A stretch of 64,000 bases of DNA from Terriglobia bacterium (GCA_965206645.1 CBDBKE010000002.1:384001-448000), one strand, 5' to 3'. Positions 1 through 64,000 are shown, counted from the stretch's first letter. Notes: a model not told the origin generated them from the sequence alone. Numbers and translations: made by a program.

Positions 1-440
1 ACCAGGCGAAGTTGGTTGCGCTTCTTTTCGGCAAGCGTGGCTCGCTGCTCGTAGCTGGGGGTGAGGCCGCGCTCGCGTGGCAGGATCCAGATTTGCAGCA
101 GGTGGACCGGCTCGCGTTCTGAGTGGTTGAACTCGCTGTGGGTAACGCCGGTGCCGGCACTCATGCGTTGCAGCTCGCCCGGACGAATCGCCGAGCCGTT
201 CCCCATGCTGTCGCGGTGCTCCAGCACGCCTGCCAGCACGTAGGTCAGGATTTCCATATCGCGATGTGGGTGAGTGGGAAAACCTTGGCCGGGGGCGACC
301 CAGTCTTCGTTGAGTACGCGCAGGTGCCGAAACCCCATGTAGCTGGGGTTGTAATATTGGTCAAAGGAAAAGGTGTGGCGACTGTCGAGCCAGCTCAGCT
401 TCGTGTGGCCGCGCTCATTCGCCGGTCGCAGGCGGATCAT
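1..440 (-). CDS. Pirin family protein (runs off window start)
   Basis: Manual translation from ATG at 440: [26 protein letters not shown]...[12 protein letters not shown]...[13 protein letters not shown]...LLQIWI, the pirin/YhhW cupin motifs. Not in the ORF track because it is open-ended. Confidence 0.9.
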
Positions 441-602
441 GCCGCACTCCTTTCGACTGCCCTAAGCATAAGGGGGACGTGCGGGTTTTGAGCAGTCGTT
501 TCTCTCGAAACAACGCAAGACCACCTCTAGCCCGGCTAATTGAGATTTCGGGGGTGCGCTTGGAAATCGCCCTGGCTTCCGAAAACCTGGTGCGAAAATT
601 GG

Positions 603-1025
603 TTAAGAGGAGCGCGCCGCGCAGCTTAGCTCGCGCCGGATGGCGTCGAGCACGCCGTTGATAAACCCCACCGACTCGTCGGTCGAATAGCGGCGCGCGA
701 TCTCCAGCGCCTCATTGATGGCGACCGCCGGAGCGACGTCGGAGCGGGTGAGGAATTCGCACACGGCCAGCCGCAAGATATTGCGGTCCACGGCCGACAT
801 CCGTTCTAAGCGCCAGTGTTCGGCGTGCGCGCCCAGCATGTGATCAATGGCTTCGCGCCGCTCCAGCACCTGGTCGAACAGGCTGTTGGCGATGGCGCGC
901 ACGGGCGAGTGGGCCCTGGAGCGCTGCCAGTACGATTGCTTGACCCGCTCGGGGGCCTCCTTGCCGAGTTCCCACTGGAACAGCATGCGGAGCACCGCCT
1001 CTCGCGCCTTGCGAGGGATGCTCAT
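603..1025 (-). CDS. nusB: Transcription antitermination factor NusB
   Basis: WRLERMSAVDRNILRLA, AINEALEIARRYS, FINGVLD motifs; follows ribH. Confidence 0.96.
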   Translation of the reverse strand: MSIPRKAREAVLRMLFQWELGKEAPERVKQSYWQRSRAHSPVRAIANSLFDQVLERREAIDHMLGAHAEHWRLERMSAVDRNILRLAVCEFLTRSDVAPAVAINEALEIARRYSTDESVGFINGVLDAIRRELSCAARSS

Positions 1026-1507
1026 GGTGTTTGCCGGAGGCGCTTTAGCAGATTGGCTGTCTCGACGGCCGCCAGCCCGACCTCGAACCCTTTGTTGCCG
1101 GACTTGGCGCCAGCGCGGTGAATCGCCTGCTCCAGGGTGTCGCAGGTGAGCACGCCGAAGATGATGGGGATGCCAGTGGTCAACGCGGCTGCCGTGATGC
1201 CGCGGGACACTTCGCTGCTTATGTATTCGAAATGGGGCGTTTCGCCACGGAGGATGCAGCCCAGGCAGATGACTGCGTCGTAGCGGCCGCTGGCCGCCAT
1301 CTGGCGAGCCGTTACCGGGATTTCAAACGAGCCGGGGACGCGGGCTACCTCGATGGCCGCCGGGTCGGCGCCGGTGCGCTCCAGCGCATCCAGGGCACCG
1401 GCCAGCAGCCGATCGCCGATGAAGGCGTTGAAGCGGCTCACCACAACTCCAAACCGAAGGCCGCGCCCGTCCAGTTCGCCAACATAGTTTTTCATGACCT
1501 GGGCCAT
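1022..1507 (-). CDS. ribH: 6,7-dimethyl-8-ribityllumazine synthase
   Basis: VVSRFN, VPGSFEIP, RGETPHFEY, GNKG motifs; ribH-nusB synteny. Confidence 0.96.
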   Translation of the reverse strand: MAQVMKNYVGELDGRGLRFGVVVSRFNAFIGDRLLAGALDALERTGADPAAIEVARVPGSFEIPVTARQMAASGRYDAVICLGCILRGETPHFEYISSEVSRGITAAALTTGIPIIFGVLTCDTLEQAIHRAGAKSGNKGFEVGLAAVETANLLKRLRQTP

Positions 1508-1522
1508 AGCTTAGCAGTCCTT

Positions 1523-1558
1523 GCTGTCCCGGCAGGCAAGAATACCTGCCGGGACAGC
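1523..1558. repeat. Intergenic hairpin (14-bp perfect stem) between the crotonase gene and ribH
   Basis: GCTGTCCCGGCAGG-caagaata-CCTGCCGGGACAGC; no U-tract. Confidence 0.7.
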
Positions 1559-1572
1559 GGGCCGCACGGGCA

Positions 1573-2355
1573 CTATCGGCCGGTGAAGCGCGGGGCGCGC
1601 TTTTCCAGAAAAGCGCGCGTGCCCTCCTTCATGTCTTCGGTGGCGCAGCAAAGTCCGAACAGTGTGGCCTCCAGGAAGAGTCCCTCGGCCAGGTTCATAC
1701 TCAGGCCGCAGTGGACAGCCTCCATCGCCAGGCGGACGGCCACCGGCCCGTTGGCCAGAATCTGGCTGGCGACGGCTTCGCAGCGCGGCAGCAATTCAGC
1801 CGGTGGCACCACCTCGTTCACCAAGCCGATGCGCAGCGCCTCCCGGGCAGTGATTGGCTCTCCGGTTAACACCAGTTCGAGCGCGCGGCCGGCGCCGATG
1901 AGGCGCGCCAGCCGCTGAGTTCCGCCGTAGCCCGGAATGATCCCCAGCTTCACCTCGGGCTGGCCCAGGCGCGCGGTCTCGGAGGCAATGCGGAGCGTCG
2001 AGGCCATGGCAAGTTCGCAGCCCCCGCCCAGCGCGTGGCCGTTGACGGCGGCGATGACCGGCTTGCCCAGGTGCTCGATGCGGTTCATCACGGCCTGCCC
2101 GGCCACCGCGAACTCCTTGCCTTCGGCTGGGCTTTGGGTGGCCAACTCGTTGATGTCGGCGCCGGCGGCGAACGCCTTCTCGCCGGCTCCGGTCAGAATG
2201 ACCGCGCCGACCTGCTCATCCTGGGCCAGTTGCTCAAAGCACACCCCCAGCTCGCGCAGCGTGGCCCGGTTGAGCGCATTCAGCACGCGGGGCCGGTTGA
2301 GTGTGACGTAGCCGATGCCCTGGCGTGTTTCCACCTGCAGATTCTCGAAAGCCAT
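1573..2355 (-). CDS. Enoyl-CoA hydratase/crotonase
   Basis: Start MAFENLQ after an AGGAGGAG SD; AFAAGADI, GHALGGGCELA, QPEVKLGIIPGYGGTQRL. Confidence 0.93.
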   Translation of the reverse strand: MAFENLQVETRQGIGYVTLNRPRVLNALNRATLRELGVCFEQLAQDEQVGAVILTGAGEKAFAAGADINELATQSPAEGKEFAVAGQAVMNRIEHLGKPVIAAVNGHALGGGCELAMASTLRIASETARLGQPEVKLGIIPGYGGTQRLARLIGAGRALELVLTGEPITAREALRIGLVNEVVPPAELLPRCEAVASQILANGPVAVRLAMEAVHCGLSMNLAEGLFLEATLFGLCCATEDMKEGTRAFLEKRAPRFTGR

Positions 2356-2524
2356 GGCTGCTTGCTCCTCCTTGCATATCCTACGCCGGGTTTCCGCTTG
2401 GCAGTGGGGTTGGGAATCAGGGAATGTGAAAACAGCGCTCCCTGGCGGTCTCGGCTCGGCATGATTGGAAGTGCTGAGGCGAAGGCGCCAAGAAGCGGTC
2501 GTACGTCGATTTCTCCGGCGGCGC

Positions 2525-3412
2525 TCAGCGCAGCAAGTCCAGGGGGCGCGGGGCGGCCGGGTCAGAGTAGTCGTAGAAGCCGCGACCCGATTTGCGCCCC
2601 AGCCAGCCGGCCAGCACCATGCGCCGGAGCAAACCGGGGGCGGCAAAGCGCTTTTCGCGGGACTCCTCGTACAAGATCTGCGAGATGTAGTAGGCAGTGT
2701 CGAGGCCGACAAAATCGAGCAGGGTCAGCGGACCCATGGGGTGGCCGCAGCCCAGCTTCATCGCGGTGTCAATGTCGGTGACGGTCGCCAGGCCTTCTTC
2801 GCAGGCGCGGACAGCCTCCATCAGGTACGGGGTCAGCAGCCGGTTGACGATGAAGCCGGCGCGGTCGGGAACTCGCACCACCGTCTTCCCCAGGCGCTCG
2901 GCAAAAGTCACCACTGTTTCCAGCACGGCCGGGTCGGTGGCAATGGTGCGAGCCACTTCCACCGGCTTCATCACTGGAACAGGGTTGAAGAAGTGCAGGC
3001 CAAGGAAGCGCTCGGGCCGTGTGGTGGCCGTCATTAGCTCAGTGATCGAAAGCGAGCTGGTGTTGCTGGCGAAAATGGCCTGGCGCTTCACGATGCTGTC
3101 TAGCTTCCGGAAAGTCTCCAGCTTGGCCTGCAGGTTTTCGGTGACTGCCTCAATGACCAGGTCGCAGTCGGCAAGGGCAGCCAGCTCGGTGGAGCCGTGC
3201 AGCCGGCTGCGGATGGCGTCGCGTTGTTCCGGTGCCAGCGAGCCCTTCTCCACCTGGCGGGCCAGATACTTCTCGATGTTACGCAAACCGCGGGCGCACA
3301 ATTCTTGCAAGGCTTCGACAACGGTGGTGGGAAACCCGGCCGCGGCGCAGACCTGAGCGATGCCTGAGCCCATCAGCCCGCAGCCCACTACACCTACCTT
3401 GTGCACTTCCAT
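2525..3412 (-). CDS. hbd: 3-hydroxybutyryl-CoA (3-hydroxyacyl-CoA) dehydrogenase
   Basis: GCGLMGSGIA Rossmann motif, ASNTSSLSI, GLHFFNP, GFIVNRLL, GWLGRKSGRGFY. Confidence 0.92.
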   Translation of the reverse strand: MEVHKVGVVGCGLMGSGIAQVCAAAGFPTTVVEALQELCARGLRNIEKYLARQVEKGSLAPEQRDAIRSRLHGSTELAALADCDLVIEAVTENLQAKLETFRKLDSIVKRQAIFASNTSSLSITELMTATTRPERFLGLHFFNPVPVMKPVEVARTIATDPAVLETVVTFAERLGKTVVRVPDRAGFIVNRLLTPYLMEAVRACEEGLATVTDIDTAMKLGCGHPMGPLTLLDFVGLDTAYYISQILYEESREKRFAAPGLLRRMVLAGWLGRKSGRGFYDYSDPAAPRPLDLLR

Positions 3413-3414
3413 AG

Positions 3415-3462
3415 CTAGGTACTCCTGGGGCCAGATACTCCTGGGACTAGGTACTCCTGGCG
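3415..3462. repeat. 16-bp tandem repeat x3 containing the hbd Shine-Dalgarno
   Basis: ctaggtactcctgggg / ccagatactcctggga / ctaggtactcctggcg; each reads CCAGGAGTA on the minus strand. Confidence 0.85.
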
Positions 3463-3476
3463 GGAATCACCTGCCG

Positions 3477-6031
3477 TCAGGCGGCGGTGGACGATTCCAG
3501 CGGCGGCTTCAATAATTTAGAGGCGCCACCACCCTCCCCCTGGGCCCCCTCCAGGGCCTGTTCCAGGCGGTTGATCAGTTCAGTGACGCTATCCACTGGG
3601 TCGATGTCGCCTTCCAGGAATGCTTCGGCGATGCCGGCGGTCATTGGCAGGCCGTCTCCGCCGGCCATCTTGACTCCGCCTATCATCTTGCGCATCTTGT
3701 CCACCACGAAGAACGTGTCCTTGCCTTTGGTGTCGGGGAGAACCAGGGCCAGGGTCGTGGTGTCGTAGCGGATGGCGATGGCGTTCTGGCGCAGGTAGCC
3801 CATGATCACCTGCGCTGCCTCCTGCACGTACGGCTGCACGACCGCCTCCTCCAGCTCGCGCGCCGCCTGCGACTCGCGCCCAAACTGTAGCAGCAGAACC
3901 GACAGCGGGGTGCGCTGTTTTTGCGCCCGGCCGCATTCTGAGAGCAGGGCATTCAAGTAGGAGCCGCGGTTGAGCAGCCCAGATCCCTCGTCGGCCACCG
4001 CCAGCGTCTTCATCAAGCTGCGCAATTTGACGTGGGAGATGGCGATCGTAGTCTGGTCCACGAGCGCTTTGAGGACCACGACGTCGTTGGACCGCCAGCG
4101 GCGCATCCGGTCCCATTGCTCGAACACAATAATGCCGATGGGCTGATCGGTCTCCATCATGGGCAGCGCCAGCAGCGACTTGATCTGCAGGGACTGTAGG
4201 ACGGGGGCAAGCTTGGAGAGCTTGGCGGAAGCAGCCGCGTCCTCCACCGACAGCGGGTTCCCGTCCGAGGTGAGCTGCACCAGCGAGGAGACCAGCTTCA
4301 CGATGGAAATCACCTCGGACTGGGGTATGCCCGAGGCACAGTATTCCAGCACTGCCGAAGGGGGCTTGCCGGGCGTGCACAAGCCGGCGACACAACGGCT
4401 GACCCGCCAGGTTTTTCCGATTTCGTTGGCGGCGGTGGACATGACCGCCTTGACGGTGCCTTCCCGGTAGATATTGCGGGTGATTTCGGCGACGCGGGTG
4501 ATGTCGGCCAGCGTTTCTTCGGCCGACGGAGTGGCAGTCGGCTCGCCGCTCGGCGCTGCTGCCGCTGCCGGCGCCGGTTTGGGTGAAAATTGAGCCGACG
4601 CGTACAGGGAACGCAGCTTCTCGTTGCGTTGCTCCTCGCCAGGGAACAGCCGGGCGATCCGCTGCAGGCGCTCGACGGCCCGATGCTTCAGCCCGTACTG
4701 CTGGAAAATCTCGGCTTGCAAGATCAGGTCTTCCAGGACATCGCTTTCCGCTTCACCGTCGGCACTCTGCCCAGCCTCTTGCGACGGTGCTTCGGCAGAA
4801 GCCACTGGAGCTGTAGTGTCGGCAGCCTGCTGGAAGCGGGAGGCAATCGCCTGGTAACGATGCGGGTCCAGCTTCCCGCTCAGCCGCTGCAGGCGCTCGC
4901 TGTTCCGGGCATCGTAGGGGTCCACGTCCACCAGGCGGTCCAAGGCGTTAGCCGCCTTGATGTACTCTTCGGCATCCGTGTGCAGGTCGAAGAGTTGGCC
5001 CTGTGTGGTGCTGAACAGGAGTCGTAGTTCAGCTCGTTGTACAGGTCAGCCAGAAACTCCAACACCTCGACGCCCGCCAGGCCCTTCTGCTGCAATCCCT
5101 CCACGGAGGAGATGAAGTCGCGGTCCTTCTGGGCTGCGAACATGGACTTCTTCAGTTTGCGCAGAAGTTTGGCGGCTTGCTCACTGTTCCGCCGGCGCAG
5201 ATAGCCCTCCGTTACCCGCTGCAGGTTCTGGTAGGCGTCAGGGAACTCAGGAGCGATGCCCCAAAGCAGCTCCTCGGCGCGGGCTAGGTTCCCCGTGGCC
5301 AGGTGCGCCTGGGCCAATAACCGGTTGACTTCCGGGAGGCCTTGAGCCGCCAGCGGTTCCAGCAGTTGGGCGGCGCGTCCGGGGCTGCCGGACTCAAAAA
5401 GCACCGTGGCCAGCGCCGTGGCTACATGCCCGTCACTGGGGGCTAGGGCCTGGGCCCGTTCCAGTAGCGCGAGGGTTTGGTCGTCGCCGTCGGCTTGGCT
5501 GGCGCGGCGTAAATCCGCCGCCCGCGCCAGGGAGCCAGCGGCCAGCTCCTTACTCCCCAAGCTCTCTGCGACCTCGCCCAGCTGCAGGTGCACGTCGGGA
5601 TTCAGGTCGTCCAGTGCCGCCAGACCGCGCAGCGCCTCCAGCGCTTTGCCCTGATCGCCGCGCTCCAAGAAGGTCTGTGCGGCAACCCGGTAGCTCTCTT
5701 GTGCTTCCTCAGGCCTCTGTTTTTCCTGGAACCGGGCGACGGTCAGCATCCGATCCGGATCCTGTTCGCCCAGCTTGCCCATCTTGCGGAACACCAGAAT
5801 GGCCTTGGAGCCATCGTTTCGCTCTGTGTGCTTGTCGAACAGGTACCCGTAACACTCCAGCGCCCGGTTCTTATGATTTTGCCGCACGTAGAGGTCAGCC
5901 ACGATTTCAGCTACCGCGTCGTTGTGGGGATCCTCTTTCCAGGCAGCCAGGTACTGTTCGATAGCCGCGTCGAGCCGGTTCTTTTGGAGGTATTTCTCGG
6001 CTTTTTCCAGGCGCTTGGTGATATCCGGCAT
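3477..6031 (-). pseudogene. TPR-repeat + GAF + degenerate GGDEF protein, frameshifted near 5020
   Basis: The TPR-like ORF 4880-6031 continues in another frame (LFSTTQGQLFDLH...ALDRLVDVDPYD) into ORF 3477-4943. That ORF has a GAF domain (IKSLLALPMM..IGIIVFEQ..RRW) and a GGDEF fold (DEGSGLLNR...IRYDTTT). Confidence 0.8.
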
Positions 6032-6181
6032 GGGACCCCGCGGCAGTGGCGGGTTGGCTTGCGAAAGTCATTCTAATGAAACTGGACGGAATTGACAACC
6101 GCGCAACCTCTCTGCTAGGTTCAACTCGGTGCTTGTCTTGACCCACCTGCGAGCTCTTCCTGGGCAAATCGTCTTCCTCGG

Positions 6182-7981
6182 ATGCATCGCGAGTTAATCC
6201 GCAATTTCTCGATTATCGCCCACATCGACCACGGGAAATCCACGCTCGCCGACCGGCTGCTGGAATGGACAGGAGCCCTGAGCTCGCGCGAGATGGCCGA
6301 GCAAGTGCTGGACAGCATGGAGCTGGAGCGCGAACGCGGCATCACCATCAAGGCCCATGCGGTTCGTCTCAATTACCGGGCCCGCGACGGACAAATCTAT
6401 CAGCTCAACCTGATTGACACGCCGGGGCACGTGGACTTTACCTACGAGGTCTCGCGCAGCCTGGCCGCTTGCGAAGGAGCGTTGCTGGTGGTGGACGCCT
6501 CGCAAGGTGTGGAAGCGCAGACGCTTGCCAATACATTCCTGGCTCTGGAGCACAACCTGGAAATCATCCCGGTCATCAACAAGATTGACCTACCGGCGGC
6601 CGAACCAGAAAAAGTACGCGCGCAAGTGGAGCACTTGATTGGCTTGGCGGGCCACGAAGCTCTGCTCATCAGCGCCAAGCACGGAGGAGGGATCGAGGAG
6701 GTGCTGGAAGCGGTGGTGGCCCGCGTGCCTGCTCCCCGGGGCAATCCGCAAGACCCACTGCGTGCCCTGATTTTCGACTCCTGGTTCGACCCCTACCGCG
6801 GCGCAGTGGTGCTGGTGCGAATGAAGGAAGGGACCCTGCACTGCGGCCAGCGCATCCGGCTGTGGTCCAACGGGCAGGTCTTTACGGTTGAGGAATTGGG
6901 CGTGCTGACGCCTAAGCCCGTTGCGGTCACCCAACTCGGGCCGGGCGAGGTGGGACTGCTGGTGGCCAACATTAAGCGTGTGGCGGACACCAAGATTGGC
7001 GACACCGTCACCGAGGATCGGCGGCCTGCCGCCGCGCCCCTGCCCGGCTTCGACGAGGCCAAGCCGATGGTCTTTGCCGGGCTCTATCCGGTGGATGCCG
7101 ACCACCAGGAGCCCTTGCGCGATGCTCTGAACAAGCTGCGACTCAATGATTCCTCGTTCTTCTTCGAACCGGAGAGTTCGGAGGCGCTTGGCTTCGGATT
7201 CCGCTGCGGATTCCTGGGACTGTTGCACATGGAAATCGTGCAGGAGCGGTTGGAGCGCGAGTTCCACTTGGAGTTGATCACTACGGCTCCGGGTGTTCGC
7301 TACCGTGTGATCACTCACTCGGGCGAGATGCGCGAACTGGACAACCCCAGTCGGTTGCCGACGGTGCAAGAAATCGCTCAGATCGAGGAGCCCATTCTCA
7401 CTGCCACCATCATCACTCCCGACGAATACCTGGGAAACGTCCTGAAGCTGCTGGGAGAGAAACGTGGTGTGCAAAAGGGCTTCGAATACCTGGCGCCGGG
7501 GCGTGTCCTGCTGACCTATGAACTTCCCCTGAATGAGGTTGTGCTGGATTTCTACGACCGTTTGAAAACGGTTTCCCGCGGGTACGCCTCGCTCGACTAC
7601 CACCTCTCCGGCTACCGTGAGGCCCCGCTGGTGAAGCTGGACATCCTGGTGGCGGGCGAACCGGTGGACGCGCTTTCCACCGTCGTGCATCGCGATCGCG
7701 CCTATGCTCGCGGCAAGGCCCTGGTGGAAAAGATGAAAGAGCTGATCCCTCGTCAGTCATTCGAGGTCACCCTGCAAGCCGCCATCGGCAACCGGGTCAT
7801 CGCCCGGGAAACGGTGCGGGCGTTGCGAAAAAACGTGCTGGCCAAGTGCTACGGCGGAGACGTCACCCGTAAGAGGAAGCTGCTCGAGAGGCAGAAGGAA
7901 GGCAAGCGGCGGATGAAACGAGTGGGCCGCGTGGACATTCCCCAGGAAGCTTTCCTGGCGGTGCTGCGCGTCGAAACCTGA
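6182..7981 (+). CDS. lepA: Translation elongation factor 4
   Basis: [53 protein letters not shown]; 599 aa. Confidence 0.99.
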
Positions 7982-8016
7982 AACGATGGATTGGCAACCA
8001 AGACCTCAGGAGCCAG

Positions 8017-8142
8017 GAGAAGATGCTTATCAGCGAGTAGACCGTCAAGGACCACGTGCACAATATCTTCGACAAGCTCCGGGTTTCCGACCGTCCGGAG
8101 CTGGCGCTCTACGCAATTCAGAAGAAGCTAATCGAGTCCTAA
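8017..8142 (+). pseudogene. Degenerate fragment of a LuxR HTH C-terminus (inverted paralog of the 3' end of 10700-11410)
   Basis: EKMLISE*TVKDHVHNIFDKLRVSDRPELALYAIQKKL versus EKMFISEQTVKNHLHNIFDKLGVSDRLELALYAIHKKL. Confidence 0.85.
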
Positions 8143-8167
8143 GCCTAGTCCCGTCTTCACTTGCCTT

Positions 8168-9755
8168 GTGCCGCCAGTCGATCACAACCGGACGCATTGG
8201 CTCGCGCACGGAGAGTTTGTGACTTCCGGCGTAGCACGCGAGACGAAATGGAGCCTCTGGTACGATGACCAGTGTGAGGTCTGTCAGGCCGGCGTGGCGT
8301 GGTTGCGTTGGCTCAATCGACGGCAACGTTGTGGTGTGGTCGCAATCCCTCTTTCCAGCGTGTTGGCGAGCGATCCGGACGTAGCACCACCGGGCGTCCC
8401 CATGGAGGACCTTTTGCGCAACCTCCACGTGGCGGCGCCCAGCGGACAGGTCTTCGTGGGAGCCCCAGCCGTTGCGGCGCTCGCCCGCTTGTTCCCTCTA
8501 ACTTGGTTTGTCGGATGGCTGGCGAGCGTCCCAGGGGTCTCCGTAATTGCGGGATGGTTCTATCGATGGGTAGCGGCAAACAGATACAGCTTGAGCCGTT
8601 GCCGCGGCGGCGTATGCAGGAGCGTTGATCAAAATCTCGTCCGACAGGAGGCACCGTGGAGGGCATTCCAGATCTGCCGCCTCTTGGGATGGGGCATCGT
8701 CGCCCCTCTCAGTGCACTCCTCTACATTCGGCGTTTGGGATTCCAGTCAGTCACCTGGTGGCGCACCCGCAACCGTGTGGCGACGCTGCTTGGCGGTCGA
8801 CTCTCGATCTACTTTCTCCGGGGCGGAATCAGTTGGACGGTTTCCCTGCTGTTCGGCGAACTGTTCACCATGATCCGCTATCGCTCGCTCCTCGTCGATC
8901 CCGGAGGGACACGCATGCGGGGCTGCGTGGCACGCCACCTCGAAAGATCAAAGCACGAAATCAGATACGTGGTGGCAACGCACGCCCACGAAGAGCACGG
9001 CGGAAACCTCGAGCTGGCCGCCGGCGCCACCGGGGCGCGCGTCCGGGCCCATCCACGCACCTATCCCGATGTTGCTTGCGCCTCCGCGAATCCCCTTTAT
9101 GCGGAGGCTGGTCATTGGGCAACCCTGCGCGGTCCTCTCGCCCATCGAACCTTTGGCAGAGTGGCTTGCCCTGGGTCAAGAGGATTGCGATCTCGTTCAG
9201 GTCATTGAAACACCAGGCCACTGCGACGAACACGTCAGCTTCCACATCCCCCACGAAAGATTGTTGCTGGCCGGCGATGCGTTCATGGGCACGCACTTCT
9301 CGAGCCCAAACGAGGAGGTTGATCACCACGGCTGGATTGTGGCTCTGGAACGGCTGTTGCAGCTGGAGATCGAGATCATGATCGAGGCACACGGGCACGT
9401 GCACACCCTCCGCGAAGATGTCCTGCTCGAGCTGGAGCGAGCCGGATTCTCCTCGATCACCTCACGCCGGGATCCGAAGGAACTTCTGCGGCAGAAGCTT
9501 GAGTTCTTGCGGTGAGTGGGTGAGCAGATCGCGCTCGGCGAACGCGAGCGCCTTCCACGACAATGGATTCAGGCGACCGTCTTCCCCTGGACCCAGCGCT
9601 GGTCGTACGAATCGGCAATCGGCGATGCGCTTGCCGCTCTCCTCAGCAGCCGGGCGTTCGGCCGGCACAAGGTCGTGCGGAGCTTCCGCCCGCCGTCCGA
9701 TGAGCAAGAAGGACTTCCAAGGATCTACGAGCTTCGGTGGTCCGGACGACCCTAG
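8168..9755 (+). pseudogene. DCC1/DUF393 thiol-disulfide domain fused to an MBL-fold metallo-hydrolase; frameshift near 9065 and in-frame TGA at 9513
   Basis: YDDQCEVC and YRWVAANRY (DCC1-like); VDPG, THAHEEH, TPGHC, AGD, EAHG (MBL). Three consecutive ORF pieces. Confidence 0.75.
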
Positions 9756-9836
9756 CGCTCAGTCGCTGACCAGGAGCCGGAAGGCTCCGGGCCACATTCT
9801 GACTCCTTGGGCAAGCCAACGAGCTCACGGGAACCG

Positions 9837-9910
9837 TCAGGATAGGGTGAAGGAATCGCCCAGGGCCCAGCGCAAGCCGTTCAGCAGGTGCGGAAGCGTC
9901 GGCTGGAGTG
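9837..9910 (-). pseudogene. Remnant of a second ThuA-domain C-terminus
   Basis: Reads HLLNGLRWALGDSFTLS*, compared with FLLNGLRWVMGDAK* in the adjacent gene. Confidence 0.6.
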
Positions 9911-9930
9911 GGGCAGGCAAGGCGCCGCCG

Positions 9931-10659
9931 CTACTTGGCATCGCCCATGACCCAGCGCAGCCCGTTTAGCAGGAAGGTCCGGAGGCGTTCGCCGGCCCAG
10001 ATATCGGGCAGGTGCCCCGGCGCAGAGTAAAAAACCCGTCCCTGGCCATAGGTGCGCGTCCAGGCCACGCCGAAGTCTTTGTCGGTACGGTTAACTTCCT
10101 TGTTGTTCAAATCCACCGAATCGGTGTCCAGGCTGAGCAGCACGTGCACCTTGTCGCGTGACCAGTTTCGGAACTCGTAAATCTCGTCCTTGATGGCGAA
10201 CGCCTCGCCCATGTGCCGTGTGGCCGGGTGGTTCCGGTCTTCCACCTTCATGCGCACTTCGGGCCAGGCGCTTTCGCGGTCCAGCTCGTGCCAGGGATGC
10301 CCGTTGTAGTAGCCGCCGATCAGCTCTCCGTACGCTGGCCACCGGTAGAAGGTGTCGGTGGCGCTATGGAGGCCGGCAAGGCCTTTACCCCCGCGGACAA
10401 AATCCAGCAGCGCTTGCTTCTGCTCCTCGGAAATGGGCAGCTCCCCGCTCGTAAAGAACAACACCGCGTCATATTTCTTCAAGTTCTCTGCGGTGAGTAC
10501 GCTGCAGTCATCGGTGACCGTGGTCTCAAAGGCGCCGCTTTCCTCTCCGATTTGTTTCACGATCGGTCCGGTCTTGACCGCGCTCTCGTGCAGGTAGGTG
10601 AAGGCTAGATCTCCGGCAGCGCCGGGGGCCGCGTGATACAGATAGAGCAACCTGCGCAT
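9931..10659 (-). CDS. ThuA-like domain protein
   Basis: YDAVLFFTSGE, GGKGLAGLHSATDT, DEIYEF, WTRTYGQGRVFYS.GH. Confidence 0.88.
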   Translation of the reverse strand: MRRLLYLYHAAPGAAGDLAFTYLHESAVKTGPIVKQIGEESGAFETTVTDDCSVLTAENLKKYDAVLFFTSGELPISEEQKQALLDFVRGGKGLAGLHSATDTFYRWPAYGELIGGYYNGHPWHELDRESAWPEVRMKVEDRNHPATRHMGEAFAIKDEIYEFRNWSRDKVHVLLSLDTDSVDLNNKEVNRTDKDFGVAWTRTYGQGRVFYSAPGHLPDIWAGERLRTFLLNGLRWVMGDAK

Positions 10660-10699
10660 GGAAATTCCTCCGGAACGGACCGGGCTCGCCGGAACGGTG

Positions 10700-11410
10700 T
10701 TAGGCGACCGGATCGTTCAGCTTCTTGTGAATTGCGTAGAGCGCCAGCTCCAGACGGTCGGACACGCCCAGCTTGTCGAAGATATTGTGCAGGTGGTTCT
10801 TCACCGTCTGCTCGCTGATGAACATCTTCTCGGCAATTTCCTTGTTGCGGAAGCCCTGGCAGACGAGGCCGACAATTTCGCGCTCGCGCCCGCTGAGCAA
10901 GTTTTTGGGCTGTTCGCGAGGCGCTGGGGGAGGCTCGGAAAATTCGCGCAATACCGCTGCTGTCAGGCGGCTGTCCAGCCAGACTTCCCCGCCAGCCACC
11001 TTGCGGATGCTCTTGATCAGCATCTCCGTGGCGGACTGCTTCCGCACCACGCCAGCCGTTCCCAGCCTCACGGCCTCCACTACCTCCTCCTCCTGTTCGG
11101 AGGCGGTCAGCACGATGACCCGAGTGGTTTTCACCCGGTCGTGGATTTGTTCCAGCGCCGCCAGACCGTTCATCACGGGCATCTTCAGGTCCAGCAGCAG
11201 GATGTCAGGCTGCAGCTTCTTGACCAACTCGACGGTCTGCTGCCCGTCCTCGGCCTCTCCGATGACGTCCAGGTCTCGCTCCAGGCTCAGGAGTTTCTTC
11301 AGGCCATCACGGAAGATGGCGTGGTCGTCAGCGACGATGCGTATCTTCTTTTTATCTTTGGCCCGGCTACGAGACGAGGTTTTCGCTGTGGGCACGAGAG
11401 CTCCCGGCAC
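10700..11410 (-). CDS. NarL/LuxR family response regulator
   Basis: ADDH...LLDLKMP receiver domain plus LSGREREI...NKEIA...TVKNH HTH. Confidence 0.95.
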   Translation of the reverse strand: MPGALVPTAKTSSRSRAKDKKKIRIVADDHAIFRDGLKKLLSLERDLDVIGEAEDGQQTVELVKKLQPDILLLDLKMPVMNGLAALEQIHDRVKTTRVIVLTASEQEEEVVEAVRLGTAGVVRKQSATEMLIKSIRKVAGGEVWLDSRLTAAVLREFSEPPPAPREQPKNLLSGREREIVGLVCQGFRNKEIAEKMFISEQTVKNHLHNIFDKLGVSDRLELALYAIHKKLNDPVA

Positions 11411-11559
11411 TAACCCCTTTGCCGTTTTCTGCGTTCTGGCCTGCTCCGTCCGTCTTCACCGCGGTTCCTATTCTAGATAGGGGCAGTGCAGGTGTCAACG
11501 CCGCGCGTGCGTGCGTGCACACGAGGTACCCAATTTGGAACTCAGGCCCGATTTTGAAG

Positions 11560-12825
11560 TCAGGCGTAGATGCCGCGCAACCTCACAGCGAAGGCCACGC
11601 GGTCCATCGCCAGCATGTGGGCGGCGATGCGCATACTGACTTGATATCTTTCCACGTAGCTGTCCACGTCGTGGAAGGCGCTGCGCATGATGTGCTCCAG
11701 CCGCTCACTCACCATCTTCTCGGTCCAGAAGTAGCCCTGCCGGTCCTGCACCCATTCGAAATAGGAAACGGTGACGCCGCCGGCGTTGGCCAAGATGTCC
11801 GGCACCACGAAGATCCGCTTTCCCCGCAGGATTTCGTCTGCCAGCGGAGTGGTAGGCCCATTGGCGCCCTCGATGACGACTCGGGTGCGCAGCCGGTCGG
11901 CGTTGTGCGAAGTGATCTGGTTCTCGACAGCCGCCGGCAACAGCACATCGCACTCATGGGTGAGAAGCACGTGCGGCTCCACTGGCTCGGCCTCGGGAAA
12001 ACCAGCCAACGTCCCCTGTTCCTCGCGGTGGCGGGCCAGCGCCGGGATGTCCAGCCCGTGTCGGTTGTAGACCGCCGCGTCAGCCTCGGCGATGCCGACA
12101 ATCTTGTACCCGGCCTGATGCATTAGACGCGCTGCCTGACCTCCGACGTTGCCGAAACCCTGGATGATGACGCGGGCATTCTGGCGGTCCAGTCCCAGCT
12201 TCTGCAACGCCTCGTCGCAGACAATCATGCAGCCGCGGCCGGTAGCCTGGCGCCGCCCTCGCGAACCTCCCAGGACCAGCGGCTTGCCAGTGACCACCGC
12301 GGTCACCGTTTGACGCGCGTGCATCGAGTAGGTGTCCATGATCCAGGCCATCACCTGCTCGTCGGTGTTCACGTCCGGAGCGGGCACGTCCCGCTCCGGG
12401 CCCATATAATCCAGCAACTCGGCCGTGTACCGCCGGGTGATTCGCTCCAGTTCCCCGCTGGAAAGCAGATGCGGGTCGCACACCACGCCTCCCTTAGCGC
12501 CTCCGAAGGGAATGTTGACCACGGCGCACTTCCAGGTCATCCAGGACGCCAGGGCGCGCATCTCATCCAGGGTCACATCTGGTGCAAACCGGATGCCGCC
12601 TTTGGCCGGGCCGCGGGCAATGGAGTGCTGTACTCGGAAGCCGGTGAACACCTCCAGACGCCCGTCGTCCATTTGCACCGGGATGTGGACGATAATCTCG
12701 CGGTTGGGTTGCCGAAGGAACTTCACCAGACCGCCGTCCAGCTTGAGCCGTCGCGCGGCTTCATGGAAGCGAGCGGCCTGCGCCTCCCAGGGGTTCGTCT
12801 CTTGTTCCAGGGAAATGGTGGCCAT
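11560..12825 (-). CDS. gdhA: Glu/Leu/Phe/Val dehydrogenase (glutamate dehydrogenase)
   Basis: [52 protein letters not shown]. Confidence 0.95.
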
Positions 12826-12913
12826 GCTGCCTCCACGCCAGAGGGAGTCCAGAACCAGTATACCCTTCTGCTTGCCAGCGAAGAGCCAGACCGGCTTCCC
12901 TCGTCGTTCGGAC

Positions 12914-12968
12914 TTGACGGGGGAATGGCCGTTGTGTAATTATTCACTCTGGCGTATAATTATTCATT
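12914..12968 (+). promoter_or_regulatory. arg operon promoter with two tandem ARG boxes
   Basis: TTGACG -35 at 12914. TGTGTAATTATTCACT (12933) and CGTATAATTATTCATT (12953) are 20 bp apart and resemble the ARG box TGAATWWWWATTCA. argR is in the operon. Confidence 0.85.
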
Positions 12969-12982
12969 CGGAGCGACACGCC

Positions 12983-13969
12983 GTGCGACAAGATCCCGCC
13001 CCCGCTGTTTCGGGTGCCTCGCCTCCCCCAGTTCCAGCGGCGGTTCCGGTGCAGGTTCCGGCCCACCTGATCCGCGATGACGACCTGAGCCCGGCGACCG
13101 TCGCCGAACTGTTCCGACTGGCCGCCGCTGTCAAGGCCGAGCCGCGCCGCTACGCCGGCGCGCTGGAAGGGCGGTCGCTGGCAGTGATCTTTGAGAAGCG
13201 CTCCCTGCGCACCCGCTTCACCTTCGAGCTGGGCATGAAGATGCTGGGCGGCAAGAGTGTGTTCATGGACACGGGGCAACAGCGCATCCTCGACCGTGAG
13301 CCGGTTTGTGACGTGGCACGCAACCTGGCTCGCTGGGTGGACGCCGTGGCCCTTCGTACCTTCTCCCACGCCACAGTGGAGGAGTTCGCCCGCTTCTCCT
13401 CGGTGCCGATCATCAACGGCCTGAGCGAGGTGTTCCACCCCTGCCAGTCGCTCACCGACTACTTCACCCTGCGAGAGATTTTCGGCGACCTGAGCCAGTC
13501 GCGCCTGGGGTTCGTCGGAGATGGCAACAACGTGGCGCATTCACTGCTGCTGTGCGGGGCGCTGGCCGGCGCCCAGCTCCGCGTGGCCACTCCGGAGGCC
13601 TACGCGCCACATCCCGACATTGTGGCCCGGGCGCAGGAGCTGGCATCGGGCACCGGCGCGCGGCTGGAAGTTGGGCGCGTCGCCGAAGAAGCCGTCGAAG
13701 GTGCACACGCCGTCTACAGCGACGTTTGGGCCAGCATGGGCTTCGAGCAGGAGGCCGACGAGCGCGCCCGTGTCTTCGCTCCGTACCGCGTAACCCCCGA
13801 GCTGTTTGCCCGTGCCCGACCCGATGCCGTCTTCATGCATTGTTTGCCGGCCCATCGCGGCGAGGAGGTGTCGGAAGAAGTCATCGAATCGCCACGCTCC
13901 GCGGTGTTCGACCAGGCGGAAAACCGCCTGCACATGGCCAAGGCTATCCTGCTGATGTTTCTGGCCTGA
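12983..13969 (+). CDS. argF: Ornithine carbamoyltransferase
   Basis: SLRT, HPCQ, GDGNNV, WASMG, HCLP, QAENR motifs. Likely GTG start after GGAG; the track's 514-aa start overlaps gdhA. Confidence 0.93.
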   Translation: MRQDPAPAVSGASPPPVPAAVPVQVPAHLIRDDDLSPATVAELFRLAAAVKAEPRRYAGALEGRSLAVIFEKRSLRTRFTFELGMKMLGGKSVFMDTGQQRILDREPVCDVARNLARWVDAVALRTFSHATVEEFARFSSVPIINGLSEVFHPCQSLTDYFTLREIFGDLSQSRLGFVGDGNNVAHSLLLCGALAGAQLRVATPEAYAPHPDIVARAQELASGTGARLEVGRVAEEAVEGAHAVYSDVWASMGFEQEADERARVFAPYRVTPELFARARPDAVFMHCLPAHRGEEVSEEVIESPRSAVFDQAENRLHMAKAILLMFLA

Positions 13970-13993
13970 TGTTTCTGACCTGATGTTTCTGGC
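13952..13993. repeat. 14-bp tandem repeat x3 spanning the argF stop codon
   Basis: ctgatgtttctggc ctgatgtttctgac ctgatgtttctggc. Confidence 0.85.
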
Positions 13994-14044
13994 CAGGTAG
14001 CGCTCAGGAGGGCGCTGGCCTGGGCTAACAACCGAGACTATTCG

Positions 14045-15279
<1,235 letters not shown>

Positions 15280-15283
<4 letters not shown>

Positions 15284-16731
15284 AACTGTGGGGTGGACGA
15301 TTCGACCGGACCCGGATGCGCGCCGATCAGGCGCAGCAGTTTGAGGACTTCTCCCGATCGCTGGCCTTCGATCGCAGGCTGTTTTCCGCCGACCTGGAGG
15401 GCACTCGGGCCTGGGCGCGTGCGCTCCAGCGGCTGGGCATTTATTCTGCCAAAGAGGGCGAGCGGGTTGCGGCGGCGTTGGACAGCCTGGCTACCGAGGA
15501 GCGCGAGAATCCAAACTTCTTCAATGAAGCTAAGGACGAAGACGTGCATACGCTGGTGATCCGCAAGATGGCCGAGCGCGCCGGGGACGAGCTGGCCGAT
15601 CGCCTGCACACCGGCCGCAGCCGCAACGAACAGGTGTCACTGGACCTGCGCATCTGGTTGAAGGAGGAACTCCGGGCCACGCTGGGGGCGCTGGACCGTC
15701 TGCTGGAGGCTTTGCTGAAACAAGCCGAACGCGCGCCGAACGTGGTTCTGCCCGGCTACACGCACCTGCGCCGCGCGCAACCGGTGCTGTGGTCGCACTA
15801 CCTGCTGGCCTATTTCGAGATGCTGGCCCGCGACCGGCGCCGCCTGGAGCGCTGCTACGAAGCTGCTGACGTGATGCCGCTGGGCAGCGGCGCCCTGGCC
15901 GGCAGCGGCCTGCCGGTGGACCGCCGGGCCCTGGCTCGCGACCTTGGCTTCGCCGCTCTTACCGCCAACAGCCTGGATGCCGCGTCGGACCGCGATTTCC
16001 TACTGGAGTTTCTCTCCGCCGCCTCCTGTGTGCTGCTGCACCTGAGCCGGCTGGCCGAGGACTGGATTCTCTATTCCAGCGACGAATTCAGCTTCTTGGA
16101 TCTGGCTGAGGAAGTTACCAGCGGCAGCAGCCTGATGCCCCAGAAGAAAAATCCCGATTCGCTGGAATTGATTCGCGGCAAAACCGGCCGCGTGCTGGGC
16201 CACTTGGTGGCCCTGGCGATGGTGCTGAAAGGGCTGCCGCTCAGCTACAACCGCGACCTGCAGGAAGACAAGGAACCTGTGTTCGACACCGCCGACGAGT
16301 TGCAGGGCGCGCTGGAGATGGCGGCGACGGTGGTAGCCACCGTCACCCCGCGCCCGAAAGCGATGAAGGCCGCCGCCGTGGGCGGCTGGTCGTGCGCCAC
16401 CGACCTGGCTGAGTACCTGGCGCTGCGGGGCGTTCCCTTTCGCCAGGCCCACCAGACGGTGGGCCGCATCGTCCGCATCGGCCTGGCGCGGGGCCGTCCC
16501 CCGGAGCGTTGGCGCCTGAGCGAGCTGCGGAAGTTTCATCCGGCCTTCCGAAAGGATGTGTTGCCTCTGCTGAAGGATGCCCGTGGCATCGCTCGCCGCG
16601 AGGTGCCCGGTGGCACCGGCCGACGGGCCGTGGCCCGGGCCCTGGGCCAGGCCCGTCGGCGCCTGGTCTCCTGGAAAAGGGAGCAAGTGAAAGGTGGTAG
16701 GCAGTCGGCAGGAACCGGCGGGAGACCCTGA
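15280..16731 (+). CDS. argH: Argininosuccinate lyase
   Basis: MKLWGGRF start overlapping the argG stop (ATGA); [26 protein letters not shown]. Confidence 0.97.
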
Positions 16732-16737
16732 CGCCTG

Positions 16738-17241
16738 ATGAACAAGCATTACCGACAGGAACAGATTCTAAAGCTGGCGCGGTCCCAGGCGATTCACACA
16801 CAGGAAGACCTGGCCGACAAGCTCCACCGTATGGGAATCCGCACCACTCAGGTGACCCTGTCGCGGGACGTTCACGAACTAGGGTTGGCCAAGACCGCCG
16901 GGGGGTATAAGGAAGTGGGACCGCTGGCTTCTCAGCACCCGGCCCCTGTCTTGCCCGCCTCCTCGGTCCGCCGAAACGAGTTCCGTCCTGACTCAGTCGG
17001 CACTCGCCACCTGCGGCGTATCGCCGGGGAAGTACTGCGCGATGTGCGCCAGGCGCAGAACCTGCTGGTGCTGCGCACCAACCCCGGCAACGCCCAGCCG
17101 CTGGCGCTGGCTCTGGACCAGGAAAACTGGCCGGAGATTGTGGGTACCATTGCCGGGGACGACACTGTGCTGGTGGTCTGCTCTTCAAAGAAAATGGCGG
17201 CCAACGCTCGGGGCAACCTCCTGGCATTGATCCCCCACTGA
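16738..17241 (+). CDS. argR: Arginine repressor
   Basis: TQEDL, TQVTLSRD, GTIAGDDT. Confidence 0.96.
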   Translation: MNKHYRQEQILKLARSQAIHTQEDLADKLHRMGIRTTQVTLSRDVHELGLAKTAGGYKEVGPLASQHPAPVLPASSVRRNEFRPDSVGTRHLRRIAGEVLRDVRQAQNLLVLRTNPGNAQPLALALDQENWPEIVGTIAGDDTVLVVCSSKKMAANARGNLLALIPH

Positions 17242-17391
17242 TTCCCAGTTCCCATGGTGCAACGGCAGGATGAGTACACCTAACGCTCCGCGATGCTGGC
17301 TCTTATATGGTTCAAATGAGCGCTCGCGAGCACTACTAGTTCAAAAAGGTCCTGCGAAAGCGCTAGCCTGCGCGCAAGGTGCCGAAGAGCG

Positions 17392-18003
17392 ATGCCGGAA
17401 GTTTTATCGGTGAGCGGATTTGTGCTGGTTGGGGGCCGGAGCCGGCGCATGGGACAGGACAAAGCTCTGCTTCCATTCCAGGGCCGGCCGCTTTTCCACC
17501 ATGCGGTGGAGTTGCTCCGCCCGCACGCGGCGCAAGTCACCCTGCTGGGTCCTCCGGCGCGCTACGGCGACTTTGGAATCCCGGTTCTTCCGGACCGACG
17601 TCCCGGACGGGGACCGCTCGAGGCGCTCTGCACGGGACTGGAAAGCTCACCCTGCGAGTGGAACATCTTCTTGGCCTGTGACCTGCCATTTCTCGAAGGC
17701 CGTTTCGTGCAATTCCTGATCGAGCAGGCTCTGGCATCGGAAGCGCAGGCCGTGGTTCCGCGAACGGCCGACGGGTGGCAACCGCTCTGCGCCGCCTACC
17801 ACCGCGGCTGCCTCCCTGTTCTGCAGCAGGGTCTCGAGGAGGAACCTGCGGGAATTGTGGGCCGGCTCGCCCAGCTCCGCGTGCAGGTTCTGGCACCCGA
17901 CCAATTGCTTCAGTTTGGTTTTCCCCTGCGGATGTTCAAGAATATCAATACGGCCCAGGATTGGGGGGAAGTCCAACGAGAGTTGGAGACGAGGGCGAAA
18001 TGA
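17392..18003 (+). CDS. mobA: Molybdenum cofactor guanylyltransferase
   Basis: LVGGRSRRMGQDKA, GPL, LACDLPF, QPLCAAY, KNINT. Confidence 0.92.
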   Translation: MPEVLSVSGFVLVGGRSRRMGQDKALLPFQGRPLFHHAVELLRPHAAQVTLLGPPARYGDFGIPVLPDRRPGRGPLEALCTGLESSPCEWNIFLACDLPFLEGRFVQFLIEQALASEAQAVVPRTADGWQPLCAAYHRGCLPVLQQGLEEEPAGIVGRLAQLRVQVLAPDQLLQFGFPLRMFKNINTAQDWGEVQRELETRAK

Positions 18004-18572
18004 AGAGCCTGGAGGAGTACATACAGGCGGCAGCCAAAGACGGGGACACACGTTCCGGGATCATCCAGGGCATCCGCATGGCCATGATCGCGCTGAAGGA
18101 ACTGGGCATTGAGGAGCCAAAGCAGACCCACAGGTCACTCATTGCGTTTGTGGAGGTCGACCGCTGCCTGCCCGATGCCGTCGGGCTCGTCACCGGCTGC
18201 CGCCTCGGCAACCGCACCCTGAAGTTTAAGGACCTGGGGAAGATGGCGGCCACTTTCCTGGACCTGCGGACGGAGCGGGCCATCCGCATCGCTGCCCGGG
18301 AGAGCGCTAACGAACGCGCGCGGGAGATCTTCCCGGACCTGGAGAAGGAAGAAGCTTTGCGACGTGCCTATCGGGAACTTTCCGACGAGGAGATGTTCAC
18401 CCGGCAGTGGGTCCGCGCAAGCCTTCCGGCAGAAGAGCGCCCCGGATATCGCGCGCCGCGTGTCCTCTGCACCGAATGTGGCGAAGGAATTAACTTCGGC
18501 CGCGAAATCCTGCGCGACGGGCGCGCCCTGTGCCTGGCCTGCGCCGGCCAGGGATATTTCGAGCCGCTCTAG
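18000..18572 (+). CDS. FmdE family protein with C-terminal zinc finger
   Basis: EVDRCLPDAV..VTGCRLGNRTL..DLGKMAATF; CTECGE...CLAC. ATGA overlap with mobA. Confidence 0.88.
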   Translation: MKSLEEYIQAAAKDGDTRSGIIQGIRMAMIALKELGIEEPKQTHRSLIAFVEVDRCLPDAVGLVTGCRLGNRTLKFKDLGKMAATFLDLRTERAIRIAARESANERAREIFPDLEKEEALRRAYRELSDEEMFTRQWVRASLPAEERPGYRAPRVLCTECGEGINFGREILRDGRALCLACAGQGYFEPL

Positions 18573-18588
18573 CCGCGGCAGCTCTTAA

Positions 18589-20247
18589 CCCGGATTTCCT
18601 TTATGAACTATCGGCGGCAACCTTCTGAATGACTCCAACGTCAGTATTGATGCGGGTTCCAGCATCAACATTGCCTTCCGGAGGTGTACACCGAATGGGT
18701 GAGAGCCAAAAACAGGCGTTTCAACTGTCATTCAACCGGTTTCTGCGGGTCACATTTCAGGGATCGCGAATCACTTCCGACGGCGGTCTGATTGTGGTGC
18801 GCGAGTTGGACGAACGTTTGGGGTTCGGCGAACTTATCGAACAGCACTTGATCGACTCTCGGGGGAAGAACACCCGGTTGCCCCTCGCTGACTTGCTGCG
18901 GCAGTCCATCTACAGCCGCTTGGCAGGATACGAAGACGTCAACGACGCCGAGCGGCTTTCCCAAGATCCGACGTTCCGGCTGATCGGTTCGGAGAAGATC
19001 TGGGAACGTGGCGCAGCCCTGACTTCCCGGTTACAGTCGTTCGAGACAGAACTGCTGACGCAAGACGAGAACCTTGCTGGTTTGGCAGCGATCAACCGGG
19101 ATTTGATCGCCAGGGCGGAAGCTATGGATGCGCCGCGCCGGGTGGTGCTGGACATGGACAGCACCGAGATCCCGGTCTACGGCGAACAGGAGCAGAGCGC
19201 CTACAACGGGCATTTCGAGTCGAGTTGCTATCACCCGTTGTTGCTGTTCAGTCGCGAGGGTGACTGTCTGGCGGCCAAGCTGCGACCCGGCAACGTGCAC
19301 AGCGCCGAGGATTGGGAAGAACTTCTCCTGCCAGAGATCGAACGGCAGCAGAAGCTGGGCAAGGAAGTGGTGTTTCGCGCCGACGCCGCCTTCGCCAAGC
19401 CGGAGATCTACGACGCACTGGAGGAGCGGGACGTGAAGTATGCGATTCGCATCCCGGCCAACGACAGTCTGGAGAGGGACATCGCGGAGTTGTTGACGCG
19501 GTCAGTGGGGCGACCGAGCCACAAGCCGGTGGTCTGGTACAAGAGCTTTCTCTACCAGGCAGCCAGTTGGAAAAAGGCGCGGCGGGTGGTGGCGAAGGTG
19601 GAGTTCCACTTTGGCGAACTGTTCCCTCGCGTGGGGTTCATCGTCACCAATCTGGAGACCGACAGCCGGGCGGTGGTCCGGTTCTACAACAAGCGGGGCA
19701 CCGCAGAGCAATGGATCAAGGAAGGCAAGCAGGCGGTAAAGATGACCCGGCTGAGTTGCCATCGGTTTCGGTCGAACGAGGTGCGCCTATGGCTGAGCCT
19801 GATCGCCTACAACTTGGGAAACCTGTGGCGGCGGCTGGTGCTACCGAAGAGGATCAACAACTGGTCGCTGACGAGTTTGCAGCAGCGGCTGGTGAAAACG
19901 GGCGGACGGCTGGTGAAACATGCGCGATATTACTGGCTTTTGCTGGCCGAAGGGCACTTGAGCCGGAGGCTGTTCAGCAGCATGCTGCGAACGATCTCGG
20001 CACTGCCGCTGCCAGACGGCTAGCGACCCAGGAGAGAGGGTAATTTTAGGTGCTCAGAAGTGGTCGGGCCGGACAAGTGTCAGCGGCGAGGCAGGCTGGG
20101 CAGGCGAAACCCGCACAGCGACTCCGAAGAACAGCCAAAATGTGCCGCACTACCACCTCAAAGAGGCCCGGGCGATTTGCGATTGACACGACAGGGTAAG
20201 AGGCATAGGTTTTCGGGTGAAGGGGAAGCTCAAAATGGAAATTCCGG
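18589..20247 (+). mobile_element. IS1380 family insertion sequence (copy A)
   Basis: Ends CCCGGATTTCC / GGAAATTCCGG; flanks CTTAA / CTTAG. Confidence 0.9.
18695..20023 (+). CDS. IS1380 family DDE transposase
   Basis: ITSDGGL, GYEDVND, LDMDST, RADAAF, YNKRGTAEQWIKEGK. Confidence 0.93.
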   Translation: MGESQKQAFQLSFNRFLRVTFQGSRITSDGGLIVVRELDERLGFGELIEQHLIDSRGKNTRLPLADLLRQSIYSRLAGYEDVNDAERLSQDPTFRLIGSEKIWERGAALTSRLQSFETELLTQDENLAGLAAINRDLIARAEAMDAPRRVVLDMDSTEIPVYGEQEQSAYNGHFESSCYHPLLLFSREGDCLAAKLRPGNVHSAEDWEELLLPEIERQQKLGKEVVFRADAAFAKPEIYDALEERDVKYAIRIPANDSLERDIAELLTRSVGRPSHKPVVWYKSFLYQAASWKKARRVVAKVEFHFGELFPRVGFIVTNLETDSRAVVRFYNKRGTAEQWIKEGKQAVKMTRLSCHRFRSNEVRLWLSLIAYNLGNLWRRLVLPKRINNWSLTSLQQRLVKTGGRLVKHARYYWLLLAEGHLSRRLFSSMLRTISALPLPDG

Positions 20248-20248
20248 C

Positions 20249-21109
20249 TTAGACTCCCTGGATGCGCCAGCCCCCGGAATAGATATTGAACCGGTCGTTG
20301 CGCACGAATCCCACCAGCGTCATCTGGAATCTTAAGGCAAGCTCGACGGCAAGGCTGGAAGGCGCGCCTACAGCGGCGAGCACGGGAATCCCCGCCATCA
20401 ACGCCTTCTGCACCAGCTCAAAGCTGGTGCGTCCACTCAACAGCAGCAGCCTATCGGCCAGCCTGTTGGAAAGAGGTAAGCGATTCTTCAGGAATTCAGC
20501 GCCGATCAATTTATCCAGGGCATTGTGCCGGCCCACATCCTCTCGCATGCTCAGCAGTTTTCCCGTGGAGTTAAACAGAGCGGCGGCGTGCAGGCCGCCG
20601 GTGCGGTCAAAAAGGGCCTGGGAACTCCGCAGCGTCTGGGGCAGGCGGTGGATCACCGAGGAATCAATGAGAGGCTTGGCCGAGGGCAGAGTGGGGCAGC
20701 CGGTGGCCTGTAGCGCCTCGATCGAGGCTTTCCCGCAGACCCCGCAACTGGAGCTGAGGTAGAAGTGGCGTTCCAGCCGGTCCCAATCGAGCTTCACTCC
20801 TCGTTTCAGGCGGACAGTAACCGTGTTGCGGTTCTGCTTGGCGTTCTTGCCGGACCCGCCACCCTGGATTTCCACGATCTGGTCGGGGACTTGGAGTATG
20901 CCTTCCGTGAAAAGGAAGCCAGCCGCCAGTTCAACATCGTGGCCGGGGGTGCGCATGGTGATCGAAAGATCTTTGCTCCTGCGAGCTCCCTGCGATTGGA
21001 AGCTCAGCCGCAGTTGCAGAGGCTCCTCAACGGCAAGCAGGTCCTGCTCGGCGGAGGAGGAAACACCCTGGACTTTCTGAACCGGGATGGTGATGATGTT
21101 CGTCTTCAT
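20249..21109 (-). CDS. fdhD: Formate dehydrogenase accessory sulfurtransferase FdhD
   Basis: MRTPG, SSCGVCG, TGGLHAA, EDVGRHNALDKLIG, APSSLAV. Confidence 0.96.
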   Translation of the reverse strand: MKTNIITIPVQKVQGVSSSAEQDLLAVEEPLQLRLSFQSQGARRSKDLSITMRTPGHDVELAAGFLFTEGILQVPDQIVEIQGGGSGKNAKQNRNTVTVRLKRGVKLDWDRLERHFYLSSSCGVCGKASIEALQATGCPTLPSAKPLIDSSVIHRLPQTLRSSQALFDRTGGLHAAALFNSTGKLLSMREDVGRHNALDKLIGAEFLKNRLPLSNRLADRLLLLSGRTSFELVQKALMAGIPVLAAVGAPSSLAVELALRFQMTLVGFVRNDRFNIYSGGWRIQGV

Positions 21110-21365
21110 CGTTCGACGGCTGGGCTCGACGGCTCGCGGGAGAACTCACCCAAAGTCTGATTATAACTTGAACTACCGCGGTACCATGACGTGCCCGCTG
21201 GGGCTTCCCTACCAGGGTCGCCATCGTGGCCCTGCGGACTCTCCCGGCGCTGCGGTCGCTTTGCCAGCCCAGCTACACGGGGTATATTACGCCGGGTATA
21301 TTTGGTCTGGCAGAAACCTAAGTGGGCTGCCAGTAGAACCTAAGAGCGTTAGAACGTAAGACGAC

Positions 21366-22565
21366 ATGCCGTCGGATGCGCTTTCCCGGGCTGTAATTTT
21401 GGAGCTGCTTCAGCAGCTGATCCGTATTCCCTCGGTGAACCCGACCCTGGCGCCGGAGGAGGGACACGGAGAGGCTGCCATCGCGGCCTTCGCCTCCCAG
21501 TGGCTTGCAGCCCGGGGCCTGCATAGCTGGTTGGAGGAGGCAGCGCCGGGGCGGCCCAATGTAGTGGCCGAAGTCGGCGAAGGACCGGGGCCGATTTTGG
21601 TCTTGTGCGCGCACCTGGATACGGTGGCCACCGCCGGCATGAGGATTTCTCCATTTGAACCGCGCCTGGAGGGCGACCGGATCTACGGGCGTGGCAGTTA
21701 CGACATGAAAGGCAGCGCCGCTGCCGTCATGGCAGCGGCCGCCGCGCTGGCTCAGGAGCACCTGCCCGGCCAGCTACCCAGGCGGGTACCCGGGCGAGTA
21801 ATAACTGCGCTGGTGGCCGACGAGGAGTATGCCAGTCTCGGCACCGAGGATTTCCTCAAGCGCCACCGGGCCGATGCCTGCATCCTCACCGAGCCCAGCG
21901 AGTGCCGGCTGATTCTGGCGCACAAGGGCTTTGTCTGGGTGGAAATCGTCACCATCGGCCAGGCGGCTCATGGCAGCCGCTGGGACCTCGGGGTCAGCGC
22001 CATCGGCAAAATGGGGCGGATCATCACCGCCCTGGAGCAGTTTGACCACCAGGAGCTGCAGCGGCGCGTTCATCCTCTGGTGGGGCCAGCCTCACAGCAT
22101 TGTGCTCTGATCCAGGGCGGGGCGGGACTTTCCACCTACGCACCGCAGTGCCATCTGCGAGTAGAACGGCGGACGCTGCCCGGCGAGACCACGGAGCAAG
22201 TGATGCGCGAACTGCAGCAAGTGGTGCGGCAGGCCGGCGAGGAAGCCGAAATTCGTTGCTTGCTGGACCGAGCTCCGCTGGTGTGCGACCGCGACACGCC
22301 GATTGCCCGTTGCCTCCGTGAGGCCGCACAGGTGGTTACGGGGCAGCCGCCTCCGGAGGCAGGAGTGGCCTACTGGATGGACGCAGCTCTGTTCGCCGCC
22401 GCCGGCATCCCTACCGTCAACTACGGCCCGGCAGGCGCCGGCGCGCACGAGGCAGTCGAATGGGTGGACCTGGATTCGGTAGTGGGCTGTGCGCAGGTCC
22501 TGGTCGAGGCAGCTCGCCGCTTTTGGTCTTCTTCGCCGGTCCCGGGCGGGCGCGGATCGCGGTAA
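21366..22565 (+). CDS. M20 family ArgE/DapE-like deacylase
   Basis: HLDTV, GRGSYDMKG, DEE, TEP, AHKG, AHEAVE. Confidence 0.9.
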   Translation: MPSDALSRAVILELLQQLIRIPSVNPTLAPEEGHGEAAIAAFASQWLAARGLHSWLEEAAPGRPNVVAEVGEGPGPILVLCAHLDTVATAGMRISPFEPRLEGDRIYGRGSYDMKGSAAAVMAAAAALAQEHLPGQLPRRVPGRVITALVADEEYASLGTEDFLKRHRADACILTEPSECRLILAHKGFVWVEIVTIGQAAHGSRWDLGVSAIGKMGRIITALEQFDHQELQRRVHPLVGPASQHCALIQGGAGLSTYAPQCHLRVERRTLPGETTEQVMRELQQVVRQAGEEAEIRCLLDRAPLVCDRDTPIARCLREAAQVVTGQPPPEAGVAYWMDAALFAAAGIPTVNYGPAGAGAHEAVEWVDLDSVVGCAQVLVEAARRFWSSSPVPGGRGSR

Positions 22566-22603
22566 ACTTTACGGGCCAAATCTTTTCTTGGGAGGAGGAG
22601 TCT

Positions 22604-22792
22604 ATGCCGGTAGCCAGCGGGTGGTGCCATTGCCGGGAGAATCACCCTGACACGCGGTCCTGCCCCGGCCCTTTGAAACAGGAACTTGACGGAAAGGGCG
22701 CCTCGTGCAGTTATTGCGGCACCAAGCACCCGAAGGGCGCCGCGCAGTGTCGCACGGTAATCTGCAACCAGTGCAACGGCAAACGTCTCTGA
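22604..22792 (+). CDS. Small Cys/His-rich hypothetical protein (62 aa)
   Basis: Strong SD (GGAGGAGGAG) before ATG; fills the gap between two + strand genes; CHC, CxxC and CxxC motifs. Confidence 0.65.
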   Translation: MPVASGWCHCRENHPDTRSCPGPLKQELDGKGASCSYCGTKHPKGAAQCRTVICNQCNGKRL

Positions 22793-22816
22793 GCACCCCC
22801 TCGGAGGAGCTAGCTT

Positions 22817-24049
<1,233 letters not shown>

Positions 24050-24284
24050 AGGCTGGCCACCTCCTTCAGCGTGTCGGGCGAAAAGTGGCGCACCTGCAGC
24101 TAACCATGAACATGCCGGTTGATTGACGTCGGCGGCCGAGTCGTTGGGAAACTGCTATCGTAGCCGCAACCCTGTCGCTCGGCTGGATCTCAAAGACCTA
24201 GTCGAGATCTTGGTGTTTCCGCGTAACACACCTAGCAGAATGGTCGGCCTTCTTTTATAATTCCGTACGGGGCCGTCTGTCGCG

Positions 24285-25678
24285 ATGTCGAAAGCACCGC
24301 AGCCAACCGCTTCTTCGAGCCGAGGAGCTTTGAGTCGACGGGCTTTCGTGGAGTCTCTGTGCGGCGGCCTGGGCGCGGTGGGGCTCTCCGGGATGCTGGC
24401 CTCCGACCTCTGGGCCGCAAGTTCCCCGGTCGGACCGCACTTCGCTCCCGCCGCCAAGCACGTCATCTTCCTGTTCCTCACCGGCGGCCCTTCGCATCTC
24501 GACCTGTTCGACCCCAAGCCGGCGCTAGAGAAGTACGCCGGCCAGCGGCCCGATTCGGTGGACTTGCGCACCGAGCGCATGACCGGCGGCCTGCTGCCCT
24601 CGCCGTTCAAGTTCCGGCGGCACGGTCAGAGCGGCATCGAAGTGAGCGAGCTGTTGCCGAATCTGGCGGGCCTTGTCGACGAGCTGTGCGTCATCCGCTC
24701 GATGTACACGTTCAACCCGACGCACACTCCGGCGAAGAATCTGATCCATTCAGGGAACATCGCTTCCACCCATCCGACTCTCGGAGCTTGGATCTCCTGC
24801 GGGCTCGGCAGCGAGAACGAGAACCTGCCGGGCTTCGTCGTGCTGAGCCCGTCGTCACGCCAGAGCTACTTGTGGCGCTCGGGCTTCTTGCCGGCCGAGC
24901 ACCAGGGCACGCACTTCAACAACACCGAGACCGACCCCGAGAAGATGATTCATACCTGCGCAACGGCAAGCTCGACGCCGGTGCGCAACGCCATCAGCTC
25001 GACCTGCTCGCCGCCCTGAACAAGGCGCACCGCTCCGCCGTCGGGCAGGACGCCTTTCTAGAGGCGCGCATCCGAGCGATGGAGACTGCCTATCGCATGC
25101 AGTTTGAAGCGCTGGACGTCTTCGATGTGCGCAAAGAACCGGAGAAAATCCGCGAGGAGTACGGCTCCACCCCATTCGCCAACGGTTGTCTGCTCGCCCG
25201 CCGACTCGTCGAAAAGGGCGTCCGCTACGTGCACCTCTACTATGGCCCCCGCCAGCCATGGGACGATCACAAAGAGATCAACAAGAACCTGCGCGAGCGT
25301 TGTCCCGACATGGACCAAGCCACTGCCGCGCTCATCCGGGACCTCAAACGGCGCGGACTGTTGGAGGAAACCCTCCTCGTCTGGGGCGGAGAGTTCGGCC
25401 GTACGCCGGTTTCAGAATCCGGTGACGGACGAGACCACAACCCGTACGGCTTCACGATGTGGATGGCGGGCGGAGGCGTTCGCGGCGGCGTCAGCTACGG
25501 CGCCACCGATGATTTCGGGTTCCAGGCCGTCGAGAACCGGGTCAGTGTTCATGACCTGCACGCTACAATCCTCAACCGGCTCGGTCTGGACCATGAGCGT
25601 CTGACGTACCGCTATGCCGGTCGGGATTTCCGTCTGACCGACGTTCACGGGCGCGTACCAGCGGAGTTGCTGGCATGA
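24285..25678 (+). pseudogene. DUF1501 domain protein (Tat-like signal), frameshift near 24951
   Basis: SRRAF, GGPSHLDLFDPKP in frame 1; CLLARRLVE, WDDH, GEFGRTP, GRDHNP, GRDFRLTDV in frame 2. Confidence 0.85.
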
Positions 25679-28044
25679 TGCGCTTGACGCTCCTCGTGGC
25701 CGCGGCGGCGCTCGTCGGCTCGGCTCAAAGCCCGGAGATCGAACACTTCGAGCGCAGGATTCGGCCCGTGCTGATCGAGCAGTGCATGAGGTGCCACTCG
25801 GCTCGGCTCGACGAGCCCATGGGCGGCTTACGTGTGGACTCGCGCGACGCGCTCCGGCGCGGCGGCGCTTCGGGCCCGGCGCTGGTGCCCGGGCGGCCGG
25901 ATCAGAGCCTGCTGATCAAGGCGCTCCGCTATCAAGACCCTTCGCTCAAGATGCCGCCGACCGGAAAGCTGCCTGACCGGGTGATCGCGGATTTTGACAC
26001 CTGGATTGCCGACGGCGCCCAGGACCCGCGCATCGACGAGCCCAGCGCAACCCCACCCAACAGCTCCGGGGAGGCCGAAAAACCCGACAGCTCCGGCCCG
26101 GGCACGCCGATCGAAGAGGGGCGCCGCTGGTGGGCTTTTCAGCCTCTGGCCGAGTTGCAGGCGCCCGCCTACAGCCACCGCGGCTGGGCGCGACGCAAAA
26201 TCGACGCGTTCGTGCTCGCCAGGCTCGAAGAAAACGACCTGGAGCCGTCGCTCGAGGCCGACCACCGTGCGCTGATCCGGCGCGCTTCGCTCGACTTGAC
26301 CGGACTGCCGCCGAGCTACAAAGAGGTCGAAGCGTTCGTCGCCGATCCCTCGCCAACAGCCTATGAAGAGTTGATCGAGCGCCTGCTGGCATCGCCACGG
26401 TACGGCGAACGTTGGGGACGCCATTGGCTCGACGTGGCGCGCTGGGCCGAAGACCACCCCACCAGCGAGTCGACCAACCAGCCGCACGAATTTGCCTGGC
26501 GCTACCGAGATTGGGTCATCGAGGCCTTCAATAAGGATATTCCCTACGATCGCTTCATCCGCATGCAGTTTGCCGCCGACCTACTGCCGGGTTTCGAGCC
26601 GGCCGACATGAGGGCGCTCGGTTACATCGGCAACTCGCCGATGTATCACAAGGACCCGCGACTCTCCCGCGACGTGACCGAGACTCTGGCGAGCGACGAC
26701 TGGGACGAGCGGGTCGATGCTGTCTCTCGCGGGTTGCTCGGCCTCACCGTCGCCTGCGCCCGCTGCCACGACCACAAGTTCGACCCCATCACCAACGAGG
26801 ACTACTACGGCTTGGCGGGTGTGTTCGCCAGCCAGTGGCTGGTCAAGCGGCCGATCGTCGAAATGGATCCCAAAGCGGCGGAAAAACTGGTTTGGGATCA
26901 CGAGAGGTTCTACCGCCTCAAGGGCCAGTACGCCCTTCTCAAAGAGCTGAGCACCATCGCTACAGAGATGCATCCCCGCATTCAGGCGATGAAGGCGGAG
27001 ATTCGAGAGCTCGATGCGCGCTTATGCGAAGACGACACGCCGTTGACCCACGCCGTCGTCGACTGCGGAGTGTGGATCGATGGCAGCACACCGACGGTCA
27101 CTTGGATCGACCTGCGCCCTGGCCAGCCCCGCGACCTGCCGGTGTTCATCCGCGGCAATGTCGCCAACCCGGGCAAGATCGTGCCGCGGCGGTTCCTCGT
27201 GGTCTTCACCGAGGGCGAACCCGACCCGTTCCGGCAAGGCTCAGGACGTTTGGAGTTGGCCGACAAGATCGTCAGTGAAGCCGGTCCGCTGGCCGCGCGC
27301 GTATGGGTCAACCGCGTCTGGGGTTGGCACATCGGCGAGCATCTTGTCCGAACGCCTTCGGACTTCGGCACACAGGGGCAGAGGCCTACGCACCCGCGAC
27401 TCCTGAACGACCTTGCAGCTCGCTTCGTCAAGAACAGCTGGTCCCTCAAATGGCTGCACCGCGAGATCATGCTTTCAGCAACGTGCCGGCAAGCGAGCCG
27501 CAGCATCGAATCGGTGCAGCAGGCCGACCCGACGAATCGTTGGCTGTGGCGGATGAATCCGCGTCGGCTGGAGATCGAAGCCTGGCGGGACGCGATTCTG
27601 CAAGCATCAGGCGAACTCGACCTGACGATGGGCGGACCTTCCGAGGAAGTCGACGTCGAAGGCCCCGCCCGCCGGTCGGTCTATTCGAAGACCAGCCGCG
27701 GCCGGCTGCATCCGTTCTTGCAACTCTACGATTTCCCAGTTGCGACGCAGCACATCCCCAAGCGCCAGGTCACCACCACTCCACTTCAGCAGCTCTTCGT
27801 GCTCAACAGCAAGTGGATGCAGCACCAGGCTGTAAGGTTGGCGGCGCGGGTTGGCCCTCTGCAGGACTCCAACGCCAAGATCGCGACTCTCTATCGTATG
27901 ACCCTGGGTCGCGAGCCGAGGGCGCACGAGGTTGACCTCGCTCTCACGTTCCTGGGTCGGCGGGAAGCCGCGCTAGGCCGCAAACCCTGGGAAGAGTACG
28001 CTCAGGTCCTTCTAGGCTCCAATGAGCTGGCCTATCTGGACTGA
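25675..28044 (+). CDS. PSD1/DUF1549/DUF1553 protein with planctomycete cytochrome c domain
   Basis: CMRCH, YGERWGRHWLD, CARCHDHKFDP, PSDFG..G..PTHP, RRLEIE. Confidence 0.92.
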   Translation: MMRLTLLVAAAALVGSAQSPEIEHFERRIRPVLIEQCMRCHSARLDEPMGGLRVDSRDALRRGGASGPALVPGRPDQSLLIKALRYQDPSLKMPPTGKLPDRVIADFDTWIADGAQDPRIDEPSATPPNSSGEAEKPDSSGPGTPIEEGRRWWAFQPLAELQAPAYSHRGWARRKIDAFVLARLEENDLEPSLEADHRALIRRASLDLTGLPPSYKEVEAFVADPSPTAYEELIERLLASPRYGERWGRHWLDVARWAEDHPTSESTNQPHEFAWRYRDWVIEAFNKDIPYDRFIRMQFAADLLPGFEPADMRALGYIGNSPMYHKDPRLSRDVTETLASDDWDERVDAVSRGLLGLTVACARCHDHKFDPITNEDYYGLAGVFASQWLVKRPIVEMDPKAAEKLVWDHERFYRLKGQYALLKELSTIATEMHPRIQAMKAEIRELDARLCEDDTPLTHAVVDCGVWIDGSTPTVTWIDLRPGQPRDLPVFIRGNVANPGKIVPRRFLVVFTEGEPDPFRQGSGRLELADKIVSEAGPLAARVWVNRVWGWHIGEHLVRTPSDFGTQGQRPTHPRLLNDLAARFVKNSWSLKWLHREIMLSATCRQASRSIESVQQADPTNRWLWRMNPRRLEIEAWRDAILQASGELDLTMGGPSEEVDVEGPARRSVYSKTSRGRLHPFLQLYDFPVATQHIPKRQVTTTPLQQLFVLNSKWMQHQAVRLAARVGPLQDSNAKIATLYRMTLGREPRAHEVDLALTFLGRREAALGRKPWEEYAQVLLGSNELAYLD

Positions 28045-28089
28045 GCGCGCGGGTGGCCGATTTCTTGCCATCCAGCCACCAGGTGTCCG

Positions 28090-28152
28090 GCCTAACAAGC
28101 CGGTGAAGCTGCAGCCGCTTCGCGGCGCAGCTTACCGGCCATCCGCTTAGCC
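28090..28152 (+). other. Degenerate solitary integron attC-like site
   Basis: GCCTAAC (RYYYAAC)-AAGCCGGTGAAGCTGC...GCAGCTTACCGGC-CATCC-GCTTAGCC. Imperfect palindrome with an extrahelical base; R' is degenerate. Confidence 0.5.
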
Positions 28153-28263
28153 TCCGGTTTAGAGAATCAGTCCCGAAATTGGCGATGCGGCCGGTATGCC
28201 CTTCGAGACTTGGATTCGGTGGTGGCCGGCGGAAAACTGGGCATCGACGTGGTGACGAGCGGA

Positions 28264-29610
28264 TCACGAAGGCCGGCCAATGCAGACCAGGTGAGCGGCG
28301 GTGCGGAAATACCAGCGGCCACCCACCAGCGCCGGCGAAGCCAGCGTGCGTTCGTTGAGACGGTTGACGCCCAGAAGTTTGAATTCCGACCCGGCTTTGA
28401 GCACAAATGTTTCGCCGTCGTCGCTCGTGAAAAACACCTTGCCGTCCACCCCCACCGGGGACGCCGAGAACAATTCGCGCCGGGTTTCGGCCAGCCGGCC
28501 CTGCCACATCAGCTTGCCCGTTTTTGCCTCGTAACAGGTGGCGATCCCCACCATGTCGTTGACGAGGTAGAGGTAATCCCCGTAGAGCAGCGGCGAGGGG
28601 ATGAACGGGGAGCCCTTCGGCGTCTGCCAGACGAGGTGCGTGCCGGTGACATCGCCCGATCCTCCGGGACGGATCGCCAGCGTCGGGCCTGCCCGGCCGG
28701 AGCTGCAAAAAATCAGGCCGTGGCCCACCACCGGAGTGGGCGTTACCTCAACCAGGTTCCCCGCGCAGCGCCACAACTCCCTGCCGCTGTCCGGATCGTA
28801 GGCATAGACCCATTTCTGACTGCTGACAATGATCTCATCGCGGTCCCCAACGCGCACCGCCACCGGCGAGCCCCAGCCGGTCTTTTCCTGGCGCTCGGTC
28901 CACCACAGTTTCCTGCCGGTCCGCTTGTCAAATGCTGCGACAAACGACCCGGAGGGCGCGCGATGGTCCTGGTAGATGATCACGCGATCCCGGTAAAGCA
29001 GCGGAGAGCCGGCGGCGCCGTGGAAAGGATCCATCGGGCCCAGATCGTGATGCCAGACTTGTTTGCCGTTGAAGTCCACGGCCAGTAAGCCATGATTTCC
29101 GAGATAGGCGTAGACTCGCTCACCGTCGGTAGCTGGTGTGCCCGAAGCGTAGCCGTTCTTGGCGTGAGCCCTCTCAGGACGTCCTTTCGGAGCAAAGGCC
29201 TCCCAGAGCTGCTGGCCATCCTCGCGTTGGAAGCTCAGAATCGACCGTCGGCCCCCGTTGTCGTAGGCCGTCGTCAGGAAGATGCGGTCGCCCCAGATCA
29301 CGGGAGAGGAGTTGCCCTTCCCGGAGACCTTGACTCTCCAGAGGACGTTTTCCCGATTCGACCAAGTGTCGGGATAGCCCGAGTCGACGGCCAACCCCTG
29401 CCCCGAGGGCCCGCGCCAACGCGGCCAGTACCGGCGTCCCTCGCCGGTGACTTCCACCATCGTTGCCGGCGCCATCAATAATGGCGCTGGTGACGCACCT
29501 GCGGCGGGCAAAAGGCGGTGCCAGGTTCCCTGCAACGCAAGAATGAGGGCCAGACCCAGTGGCAGCCCCAATGGCAGCCAAACAATCGTCACCCGTTTCC
29601 AGCCAGGCAT
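28264..29610 (-). CDS. PQQ-binding-like beta-propeller protein (BamB-like)
   Basis: WPRWRGP..G, SSPVIWGDRIF, repeated W-terminated propeller blades. Confidence 0.88.
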   Translation of the reverse strand: MPGWKRVTIVWLPLGLPLGLALILALQGTWHRLLPAAGASPAPLLMAPATMVEVTGEGRRYWPRWRGPSGQGLAVDSGYPDTWSNRENVLWRVKVSGKGNSSPVIWGDRIFLTTAYDNGGRRSILSFQREDGQQLWEAFAPKGRPERAHAKNGYASGTPATDGERVYAYLGNHGLLAVDFNGKQVWHHDLGPMDPFHGAAGSPLLYRDRVIIYQDHRAPSGSFVAAFDKRTGRKLWWTERQEKTGWGSPVAVRVGDRDEIIVSSQKWVYAYDPDSGRELWRCAGNLVEVTPTPVVGHGLIFCSSGRAGPTLAIRPGGSGDVTGTHLVWQTPKGSPFIPSPLLYGDYLYLVNDMVGIATCYEAKTGKLMWQGRLAETRRELFSASPVGVDGKVFFTSDDGETFVLKAGSEFKLLGVNRLNERTLASPALVGGRWYFRTAAHLVCIGRPS

Positions 29611-29733
29611 CGCATTCCTCCTACGCTTCGCCGGCGGCAACCGCCGTCAGATCGGTCGTCCACGCGCTGCTGAAGATTGTCTTGCCTGCGCCTCAACTGG
29701 CCGGTAGCCGGCGATCCCGGCGGAGCCCGGTTT

Positions 29734-30096
29734 CTAAGCCGAGTTAAGGTTGATCTCCAAAAAGACGGGCCGCTTACGTTGCAGCCGGACAATCCAATCT
29801 ACGATCCAAACCTGCCAGCCGCACTTCTTCGAGACCAACCTCCTGGGGCGGGGCTCCTCGGACGGATTCAGTATCCTGCAGAGGGCCCTGACCGCCGACC
29901 CTTTGGGGTTTCCCCGCGCTGTGCAGGGCGCCACTTCCACCTGAGGATTATTGCGCAGCCTCTTGACCTTGCCGGCTTGCGTTTCGGTTCTCACGTACAG
30001 TTTGCCTGAGTCCTCCACGAACCAAACGGGCGTCGAAACGGGCTGGCCCGATCGGCGGAACGTCGCAAGGGAGATGTACCGCTCTGGCTCAAACAT
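29734..30096 (-). CDS. PPOX class F420-dependent oxidoreductase-like protein
   Basis: YISLATFRRSG..VSTPVWF...GKVKRLRNNP.V.VAPC..RG. Confidence 0.88.
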   Translation of the reverse strand: MFEPERYISLATFRRSGQPVSTPVWFVEDSGKLYVRTETQAGKVKRLRNNPQVEVAPCTARGNPKGSAVRALCRILNPSEEPRPRRLVSKKCGWQVWIVDWIVRLQRKRPVFLEINLNSA

Positions 30097-30329
30097 GCAG
30101 GGTAGAAGTATAATCCCAACTGAGGCAAAGCGCTCTCTTGATCAGTGTCCCTAAACCCCACTCGTCGGCACGGTCGGAAGTAGCTGATTCAGCACGCCAC
30201 ACGAGAAGCCGTTCAGCCGAATATCCTCGGCCAGTTTGACAAGGAATCCAGAATCGTTTACCGTGCTGACCGGGACGAGGTTTTATGCGAGTCATCATGA
30301 ACAAGAGTTAGGTGTCCACAGGTTCTGAA

Positions 30330-30722
30330 ATGATCCAGAAGGTTCTATTTGTTTTAATGATCGTGCTGATCATTATCTCTGTAGGATGCAGCAGTAAAGA
30401 CACCGAGGCTCCCCGTGTTGTCGATACATCCCCACCAAATGGGAGCCAGGATGTCGGCCCATCTACAGACGAAATATCAGGAACATTCAATGAGGAAATG
30501 ATGGATCAGAGTTGGTCATGGGCATATACAAATAAGAACGACTTCCCGGAGATGACAGGGCAGCCACACTATACGAACAACTACACACGCAATGTGTTGC
30601 CTGTGAAAATGGAGCCCAATAAAGAATATATTATTTGGATAAATAGCTAAAAGTTCAAAAACTTCAAAGACAAGAGTGGGAACCCTCTATTTCCTTTTAA
30701 ATTCACATTTAAAACAAAATAG
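30330..30722 (+). pseudogene. AT-rich lipoprotein with an Ig-like (SbsA/Big_5-type) domain, in-frame TAA at 30648
   Basis: Lipobox SVGC; APRVVDTSPPNGSQDV...TFNEEM; the frame continues KFKNFKDKSGNPLFPFKFTFKT after the stop. Confidence 0.7.
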
Positions 30723-30839
30723 ACATTGCGGCCGAGGGAGAGCGACCGCAGGAGGCCGGAGTATGGAACGCGCGGGAAGTGCGGCTATGCTGCGGCTGGG
30801 CCACCCCAGGGTAGTCGGGATGAATGGCCCCTCTTCTAC

Positions 30840-30881
30840 CCCAAGACTAGACGCTCCCGGCCCAAGGCTAGACACTCCCGG
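30840..30881. repeat. 21-bp imperfect tandem duplication covering the glycosyltransferase stop codon
   Basis: cccaagactagacgctcccgg / cccaaggctagacactcccgg. Confidence 0.7.
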
Positions 30882-32310
30882 GCGGATGCGCTGGGGTAAA
30901 GCCGCGCCGGTGCATCCGGCCCCAGGCGCGCTTGCCCGCCAGCAGTTCGATCATTGCTACTACCCGCCAGAACACCAGAAACTGCCGGTAAGGAAAGAAC
31001 TCCAGCGTGCACAGCAGAAGCAGCCGCGCCACCTCGCTGATCTTCTGGTAGCGACGGTAGGTGATCTCCTCTAGGACGACCGAACCAATGGAGACCAACG
31101 TGCCCACCAGATAAGCCAGGATCATGAAATAAACAAAGGTGGCCCAGGTGAGCACTTCCAGCAAGGCCGCAGTTAGGATGGCAAGCCAGCCGAGCAGTTC
31201 CACCACCGCTCCCAGCAGTTCCACCACAACGTGGTAGGGGAATGCCACCAGCCCGATGAACCCGTAGCGCGGGTTCAGCATCATGGAGCGGTAGCGCCAG
31301 AGCACCTGGACCAGGCCCTTTTGCCAGCGCTTTCGCTGGCCCGCCAGAGAAGCCAGGTCGCCGGGCACCTCGGTCCAGCAGACCGGGTCGGGGATGAAGC
31401 GGATGCGATAAGAACTCCCCCGTTGTCGCCGCAGGTGCAGATGCATCCGCACCACCAGATCCATGTCCTCCGCGATCGCGTCCGCGCGGTAGCCGCCCAA
31501 TTCCAACACCATTTGGCGGGAAAAACAGCCAAAGGCCCCGGAGATAATCAGCATGCCATTCAGCGCGCTCCAGCCCTCGCGGCCGAACAGGAAGGCCCGC
31601 AGGTACTCCACCACCTGGATGGCTTCTATACTGGGGCGCGGCAGGTGAACGTCGGTGACCCGTCCGGAGGCGACCCTGCACCCGTTCACCACCCGCACGA
31701 TGCCGCCGACCGCCACCACCCGCTCCGGGTCCAGCACCATGGGCAGCGCCATCCGCAACAATGCGTCGCTTTCCAGTACTGCGTCAGCATCCAGCGCACA
31801 GAAATAGGGGTTGCGGGCGACGTTGATGCCGGCGTTCAGCGCATCCGCTTTACCGCCGCCATTCTCTTTGTCCAGTACCAGCAGACGGGGTTCGGTCAAG
31901 CTGACATAAGCGGCGCGCACCGTTTGGGTCTTCAGCCGCGGAGCAATGACGTACTGAGTCCGGATCAACTGGAAGGCGCCCTCCAGCCGGGCCAGCGTCT
32001 GGTCCTCGCTGCCGTCGTTAATCACCACCACTTCAAAGTCCGGGTAGGTCAACGACAGCAGCGAGCGGACCGTCTCCACGATGCTGACCTCCTCGTTGTA
32101 GGCCGGGACCAACAACGAAATGGGAGGCGTGAAAGGCGAGGAGTAGATCTCCTGAAGCGAGATGTTCCTTATCCGTCGCTGGTGTTGCACGCTGGACCAC
32201 AACGAGGCCACCATTAACAGCAGGCAGTGGACCGCGGAATACAGGTAGTAGAGGACAACGAATTGGTTAAACGCGATCAGCCAGCGCATGGCGACCTCGG
32301 GGAGGCTCAT
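30868..32310 (-). CDS. Processive GT2 glycosyltransferase (PgaC/IcaA-like)
   Basis: PAYNE, NDGS, GKADALN, LDAD, EDMDL, QRKRW, plus TM helices. Confidence 0.93.
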   Translation of the reverse strand: MSLPEVAMRWLIAFNQFVVLYYLYSAVHCLLLMVASLWSSVQHQRRIRNISLQEIYSSPFTPPISLLVPAYNEEVSIVETVRSLLSLTYPDFEVVVINDGSEDQTLARLEGAFQLIRTQYVIAPRLKTQTVRAAYVSLTEPRLLVLDKENGGGKADALNAGINVARNPYFCALDADAVLESDALLRMALPMVLDPERVVAVGGIVRVVNGCRVASGRVTDVHLPRPSIEAIQVVEYLRAFLFGREGWSALNGMLIISGAFGCFSRQMVLELGGYRADAIAEDMDLVVRMHLHLRRQRGSSYRIRFIPDPVCWTEVPGDLASLAGQRKRWQKGLVQVLWRYRSMMLNPRYGFIGLVAFPYHVVVELLGAVVELLGWLAILTAALLEVLTWATFVYFMILAYLVGTLVSIGSVVLEEITYRRYQKISEVARLLLLCTLEFFPYRQFLVFWRVVAMIELLAGKRAWGRMHRRGFTPAHPPGSV

Positions 32311-33628
32311 AGGCAGCCGGTGCGACCAGGGCCGCTTGTAACTGTTGACTCACCCAGCGCAGCACGCGCTGCTGCCGACCGTCGGTGGCGCGAGCCTGGA
32401 TTTGCTCGATGGCTGGAGCAAGAGCCGGGCTAGGGTGTTGAACGAGCAGTCTCGCCACTTTCAAGCGAACCCGAGAATCGGGGTGCGTTTCCAGCGCATA
32501 TAGGAACTCTTGGGTAACCCCGGCGCGGAGTGCGGCACGCAACAGGCTGGTGGCTTCCTGGCGCTCCTCGGCTTGTGCGGACCGCAGTAGCGCAATCGTA
32601 CGCCACAGCAACCCGCTGCGGCCCAGCAGCGACAGGTACGCCTCCAGGGCGTAGCGGTCTCCTGCATTCATCAAGTAGCGCAGAACGGGTAAGGGTTTGG
32701 CGGCCAGGCGCGCCAGGGTCGTGGCAGCGCGCTGCCGTACCTGAAAATGGGAATCGCGCGTCGCATGCAGCACTGCGTCCAGGCACTCTGGACGGTTCAA
32801 GTCCCCGATGCCCGCCAGGGCTCGCAGGCGCACGAACCAAGCGAAATCTCTCGCGAGCACGACCAGTATTGGCGCAGCTCGCGGGTCAGCAGTGCGTCCC
32901 AGAATTCGGGCTATTTGCGCGCGCACTTCTTCGTCGGGATCAAAAGCAAATTCCTGCACCTGATCGAAGGTGGCTAGTTCAGGCAACTCACTCAGAGCGC
33001 GGGCCGCCAGGGTGCGCACCTGCGCGCGCTGGTCGTGCAGCAGCAAAATCAGAGATCCCCTCGGGATGCGGCAGCCGACCGCCGCGTGCAACCAAATGGT
33101 GGGGTGCAGCGGCAGGGCGGGTTCGGCCACGCACTGGATCAAGGCCGAAGCCGCTAGCGGGTCGCCGATAGCTGCCAGGGCTCGGGCGGCAGCCTGGCGC
33201 AACTCCGGAGAGGGGTCGCGCAGGAGGTCTATCAAAGCCGGCACTGCCACACGAGCGCCGGCTCTGCCCAGCAGGGCAGTCGATTGCAGCTTCTGCCAGT
33301 GCTTGCCGCGCCGCAGCCAGTCCACGTGTCGGTCCGGAAAGCCAGCGCGCTCCAACAGCTTCCTCAGCCGTTGCGCCTCCTGCCCGGTGGCGACTTCCAG
33401 GCGGTCTATAACCAGCGTCTCTAGCGTCTCGCGCCGATCCCGCGTGGCTAGTTCGACCCGGGAAATCTCCACACCCGACAGCAGCACTGGGAGCCGCTCC
33501 ACCCACTGACGCCGCAGGTCATCGCGCCGCGCAAACCGGCGACCTCGCCGCCAGCGCCGCAGCGCCATGAACCCAACCATGACCAGAATGCCGGCCAGGG
33601 GCAACAGCAGGCTCCAGGCCGGGAACAC
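32267..33628 (-). CDS. Membrane-anchored HEAT repeat protein
   Basis: N-terminal TM segment; repeated D....VR..AA.AL HEAT motifs; upstream of GT2. Confidence 0.85.
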   Translation of the reverse strand: MFPAWSLLLPLAGILVMVGFMALRRWRRGRRFARRDDLRRQWVERLPVLLSGVEISRVELATRDRRETLETLVIDRLEVATGQEAQRLRKLLERAGFPDRHVDWLRRGKHWQKLQSTALLGRAGARVAVPALIDLLRDPSPELRQAAARALAAIGDPLAASALIQCVAEPALPLHPTIWLHAAVGCRIPRGSLILLLHDQRAQVRTLAARALSELPELATFDQVQEFAFDPDEEVRAQIARILGRTADPRAAPILVVLARDFAWFVRLRALAGIGDLNRPECLDAVLHATRDSHFQVRQRAATTLARLAAKPLPVLRYLMNAGDRYALEAYLSLLGRSGLLWRTIALLRSAQAEERQEATSLLRAALRAGVTQEFLYALETHPDSRVRLKVARLLVQHPSPALAPAIEQIQARATDGRQQRVLRWVSQQLQAALVAPAAYEPPRGRHALADRV

Positions 33629-34093
33629 AGTTCATGCAATGCACGTGGCATGCCAGCCCATTCCCTTTTCTTTCTGGAAGTTAGAAGAAGCGTCGATTCC
33701 CGTTTCGAAACTGTCTCTCAACGGGAAGCTTCACTGCGGCTTTTTAGCGAGGAATGCTACTGACCTGCTTCCCAAAAACTGGACCGGCCTAAATGAGAGT
33801 CCTCCGGCATGTTGACCTGCCCAGTGAAACTGTGGGCTTCCGCGCGCCGCACTGGCAGACTCCAGGCCAACACCAGCGCTGGGGCCTTTGACCACCGGTT
33901 GGTCCAACGGCGAAATCCACAGCTATTCTTGCCCGTTTCGCAGCAGGCCAGCACGACACTGAACTTGTATGCTCAATCAATACCGGAGACCGCCAAGGCG
34001 ACCGTTAAAGCCCTGGACCGAAAACTGTGCGGGGTTCTGAACACAACTGAACATAAGTACGAGATGTGAGAATGTCTAAGCCATTGTAAAAAC

Positions 34094-34170
34094 TGGCGGG
34101 GCCGACGGGACTCGAACCCGCGATCTCCTGCGTGACAGGCAGGCGTGATAACCAGCTTCACTACGGCCCC
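34094..34170 (-). tRNA. tRNA-Asp(GTC)
   Basis: GGGGCCGTAGTGAAGCTGGTTATCACGCCTGCCTGTCACGCAGGAGATCGCGGGTTCGAGTCCCGTCGGCCCCGCCA cloverleaf with CCA. Confidence 0.97.
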
Positions 34171-34541
34171 GCTGCGCAATGGCATCGCCGCCCGACCGGG
34201 CAGCGCGCGGGCAACGGGAAACTCAAACTCTGGTCCCCTCTTGCTAAGCTATCACAGCTTTGTGCTTGAGACCACCCTGGCGTCCTCCATGTATGGCTCT
34301 ACTGCCTCGCGGAGCGCGATGGCCTCGGCGGCATCCGGGCGCAAGCGCTCGGTCCTTTGAAGAAACGGCCAGTTGGCTCCGAATGGTTCGACTTATAATA
34401 CGGTGCTGAGCATAGCGCTAGTGATCACTTCGAGTTCTTCAACAGGGCCGCCAGAGTTTTGTTAGGATAGCCCCTTCGACTACCGAGTGGGAGCCGCCAA
34501 CTGTTGAGTGCCTCGCTAGCCACGCAACAGGAGGATTCTGG

Positions 34542-34880
34542 ATGCCGCAAAAGCTGTACGTGGGAAATCTGCCCCACTCGGTCAACGACCAGGACCTGGT
34601 GGACTGGGTCACCAACGAAGGCTTCAAGGTCGAAACCGGCCGGGTGATCCGAGACCGGGCCACGGGCCAGTCCCGTGGATTTGGTTTTGTTGAGTTGACG
34701 CAAGGGGAAGACATGGCTCAGGCGATCGCCCGCCTGAGCGGAATGCAGTGGGAGGGGCGGACGATTCAGGTGAATGAAGCTCGGCCGGAAGCCGCCCCAC
34801 GGGGAGGCGGCCGTGACTTTTCGGGCGGGCGTGGCGGGCGCGGCGGTTTTTCCGGTGGTGGCGGCAAACGACGCTGGTAA
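34542..34880 (+). CDS. RRM RNA-binding protein with Gly-rich tail
   Basis: KLYVGNL (RNP2), RGFGFVE (RNP1), VNEAR; SD CAGGAGG. Confidence 0.95.
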   Translation: MPQKLYVGNLPHSVNDQDLVDWVTNEGFKVETGRVIRDRATGQSRGFGFVELTQGEDMAQAIARLSGMQWEGRTIQVNEARPEAAPRGGGRDFSGGRGGRGGFSGGGGKRRW

Positions 34881-35049
34881 CTTCTTCGGAGTGACCTTTA
34901 CACGGCGGCCCGTTAACACAGTGCATGACTTCGCTACCGGTCGCCGTCCGACTTTTTACTCGCTACGTTTCGTCTTGTACGGCTACGCCGTTGCCGACGC
35001 GTTCGGCGAGTCAAGCCTAGCTGTCAAATAAGAAGCTGCGACTTGAGAG

Positions 35050-37848
35050 CTAGCTGCAGCCGGAGGTGGAGCCGCAGTTGCCGCATTTATAGCAATTGCC
35101 GTTGCGGGTCATGAGGCTGCCGCAGTCGGCACAGACCGGGGCGTCCTCAAGGTAGGGCTCTCGGGTGATAGGCAGGGCCAGTTGTGGCTCCGGCTCGGTG
35201 GGCTTCAGCGGCGGCACCACTGCATCCGGTTCAGCTTCGCTTTGTTTGTATTCGGGCGAGAGGAACTTGGCTCCCAGCCAGCGGAAGATGTAGTCCATGA
35301 TGGACTTGGCGTAAGGGATTTCCGGGTTGCCGGTCCAGCCGCTGGGCTCAAAGCGCACGTGGCTGAACTTGTCCACCAGCACCTTCAGCGGCACGCCGTA
35401 TTGCAAGGCCAGGGAAATCGCCGTGGCAAAGCTGTCCATCAGGCCGCTGACGGTGGAGCCCTCCTTGGCCATGGTGATGAACACCTCGCCTGGCGTGCCG
35501 TCCTCGTACATGCCGACGGTGATATAGCCCTCGTGGCCGGCGACAGAAAACTTGTGGGTTTTGGAGTCGCGCTCGGCAGCCAGCTTGCGGCGGCGGGGTT
35601 CGGCAACCGCAGCGCCGGCGGGCGTGGCGGCCGGACTTGCTTTCGACTCCATCTCCTTGTTCTCCGTACTGAGCGGCTGGACCTTCTTCGAGCCATCGCG
35701 ATAGATGGCCACCGCCTTCAGGCCTAGTTTCCAGGACTGCAAGTAGGCCTGAATGATCTCCTCGACCGTGGTGTCGCCCGGCACGTTAATGGTCTTGGAG
35801 ATGGCGCCGGAAACGAACGGCTGCACCGCGGCCACCATCTTCAGGTGCCCCATGTAGTGAATGGCGCGCGTCCCCCCGGCCGGCCGGAAGGAGGAATCGA
35901 ACACCGGCAGGTGTTCCGGCTTCAGGTTGGGGGCGCCCTCGATGGTGCCCTCACGGTCAATGTAGCCGACAATCTCGCTCACCTGATCGGGCGCATAGCC
36001 CAGCTTGAGCAGCGCAGCCGGAACGGTCTGGTTGACGATCTTGATCGTGCCGCCGCCCACCATCCGCTTGAACTTCACCAGGGCCAGTTCGGGCTCGATC
36101 CCGGTGGTATCGCAATCCATCATGAAGCCGATGGTGCCGGTGGGGGCGATGACGGTGACCTGCGCGTTGCGATAGCCGAAGCGCCGCCCCGTGTCCAGGC
36201 ACTCGTCCCAAACCTCCTGCGCAGCTCCCAGCATCGCCGGAACCACCAGCCGCGCCGGAATCTGCGCTACTGCGTCGCGGTGCATCCCGATCACCCCGAG
36301 GAACGGCTCCCGGTTCGGCTCGTAGCCGGGGAAGGGGCCGATGGCGGCGGCCAGCCGGGCGCTGGTCAGGTAAGCCTGGCCGTGCATGATGGCGCTGATG
36401 GCGCCGGCCGCCGCCCGGCCCTCCTCGGAATCATAGGGCAGGCTGGTGGCCATCAGCATCGCGCCCAGATTGGCGTAGCCAAGCCCCAGCGGACGGTAGT
36501 CGTGCGAGTTGCGGCCGATCCGCTCGGTGGGGTAGCTGGCGTTGTCCACCATGATCTCCTGGGCCACGATCATCGTGTCCACTGCGTGGCGGAAGGCCTC
36601 GACGTCAAACTGGCCGTTGAGGAACTTCATCAGGTTCAGCGACGCCAGGTTGCAGGCGGAGTCGTCCAGAAACATGTACTCGCTGCAGGGATTGGAGGCG
36701 TTGATCCGGCCGCTGCTCTTGGAGGTGTGCCAGCGGTTCACCGTGGTGTCAAACTGCATGCCGGGATCGCCGCACTGGTGGGTGGCTTCCGCGATCATGC
36801 GCAACAGCTCGCGGGCCTGGTAGCTCTTGACCGGACGGCCGTCCAGCGTCGAACGGGTTTGCCACTCGCCGTCCCGCTCCACCGCCTGCATGAACTCGTC
36901 GGTGACCCGCACCGAGTTGTTGGCGTTCTGGAAGAAGATGGAGCTGTAGGCTTCGCCGTCCAGCGAGCTGTCATAGCCGGACTCGACCAGCCTCCAGGCC
37001 TTACGCTCCTCTTTGGCCTTGCACTGGATGAATTGCACCGCGTCGGGGTGGTCAATGTTGAGCACCACCATCTTGGCAGCCCGGCGTGTGGTCCCGCCGC
37101 TCTTGATGACTCCGGCGAAAGCGTCGAAGCCGCGCATGAAACTCAGCGGGCCGCTTGCCCGGCCGCCCCCGCTCAGCGGCGCGTCCTGCTCGCGCAGCGA
37201 CGACAGGTTTGTGCCGGTGCCGGAGCCGAATTTGAACAGCATGCCCTCGGTCTTGGCCAACGTCAGGATGGAGTCCAGAGAATCGTCAATTGAGTTGATG
37301 AAGCAGGCCGAGCACTGCGGCCGCCGCTCCTGCTTTTCCACCGTGCGCACACCGTCCACTGCCTGGTCCCAAACCCAGCCGTAGCTGTTCTTCGACGTGC
37401 CCACGTTGAACCAGACCGGCGAGTTAAAGCTGGCCTTCTGCTGGATCATCAGGTGGGCCAGCTCGTCGCCGAAGTTCTCCGCATCCTCCGGGCTGGCAAA
37501 GTAGCCGCCAGCGCGACCCCACTGAGTGATGGTGTCCACCACGCGGCGGATCAACTGGCGGGCGCTGGTTTCCCGCTGCGGGCCCTGTGGCTTTCCGTAA
37601 AAATATTTGCTGGCGACGATGTTGGTAGCCGTCTGCGACCAATCTTTCGGCACCTCCACGTCTCGTTGTTCGAAGATGGTCTCGCCCCGCTCATTGGTAA
37701 TCGAGGCGATGCGGAACTCCCACTGCACGTCGTCGTAGGGTGAGACTGTGGCTTTGGTAAAATAGCGGGGGAAGCGAATTCCTTTAGGAAAGCGTTCGCG
37801 GGTTGCCTCTGCGTTGGTCTTCAAGTTCACAGAAAGCTCGCCCATCAT
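35050..37848 (-). CDS. nrdJ: Class II (B12-dependent) ribonucleotide reductase
   Basis: FNSPVWFN, CSACFI, SNPCSE, APTGTI, AISKT, TSCPD domain, C-terminal CxxC...CxxC. Confidence 0.96.
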   Translation of the reverse strand: MMGELSVNLKTNAEATRERFPKGIRFPRYFTKATVSPYDDVQWEFRIASITNERGETIFEQRDVEVPKDWSQTATNIVASKYFYGKPQGPQRETSARQLIRRVVDTITQWGRAGGYFASPEDAENFGDELAHLMIQQKASFNSPVWFNVGTSKNSYGWVWDQAVDGVRTVEKQERRPQCSACFINSIDDSLDSILTLAKTEGMLFKFGSGTGTNLSSLREQDAPLSGGGRASGPLSFMRGFDAFAGVIKSGGTTRRAAKMVVLNIDHPDAVQFIQCKAKEERKAWRLVESGYDSSLDGEAYSSIFFQNANNSVRVTDEFMQAVERDGEWQTRSTLDGRPVKSYQARELLRMIAEATHQCGDPGMQFDTTVNRWHTSKSSGRINASNPCSEYMFLDDSACNLASLNLMKFLNGQFDVEAFRHAVDTMIVAQEIMVDNASYPTERIGRNSHDYRPLGLGYANLGAMLMATSLPYDSEEGRAAAGAISAIMHGQAYLTSARLAAAIGPFPGYEPNREPFLGVIGMHRDAVAQIPARLVVPAMLGAAQEVWDECLDTGRRFGYRNAQVTVIAPTGTIGFMMDCDTTGIEPELALVKFKRMVGGGTIKIVNQTVPAALLKLGYAPDQVSEIVGYIDREGTIEGAPNLKPEHLPVFDSSFRPAGGTRAIHYMGHLKMVAAVQPFVSGAISKTINVPGDTTVEEIIQAYLQSWKLGLKAVAIYRDGSKKVQPLSTENKEMESKASPAATPAGAAVAEPRRRKLAAERDSKTHKFSVAGHEGYITVGMYEDGTPGEVFITMAKEGSTVSGLMDSFATAISLALQYGVPLKVLVDKFSHVRFEPSGWTGNPEIPYAKSIMDYIFRWLGAKFLSPEYKQSEAEPDAVVPPLKPTEPEPQLALPITREPYLEDAPVCADCGSLMTRNGNCYKCGNCGSTSGCS

Positions 37849-37969
37849 GCCTCCTTACGTCGAAGGGACCCCGCCCTGAGCCTCCAGAGGCCATTCGAAG
37901 ATTCATCTAAGTTGTGGGTTACTGGCCTGGGTGCCCCACGTGGTTCCCAACAGGCGCGGACGGATATTT

Positions 37970-38016
37970 GCACTATATCTTGTAGCTTGTCAAGATAAAT
38001 CGTCTACGTATTGTAC
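37970..38016. promoter_or_regulatory. Tandem NrdR boxes upstream of nrdJ
   Basis: gcaCTATATCTTGTa (37970) and cgtCTACGTATTGTa (38001) are 31 bp apart and match acaCwAtATaTwGtg. A minus-strand TTGACA lies between them. Confidence 0.8.
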
Positions 38017-38142
38017 TATTCCCGAATCGTCCGCTAGGTCAATTAGTTAGCGGCCAGCGCTAGGTCCGCGGGCACTATTCAGCTCCACGTTACCGAAACA
38101 GAACTCATCAGTGTTGCCGGCTATGTTGGAGTCATGCTGGCG

Positions 38143-39558
38143 TCAGGCCTCGGGTGGGTGGCGGTGGACCCATTCGGTGGCCTGCTCGTAGGCGTACCCA
38201 ACTCGTAGCACGGTAGACTCGCGAAAGGCTCCACCTACAATCTGCAGGCCGATAGGCAGACCGCTGCGGTCGAGGCCGCAGGGCACCGATAAGGCGGGCG
38301 CGCCGGCAAAGTTCCAGGGGCGCACCAAGCGGGTGCTTGCCAAACGCACGTCCTCGGGCTCTCCGTTGACGAGCACGCTGGTTTCACCGATCGTAGGCGC
38401 AGTGATGGGAGTGGTGGGCGTCACCAGCACCGCCACCTTCTGGAAGACGGCCTCCAGTTCGGCCACGAAGCGGCGGCGGGTGCGCTGCGCGTTCACGTAA
38501 TCAGTAGCAAGGATGCATTCCCCTTGCTCCAGCAGAGCCCGCACGTCGGCGCCGATCTCGTGGCGGTGACTGCGCAGCAGCTTCTGGTGCAGCGCCGCGG
38601 CCTCCCCCAGCAGGATCAGCCGGCCCAGCTCAGTGGCCGCCTCGATGCCGGGCAGCCGCAACGGCTCCAGACGCGCGCCGAGTTCCTCCAGCGTCTTAAG
38701 CGCCGTGCGCACCGCCCGCTCTACGTCCGGGCTGAGGTGGTCAAAGAAGTAGTTCTCGGGAACCCCGACCACCAGGCCGCGAACGCCCTGGCCGATCTCG
38801 CCCAGATAGTCGGACACAGGCGCCGTAGCAGCGGAGTCGTCGCGGGAGCCAGGGCCTGCGATGGCCCCGAGCATCGCCGCGGCGTCCCACACGGTGCGGG
38901 CCAGCGGACCGGCGGTGTCCAGGCTCCAGGCCAGCGGAATCACGCCGTGGAGGCTCACCCGGCCGAAGGTCGGCTTCAATCCCACCACTCCGCAGTACGC
39001 AGCCGGAATGCGGATCGAGCCGCCGGTATCGCTGCCCATCGACGCCGAGCAGAGCGAGGCCGCCACCGCCGCACCGGAGCCGCCGCTGGAGCCGCCGGGG
39101 ATTTGCGTGCGACTCCAGGGATTGCGGGCCGGGCCGAAATGCGGGTTGGTGGTGGTGATCCCGTAGGCCAGCTCGTGCAGGTGTGTCTTGCCCAGCAGCA
39201 CGACGCCAGCGTCGCGCAGGCGTGCCACGACGGTGGCGTCATGATCCGGGACAAAATCAGCGAAAATCGGGGACCCGGCGGTGGTGCGCACGCCCCGGGT
39301 GTAGTACAGATCCTTCACGGAGACAGGAATGCCGTCGAGCGGCCCGCGGTACTGGCCGGCGGCAATGGCGCGCTCCGCCTCGCGCGCCTGCTCCAGAGCG
39401 GTCTCGGGCAGCGCTGTCAGGTAGGCATTCAACACCGGGTTCTGTTTTTCGATTCGGTCCAGCATGGCCTGCGTGAGTTCCACCGGGGAGAGCTTGCGCT
39501 CCCGCAGCAGGCTGGACAGCTTCTCAATGCTGAGCGTGGCCACCGAGGCCGCGCTCAC
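38143..39558 (-). CDS. Amidase signature family enzyme (GatA/AtzE-like)
   Basis: VKD, GGSSGGS, GSDTGGSIRIPA. Confidence 0.92.
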   Translation of the reverse strand: MSAASVATLSIEKLSSLLRERKLSPVELTQAMLDRIEKQNPVLNAYLTALPETALEQAREAERAIAAGQYRGPLDGIPVSVKDLYYTRGVRTTAGSPIFADFVPDHDATVVARLRDAGVVLLGKTHLHELAYGITTTNPHFGPARNPWSRTQIPGGSSGGSGAAVAASLCSASMGSDTGGSIRIPAAYCGVVGLKPTFGRVSLHGVIPLAWSLDTAGPLARTVWDAAAMLGAIAGPGSRDDSAATAPVSDYLGEIGQGVRGLVVGVPENYFFDHLSPDVERAVRTALKTLEELGARLEPLRLPGIEAATELGRLILLGEAAALHQKLLRSHRHEIGADVRALLEQGECILATDYVNAQRTRRRFVAELEAVFQKVAVLVTPTTPITAPTIGETSVLVNGEPEDVRLASTRLVRPWNFAGAPALSVPCGLDRSGLPIGLQIVGGAFRESTVLRVGYAYEQATEWVHRHPPEA

Positions 39559-39764
39559 GACTCCTCTCCCGGGAGCCGGAAGCAGAAGGCAGGGCCCATG
39601 AAGCCCAAGTCGGGCTCCAGCGCCTGACGCGTGGCGGCGGTGATGCGGTCGAGAGTAGGGGTGATCGCTTCGATTTCCTCGTCCGGGATTTCCAGGTCGG
39701 CCGCGGCCGCAAACCGCTTCCAGCGCTCGGCCGCCGAAGTGGTGTCACGCTTTTTCTTTTTCAT
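39555..39764 (-). CDS. Small helical protein translationally coupled to the amidase (GatC/AtzG-like)
   Basis: 69 aa, AAAADLEIPDEEIEAI...PAFCF; GTGA overlap with the amidase start. Confidence 0.6.
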   Translation of the reverse strand: MKKKKRDTTSAAERWKRFAAAADLEIPDEEIEAITPTLDRITAATRQALEPDLGFMGPAFCFRLPGEES

Positions 39765-40083
39765 TGAGGATTGACCTATTGATGATCGAACCGGGGCGGC
39801 AGTATAGCACGCGACTCGCACTGCTCATGCCCAACCGCCATGGAAGCCGTCGGGAGATTATCTCCCGGATATCCTTGACTTCCCAAATCCCTGGGGAGCA
39901 GAATTCGCTACAGATAGCCTCGCAGAAAAGCAAGTTCCAGGTGAACGGGGCGTCTTCCAACCTGCGCGAGGCCGTCAGTCGCAGAGGGGCACTTCCAGGG
40001 CGTATGGGGTTAATCGAAACAAGTTGCCGGTAGTTCGCTGAGTTCGCCGGCGGGGTCCACTCGGACCGGGCCACAGCCTTAGC

Positions 40084-42084
40084 ATGGCGGTCACTGTCAT
40101 GGCGTCCAGATTCTTGCTCTCTTCGCTGCTCTTCCTTTGGTTCATTCCGCTAGCCACAGGGGCTGCGCTTGCGAATAAGCCGGCCGATGAGTGGCCGCCG
40201 ATCTCGCCCGAAGAGCTGGCGATGAAGGAGTACCCGGCCAGCCCCGGCGCCCCTGCCATCATCCTCTACCGCGAAATGCACACCGATGGCGTGAAACACT
40301 TCGAGACGCATTGCCGGCGGATCAAAATCTTTACTGAGGAAGGAAAGAAGCATGCCAACGTGGAAATTCCCTATTTGAAAGGCAAAACTCGCATCAAAGA
40401 AATCAAAGCCAGAACAGTCCATCCGGATGGAACGGTAGTCGCTTTTACTGGAGATATCTTTAGAGAAGGTTGTCGTCAAGTATAAAAAACTCAAGATTCT
40501 GGTGAAGAGTTTCACGCTGCCTGACGTCCGGGTAGGAAGCATAATCGAATACAAGTACAGCATCCGTTGGGGTTCAAATTTGCGTTTCCTTCCGACACAG
40601 TGGTTCATCGAGCACGAACTGTTCACCCGGCAGGCACGCTGTTCACCCGGCAGGCACGCTTTTCGCTCAGGCCATACCAGTCAATTCACTTTTCCGCTAT
40701 GTCGACAGGCTTCAGGATCTCGAAGAGCAAACTTCCCAAGCTACAGGCGGACGGCAGTCATCAGATGGAGTTGGAGAACATCCCGGCCTTCCAGGAAGAG
40801 GAGCACATTCCGCCGGAGACTGAGCTGAAGATGTGGGTGCTGTTTTACTATCTCCACAATACGTGGGGGGGATCGCCCGAGGGATTCTGGAAGGAAACGG
40901 GAATGGATTTGCACCAGAAGGTAGAGAAATTCATCGGCAAGCGCAAGGCGATCGCGAAAGAGGCGGCCCGAACCGTCCAACCCAACGATCCCCCAGAAAC
41001 CAAGCTGCGCAAGCTTTACGCGCGGGTGCACCAGATCCGAAATCTGAGTTGCGATCGTAAAAGTACGGAAAGAGACGAGAAACTAAGGAAAAACAAAAAT
41101 GTAAAAGACGTGCTGAAGCGTGGTTATGGCTGCCCCTGGCACATCAACTGGTTGTTCGTAGCTCTGGCCCGCGCGGCTGGTTTTGATGCCACGGCTGTGC
41201 GAGTCGCTTCGCGGAGCAATGGCTTCTTTAAGCGTAAGCTATTCGATGCCAGCCAGCTCAACGCCGATCTGGTGCTCGTTCGCCACGGCGGCAAGGAGTA
41301 CTACCTGGACCCGGCCAACCGCTACTGCCCGTTTAGGCTGCTTTCGTGGGACCAAACGGGAGTCCAAGGCATCCGGCTGGCAGAAGACGGAGGCGAGTTT
41401 GTAACGACACCGCTCCCTTTGAGCTCCCATACAATGACCGGGCGTAAGGCGAACCTGCAACTGGGCACTAACGGAAGTCTCCAAGGCACGGTGGAAGTGA
41501 GCTTCACCGGACAGGAAGCGTTGCGGCGGCGGCTGGATGCCATCGAGACGGACGAGGTCGGGCGGCGCAAGGAGATGGAAGAGGAGGTGAAAGGGTGGCT
41601 GCCCGCGGGTGCCAGCGCTGAGCAGCAGAGCGTTACGGGCTGGGAAGGGACCGAAGAGCCGCTGAAAGCGGAATTCGCCGTGCGAATTCCGAACTTTGGA
41701 ACCTCCACCGGGCGCCGCCTGATCTTGCCCGTGGCCATCTTCCAGGCTAACGAAAAGCATCCCTTCCTGCACGACAAGCGGGTCCATCCGATTTACTTTC
41801 CCTACCCGTGGCAGGAAGTTGATGAGATCACCGTGCAGTTGCCCGAGGGGTACAAGGCGGAGAGCCTCCCGAAAAAGCGGACGAGCAGGCCGAAGTTCGG
41901 CAAGTACGAAATTTCCTATGAAGATCAAGGGCGAACGTTGCGGCTGCAACGCAGCTTTGCCATGGGAGCCATTTGGTTCCCTGTAGAACATTACCCGAGT
42001 CTGCGGCTTTTCTTTGACGCAGTGAGGAGCGGTGATGAACAACAGGTTGTTTTGCAGGCCGTGGAAACTGACTCACAGGATTAG
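40084..42084 (+). pseudogene. DUF3857/transglutaminase-like protein; frameshift near 40462 and a 20-bp tandem duplication at 40619-40658
   Basis: RRIKIFTEEG, IKARTVHPDG, TLPDVRVGSIIEY, LARAAG, YYLDP pieces in shifted frames. Confidence 0.85.
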
Positions 42085-43021
42085 GAGCGTCGCTGGGCTG
42101 CTGGTGGCTGCCGCGCTGTTGGTGTGGGCGCCACAAGCTATAGCCGGCGCGCCGGACTGGCTTCGGGCATCGGCCCAAACGGCCTTGCCTGACTATCCGG
42201 AGGATACCGCGGCGGTTGTCTTACTAGACGAGCAGGTGACCACGGTTAAGAAAACCGGCGAGTTCAAGACCCTGCACCGGCGCGCCTACAAGATTCTGCG
42301 GCCTGAAGGAAAAAGATACGGCAGAGTTGTGGTGCACTTCGACAATGAAACCCGCCTTTCTAGGATCAAAGGCTGGAGCATACCCGCCCGCGGCAAACAG
42401 TACGAAGTCAAGGAAAAGGACGCGGTGGAAACCAGCCTGTTTACCGCGACGTTTTACGAGGACACGCGGTACAAGGTGCTGGCAATTCCAGCCGCCGAGC
42501 CGGGAAGCGTGATCGGCTACGAGTACGAACAAAAGCGACGCCCCTGGATATTGCAGGAGATCTGGCGGTTTCAGTCCTCAATTCCGGTGCGAAAGGCACG
42601 ATTCGCGCTGGAGCTGCCTGCTGATTGGGAGTTCCAGGCGCATTGGTTGAACCACCCTGCCCGGGAACCCCAGTCTGCTGGCAAGACCCGGTGGGTATGG
42701 GAAGTGGCAAATGTTCCCGCAGTGGAGCGGGAACCCTCCATGCCGCCTTGGCGGGCAACGGCAGGGTGGTTGGCCGTAAGCTTCTTCCCCCGCCAGGAAC
42801 ACCTGCGTGGGAAGAGCCATGGAAGCTGGCGCGACGTCGGGCGGTGGTATGCGAAACTTACCGCCGGCCGCCGCCGCACAACTCCGGAAATCAAACAGAA
42901 GGTGGAGGAACTGACGGTCGGGAGACCTGCGCGGCTGGATAAGCTGAAGGCATTGGCTGCCTTCGTACAACGACAGGTCCGCTACGTAGCCATTGAGATT
43001 GGGATTGGCGGCTACCAGCCC

Positions 43022-44271
43022 TGACCAGACCGATTTTTTGTACCAACCGTAGTGAGAGTTTACATCGCAGCCTGGGGCTGTGAAACTGGTTTCAGTGGCA
43101 GGGGAGGGCTATAGGCCCCCGGCGCCGGGGGCCTATAGCCGAGCGCCGAGTGCGGCCGCACCGTGTTGTATTGCACCCTCCACTGTTCAATCACCACCTG
43201 TGCCTCCTTCAACGAGTAGAAGATCTCTCCATTCAGGCATTCGTCCCGCAGCTTCCCATTGAAACTCTCGCAGTACCCGTTCTCCCAGGGACTGCCCGGT
43301 TCGATGTACAGTGTCCCGGTCCCTAGATTTGCCAACCACTGGCGCAGTTGTTTGGCGATGAACTCGGGACCATTGTCGGATCGAATCTGTTCCGGTATCC
43401 CTCGCCACAACATCACGTCCGACAACGCCTCAATGATTTGTTGGCTGCCCATTCTCCGCTCCACCCGGATCGCCAGGCATTCCCGCGTGTACTCATCCAG
43501 CAAGGTCAGCAGCCGCAGCGTTCTCCCCTCGTGCGTTCTGGCACTCATGAAGTCGTAGCTCCACACGTGGTTCGGTCGCTCCGGCCTCAGTCGTACACAG
43601 GAACCGTCGTTCAGCCACAGCCGTCCTCGCGGCCTTTGTTTTTGCGGCACTTTCAGCCCTTCCCGCCGCCAAATCCGCTGCACCCGGTCCTTGCCCACTT
43701 CCCAGCCCGCACTCCGCAGCAACGCTGTGATCCTCCGGTAGCCATATCGCCCGTACTTCGCTCCCAGGGCAATGATCGCTCGGGTCAGAGCATCCTCGTC
43801 CACCCGATGAATCGGCTCGTATCGTTGTGTCCCTCGCCATTGCCCCAGCAGCCGGCAGGCATGCCGTTCCGACAACCCGTGTTGCTCCCACGCACGCTCC
43901 ACCGCACAACGCCGCCGCTCAGGGCTCAGAAGTTTCCCTGTGCCACATCCCGCAGCACCTGCTTCTCCAGAGAAAGCTCCGCTACCAACCGCTTCAGCCG
44001 CGTGTTTTCCTTCTCCAACTCCTTTAGCCGTTTTGCCTGCACCACCTTCAGCCCGCCGTATTCCTTCCGCCACCGGTAGTAGGTTTGGGTGTGGATTCCA
44101 GCTTCTTTGCAGGCTTGGGGCGCAGTCTTCCCGTTCCCCATCTGCACTTCTATCTGCCGTAGCACCGCTACAATCTGCTCCGGCTTGTAACTCCTTGTCG
44201 GCATGACCTCACTTCCTCCTCAAGTGGATTCTCTCTCTTTCCACTTGGTACAAAAAGTGCAGGTCAGGTCA
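43022..44271 (-). mobile_element. IS3 family element (copy 1, complete)
   Basis: Ends TGACCAGACCGATTTTTTGTACCAA / TTGGTACAAAAAGTGCAGGTCAGGTCA; 4-bp TSD GCCC. Confidence 0.95.
43060..44204 (-). CDS. IS3 transposase OrfAB (programmed -1 frameshift)
   Basis: OrfA 43926-44204 (HTH + leucine zipper); slippery GGGAAAC near 43935; OrfB WSYDF, SDNG, PWENGYCESFNG. Confidence 0.92.
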
Positions 44272-45353
44272 GCCCCATGCGGCCCGGGAGGTGTTCGCCA
44301 ACCTGTATGGCGATTGCAAGGACAAAGTCACCTTGCTCAGCGCCATGTTGCGCCAGATTGGGATTGAGTCGCATTACGTGCTGGTTCACAACAGCCGGGG
44401 CGTGGTAGTGCCGCACTTTCCCTCGGCGCTGAGTTTCAACCATGTCATTTTGGCCATCCAATTGCCCGAGGATGTGCCCCCCGACGTATACGCCGTGAAA
44501 AATCATGACCGGCTGGGGCAGATGTTGTTCTTCGACCCGACCGACAGCCTCACCCCTCTGGGCTATCTGCCCCCGACACTCCAGGCCAGCTACGGGTTGC
44601 TGGTCACCAAGGACGGTGGTGAGCTGGTGGAATTGCCCTTGCTAGAACCCGCAACTAATCGGTTGCTCCGAACAGCCAAGATGGAACTGAGCCCCACCGG
44701 CAGGCTGGACGGCGCGGTTAGAGAGGTTCGCTGGGGTGCACCCGCTGCGTCGCGGCGCGCCCATTTACTGGGAGCGCAGGTCTCCGAGCGCAGAAAGGTA
44801 CTGGAGAATTTCCTGAGCAACTTCCTCGGCGGCTTTGCGTTGCAAGATGCAGAAGAAGAAAATCTGGAAGATTTCGACAAGAGCTTGGTGCTCCGCTACC
44901 GTTTTACGGCCACCAACTATGCCCAGGCAGCGGGGGACTTGCTGCTGGTCCGGCCATGCGTCCTGGGTCAAAAGAGTTGGGACTTGCTGGAGGGCGAGGA
45001 ACGGAAGCATCCGGTAGAGTTCTCCAACACGACTCTGGAGAGTGACAGCTACGAGATTGCGCTGCCTGAGGGCTATGAGGTAGACGAGCTGCCCCCTGCC
45101 GTGGAAATTGACTCTCCCCTGGGCGCATACCGGAGCCAGGTGGACGTCGAGGGCAACGTCCTGCGTTACCGCCGCACCTACGAGATTAGGGATGTACTGG
45201 TTGGCAGCGACCGCCTGGATGAGCTGAAAAAGTTCTTCCGGCGGGTTGCTGCCGATGAACGCAACGTCGCCGTCCTGAAGCGCTCCGCACCTTAGATTGT
45301 AGAGGAGCAACGCGCGAAACCGCCGTCGCTTGTGCGAAGAGATCCAGCTGTAC

Positions 45354-46625
45354 TCAGGCGCGGACAAGCTGGAAGTGGCTGATCTCCGGCGGGCACTGGA
45401 CGCGGATCGGCAAGCCTACAAACCCCACGCCTCGGTTCACGTACAGGTAGTGGTGGCCTTCCCGGTAGAGGCCGCTCAGGTAGCGGAACATGGCCGAGCC
45501 CAGCGCCAGAGGGCGCCCGTTGTGCTCGGCGATCACGATTTGTCCGCCGCCGTGCGTGTGGCCGGCCAGCGTCAGGGAAATGCCGAATTCAGGAGCCTCG
45601 TAAAAGACGTGCGGATGATGAACCAGCAGAATACGGGGCGCCTCGCCCTGGTATCCCTCGAGCGTCTGCCGCAGCGCCGCGCGCGCCATCCGACTCAGGT
45701 AGAGGTTGGGATTACCGCGTGGAAAGCCGGTCCAGTCCAGCCCTAGCAGCAACAACTCCTCACCGCCCTGCCGGAGGCCCTCGCGCTGATTGCGGAGCAT
45801 GCGCACCCCCACCGCTTCCATGCCCGCAATGAGGCGCAGGCAGCCCGGATAGGCCGGACGGCGGCGGTCGGCGTAGTAGTCATGGTTGCCCAGGATGCCA
45901 AAAATGCCCAGCGGGGCGCGCAGGCGGCTGAGTTCCTGCTGCGCGACAGGCAACAGGTCAAGGCTGGAATCTAGGATGTCGCCGGTGATGACCACCAGGT
46001 CCGAGCGCAGATTGTTGGCCTCCTCAATTGCGCGACGCAACTCCCGCTCGCGAATGTAGGCACCCGCATGCAGGTCCGAAAGCTGGGTGATAGTCAGCCC
46101 GTCGAAGGCCCGTGGCAAATTCCTCACCGGGATCTTTACCAGTGGCGAGACTTCCAGGTCCTCGGAGCCATAGATCGCTCTGGCGGAGAATGCAAGAAGC
46201 ACTGGCGGGATTACGGCGGCGGCGGAAGCCAGAAAATTTCGCCGGGCCACGACGGTCGCCGGGGCCGGTTGGCTGCGCCGGAACAGCCAGCGGACCCCGT
46301 GAAGGATTCCGCCTACCAGCTCAGCAGGGGAGGCAAGCAGCAGGAAGGCCAACAGCATAGCCACCCAGGCATAGAAGGGGTAAATGAACCAGCGCAGGGC
46401 TGGCTGGGAAAGATGGTGCAGGCCCACGCCCGCTATCCAAAGGATCACCAGGGCCAGATACGGGGCGTTCATCAACAGGAACAGGCTTCGTACTGCCCAG
46501 ATCCAGCGGGTTGCCGCATCCCCCGAGCGCCAGCGCAGCACCAGGCGGCGCGCTTTACAGTAGAGGTAATAGTTCAGTCCGGCTAGAAAGAAACCCAGGA
46601 TGCCGGCAAACAAAACAAACCGCAT
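45354..46625 (-). CDS. Membrane-bound metallophosphoesterase
   Basis: DLH, GD, GNHD, HH, GHTH motifs; N-terminal TM helices. Confidence 0.92.
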   Translation of the reverse strand: MRFVLFAGILGFFLAGLNYYLYCKARRLVLRWRSGDAATRWIWAVRSLFLLMNAPYLALVILWIAGVGLHHLSQPALRWFIYPFYAWVAMLLAFLLLASPAELVGGILHGVRWLFRRSQPAPATVVARRNFLASAAAVIPPVLLAFSARAIYGSEDLEVSPLVKIPVRNLPRAFDGLTITQLSDLHAGAYIRERELRRAIEEANNLRSDLVVITGDILDSSLDLLPVAQQELSRLRAPLGIFGILGNHDYYADRRRPAYPGCLRLIAGMEAVGVRMLRNQREGLRQGGEELLLLGLDWTGFPRGNPNLYLSRMARAALRQTLEGYQGEAPRILLVHHPHVFYEAPEFGISLTLAGHTHGGGQIVIAEHNGRPLALGSAMFRYLSGLYREGHHYLYVNRGVGFVGLPIRVQCPPEISHFQLVRA

Positions 46626-46685
46626 ACTGAATCAGCATACTTATCTGGGCGCTGGTCTGGCAAGAGCAGAACCAACCGCGTCGCC

Positions 46686-47666
46686 CTACCCGGGCCGATT
46701 CCGTGACGCATGCCAGCGCCAGGCGTGTTCTACAAGAGAATCCAACTCGGGGTAGCGGGGCCGCCACCCTAGCACCTGGGCGGCACGGCTCGCATCGGCC
46801 ACCAGGGCCGGCGGGTCGCCCGGACGCCGGCCGGTTTCCCGCACCGGGAAGTGCCGCCCACTGACTCGCTCGACTGCTTGGATCACTTCCCGCACGGAGT
46901 GCCCTTGGCCCGTGCCCAGGTTCAGCGCCATGCTGCTGCCACCGTTTGCGAGATAGCGTAACGCCCGCACGTGGGCCTCGGCTAAGTCCGTCACGTGGAC
47001 GTAATCGCGGATGGCGGTTCCGTCTGGGGTTGGGTAGTCGGTTCCGAAAATTTCCACAAAAGGCCGCTGGCCCAGTGCGGCCTGGATCACCAGTGGAATC
47101 AGGTGCGTCTCGGGTTCATGCTCTCCGCCGATCTCCCCTTCCGGATCCGCCGCCGCTGCGTTGAAGTAGCGCAGCGATATCCAGTTCAGCCCGTATGCCT
47201 GGCCATACCAGTCGAGCACGCGCTCGACAAACCATTTGGATTCTCCGTAAGGGTTCACCGGGCGCTGTGGATGATCCTCGCGTAGGGGAACGGATTCGGG
47301 AAGCCCGTAGCTCGCACAGCTGGAGGAGAAGACAATGTGCCTGACGCCGTTGTCGAGCATGGCTTCAAGCAGATTCAGCGTATTGGCAACATTGTTGCGG
47401 AAGTATTTTCTGGGGTTGGCGACCGACTCGGACACATCCGCGTGAGCAGCAAAGTGAATCACTGCTTCCACGCGATATTCCTGCAGCAACTCCTGCAGCA
47501 AGCTCGTATTGGCTAGATCCCCGACCACCAGCGGACTCCAGCGCACCGCCCAGCGATGTCCGATCTCCAGGTTATCCAGCACGACCGGTTGGAAGCCGGA
47601 GCGGGCCAACACTTTCGTCGTGTGGCTTCCGATGTAACCCGCCCCGCCTGTGACCAGAATACGCAT
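46686..47666 (-). CDS. galE: UDP-glucose 4-epimerase
   Basis: TGGAGYIGSH, YGESK, LRYFNAA, DYPTPDGT.IRDY.HV.DLA. Confidence 0.93.
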   Translation of the reverse strand: MRILVTGGAGYIGSHTTKVLARSGFQPVVLDNLEIGHRWAVRWSPLVVGDLANTSLLQELLQEYRVEAVIHFAAHADVSESVANPRKYFRNNVANTLNLLEAMLDNGVRHIVFSSSCASYGLPESVPLREDHPQRPVNPYGESKWFVERVLDWYGQAYGLNWISLRYFNAAAADPEGEIGGEHEPETHLIPLVIQAALGQRPFVEIFGTDYPTPDGTAIRDYVHVTDLAEAHVRALRYLANGGSSMALNLGTGQGHSVREVIQAVERVSGRHFPVRETGRRPGDPPALVADASRAAQVLGWRPRYPELDSLVEHAWRWHASRNRPG

Positions 47667-47899
47667 CCAAGCACCTACGAGAGAAGGAGTCCGCACTTTA
47701 CTACAATCCGTTGCTTACGAAGCACCAAGTCCCCCGTCCAGCCCAAATTTTATGAGGTCCCAGTCACATGGACATTCATGATCAATCCTACTTCCTGGGT
47801 TTAACGAAAAGTAGTTAGAGGTCGTGAAAAGTTATTAATTGAGCTTCATCTATGTTTACAAGATTCCGAGGGGGAGAACTCCTCCAAGCTGAAGCGGAC

Positions 47900-48471
47900 T
47901 GACCTGCCCCGGGTTGTTGGTCCACTTTTCATGTTAGTCCATAAGCCGTTGCAGCCGGGTGGAGCGGAGCGGAACCCGGCGGTAACGGCAAGATCGCTTC
48001 CGGGGCTGGCGGCCGGTAGCCCAACGCGCTGTGCGGGCGAACTTTGTTATACTCCCGTCGCCATCCCTCAATCAACACCTTCGCTTCCCGCAAGGTGTAG
48101 AAGATCTCTCCATTGAGAAACTCGTCTCGAAACTTCCCGTTCAACGATTCTACATACCCGTTTTCCCATGGGCTCCCCGGCTCGATGAACAAGGTCTTTA
48201 CCCCTACCCGCTCCAGCCAGTTCCGAACCAACCGTGCTGTGAACTCGGACCCATTGTCCGAGCGAATGTAATCGGGAACTCCTCGCTCCACAAACAAGGC
48301 TGCCAGCCGTTCCAAGACACTCATCGAATCAGCTCGCCGTCCTACGTTGATCGCCAAACATTCTCGCGTGTACTCATCCACCACCGTCAACATCTTCAGG
48401 GGACGACCGTCCCGGGTTCGATCTGCCACAAAATCGTGCGCCCAGACATGATCCCGCCAGCACGGTCTTAA
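47900..48471 (-). mobile_element. Truncated IS3 family element (right end plus orfB C-terminus) cut by IS1380
   Basis: IR TGACCTGCCCCGGGTTGTTGGTCCA; HVWAHDF, SDNGSEF, PWENG. Confidence 0.88.
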
Positions 48472-50129
48472 CCCGGATTTCCGTTTTAAAACTCCAAAGC
48501 TAACCTTATACTGACCTCCGACGCCAATATTTATGCCGGTTCCAGCGTCAATACAGCTTCCGGAGGTAGAAACCGAGTGGGTGAGAGGCAAAATCAGCCC
48601 TTTCAGTTCTCTTTCAATGCTGCATTGAAGGTCGATTTCCAGGGGTCGCGGGTTACTTCCGACGGCGGCCTGATCCTCGTGCGCGAATCAGACGAACATT
48701 TGGGATTCGGAGAACTCATCAAACAGCACTTGGCCGATCCTCGGAGAAAGAACACACGGTTGCCCTTTGCTGACCTCCTGCGCCAGTCCGTGTACAGCCG
48801 CTTGGCGGGTTACGAAGATATGAATGACGCGGAACGGCTCTCTCAAGATCCGACGTTCCGGCTGATCGGTTCAGAAAAGATCTGGGAGCGAGGAGCCGCG
48901 TTGACTTCCCGGCTGCAATCGTTCGAGACAGAACTACTGACGCAAGATGAGAACCTGGCTGGTTTGGCAGCGATCAACCGGGATTTAATCGCCAGGGCGG
49001 AAGCTATGGATTCCCCGCAACGGGTGGTGCTGGACATGGACTCGACCGAGATTCCGGTCTACGGCCAGCAGGAGCAGAGTGCCTACAACGGGCATTTCGA
49101 GTCGAGCTGCTATCACCCGTTGTTGCTGTTCAATCGCGAGGGTGACTGTCTGGCGGCCAAGCTGCGACCGGGCAACGTGCACAGCGCCGAGGACTGGAAA
49201 GAACTTCTCCTGCCGGAGATCGAGCGGCAGCAGCAGCTGGGCAAGGAAGTGGTGTTTCGTGCCGACGCGGCCTTTGCCAAGCCGGAGATTTACGAGGCTC
49301 TGGAGGAGCGGGAGGTAAAGTACGCCATCCGCATCCCGGCTAACGACAGCCTACAGCGGGACATTGAGGAGTTGCTGACTCGGCCGGTGGGGAGACCCAG
49401 CAAGAAGCCGTTGGTGGAGTTCAAGGGCTTTCTATACCAAGCGGCCAGTTGGAAGACAGCCCGCAGGGTGGTGGCCAAGGTGGAGCATCATCCAGGGGAG
49501 CTGTTCCCGCGAGTAGGGTTTATCGTTACGAACTTGACTCTGCCAAGTCGGGCGGTGATGCGGTTTTACAACAAGCGGGGGACAGCGGAGCAGTGGATCA
49601 AAGAAGGAAAGCAAGCAGTGAAGATGACGCGGCTCAGTTGTCACCGGTTCCGGTCGAACGAGGTCCGGCTGTGGCTCACCATCATTGCCTATAATCTCGG
49701 CAACCTGTGGCGGCGACTGGTGCTGCCACAGAGAATCGGGAACTGGTCCCTGACGAGCTTGCAACAGCGGTTGGTGAAAACGGGAGGACGGCTGGTGAAA
49801 CATGCGCGATATTACTGGCTTTTGCTGGCCGAAGGGCACTTGAGCCGGAGGCTGTTCAGCAGCATGCTGCGAACGATCTCGGCACTGCCGCTGCCAGACG
49901 GCTAGCGAACCGGGAGAGAGGGTAATTTTAGGTGCTCAGAAGTGGTCGGGCCGGATAAGTGTCAGCGGCGCGGCAGGCTGGGCAGGCGAACCCCGCACAG
50001 CGACTCCGAAGAACAGCCAAAATGTGCCGCACTACCACCTCAAAGAGGCCAGAGCTGTTTGCGGTTGACACGACAGGGTACGAGGCATAGCTTTTCGGGT
50101 GAAGAGGAAGCTCAAAATGGAAATTCCGG
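48472..50129 (+). mobile_element. IS1380 family insertion sequence (copy B)
   Basis: Ends CCCGGATTTCC / GGAAATTCCGG; no matching TSD. Confidence 0.9.
48577..49905 (+). CDS. IS1380 family transposase
   Basis: Close paralog of 18695-20023. Confidence 0.9.
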   Translation: MGERQNQPFQFSFNAALKVDFQGSRVTSDGGLILVRESDEHLGFGELIKQHLADPRRKNTRLPFADLLRQSVYSRLAGYEDMNDAERLSQDPTFRLIGSEKIWERGAALTSRLQSFETELLTQDENLAGLAAINRDLIARAEAMDSPQRVVLDMDSTEIPVYGQQEQSAYNGHFESSCYHPLLLFNREGDCLAAKLRPGNVHSAEDWKELLLPEIERQQQLGKEVVFRADAAFAKPEIYEALEEREVKYAIRIPANDSLQRDIEELLTRPVGRPSKKPLVEFKGFLYQAASWKTARRVVAKVEHHPGELFPRVGFIVTNLTLPSRAVMRFYNKRGTAEQWIKEGKQAVKMTRLSCHRFRSNEVRLWLTIIAYNLGNLWRRLVLPQRIGNWSLTSLQQRLVKTGGRLVKHARYYWLLLAEGHLSRRLFSSMLRTISALPLPDG

Positions 50130-51675
50130 TTCACCACGTCTTCTTGTACCTCAATCTTGCCGACGTGCGGGATCTGGGGTCGGACGAGGACTCGGTACTT
50201 GAAAGCCGGCTCTCCGAATCGAGCCGTGATATCGCGAATCTGCAAAGTGTAGTCGCCTTCCCGCTCGAAAGTGTACAGCACTCTTGCCTGGATCAGCTTG
50301 ACCCAATCGTCTCCGTCCCCGGCAACTTTTCGGAAATAGTTGGTCAGCATCTCCTCTCCGTTGGCGTCCATAACCGACAAATGCGGGTTGAAGACGGGAG
50401 TCGCCGCTTCGGGGGTCTCGAGCTCGAATGTCAACGTCGCTTTCGCTGGAACTTTGAACTTGAAAGTGTCCACGTCGCCCGGACGCTCGATTGCACCTCA
50501 AGCAGAAACGGAAGGGTTACCTCCGAAGCCTGGTCCGCGGTTTCATTGGGCTCTGTTTCTGTCAAGACGCTGTAATCTGTGGGCACGTGAACGGCATCCG
50601 TGCCCGAGGACGAGTCGCTCGCAGCCACCCTCCCCGTCGCCGCTGAGGACTTCCCCTCGCCCGAGCCGTGTCCCGTTGCGCTCTCGACAACGGTCCTCGC
50701 TTGCAGTGCCTGCAAACGATCGGGCTCAAGTTTTCTCCTAAAGGGGCTCCGCACCTCATCGATACCGTTCGGAGATGGTGGTGTGAGACGCTCTTCTTCC
50801 CTGGGAAAATGCAATGAACCCGGCTGGCCGACACAGAGCCGATAAGAATAGTCCGGCCCACCCAAACCTTGGAATGAGGTGACTGCCACAAAATAGCGGC
50901 CTGGCGTCTCAAATGTGTGGGTCAGACGAGCATCGGGCGCGAATGCGAGACGCAGCGGCCGCTCAGGGTCATACCAGCTTCCGCCTTCTCGGTACAGAGT
51001 GAACTGTGCTGTGTCAGCAGCGTTATGAGTGGTGTTGGAAACAGCGTGGAAGGTCAGCTCCTGACCCACGGCCACGTCGAACGAGTAGAAATCCCGTTCG
51101 GCCATTTCGGAGATCTTCCCGATGACAACGGCCGGAAATTCAAGGTGCTGCGCATCCTGGGTCCTGCTGTGGTCACTGGCAATTTCGAGCGTCACGGGCC
51201 GGGCGTCAACCAGGAACTCTAATGCGTTCGAGAGCCCGTTGGATGTTACCAGCCGGAACGAGTGCTTTCCCCTGTTGGCGTCCGGGTCGACCTCGATTTT
51301 CAAAAACGCCAGATGGCCCAGGACGGGCTTTTTTGCTCCGGTCTTTTCATTTGGTTTGCTGTCGAGCTCGATCTGCTCGACCTTTTCGACCCTGCCAGTC
51401 GCACCCTGAGTTGCGAACCAGACTGCATAGGCGCCTTCGAGGTTTTTCCCCCGGACTTGTGCTTCGAAGACCGAGCCTTGCTGGGCGGCCACAGGAATGA
51501 CGGATATCACCTCTGGAGTCGTCAAGGGCTCTGCTGTCTTTTGAGCCTGTAGCTGGCAATTAAGACAGAGGAAGAACCCAAGAGTCAGGGCACCAAGCGT
51601 ATTGCCCAACCTCGAAACTCGACCGTCTCTGCTCATCTGGACGATCCATTCGCCCTGTGGCTTTGGCTGCGGCAC
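50130..51675 (-). pseudogene. Secreted pre-peptidase C-terminal (PPC) repeat protein; frameshift near 50497 and 3' truncation by IS1380
   Basis: GKISEMAERDFYSF, GRYFVAV..F.G.GG....YRL; a 1-nt deletion breaks EGAIERPGDVDTFKF. Confidence 0.75.
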
Positions 51676-51821
51676 GCACAGGGCCGCCCAGCGACTTCGT
51701 GTTTACAAGTCCCGGCCTAAATGCCTCTTGTGCCAGGCCTTCGGTCCCGTAAGGCTCGCTGCAGAACCTCCGTGCTCCGCTCAGCCCACACGCCCACCCG
51801 GCGTCTGTTAACCAGACTTAG

Positions 51822-51928
51822 GCAGAATCCACAAAATGCCCTCCAGTACCCGTCGGTTGTCGGCTCAAGGCCGGTCCCCCCGGATTCTTCCGTAGCCGAG
51901 GGAGCAACGGCTCGATCTTTTCCCCCAG
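51822..51928 (-). pseudogene. IS5-family (DUF4096) transposase N-terminal remnant
   Basis: Manual translation with indels: EKIEPLLPRLRKNP...ADNRRVLEGILWIL. Confidence 0.6.
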
Positions 51929-52198
51929 ATTTTCGATTTCAAGTTTCCTGCGGCTCCAGAGTCTATGCTCAGCCGCCTGCCGCGTCAAGCTCGGAGCCCC
52001 AGACCTCTTTGGGGGGGGCGGCAGGGCTCGTTTTGGGACATCCAGCGCACTTGCCCGGGCCGTTTTTCGCCTCTCAACTGCCTCGCTGCCAATACTTTCT
52101 CAAGCTGCAGTAATTCTCTGAAACGGCAAGAGTTGGCTCAGACTTGGCAGATAGGTCCCCACCAGTCGGTTAGCGTCTACCGATGCTGCCACGCCGCC

Positions 52199-52400
52199 CA
52201 CTTGGATGTATAACGCCCTTATCGGAAACTGACCTACTACCCTAGCGGGCGTAGAGGGTCAGTTTCCGGTAAGCCGACTATACGGCCAAGTGAAACCGGG
52301 ATTGATAAACGCTAGGCCCTTGTGGGGACCTATCCGACATCGCTGTTGTAAAAGAGGGACGGTCCTTGGAAGGCAGCGGGGCCACGTTGCGCCTAGCCCC
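52199..52400. repeat. Non-coding element copy 1 (94-bp imperfect palindrome plus downstream block)
   Basis: CACTTGGATGTATA-ACGCCC-TTATCGGAAACTGACC...GGTCAGTTTCCGGTAA-GCCGAC-TATACGGCCAAGTG; homologous to 57218 and 59932. Confidence 0.85.
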
Positions 52401-52584
52401 CTCATGACACACCACTAGCGCGCCGATCGGCAGCTCGCGGTTCAATGGAAGGATCGCTCGGGGAACACGTTTCGACGTGCAGGCCGACTTCTCTTTCAGT
52501 TCTTCGCTGATCTTACTGGTGCAAGAAATAAGCGTTGTAGTTGTAGCACCGGCGTAGCACCGACAGCCTTTCTGCCAGTAAGAG

Positions 52585-52660
52585 TGGTGAGCACGGCAGG
52601 AGTCGAACCTGCAACCTGAGGATTAAGAGTCCCCTGCTCTGCCAGCTGAGCTACGTGCCC
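52585..52660 (-). tRNA. tRNA-Lys(CTT)
   Basis: GGGCACGTAGCTCAGCTGGCAGAGCAGGGGACTCTTAATCCTCAGGTTGCAGGTTCGACTCCTGCCGTGCTCACCA. Confidence 0.95.
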
Positions 52661-52678
52661 TTCGTCGTTCCTAACATC

Positions 52679-52881
52679 TTACATCAATAATACAATTTGT
52701 TCTGCACGTTCTAGCCCTGCGGGAATCGGCTCGAGAATGCTGGTGTCAGTTTTGGTGTCAGTTGGACCCTCAGGTTTGCCCGCCTGGATAGCCCGATTAA
52801 TCTCCGCCAACCGCTCCACGGCTGCCAGTTGGTAAGTGGGAGTGAGGTGAGCGTACCGGCAGGTCATGGCGATGGTCTTGT
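52679..52881 (-). pseudogene. Tyrosine integrase C-terminal remnant, truncated by IS21
   Basis: KTIAMTCRYAHL (catalytic Tyr box II) and TDTKTDT tail; ends 18 nt before the tRNA-Lys 5' end. Confidence 0.8.
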
Positions 52882-53014
52882 TATGAACGCCGGAGCAATA
52901 ATAGACCAGGGAGCGCCGCGCAAGCGGCGGTTTCTGGCGGTGCAAAATTAGACCAGCGCAGTTCGATTCCATCAAACATTGTGATTCTGATGTGTTTTGT
53001 GAAACACCGGAGGT

Positions 53015-54514
53015 GTGCACACAGTGGAACTCTATGCGCGTGTTCGACGAGCAGTTCAGGCTGAGGGGATCAGTGAACGGGAGGCGGCGCGGCAGTTCGG
53101 GCTAGCCCGCGAGACGGTCCGCAAGATGCTGCGGTACTCGATCCCTCCGGGCTATCGGCGGCAGCAGCCGGCGCGGCGGCCGAAGCTGGATGCCTGGGTG
53201 GGGATCATCGACCAGATCCTGGAGCAAGATAAGGCCCAGAGCAAGAAGCAACGCCACACGGCCAAGCGGGTTTTTGAGCGGCTGCGGGAGGAGCACGGAT
53301 TCCCGGGCGGCTACACCATCGTGAAGGACTACGTGCGGCTGCGGAAGCTGAGCCAGCGGGAGATGTTCGTGCCGCTGGAGCATCCACCGGGGGAGGCCCA
53401 GGCCGACTTTGGCGAAGCGCAAGTGGTGATCGGCGGGGTGGAGCGCAAGGCGCACTATTTCGTGATGGAGCTGCCGCAATCGGACGACTGCTTCGTGATG
53501 GCGTTTCCGGCTGAGACGACCGAAGCGTTCTTAGAAGGGCACAACCAGGCGTTCGGCTACTTCGGCGGAGTGCCTCGCACGATCCTGTACGACAACACCA
53601 AGCTGGCGGTGAGGCAGATCCTGGGTGACGGAACACGGAACAAGACGCGGGCGTTCTCCGAACTGCAGAGTCACTACCTGTTTGCGGAGAAGTTCGGACG
53701 ACCGGGCAAGGGCAATGACAAAGGGAAAGTGGAAGGACTAGTGGGTTACGTGCGGCGGAACTTCCTGGTGCCGGTGCCGCGGTGTGCCAGCTGGGAGGAG
53801 TTGCACGCGAAGCTGCGGGAACAGTGCACCCGGCGGCGAGAGCGGCGTCTGCGAGGACATCAAGAGACGATCGGCGAGCGGTTCGCGAAGGATCAACAGA
53901 GGCTGCTGCCCCTGCCGGCGACGCCCTATGAGGCCTGCGACAAACGGACCACACGGGTGACGTCACTGTCGCTGGTGCGGTATCGATCCAACGACTATTC
54001 GGTGCCGGTGGCTTGGGGGCACCGGGAGGTGCTGGTGAAGGGATTCGTCGAGGAAGTGGTGATCTGTGCAGCGAGCGAAGTGATCGCACGCCATGTCCGG
54101 AGCTAGGAACGGGAAGAGATGATCTTCGATCCGTTGCACTATCTGGCGCTGCTGGAGCAGAAGCCGAACGCGTTGAACCAGGCCGCCCCCCTGGCCGGCT
54201 GGGAGTTGCCGGAAGGCTTCGCGCAACTGCGGCGGCTGATGGAGGCGCGGTTAGGCAAGAAGGGCAAGCGGGAGTATGTGCAGGTCCTGCGACGGCTGGA
54301 GACGTTCCGTTGGACGGAAGTGTCGCTGGCCGTCGAGGACGCCTTGCGGCTGGGGGCGATCTGGTCTGACGCGGTCAAGCATCTGCTGCTGGGCCGGATC
54401 GAGCAGCGGCCGGCGCGGCTGGACCTGGAGCACTATCCGCACCTGCCGGCAACGCAGGTGGCCACCACAGCCGCCGCCGACTATCTGACCCTGCTCCGGG
54501 AAGGAGTCTGCTGA
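53015..54514 (+). pseudogene. istA: IS21 transposase with premature TAG at 54104
   Basis: QADFG, YDN, KGKVE DDE motifs; the same frame continues to 54514. Confidence 0.88.
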
Positions 54515-55278
54515 TGGACACGCCCCAGGTGTTGCTGGAACACCATCTGAAGGCCCTGCAATTACCCACCTTTTTGCGTGAGTACGACAAGGTGGCGCAG
54601 CAGTGCGCTGCCGAGGGCGTGGACTTCCCGCGCTACCTGCTGCGGTTGACGGAGCTGGAGCTGCTGGACCGGGAACGGCGCGCCACCGAGCGGCGCATTC
54701 ACCAAGCCAGGTTCGACGTGGTGAAGAGCCTCGACAGTTTCGATTTCCTGGCCCTTCCGTCGCTGAATAAGGCCTTGGTGCTCGAGCTGGCCCGAGGCGA
54801 GTTCATCGAACGCAAGGAGAACATCCTGGCTTTAGGGAACTCGGGCACGGGAAAAACCCACATTGCGTTGGCGCTGGGACTGGCCGCCTGTCAGAAAGGG
54901 TTCCGGGTCCGGTTCACTACGGCGGCCTCCCTGGCGCATGAGCTGATCGAGGCCAAGGACGAGCGGCGCCTGATGCGGTTCCAGAAGATGCTCTCCAGTT
55001 TCGAGCTGTTGATCATTGACGAGCTGGGTTTCGTGCCGCTATCCAAGACTGGGGCGGAGTTGCTGTTTGAGGTCTTCAGCCGGCGCTACGAACGCAGCGC
55101 CACCGTGGTGACCAGCAACCTGCCGTTCAACGAATGGACGGAGGCCTTCGGATCGGAGCGGCTGACCGGAGCCCTGCTGGATCGTCTCACCCACCATGTC
55201 CACATCCTGGAGATGAACGGGGAAAGTTGCCGGCTCAAGGACAGCAAACGAAGGCGTTCCGGAAAGCCTCGCGCCTGA
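54514..55278 (+). CDS. istB: IS21 helper ATPase
   Basis: GNSGTGKTH, LLIIDELG, TSN, LLDRLTHH. Confidence 0.95.
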   Translation: MDTPQVLLEHHLKALQLPTFLREYDKVAQQCAAEGVDFPRYLLRLTELELLDRERRATERRIHQARFDVVKSLDSFDFLALPSLNKALVLELARGEFIERKENILALGNSGTGKTHIALALGLAACQKGFRVRFTTAASLAHELIEAKDERRLMRFQKMLSSFELLIIDELGFVPLSKTGAELLFEVFSRRYERSATVVTSNLPFNEWTEAFGSERLTGALLDRLTHHVHILEMNGESCRLKDSKRRRSGKPRA

Positions 55279-55468
55279 TCTCACCCAATACTGGGCGACG
55301 AGTTGCGAGGGCGGCTTCCACTCCGGCCTAACCGCGCCGCCCTGCGGGCGTCGCAGGCCTCCGCTCCAACCGCCCCCGCAACTCCCTCTCAAATCAAAGC
55401 TTCCACCACCCCTGAACTGGTCTACTTTCTCTCCGCCGGAGTGGTCTAGTTTTACTCCGCCCTTGACA

Positions 55469-56194
55469 ACCGGGCTGGCCCTCGATAATTTCGCGGATAA
55501 TTGCGCAGCGAAAAGCCCCTCCACATCGACGAACGTTAAACGCCCCTTCCTGCGCTCGCTCTACAAGATCATCAACGACCGCAATATCCCCTTGGCTCTT
55601 CTTTATGATTTCCTCCTGGATGGACTGCCGGAACCCCGCTATTTTCTCGTAGGTCTCCAGGGCATCGTTTCCAGAAAAAGTTGTAGCCAGCTTCGCAAGA
55701 GCAGAAACTTTGGCGGGTCCCTCGGATGTGTTGATTCTTTCTTGCAACTGGGTCGGAAGTGAAAGAAGCTGAATGTACTTTCTCACGGTAGATGTTGACC
55801 AAGCCGTCTCCTCAGCCGCCCGTTCGTATGAACCGTAGCGATCATAGAGGGCCTTGAGCGCTCGCGCTTTGTCGAGTGGATGCATATCGGCTCTGTGTAC
55901 ATTTCCAACTAGGGACAGGGCAAGTGCATCAGCATCGTCAATATCGTCCCTGACCAAACAGGGCAACGGATCAAGCCCGACCCGCTGACATGCAAGCAGC
56001 CTTCGCTGGCCGACCAGAACCTCGTACCGGCCATCGGAACACGGGCGGACAATTGGCGGAGACAAAAGTCCTTTCTGGCGAATGCTTGCAGCAAGTTCCA
56101 TGATGCCCGAGTCTTCCTGCCCTGCATGGATATCTTTGCGTGCGTTTGACTCGGAAACGAACAGGCTCTTTAGGGGAATGTTCAGTTGTTGCAT
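55469..56194 (-). pseudogene. ParB/RepB/Spo0J-like protein, 3' end cut by IS21
   Basis: ELAASIRQKGLLSPPIVR, VGQRRLLAC, GNVHRADM (ENxxR degenerate), HTH; the ORF reads into the IS end. Confidence 0.75.
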
Positions 56195-56266
56195 TCCAGT
56201 ATCGCAGACCCAAATTCGGACTATTGTCCGTAGGACTAAAGTCCATACCGTACCACCATTTCCCTG

Positions 56267-56554
56267 TTGGCACAATCAAAGAGCAGACATATCCAGCCAC
56301 GTTCCGGTCCAGAGAAGGCGTTTGGCGAAGCGCTTCGGCAAGCCCGCCATGAACGAAGATTTTCCCAAGAGCAGTTGGGATTTGAGACTGGGTTCGACCG
56401 GACTTATATCAGCTTATTGGAACGCGGCCTGCAAAGCCCAACTATCAGAACTGTGGTGAGGCTTGCGGCCGTGTTGAAGGTAGCACCCTCCGACCTAATC
56501 AGACGTATGGAAATGCTTATGTCACCGCGGTCCCGAGAGCGCACGCGCCCGTGA
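56267..56554 (+). CDS. XRE family HTH regulator, divergent from the ParB-like gene
   Basis: FGEALRQAR..SQEQL...DRTYISLLERG..SPT. Confidence 0.88.
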   Translation: MAQSKSRHIQPRSGPEKAFGEALRQARHERRFSQEQLGFETGFDRTYISLLERGLQSPTIRTVVRLAAVLKVAPSDLIRRMEMLMSPRSRERTRP

Positions 56555-56816
56555 CGGGTGGCGCTCCTCGGGGTGGCGGGGGTGTAGCACTTTGCCCCTT
56601 CGTATAGCCTACCCCGTCAATGCGGCAACCTAGCCGGTCGCGCCCGGTGGTCTCCGCCCGCCGCACTGGTGGGGTAGCTCGCCCACTTTTCGGTGCTGAA
56701 AGCCTGCAAGGTGTTTGTGGGATCGGCTTTTATTAACTCAATTGAGTAGAACCCGCGAGCTGGGAGCTGCCTGCGTTCGTTCCCGCGTTTATCGTCGGCG
56801 CTATACTAGGGGGTGT

Positions 56817-57131
56817 TTAAGCAGGGGCTCTGGGCTCGCCAAGGGCCGCCATGTGTTGCTCCCACACCCGGCGCCGTTGCTCCCGGCGCTGAAGGACGAA
56901 ATCCTTCGCTTTCTCAAAGCCCAGAAAGTCATGGCGCTCTTTTAGCCGGTTGCAGGTTCGACAGGCTGCTACCAAATTGCTAGTCTCCTTTGTTCTTCCC
57001 TCGGCGCGGGGAACCACAAAGTCCACCGTCATCATCAAGGCATTATCGAAACCGGCGGTTCCGTCTAAACCGCAATAGTGACAGCGAAAACGGTCCCGCA
57101 TCAGGATTGCGAGGCCCTCTTCCTCCGTCAA
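56817..57131 (-). CDS. Small HNH endonuclease-like protein
   Basis: RDRFRCHYCG...TVDFVVPR...NLVAACRTCNRLK. Confidence 0.8.
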   Translation of the reverse strand: MTEEEGLAILMRDRFRCHYCGLDGTAGFDNALMMTVDFVVPRAEGRTKETSNLVAACRTCNRLKERHDFLGFEKAKDFVLQRREQRRRVWEQHMAALGEPRAPA

Positions 57132-57186
57132 CGGTGATTCCAGCGAACCAGGACCGGATCTGCTAAGCTATTGAAAGCATTGTCGC

Positions 57187-57223
57187 GGAGAGGTGTCCGA
57201 GTGGCTGAAGGAGCGCGCTTGGA
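57187..57223 (+). pseudogene. 5' half of tRNA-Ser(GGA), truncated at the anticodon loop
   Basis: GGAGAGGTGTCCGAGTGGCTGAAGGAGCGCGCTTGGA: acceptor 5' strand, Ser-type D arm, anticodon 5' stem and GGA. An extended -10 (TGCTAAGCT) lies upstream. No 3' half seen in the window. Confidence 0.8.
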
Positions 57224-57550
57224 TGTATAACGCCCTTATCGGAAACTGACCCACTACCCTGGCGGGCGTAGAGAGTCACTTGTCCGGTTTGCCGACTATA
57301 CGTCCAAGTGACCGCCATCGTCAGGGGAGGAGCCCAAGGCGCTGCGATAGTTTCCGCGTCGGCGAGCACTCGGGAGTTGGCAGCTGGACCGGAAAGAACC
57401 GGGGGGTTAGGGGCAATCTACCCGGCGTTGTTGGTGACAAGGCGGTGTATCTCGTGCCGCTTGGACTCTACTATTGCGGAAGGCGGAAGACCACCGGTGC
57501 GCCTAGCCGCGTCGCCGCGCTGACTTGCCTGGGGGCGGGCGGTAAGATGG
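57218..57550 (+). repeat. Non-coding element copy 2 with terminal promoter-like motif
   Basis: First ~50 nt nearly identical to copy 1; ends CTGACT-N17-TAAGAT. Confidence 0.85.
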
Positions 57551-57585
57551 CCGCACAGAGGGGGCTTTTTCGTGGTTGACGTAGG

Positions 57586-57623
57586 CTTTCGGGTGAAGGG
57601 GAAGCTCAAAATCGAAATTCCGG
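57586..57623 (+). mobile_element. Isolated IS1380 right-end remnant
   Basis: tttcgggtgaaggggaagctcaaaatcgaaattccgg matches 20211-20247 with one mismatch. Confidence 0.8.
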
Positions 57624-57758
57624 TCCCATGCGCTTGAGCCCTCAGCGCCGCTGGCGTACAATCATGAGCCGTGCGAACTTTGCAATCGACAAGCCCTGCT
57701 GAAATAGCAACTGAGTTGCCTCCTACTCGTCGGGCGGGACACACTTCACCGAGCAACT

Positions 57759-59645
57759 ATGCTTGATCTAATCATCATACTCGCGTTTATCATATACAGT
57801 ATAAGTAATGGGTTTCATAACAGATCTAAGGCTTCTCGCAATCTAGAAGAATATTTTCTAGCGGGTCGGTCAATTAAGGGATGGCGTGCTGGCTTTAGCC
57901 TGGCAGCCACCCAGTTTGCTGCCGATACACCGCTGTTAGTCACAGGACTCATCGCAACCGGCGGAATTTTCATGCTGTGGCGACTGTGGATCTACGGCCT
58001 GGGCTTCTTCATGATCGGCTTTCTCCTGGGACGGGCATGGCGTCGAGCCCGCGTGCTCACCGATGCGGAGCTCACCGAGCTTCGGTATAGTGGTTGCGGC
58101 GTCCTAATGTTACGCGGCCTGAAAGCCATTTATTACGGCACGGTCATGAATTGTACGATAATGGCGATGGTATTGGTTGCCGCCACGCGTATCTGCGAGG
58201 TTTTTCTCCCCTGGCATAAGTGGTTACCTGGTGCTTTCTACCAGTGGATGTACAACCTAGTTGAATGGGTAGGAATTCGTTTGTCGTCCGGCGCTACAGG
58301 GCTCGAACCGTTTGTGGCGACAACCAACAACTTATTCAGTATTCTTCTGATTATCGGATTTACGGCCCTCTATTCCACTACAGGTGGATTACGATCCGTC
58401 ATTGCCACCGACACCGTTCAGTTCAGCATCGCGATGATTGGCACGCTGATCTATGCAATCGTTGTGGTTATAAACTCTGGAGGTATCGGTCAGATCGTTC
58501 AGGGCCTTGTCCGGCATTATGGTGCAACCCAAGCGAGCCAATTCCTTTCGTTCAGCCCGACCACATGGGAAGCATTCATGCCGTTCCTAGTGGTTGTCAG
58601 CCTGCAGTGGTTTTTCGAGCGCAACAGCGATGGTACTGGTTACTTTGCCCAACGAATGATGTCCTGCAGAAGTGATCGGGATGCTCGAATGGCCGCTTTT
58701 ATCTTCACGTGGTTGCAAATTTTGCTGCGAAGTCTCTTCTGGTTGGTGATCGGCGTGGGTTTGTTGGTGATCTATCCATTCGATCCGGCTTCTGTCGGCG
58801 GAGAAACCTTTGTGGCCAGCAGAGAGCTGCTGTTTGCGACAGGAATAAGAGATCTCCTGCCTGCAGGCATCAAGGGCATTATGTTGACCGGGTTGTTGGC
58901 TGCGCTAGCCTCGACCATCGATACTCACTTGACATGGGGAGCCAGTTACTGGAGCAATGACTTATACCTGCGGATTGTGAATCGAGCATGGCTTAAACGA
59001 GAACCCTCCACCCGCGAACAGGTGCTTGTCGCTCGACTGTCGAATGTCGTGATCCTCGTCATTGCCTTGGTCATTATGACAAACCTGGAATCCATCCAGA
59101 CGGCCTGGTATATAACCCTCTTATTTGGAGCGGGAACGGGCGCTGTATTGATACTAAGATGGCTTTGGGAACGAATTAATCTCTACTCTGAGATCTCGGC
59201 CATTGGCGCGTCGCTGGTCTTGGCGCCGATCATCCTTTTTACGGTAGAAGCTGAATGGTTACGGTTATTGCTCATGTCATCGATGTCGACAGCGGTCGTT
59301 ATCACAGTAACTCTGCTTACGCGACCAACGGCGGAAGGCGTTCTGGTGGAATTTTATAAACGTGTGGATCCGCCCGGTTTCTGGAAGCAAACTGCCGAAA
59401 CAGTAGGTGTAGATGCACGGCGTCCGATTGAGGCATTGAAAAAGGGAGCCTATCTAACCGTCGTCACGAGTTTATCGCTCTATTTGCTGCTGGTTGGCTT
59501 CGGTAAGCTCATCTTGCCTAATCCAGCCAGTTCAGTGGTCTATTCATGGTTTTACATCGTGTTGGGAGTTGCGAGTGTAACGTTGTGGTGGCGAAGACTG
59601 TTTCCACCGAAAACTTCTGCGGATTCTGGTGGCGAACAAAGTTAA
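57759..59645 (+). CDS. Sodium:solute symporter (SSS) family transporter
   Basis: EEYFLAGRS, ATQFAADTPL, GGLRSVIATD, QRMMS, AALASTID; many TM helices; lower GC than the core. Confidence 0.93.
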   Translation: MLDLIIILAFIIYSISNGFHNRSKASRNLEEYFLAGRSIKGWRAGFSLAATQFAADTPLLVTGLIATGGIFMLWRLWIYGLGFFMIGFLLGRAWRRARVLTDAELTELRYSGCGVLMLRGLKAIYYGTVMNCTIMAMVLVAATRICEVFLPWHKWLPGAFYQWMYNLVEWVGIRLSSGATGLEPFVATTNNLFSILLIIGFTALYSTTGGLRSVIATDTVQFSIAMIGTLIYAIVVVINSGGIGQIVQGLVRHYGATQASQFLSFSPTTWEAFMPFLVVVSLQWFFERNSDGTGYFAQRMMSCRSDRDARMAAFIFTWLQILLRSLFWLVIGVGLLVIYPFDPASVGGETFVASRELLFATGIRDLLPAGIKGIMLTGLLAALASTIDTHLTWGASYWSNDLYLRIVNRAWLKREPSTREQVLVARLSNVVILVIALVIMTNLESIQTAWYITLLFGAGTGAVLILRWLWERINLYSEISAIGASLVLAPIILFTVEAEWLRLLLMSSMSTAVVITVTLLTRPTAEGVLVEFYKRVDPPGFWKQTAETVGVDARRPIEALKKGAYLTVVTSLSLYLLLVGFGKLILPNPASSVVYSWFYIVLGVASVTLWWRRLFPPKTSADSGGEQS

Positions 59646-59647
59646 AG

Positions 59648-59780
59648 TGTTCTTAGATGGAGATCTCCGGACACCGGGGTAGTCCGGTGGCAGGAGATTT
59701 TAGTTTAGGCCGCGATCTCCTGCGGCATATGATTGACTTCCTCCCAGAAGGCCTGACAGGGAGTGCGTCGCCTATTAGGC
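59648..59780 (-). mobile_element. Probable IS481-like 3' end remnant
   Basis: Minus strand RTPCQAFWEE...IAA* followed by an end reading GTGTCCGGAGATCTCCATCTAAGAACA. Confidence 0.4.
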
Positions 59781-59931
59781 CATCTCATGAGTGCAGGCCG
59801 GGTGCTGTCGGTTCGGGCGGGTCCTGACACCTGCAGCTCTCGGAGCTGCTTCCTGAAAGCATAAGTAAACCCTAGCCGACAAGGCGGGACCTATCTACTC
59901 TCAGCTATTAAGTGACGCTGCCTCCAGGTAG

Positions 59932-60205
59932 GCACTTGTCCGGTAAGCCGACTATACGTCCAAGTGACCGCCGACGTCAGCGGAGGAGCCGCAAGGCGCT
60001 GGGGTACTTTCCGAGAAGCCGACTATTCGCCCAGCTGAACCCGGGATTGGTAAACACTAGCCCGTTTGTGGGGACCTATCCGGCATTGCTCGTGGCAAGG
60101 CAGTGTATCTCGTGCCGCTTGGACTTCCGCCAGTACAGCAGCGGGGACCACGCAACTGGCCGAGTTGCCGGGTTGACTTGCCTGCGGGTGGGGCCTAGGA
60201 TGGTT
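59932..60205 (+). repeat. Non-coding element copy 3 (lacks the left arm) with terminal promoter-like motif
   Basis: CACTTGTCCGGTAAGCCGACTATACGTCCAAGTGACCGCC; shares blocks with both copy 1 and copy 2; TTGACT-N17-TAGGAT at 60173-60201. Confidence 0.85.
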
Positions 60206-60310
60206 GTCCAAGAGTAGGTTCCTTTGTCATGATTGACAACACGACATCACTAGTAACTGGAACTGGATGGAAATCGGATTGACCCTCATCTGTGCAAAGG
60301 AGGTTGGGCA

Positions 60311-62017
60311 ATGATCTCTCGGCGCGCATCGTTTTCGCCTGATCTGCGTCTTGCATTTGCCCTCTGCTCGACACTGGTCGTCTGCGGGCTTGGAGTGGCG
60401 GATGCGGGCGGCCAGAAGGATCCGGCGCTCGATGCGAAATCGACGGTTGTGGAAGGCCAGATTGCACCGCGGTTGCAGAATCTGGGGGACCACAAGCATA
60501 GCGTCACGACAAATTCGCCTCGGACACAGCTCTTCTTCAACCAGGGGCTCAACCTCGCCTTCGGCTTCAACCACCGGGAGGCCGGTCGTTCGTTCCGCGA
60601 GGCTGCGCGGCTCGACCCGGACTGCGCCATGGCCTATTGGGGACAAGCGCTTGTCCTGGGTCCGAACATCAACCTACCGATGCCGCCCAAGGCGGAACCG
60701 GAAGCCTACAAGCTGATCCACAAAGCCGTTATGCTCAAAGCGAAGGTCTCGGAGAAGGAGCGAGCTTACATTGACGCGTTGGCAAAGCGGTACTCGAATG
60801 AAGAAAAGCCCGATCGGAAAGCGCTCGACCGCGCTTATGCCGAAGCTATGCGTGATCTTTCCGAGCGCTATCCCGATGATCTGGACGTTGCCACGCTCTA
60901 CGCCGAAGCGGTCATGGATCTGAGGCCATGGAACTATTGGACCCGGGACATGCAACCCTATCCCGAGACGGTTGAGATCCTTCGAGTTCTCGAGTCCGTC
61001 CTGCAGCATAACGCGAACCACCCGGGCGCCATTCACTACTACATCCACACTGTCGAGTTCGCCCGCCCTGAATTGGCCGAAGCCGGAGCTGACCGTTTGG
61101 GCCAGCTCACGCCGGGGGCCGGCCACCTAGTGCATATGCCGTCCCACATCTACAGGAGGGTAGGTCGCTATACCGACGCATCCAAGAGCAACGAACTGGC
61201 CATCCTCGCCGATGAAGATTACATCACCCAGTGCCGCGCCCAAGGGATCTACCCGCTGGCCTACTACCCGCACAACATCCACTTCCTGTGGGACTCGGCC
61301 ACGATGGAGGGGCGAAGTCGGGTAGCGGTTGCAGCCGCACGCAAGGTGGCCTCAAGTATTCCCACCGACGCTTGGCGTGAGATCCCCCTGCTGCACCAGT
61401 TCCTTGTGACTCCCTTGCACGCCCTCACTCGCTTCGGGAAGTGAGAGGAGGTTTTGCAGGAACCGCGGCCGCCTGCCGCCAGTCCGTTCTGGACCGGCAT
61501 CTGGCACTACTCTCGCGGCTTGGCTTTCATCGCCACCAACCGGCTGGAGGAGGCTTCCCAGGAACTACAGGCTCTCCAGGCGATTGCCAATGACAAGTCC
61601 CTAAAGGGCCTGCGGGTGACCTTCTCCGCCAACGGGGCAACCCCCATCCTGGTCATCGCGACTGAGGCTCTGGCGGGAGAGTTAGCCGCCAAGCAGGGTG
61701 ACTTTGAGAAAGCGATTACTCATCTCCACCGGGGTGTCTTGCTCGAAGACAGCCTCATCTACACCGAGCCCCCGGATTGGCACATTCCCGTTCGCCAATC
61801 GTTGGGCGCCGTGCTGCTCGAGGCCGGGCGACCGTTGGAAGCAGAAACGATCTACTGGCAAGACTTGAAGTGGAACCGAGAGAATGGCTGGGCTCTTTAC
61901 GGCCTAATGAAGAGCCTCGAAGCACAAGGAAAGACGGAGCAAGCTGGGGAAATTGAGAAGAGGTTCCGAAAAGCGTGGGCAATGGCGGACGTAAGACTCA
62001 CTGCATCGCGTTTCTGA
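60311..62017 (+). pseudogene. Secreted TPR-repeat protein with in-frame TGA at 61442
   Basis: FNQGL..AFGFNH.EA.RSF, HPGAIHYYIH, HLVHMPSHIY; FGK*EEVL reads on in frame to the EPPDW and NGWAL motifs. Confidence 0.85.
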
Positions 62018-62163
62018 GAATTTTCTGCAAGCCTGGAACCGAGCGAGGAGACCCTCGCTTCCAGGACCTGCTACGCCGCATGAACCTCCCGGACTAAGCG
62101 GACCGGCCAAACTTGCCCTTCAGGTGGCACGGTGGTAGCGTCTTCCTAGGAAAGGACGTGGTC

Positions 62164-62531
62164 ATGAGGAGACTTTATTCTGTCGCCTTTTGGGTAGCCC
62201 TTGGGCTGCTGCCGTTCGCAGCTCGGGCTCAGGGGACGCCCAAAATTGTCGTCGTGGGTCTGTCGGCTGCTCAGGTTTCAGAACTGAAGGCTGCTGCCCG
62301 CGCCAGCTTCGTCAGCGTTTTGAGTCCTGCTGAAGCCTTGCAGCAAATCGGCAATGCCGATGGACTGATGGGCATTTGCAATCGGGATCTAGTCCGGGCT
62401 GGAAAGAAGCTCAGATGGATCCAGGTTTACAGTGCAGGAGTTGAGCGATATCGATTTCCCGAACTTCTCAACAGCAACATCACGCTTACCAACGCTAAGA
62501 TCATCCAGGGTCCGGAGATTGCCGACCATGC
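62164..62531 (+). pseudogene. D-2-hydroxyacid dehydrogenase N-terminus (with signal peptide) truncated by IS3
   Basis: LRWIQVYSAGVE...TLTNAKIIQGPEIADHA, then the IS3 IR. Confidence 0.8.
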
Positions 62532-64000
62532 TGACCAGACCGGTTTTTTGTACCAACCGTAGTGAGAGTTCACATCGCAGCCTGGGGCTGTGAAACTGGT
62601 TTCAGTGGCAGGGGAGGGCTATAGGCCCCCGGCGCCGGGGGCATCCCAGCGACCGCGCCAACTCCACCACCTGTGTGAACAGATCGTTCAGGGCACGGGC
62701 GTGTCCGAAACTGGTTCAGCGTCCAAAAGTCCGGCCCCGCTCCGGCCGCCAGATAACGGAACGCCAGGTCCTCCGCACCCGCTGTTCCAGACGGCGGGCC
62801 GAGGTCACGCCCAGCGCGTAGGCTACAGCCACACCTTCAGCAAAAGCGGCCGGATGATAGGCCGGGCGGCCTTCTTCCACGTAGCCCTGCTCAAACGCAC
62901 TCAGTTCCAGCCGCTCCACGACTTGGTGCACCAGATGTGATAGCCGAGCGCCGAGTGCGGCCGCACCGTGTTGGCGCGGTCCGGCATGGGGCGGCCACGT
63001 GGCATGGACTCGAGCCGAGCGCCGAGTGCGGCCGCACCGTGTTGTATTGCACCCTCCACTGTTCAATCACCACCTGTGCCTCCTTCAACGAGTAGAAGAT
63101 CTCTCCATTCAGGCATTCGTCCCGCAGCTTCCCATTGAAACTCTCGCAGTACCCGTTCTCCCAGGGACTGCCCGGTTCGATGTACAGTGTCCCGGTCCCT
63201 AGATTTGCCAACCACTGGCGCAGTTGTTTGGCGATGAACTCGGGACCATTGTCGGATCGAATCTGTTCCGGTATCCCTCGCCACAACATCACGTCCGACA
63301 ACGCCTCAATGATTTGTTGGCTGCCCATCCTCCGCTCCACCCGGATCGCCAGGCATTCCCGCGTGTACTCATCCAGCAAGGTCAGCAGCCGCAGCGTTCT
63401 CCCCTCGTGCGTTCTGGCACTCATGAAGTCGTAGCTCCACACGTGGTTCGGTCGCTCCGGCCTCAGTCGTACACAGGAACCGTCGTTCAGCCACAGCCGT
63501 CCTCGCGGCCTTTGTTTTTGCGGCACTTTTAGCCCTTCCCGCCGCCAAATCCGCTGCACCCGGTCCTTGCCCACTTCCCAGCCCGCACTCCGCAGCAACG
63601 CTGTGATCCTCCGGTAGCCATATCGCCCGTACTTCGCTCCCAGGGCAATGATCACTCGGGTCAGAGCATCCTCGTCCACCCGATGAATCGGCTCGTATCG
63701 TTGTGTCCCTCGCCATTGCCCCAGCAGCCGGCAGGCAGGCCGTTCCGACAACCCGTGTTGCTCCCACGCACGCTCCACCGCACAACGCCGCCGCTCAGGG
63801 CTCAGAAGTTTCCCTGTGCCACATCCCGCAGTACCTGCTTCTCCAGAGAAAGCTCCGCTACCAACCGCTTCAGCCGCGTGTTTTCCTTCTCCAACTCCTT
63901 TAGCCGTTTTGCCTGCACCACCTTCAGCCCGCCGTATTCCTTCCGCCACCGGTAGTAGGTTTGGGTGTGGATTCCAGCTTCTTTGCAGGCTTGGGGCGCA
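62532..64000 (-). mobile_element. IS3 family element (copy 2), rearranged at the orfB 3' end, runs off the window
   Basis: Near-identical to 43022-44271 apart from inserts within 62643-63011. Confidence 0.92.
62643..62939 (-). mobile_element. IS1182-family (DUF772) transposase fragment inside IS3
   Basis: GRPAYHP..LKVWL.AYALGVTSARRLEQRV..DLAFRYLA...PDFWTLNQFR, with indels. Confidence 0.75.

Follow-up and report, generated by a model that had tools for sequence, protein, structure and literature searches.

The window (the whole stretch of 64,000 nt that was analysed) contains three copies of a non-coding repeat. Copies 2 and 3 flank a sodium:solute symporter (SSS) gene (57759..59645, + strand; Pfam SSF, E = 1.9e-33), and a TPR-like gene (60311..61444, + strand), recognized by a weak TPR_2 match, follows at the 3′ side of copy 3.

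Architecture of the three copies and their neighbours

Copy 1 is a nested imperfect palindrome of 195 nt (52145..52339, no strand assigned), composed of an outer module, arm A, a 10-nt spacer, arm B and a second outer module. The type A arm, with the hexamer ACGCCC, occupies positions 52199..52240 on the + strand (nhmmer E = 3e-11), and the type B arm, with the hexamer GTCGGC on its own strand, positions 52251..52292 on the − strand (E = 6e-13). The arms are 42 nt long each, 76% complementary and 10 nt apart. A 94-nt imperfect palindrome had been recognized here in a preliminary description of the locus; it is indeed present (52199-52292), as the inner part of the longer one, and so is the mismatch reported at its hexamers (ACGCCC against the reverse complement of GCCGAC, differing at 5 of 6 positions). 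The predicted DNA fold of the 195-nt palindrome has an energy of −50.3 kcal/mol (z = −7.3), which was equalled by none of 200 shuffled sequences. The genome has four such long palindromes, with limits common to those of copy 1. Alignment starts and ends accumulate at positions 52196 and 52240 (arm A) and ends at 52292 (arm B).

Copy 2 begins with an A/B arm dimer (57218..57309; arm A 57218-57257 on the + strand, arm B 57268-57309 on the − strand), detected by self-alignment and nhmmer. It continues through middle modules (57310..57486, +), common to copy 3 and to 8-14 other places, into a promoter module (57487..57552, +; nhmmer E = 5e-13). Arm A of this copy is fused to the 5′ half of a tRNA-Ser(GGA) gene with approx. 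30 bp of its upstream region (57157..57223, +). The junction lies at the anticodon (CTTGGA), and the half gene matches its intact counterpart (C2:675631-675720) with 94% identity over 67 nt. ARAGORN called no tRNA at 57157..57223, and the junction between the tRNA half and the arm was found in none of five other genomes. Downstream of the promoter module lies a member of a separate short repeat family (57583..57625, no strand assigned), which the genome holds in approx. 49 copies (same-strand matches, 23; inverted, 26).

Copy 3 (59858..60146, no strand assigned) consists of an outer-type module, two tandem type B arms (59933-59965 and 60006-60033, both on the − strand by nhmmer), an outer module and the block shared with copy 2, and is followed by its own promoter module (60147..60203, +; nhmmer E = 2e-12). 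The second of these arms corresponds to the directly repeated site proposed at about 60006, and it has the same strand as the first.

The description of the copies as diverged mosaics was borne out by pairwise alignments (77-91% identity over 48-69 nt). Copies 1 and 2 are 91% identical over 69 nt (52196-52264 and 57213-57281) and copies 1 and 3 are 79% identical over 66 nt. Copies 2 and 3 align in three blocks: 90% over 61 nt, 82% over 62 nt and, at the promoter ends, 77% over 48 nt. The 62-nt block accounts for the sequence earlier noticed as common to both copies (AAGGCRGTG...TTGGACT).

The SSS gene, regarded in the preliminary description as acquired cargo, does look foreign: its GC content is 0.51-0.53 (0.61 for the genome), it was not found in three other genomes of the genus, and its protein is 87% identical to products of genes of another family. 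Homology to the relatives of the gene ends at the ORF limits and these relatives have no arms alongside, although at 82% nucleotide identity their flanks would be unrecognizable anyway. The gene was rejected as a cassette. The TPR-like gene has only 32%-identical relatives in the genus, within which no synteny was found for this stretch.

A dispersed family of 42-nt arms

What had been described as a three-copy element proved to be a far larger family, which extends beyond this locus. The same genome carries 69 arms of 42 nt, and the repeat loci number about 99 (9.8 kb in total). The loci are largely placed outside ORFs (73/99, compared with about 13% of the genome, according to crude ORF calls), and 11 of the 69 arms fall within such ORFs. 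The basic unit is the 42-nt arm, bounded sharply (alignments start or end in clusters at both limits) by CACTTGG on one side and by CTAC, which reads GTAG on the opposite strand, on the other. The CTAC terminus is present in 35 of the 51 arms that reach this end, its columns carrying 1.3-2.0 bits.

The arm exists as two fixed sequence types, A and B, and occurs singly or in tail-to-tail A/B pairs of approx. 94 nt, foldable into an imperfect hairpin. All 12 dimers of this genome are tail-to-tail and all are of the A/B type (pairing read by eye from profile matches), with a spacer of 10-11 nt in ten of them. Eight dimers were present in 55 loci of other genomes, all of them tail-to-tail, seven being A/B and one composed of an unclear arm plus A. 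The hairpin with mismatched hexamers is therefore a conserved feature, and the arm alignment indicates that the hexamers are two fixed alternatives rather than free spacers. Full dimers (n = 10) are 73-94% alike (median 88%); the IS copies of this genome are 99-100% alike.

A subset of arms could form a CACTTG/CAAGTG stem of 6-9 bp. No covariation was detected in this stem (variant-pair counts 18, 17, 3 and 8; Fisher p = 0.19), and the single arm as a stem-loop is not convincing. In tandem gene intervals the repeats showed no strand bias (12 on the same strand as the genes, 11 on the opposite one). The GC skew of the genome is too weak for assigning the repeats to replication strands.

Matches were present in all three same-genus genomes (22-25 each) and, among 37 other genomes of the class, in six. 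A 27-nt core pattern was found in the species collection in 55 stretches, almost all carrying Acidobacteriota-type titles; with up to one mismatch allowed, 4 genomes of the 401 sampled from the phylum contained it (reversed control pattern, 0), and it had no match in viral contigs. Between distant genomes the primary sequence is strongly conserved over approx. 30 nt, and the flanks are unrelated. This combination of patchy distribution and high conservation is a pattern as for mobile DNA. The neighbourhoods of the repeats are enriched in IS elements and in paralogous accessory genes, the flanking families including SBBP/DUF7948, SDR and TPR. No pair of empty and filled sites was obtained (the inspected synteny blocks and foreign loci give way to ISs or unrelated DNA) and no identical, recent repeat copies were found, so that we can only infer mobility. 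The idea that the arms are targets of IS30 was dropped: of five IS30 copies, one has inserted into an arm, with a 3-bp duplication, and four lie elsewhere. Our literature search found no description of the repeat family, which may, however, be listed in the supplements of a large MITE survey (PMC11602168).

The promoter module and transcription

The σ70-like promoters noticed at the ends of copies 2 and 3 are both present as sequences. In copy 2 the predicted promoter comprises CTGACT (57520-57525), a 17-nt spacer and TAAGAT (57543-57548) and scores 8/12, below the listing threshold of the scan; that of copy 3 (TTGACT-N17-TAGGAT, 60173-60201) scores 9/12. The module to which they belong, a complete predicted σ70-type promoter with a ribosome-binding stretch, is present in 31 copies in the genome, and both hexamers are retained even in its most distant copies. 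In agreement with the proposed placement in front of genes, 24 of the 31 copies read into an ORF, 18 of these from a distance of at most 210 nt from the start. Some copies run on into a start codon and N-terminus (MIGQT...) common to paralogous genes, one of which encodes a kinase; a part of the module family may therefore have spread by gene duplication. The scan also listed promoter-like sites in and beside the arms.

Contigs of an RNA library cover positions 57252-57603 with two differences, as well as parts of both downstream genes, and also span the junction between the tRNA half and the arm. The RNA run consists of assembled contigs only, so that starts, strands and levels are unreadable in it, and a contig running across the promoter does not show that transcription starts there. 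Many contig joints between copies 2 and 3 derive from other copies or other organisms, and the absence of contigs at 55500-56500 is uninformative about transcription.

Origin of the repeats and relation to known systems

No link of the family to a RAYT, a transposase or a tyrosine recombinase was found. The nearest arms lie 33 and 48 kb from the two Y1-transposase (RAYT-like) genes of the genome. These genes are flanked by other, unrelated palindromes (8 and 18 copies), and tblastn of both proteins against the 55 foreign loci gave no match. Nor did any protein family recur beside the arms in these loci (at most four loci, from two records, shared one). The Rfam scan detected two tRNAs only in the 64-kb window, permissive scans of 57100-57700 and 51900-60400 added nothing credible, and nothing matched a known IS end, MITE or Rfam family. 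None of the outcomes named as refuting in the preliminary description was observed outright. RAGATH-32 in copy 2 was rejected (13.1 bits against a cut-off of 41.8, with no better match in the genome); at that level it also matches 13 of 14 control genomes, in none of them above the cut-off. A resemblance to a type I-F CRISPR repeat was likewise dropped: a scan showed just two arrays of three repeats each, unrelated in sequence, and Rfam CRISPR families gave no match. A search for IS110-type elements returned one broken, sub-threshold match, and one for Y2 transposases gave no match here and none in its control either.

On balance, we consider it probable, with moderate confidence, that the three copies are members of a family of REPIN/BIME-like mosaic repeats, small, non-coding and dispersed. 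Such a family would be non-autonomous and would multiply at the DNA level, the A/B dimer being what is copied. The hairpin would most likely be processed as a single strand by a trans-acting enzyme whose gene lies elsewhere or has since been lost, and the copies would then be reshuffled by recombination between modules. A promoter module landing in front of a gene could drive that gene, including new acquisitions such as the symporter. The mismatched hexamer may be a recognition feature of the hairpin, or may be what renders a long palindrome tolerable to the cell. That the A/B hairpin is a structure-specific single-strand DNA site at which an unlinked candidate HUH-type enzyme or tyrosine recombinase moves the modules, together with the promoter, next to acquired genes appears improbable; if true, it would amount to a trans-acting system of promoter delivery and gene capture, spread horizontally among the Acidobacteriota.

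The preliminary description went further and read the arms as folded or duplex sites of a XerCD-like or integron-like tyrosine recombinase, which would capture cargo to be expressed from the attached promoter. Its non-coding, non-autonomous, hairpin-forming and promoter-bearing element stands; its recombinase and integron-like parts found no support, and we regard them as very unlikely. The paired arms round a mismatched hexamer are retained across distant genomes, type A contains ATAA...TTAT, the genes between arms are varied and often unannotated, the SSS gene is foreign to the searched genus, and in one same-genus genome synteny ends directly after the −10 box of the promoter module, all of which would suit such a site. 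However, the dyad symmetry of a tyrosine-recombinase core site is lacking within each 11-6-11 site: the left arm of type A agrees with the reverse complement of the right arm at only 3 of 11 positions, and the symmetry of type A is confined to ATAA/TTAT, with a centre then of 5 nt (by reading). A short dif-like motif picked out one candidate site, near C4:400186, with which the arms agree at no more than 5 and 6 of 11 positions. The nearest tyrosine-recombinase (PF00589) match is 85.7 kb away, and such matches are not enriched within 5 kb of repeat loci (7/36, compared with 14.8% of the genome). The two best matches of this kind, at C4:609221 and C2:61092, are candidate Xer recombinases. The tRNA-Ser half is joined at the end of the arm, away from the hexamer. 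Neither an integron-like array nor a cassette boundary was seen, and the lack of recurrent neighbour genes and the ORF-limited homology of the armless SSS relatives also speak against this reading.

Descent from a putative DDE-type IS, with types A and B as the left and right terminal inverted repeats of a MITE that is moved in trans as double-stranded DNA, would explain the exclusive A/B pairing, the conservation of 42-nt arms as primary sequence with no internal pairing, and the sharp CACTTGG outer limit against unrelated flanks in other genomes. We nevertheless think it unlikely, since reading of the sequences that border the 94-nt dimers and the 195-nt palindromes, here and in other genomes, revealed no target-site duplication, none of the high-copy ISs of this genome has an arm at its ends, and no transposase domain was found between arms (13 ORFs from eight outward-facing pairs and two adjoining intervals, and two others) nor any recurrent protein in the foreign loci. 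A cis element serving the host (a protein-binding or regulatory DNA site, or else an RNA that is structured or processed), maintained by selection instead of spreading as selfish DNA, is improbable as well: the conserved 30 nt in differing flanks, the RNA contigs over copy 2 and the tRNA-half junction, and the promoter-like sites in and beside the arms accord with it, but its occurrence in 4 of 401 genomes, the absence of strand bias, of stem covariation and of any Rfam family at gathering or permissive thresholds, and a middle module lacking a consensus fold or compensatory change (alifold −5.7) do not. Least credible of all, in our opinion, are passive leftovers of segmental duplication, i.e. 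upstream regions copied with paralogous genes. The common start codon and N-terminus behind some promoter copies and the paralogous flanking families would be expected from such events, but the arms are sharp at both ends, flank unrelated genes in both orientations and recur in distant genomes with unrelated flanks. For most copies, flanks that are unrelated beyond the modules are largely what is observed.

Acidobacteriota abound in soil; genetic tools for them are few and their mobile DNA is little known. A 42-nt unit nearly unchanged in scattered genomes of the phylum, combined with a strong-looking promoter module, may offer a handle on the expression of acquired genes, and the repeats a practical marker of plastic genome regions. 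A search for a protein that recognizes the two repeat types suggests itself; if found, such an enzyme would show whether REP-like repeats can persist without a linked RAYT.

A REP/BIME unit is a short stem-loop with a 5-13 bp stem and a GTAG end, and REP/BIME repeats and REPINs have a cognate RAYT gene that they flank. GTAG-tagged repeats, inverted dimers with conserved spacers and heterodimers are described by Di Nocera 2013 (PMC3733652). The repeats described here are alike in their tens of short extragenic copies, the GTAG tag, inverted heterodimers with a conserved short spacer, mosaic clusters and lack of coding capacity. They differ in the 42-nt arm, which is not a supported stem-loop, in having no RAYT flanked by arms, and in the conservation of the arm across classes of the phylum, REP families being mostly species- or genus-bound. 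The Correia elements of Neisseria are small inverted-repeat MITEs of intergenic DNA that can supply promoters. Inverted repeats and promoters supplied to neighbours are common to both; here, however, neither target-site duplication nor parent IS was found, and the promoter is a separate module. Integron attC sites and the CTX-phage attP used by XerCD are folded single-strand recombination sites, similar in the imperfect hairpin with paired arms flanking an unpaired centre. In contrast to them, the present family shows neither a box pair in dyad symmetry nor a nearby integrase or a one-directional cassette array, and consists of 69 dispersed arms, some single, with palindrome ends lacking GTT/AAC boxes by eye.

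TIR-flanked RAYT-like transposases (TIRYTs) of Acidobacteria (PMC3733652) and class 3 TnpA-Y1 proteins with atypical hairpins (Quentin 2018, PMC6006769) share the phylum and are single-strand HUH enzymes recorded with moderately abundant flanking repeats, although the repeats flanking the two such genes of this genome are unrelated to the arms. Near-identical promoters before unrelated genes have been described as promoter reuse in prokaryotes (PMC3575422). Here, too, a near-identical promoter precedes the symporter, the TPR protein, the kinase and other genes, but in the present genome some of the promoter copies are physically linked to a hairpin repeat family.

The arm family and its pairing rule

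The three non-coding stretches at 52199-52400, 57218-57550 and 59932-60205 (copies 1, 2 and 3) had been described as diverged copies of one element. Pairwise comparison confirmed this, with matches of 48-69 nt at 77-91% identity (copies 1 and 2, 91% across 69 nt; copies 1 and 3, 79% across 66 nt; copies 2 and 3, common blocks of 61 nt at 90%, 62 nt at 82% and 48 nt at 77%). The number of copies is, however, far greater than three. A 401-nt query spanning copy 2 gave 44 matches within the genome (contigs C1-C4, the window being C2:384001-448000), BLAST analysis with all three copies revealed 99 loci after merging (9,798 bp in total), and a profile search (nhmmer, iterated to convergence) identified 69 arms. 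The repeat loci lie mostly outside ORFs (73/99, vs approx. 13% of the genome being non-ORF, by crude ORF calls).

Alignment starts and ends accumulate at both limits of each arm, which defines the arm as a discrete unit of 42 nt. It begins with CACTTGG; of the 51 arms extending to the opposite limit, 35 terminate in CTAC (GTAG on the other strand). Two types of arm exist, A (GTATA-ACGCSC) and B (GTATA-GTCGGC); the hexamer columns of the alignment, formerly read as a spacer, carry approx. 1 bit, because two fixed alternatives occur there and not free variation. All 12 arm pairs separated by no more than 150 nt are arranged tail-to-tail, with their CTAC ends facing and a spacer of 10-11 nt in ten cases, and reading of the nhmmer arm list revealed that A is paired with B in every one of them. 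Copy 3 contains one extra pair, two B arms in tandem, which corresponds to the second, directly repeated site already recognized there. No strand bias of the arms relative to genes was seen in this genome (tandem intervals, 12 same and 11 opposite; 21 convergent, 14 divergent; 11 arms inside ORFs). With dimers that are 73-94% alike, we take the family to be old.

The imperfect palindrome of copy 1 is formed by two such arms (52199-52240 and 52251-52292; 42 nt each, 76% complementary, 10-nt gap), and their hexamers, ACGCCC and GTCGGC, differ at five of six positions by reading, in agreement with the mismatch previously proposed. A nested outer palindrome of 195 nt surrounds them (52145-52339); as single-stranded DNA it is predicted to fold at -50.3 kcal/mol (z = -7.3), a value equalled by none of 200 shuffles. 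The outer modules around the arms are themselves inverted, alternative left extensions occur beside arms, and the middle module is conserved in other genomes, with no consensus fold (alifold -5.7, zero compensatory changes). Two mini-arrays of three direct repeats with 61-63-nt spacing were also observed (C4:1993815 and C4:740722), the first resembling a small CRISPR array.

Distribution and the search for a mobilizing enzyme

Copy 1 has 22-25 matches in each of the three other genomes of the genus; elsewhere in the class, 6 of 37 genomes have a few each. The arm core, expressed as a 27-nt IUPAC pattern, matched 55 stretches in a one-genome-per-species collection (chance expectation approx. 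0.5, by our own estimate). The titles of these records name Acidobacteriota, Terriglobia, Acidobacteriaceae, Candidatus Acidiferrales/Acidiferrum, Thermoanaerobaculia and Tunturiibacter, apart from one MAG titled Deltaproteobacteria, another titled Dehalococcoidia and an "uncultured bacterium" MAG with three matching contigs. In these foreign loci approx. 30 nt are constant and the flanks differ; they contain 82 arms by nhmmer (38 A, 39 B, 5 of unclear type) and eight dimers, all tail-to-tail (seven A/B, one unclear-plus-A). Among 401 genomes drawn evenly from the phylum, only four contain the pattern with up to one mismatch (37 matches in the genome analyzed; 2, 7 and 2 in the others); the reversed pattern, used as a control, matched in none, and viral contigs gave no matches. 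Such strong conservation combined with a patchy distribution is the pattern of horizontally moving DNA and not of a core host site, and we infer that the arms are mobile.

No enzyme that might move the arms was found linked to them among the candidates searched. Two RAYT-like Y1 transposase genes (L031, C4:708578-711883; L032, C4:114372-117572) each have their own inverted palindromes, present in 8 and 18 copies genome-wide and unrelated to the arms. The nearest arms lie 33 and 48 kb away, and tblastn of both proteins against the 55 foreign loci gave no match; together with their palindromes, these genes form another REP-like system, distinct from that of the arms. RAYT-like enzymes with other flanking structures are on record in this phylum (Quentin 2018, PMC6006769; Di Nocera 2013, PMC3733652).

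No recurrent protein family was found beside the arms in the foreign loci (the biggest cluster, of four loci, came from two records only). ORFs sampled between outward-facing arm pairs encode a kinase, FGE-sulfatase, AMP-binding enzyme, redoxin, radical SAM protein, hydrolase and unknowns, and none has a transposase domain. The 36 tyrosine-recombinase matches of the genome include none in the window (the closest is 85.7 kb off), and seven are no more than 5 kb from a repeat locus, vs 14.8% of the genome within that distance. The repeat loci are adjoined by ISs (DDE_Tnp_1_4, eight; IS30, five; IS3, four) and by paralogous accessory genes; one of the five IS30 copies (C1:292488-293663) is truly inserted in an arm, of type A, with a 3-bp duplication (GCG); the uninterrupted form of this arm context occurs at C3:752433.

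The locus and its promoter module

No synteny of the approx. 52-61 kb stretch was found within the genus, and the stretch lies near a high-copy DDE IS. It contains an IS21 copy (istA, istB; 52882-55468), of which the genome has about a dozen full-length copies of approx. 100% identity; the istA frame is broken by a TAG codon at 54104-54106, which, given this identity, is probably common to all of them. Two further high-copy ISs occupy 48472-50130 and 63013-64000, one of the DDE_Tnp_1_4 type with approx. twenty near-identical copies. ISs are unusually abundant in this genome, and the same ones occur in other genomes of the genus. Between IS21 and copy 2 lie genes for a ParB-like protein (55394-56275, minus strand), an HTH protein (56267-56554, plus strand) and a small HNH endonuclease (56817-57131, minus strand), which may be a mobile-element remnant. 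A 91-bp segment (56528-56618) is 100% identical to C4:764339-764429, which adjoins a promoter module copy.

Copy 2 is abutted by the 5' half of tRNA-Ser(GGA) with approx. 30 bp of its upstream region (57157-57223; 94% identical to the intact gene). The junction falls on CTTGGA of the anticodon, common to both sequences, and a search of five other genomes did not recover it.

The sodium:solute symporter gene (57759-59645) looks horizontally acquired from its composition and relationships. Its GC content is 0.51-0.53 (genome, 0.61), the gene was not found in the remaining three genomes of the genus, where the best match is a paralogue of 37-44% identity, and its product is 87% identical to those of genes in another family of the class (the tally, 35 of 301 genomes, includes two unpublished ones, G077 and G105, on which no conclusion depends). 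Nucleotide homology with these genes ends at the ORF limits, and no arms were found beside them.

The two promoter-like ends formerly proposed are both present, and a promoter scan listed that of copy 3 (TTGACT-N17-TAGGAT, 60173-60201; 9/12) but not that of copy 2 (CTGACT-N17-TAAGAT, 57520-57548; 8/12, below the listing level). In 56900-60400 there are six promoter-like sites (shuffled sequences, 2.3 +/- 1.6); terminator-like sites were not found. The promoter module occurs in 31 copies in the genome (nhmmer); by crude ORF calls, 24 read into an ORF, 18 of these within 210 nt of its start, and seven face a gene end. In the weakest copies the -35 and -10 hexamers persist, the remainder having drifted. 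Several continue into a common start MIGQT..., one such gene encoding a Ser/Thr kinase with TPR repeats, and part of the module family may therefore have spread with gene duplicates. In another genome of the genus (L036, G003:C2:1620296-1623436, at ~1259-1600) a copy 2-like composite of arms and promoter precedes a lipoprotein-like gene, whose orthologue in the genome analyzed (C4:717690-718904) directly follows tRNA-Ser(GCT); in this single case, synteny stops just after the -10 box. The module is a putative promoter that would switch on neighbouring genes. A separate repeat of approx. 45 nt follows closely after the copy 2 promoter (57583-57625; also inverted at 51925-51948) and is present approx. 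49 times in the genome (23 on the same strand, 26 inverted).

Parts of 55500-60400 were present in assembled contigs of twenty runs from 8 studies. The contigs of one metatranscriptome cover 57252-57603 (352 nt, 2 differences) and the joint between tRNA half and arm (57140-57264, 2 differences), and they also include 60218-61187 and three segments of the symporter gene. Contigs from RNA libraries indicate presence only, starts, strands and levels not being readable from them; one of them crosses the promoter, so RNA (or carried-over DNA) is also present upstream of it.

Relationship to known systems

The arms had been likened to XerCD/dif-type sites of 11-6-11 geometry, and this likeness received no support. 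When the right arm of one such site is reverse-complemented, 3 of its 11 positions coincide with the left arm. A search with a dif-like motif gave a single site in the genome (C4 ~400160-400186, minus strand; ATAA-N6-TTATG..AA), a candidate chromosome dimer resolution site, which the arms match at only 5/11 and 6/11 positions. The tests that could be run come out against Xer or integron sites. Membership of a known RNA family received no support either: Rfam returned two tRNAs only at the gathering level, permissive scans gave nothing credible, and RAGATH-32 was rejected (13.1 bits, cut-off 41.8; genome-wide best match no higher). A possible intra-arm stem (CAC/CAG vs AAGTG/AACTG) is without covariation, as the counts (18, 17, 3 and 8) give Fisher p = 0.19. 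As for MITEs, no target-site duplication was seen on reading the module limits in this genome and the foreign loci, and no parent IS was found in the material examined. We found no description of the arm family in the literature on Acidobacteria REP, MITE or intergenic repeats or RAGATH-32; the supplements of a survey of MITEs in 183,232 genomes (PMC11602168) may list it.

On balance, we favour an old, non-autonomous mosaic family of the REPIN/BIME-like kind, with the A/B dimer as its unit of multiplication and, probably, a hairpin intermediate that is handled in trans. The mismatched hexamer may serve in recognition, as its conservation across genomes suggests, or may merely protect a long palindrome from destruction, to which perfect long palindromes are prone in cells. 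In anatomy, the arm family stands closest to the REP/BIME/REPIN repeats described by Di Nocera 2013 (PMC3733652): both carry a GTAG tag, form inverted dimers (heterodimers among them) whose spacer is conserved, and occur in mosaic clusters. It differs from them in two respects, having neither a linked RAYT nor, within the single unit, a stem-loop that is supported.
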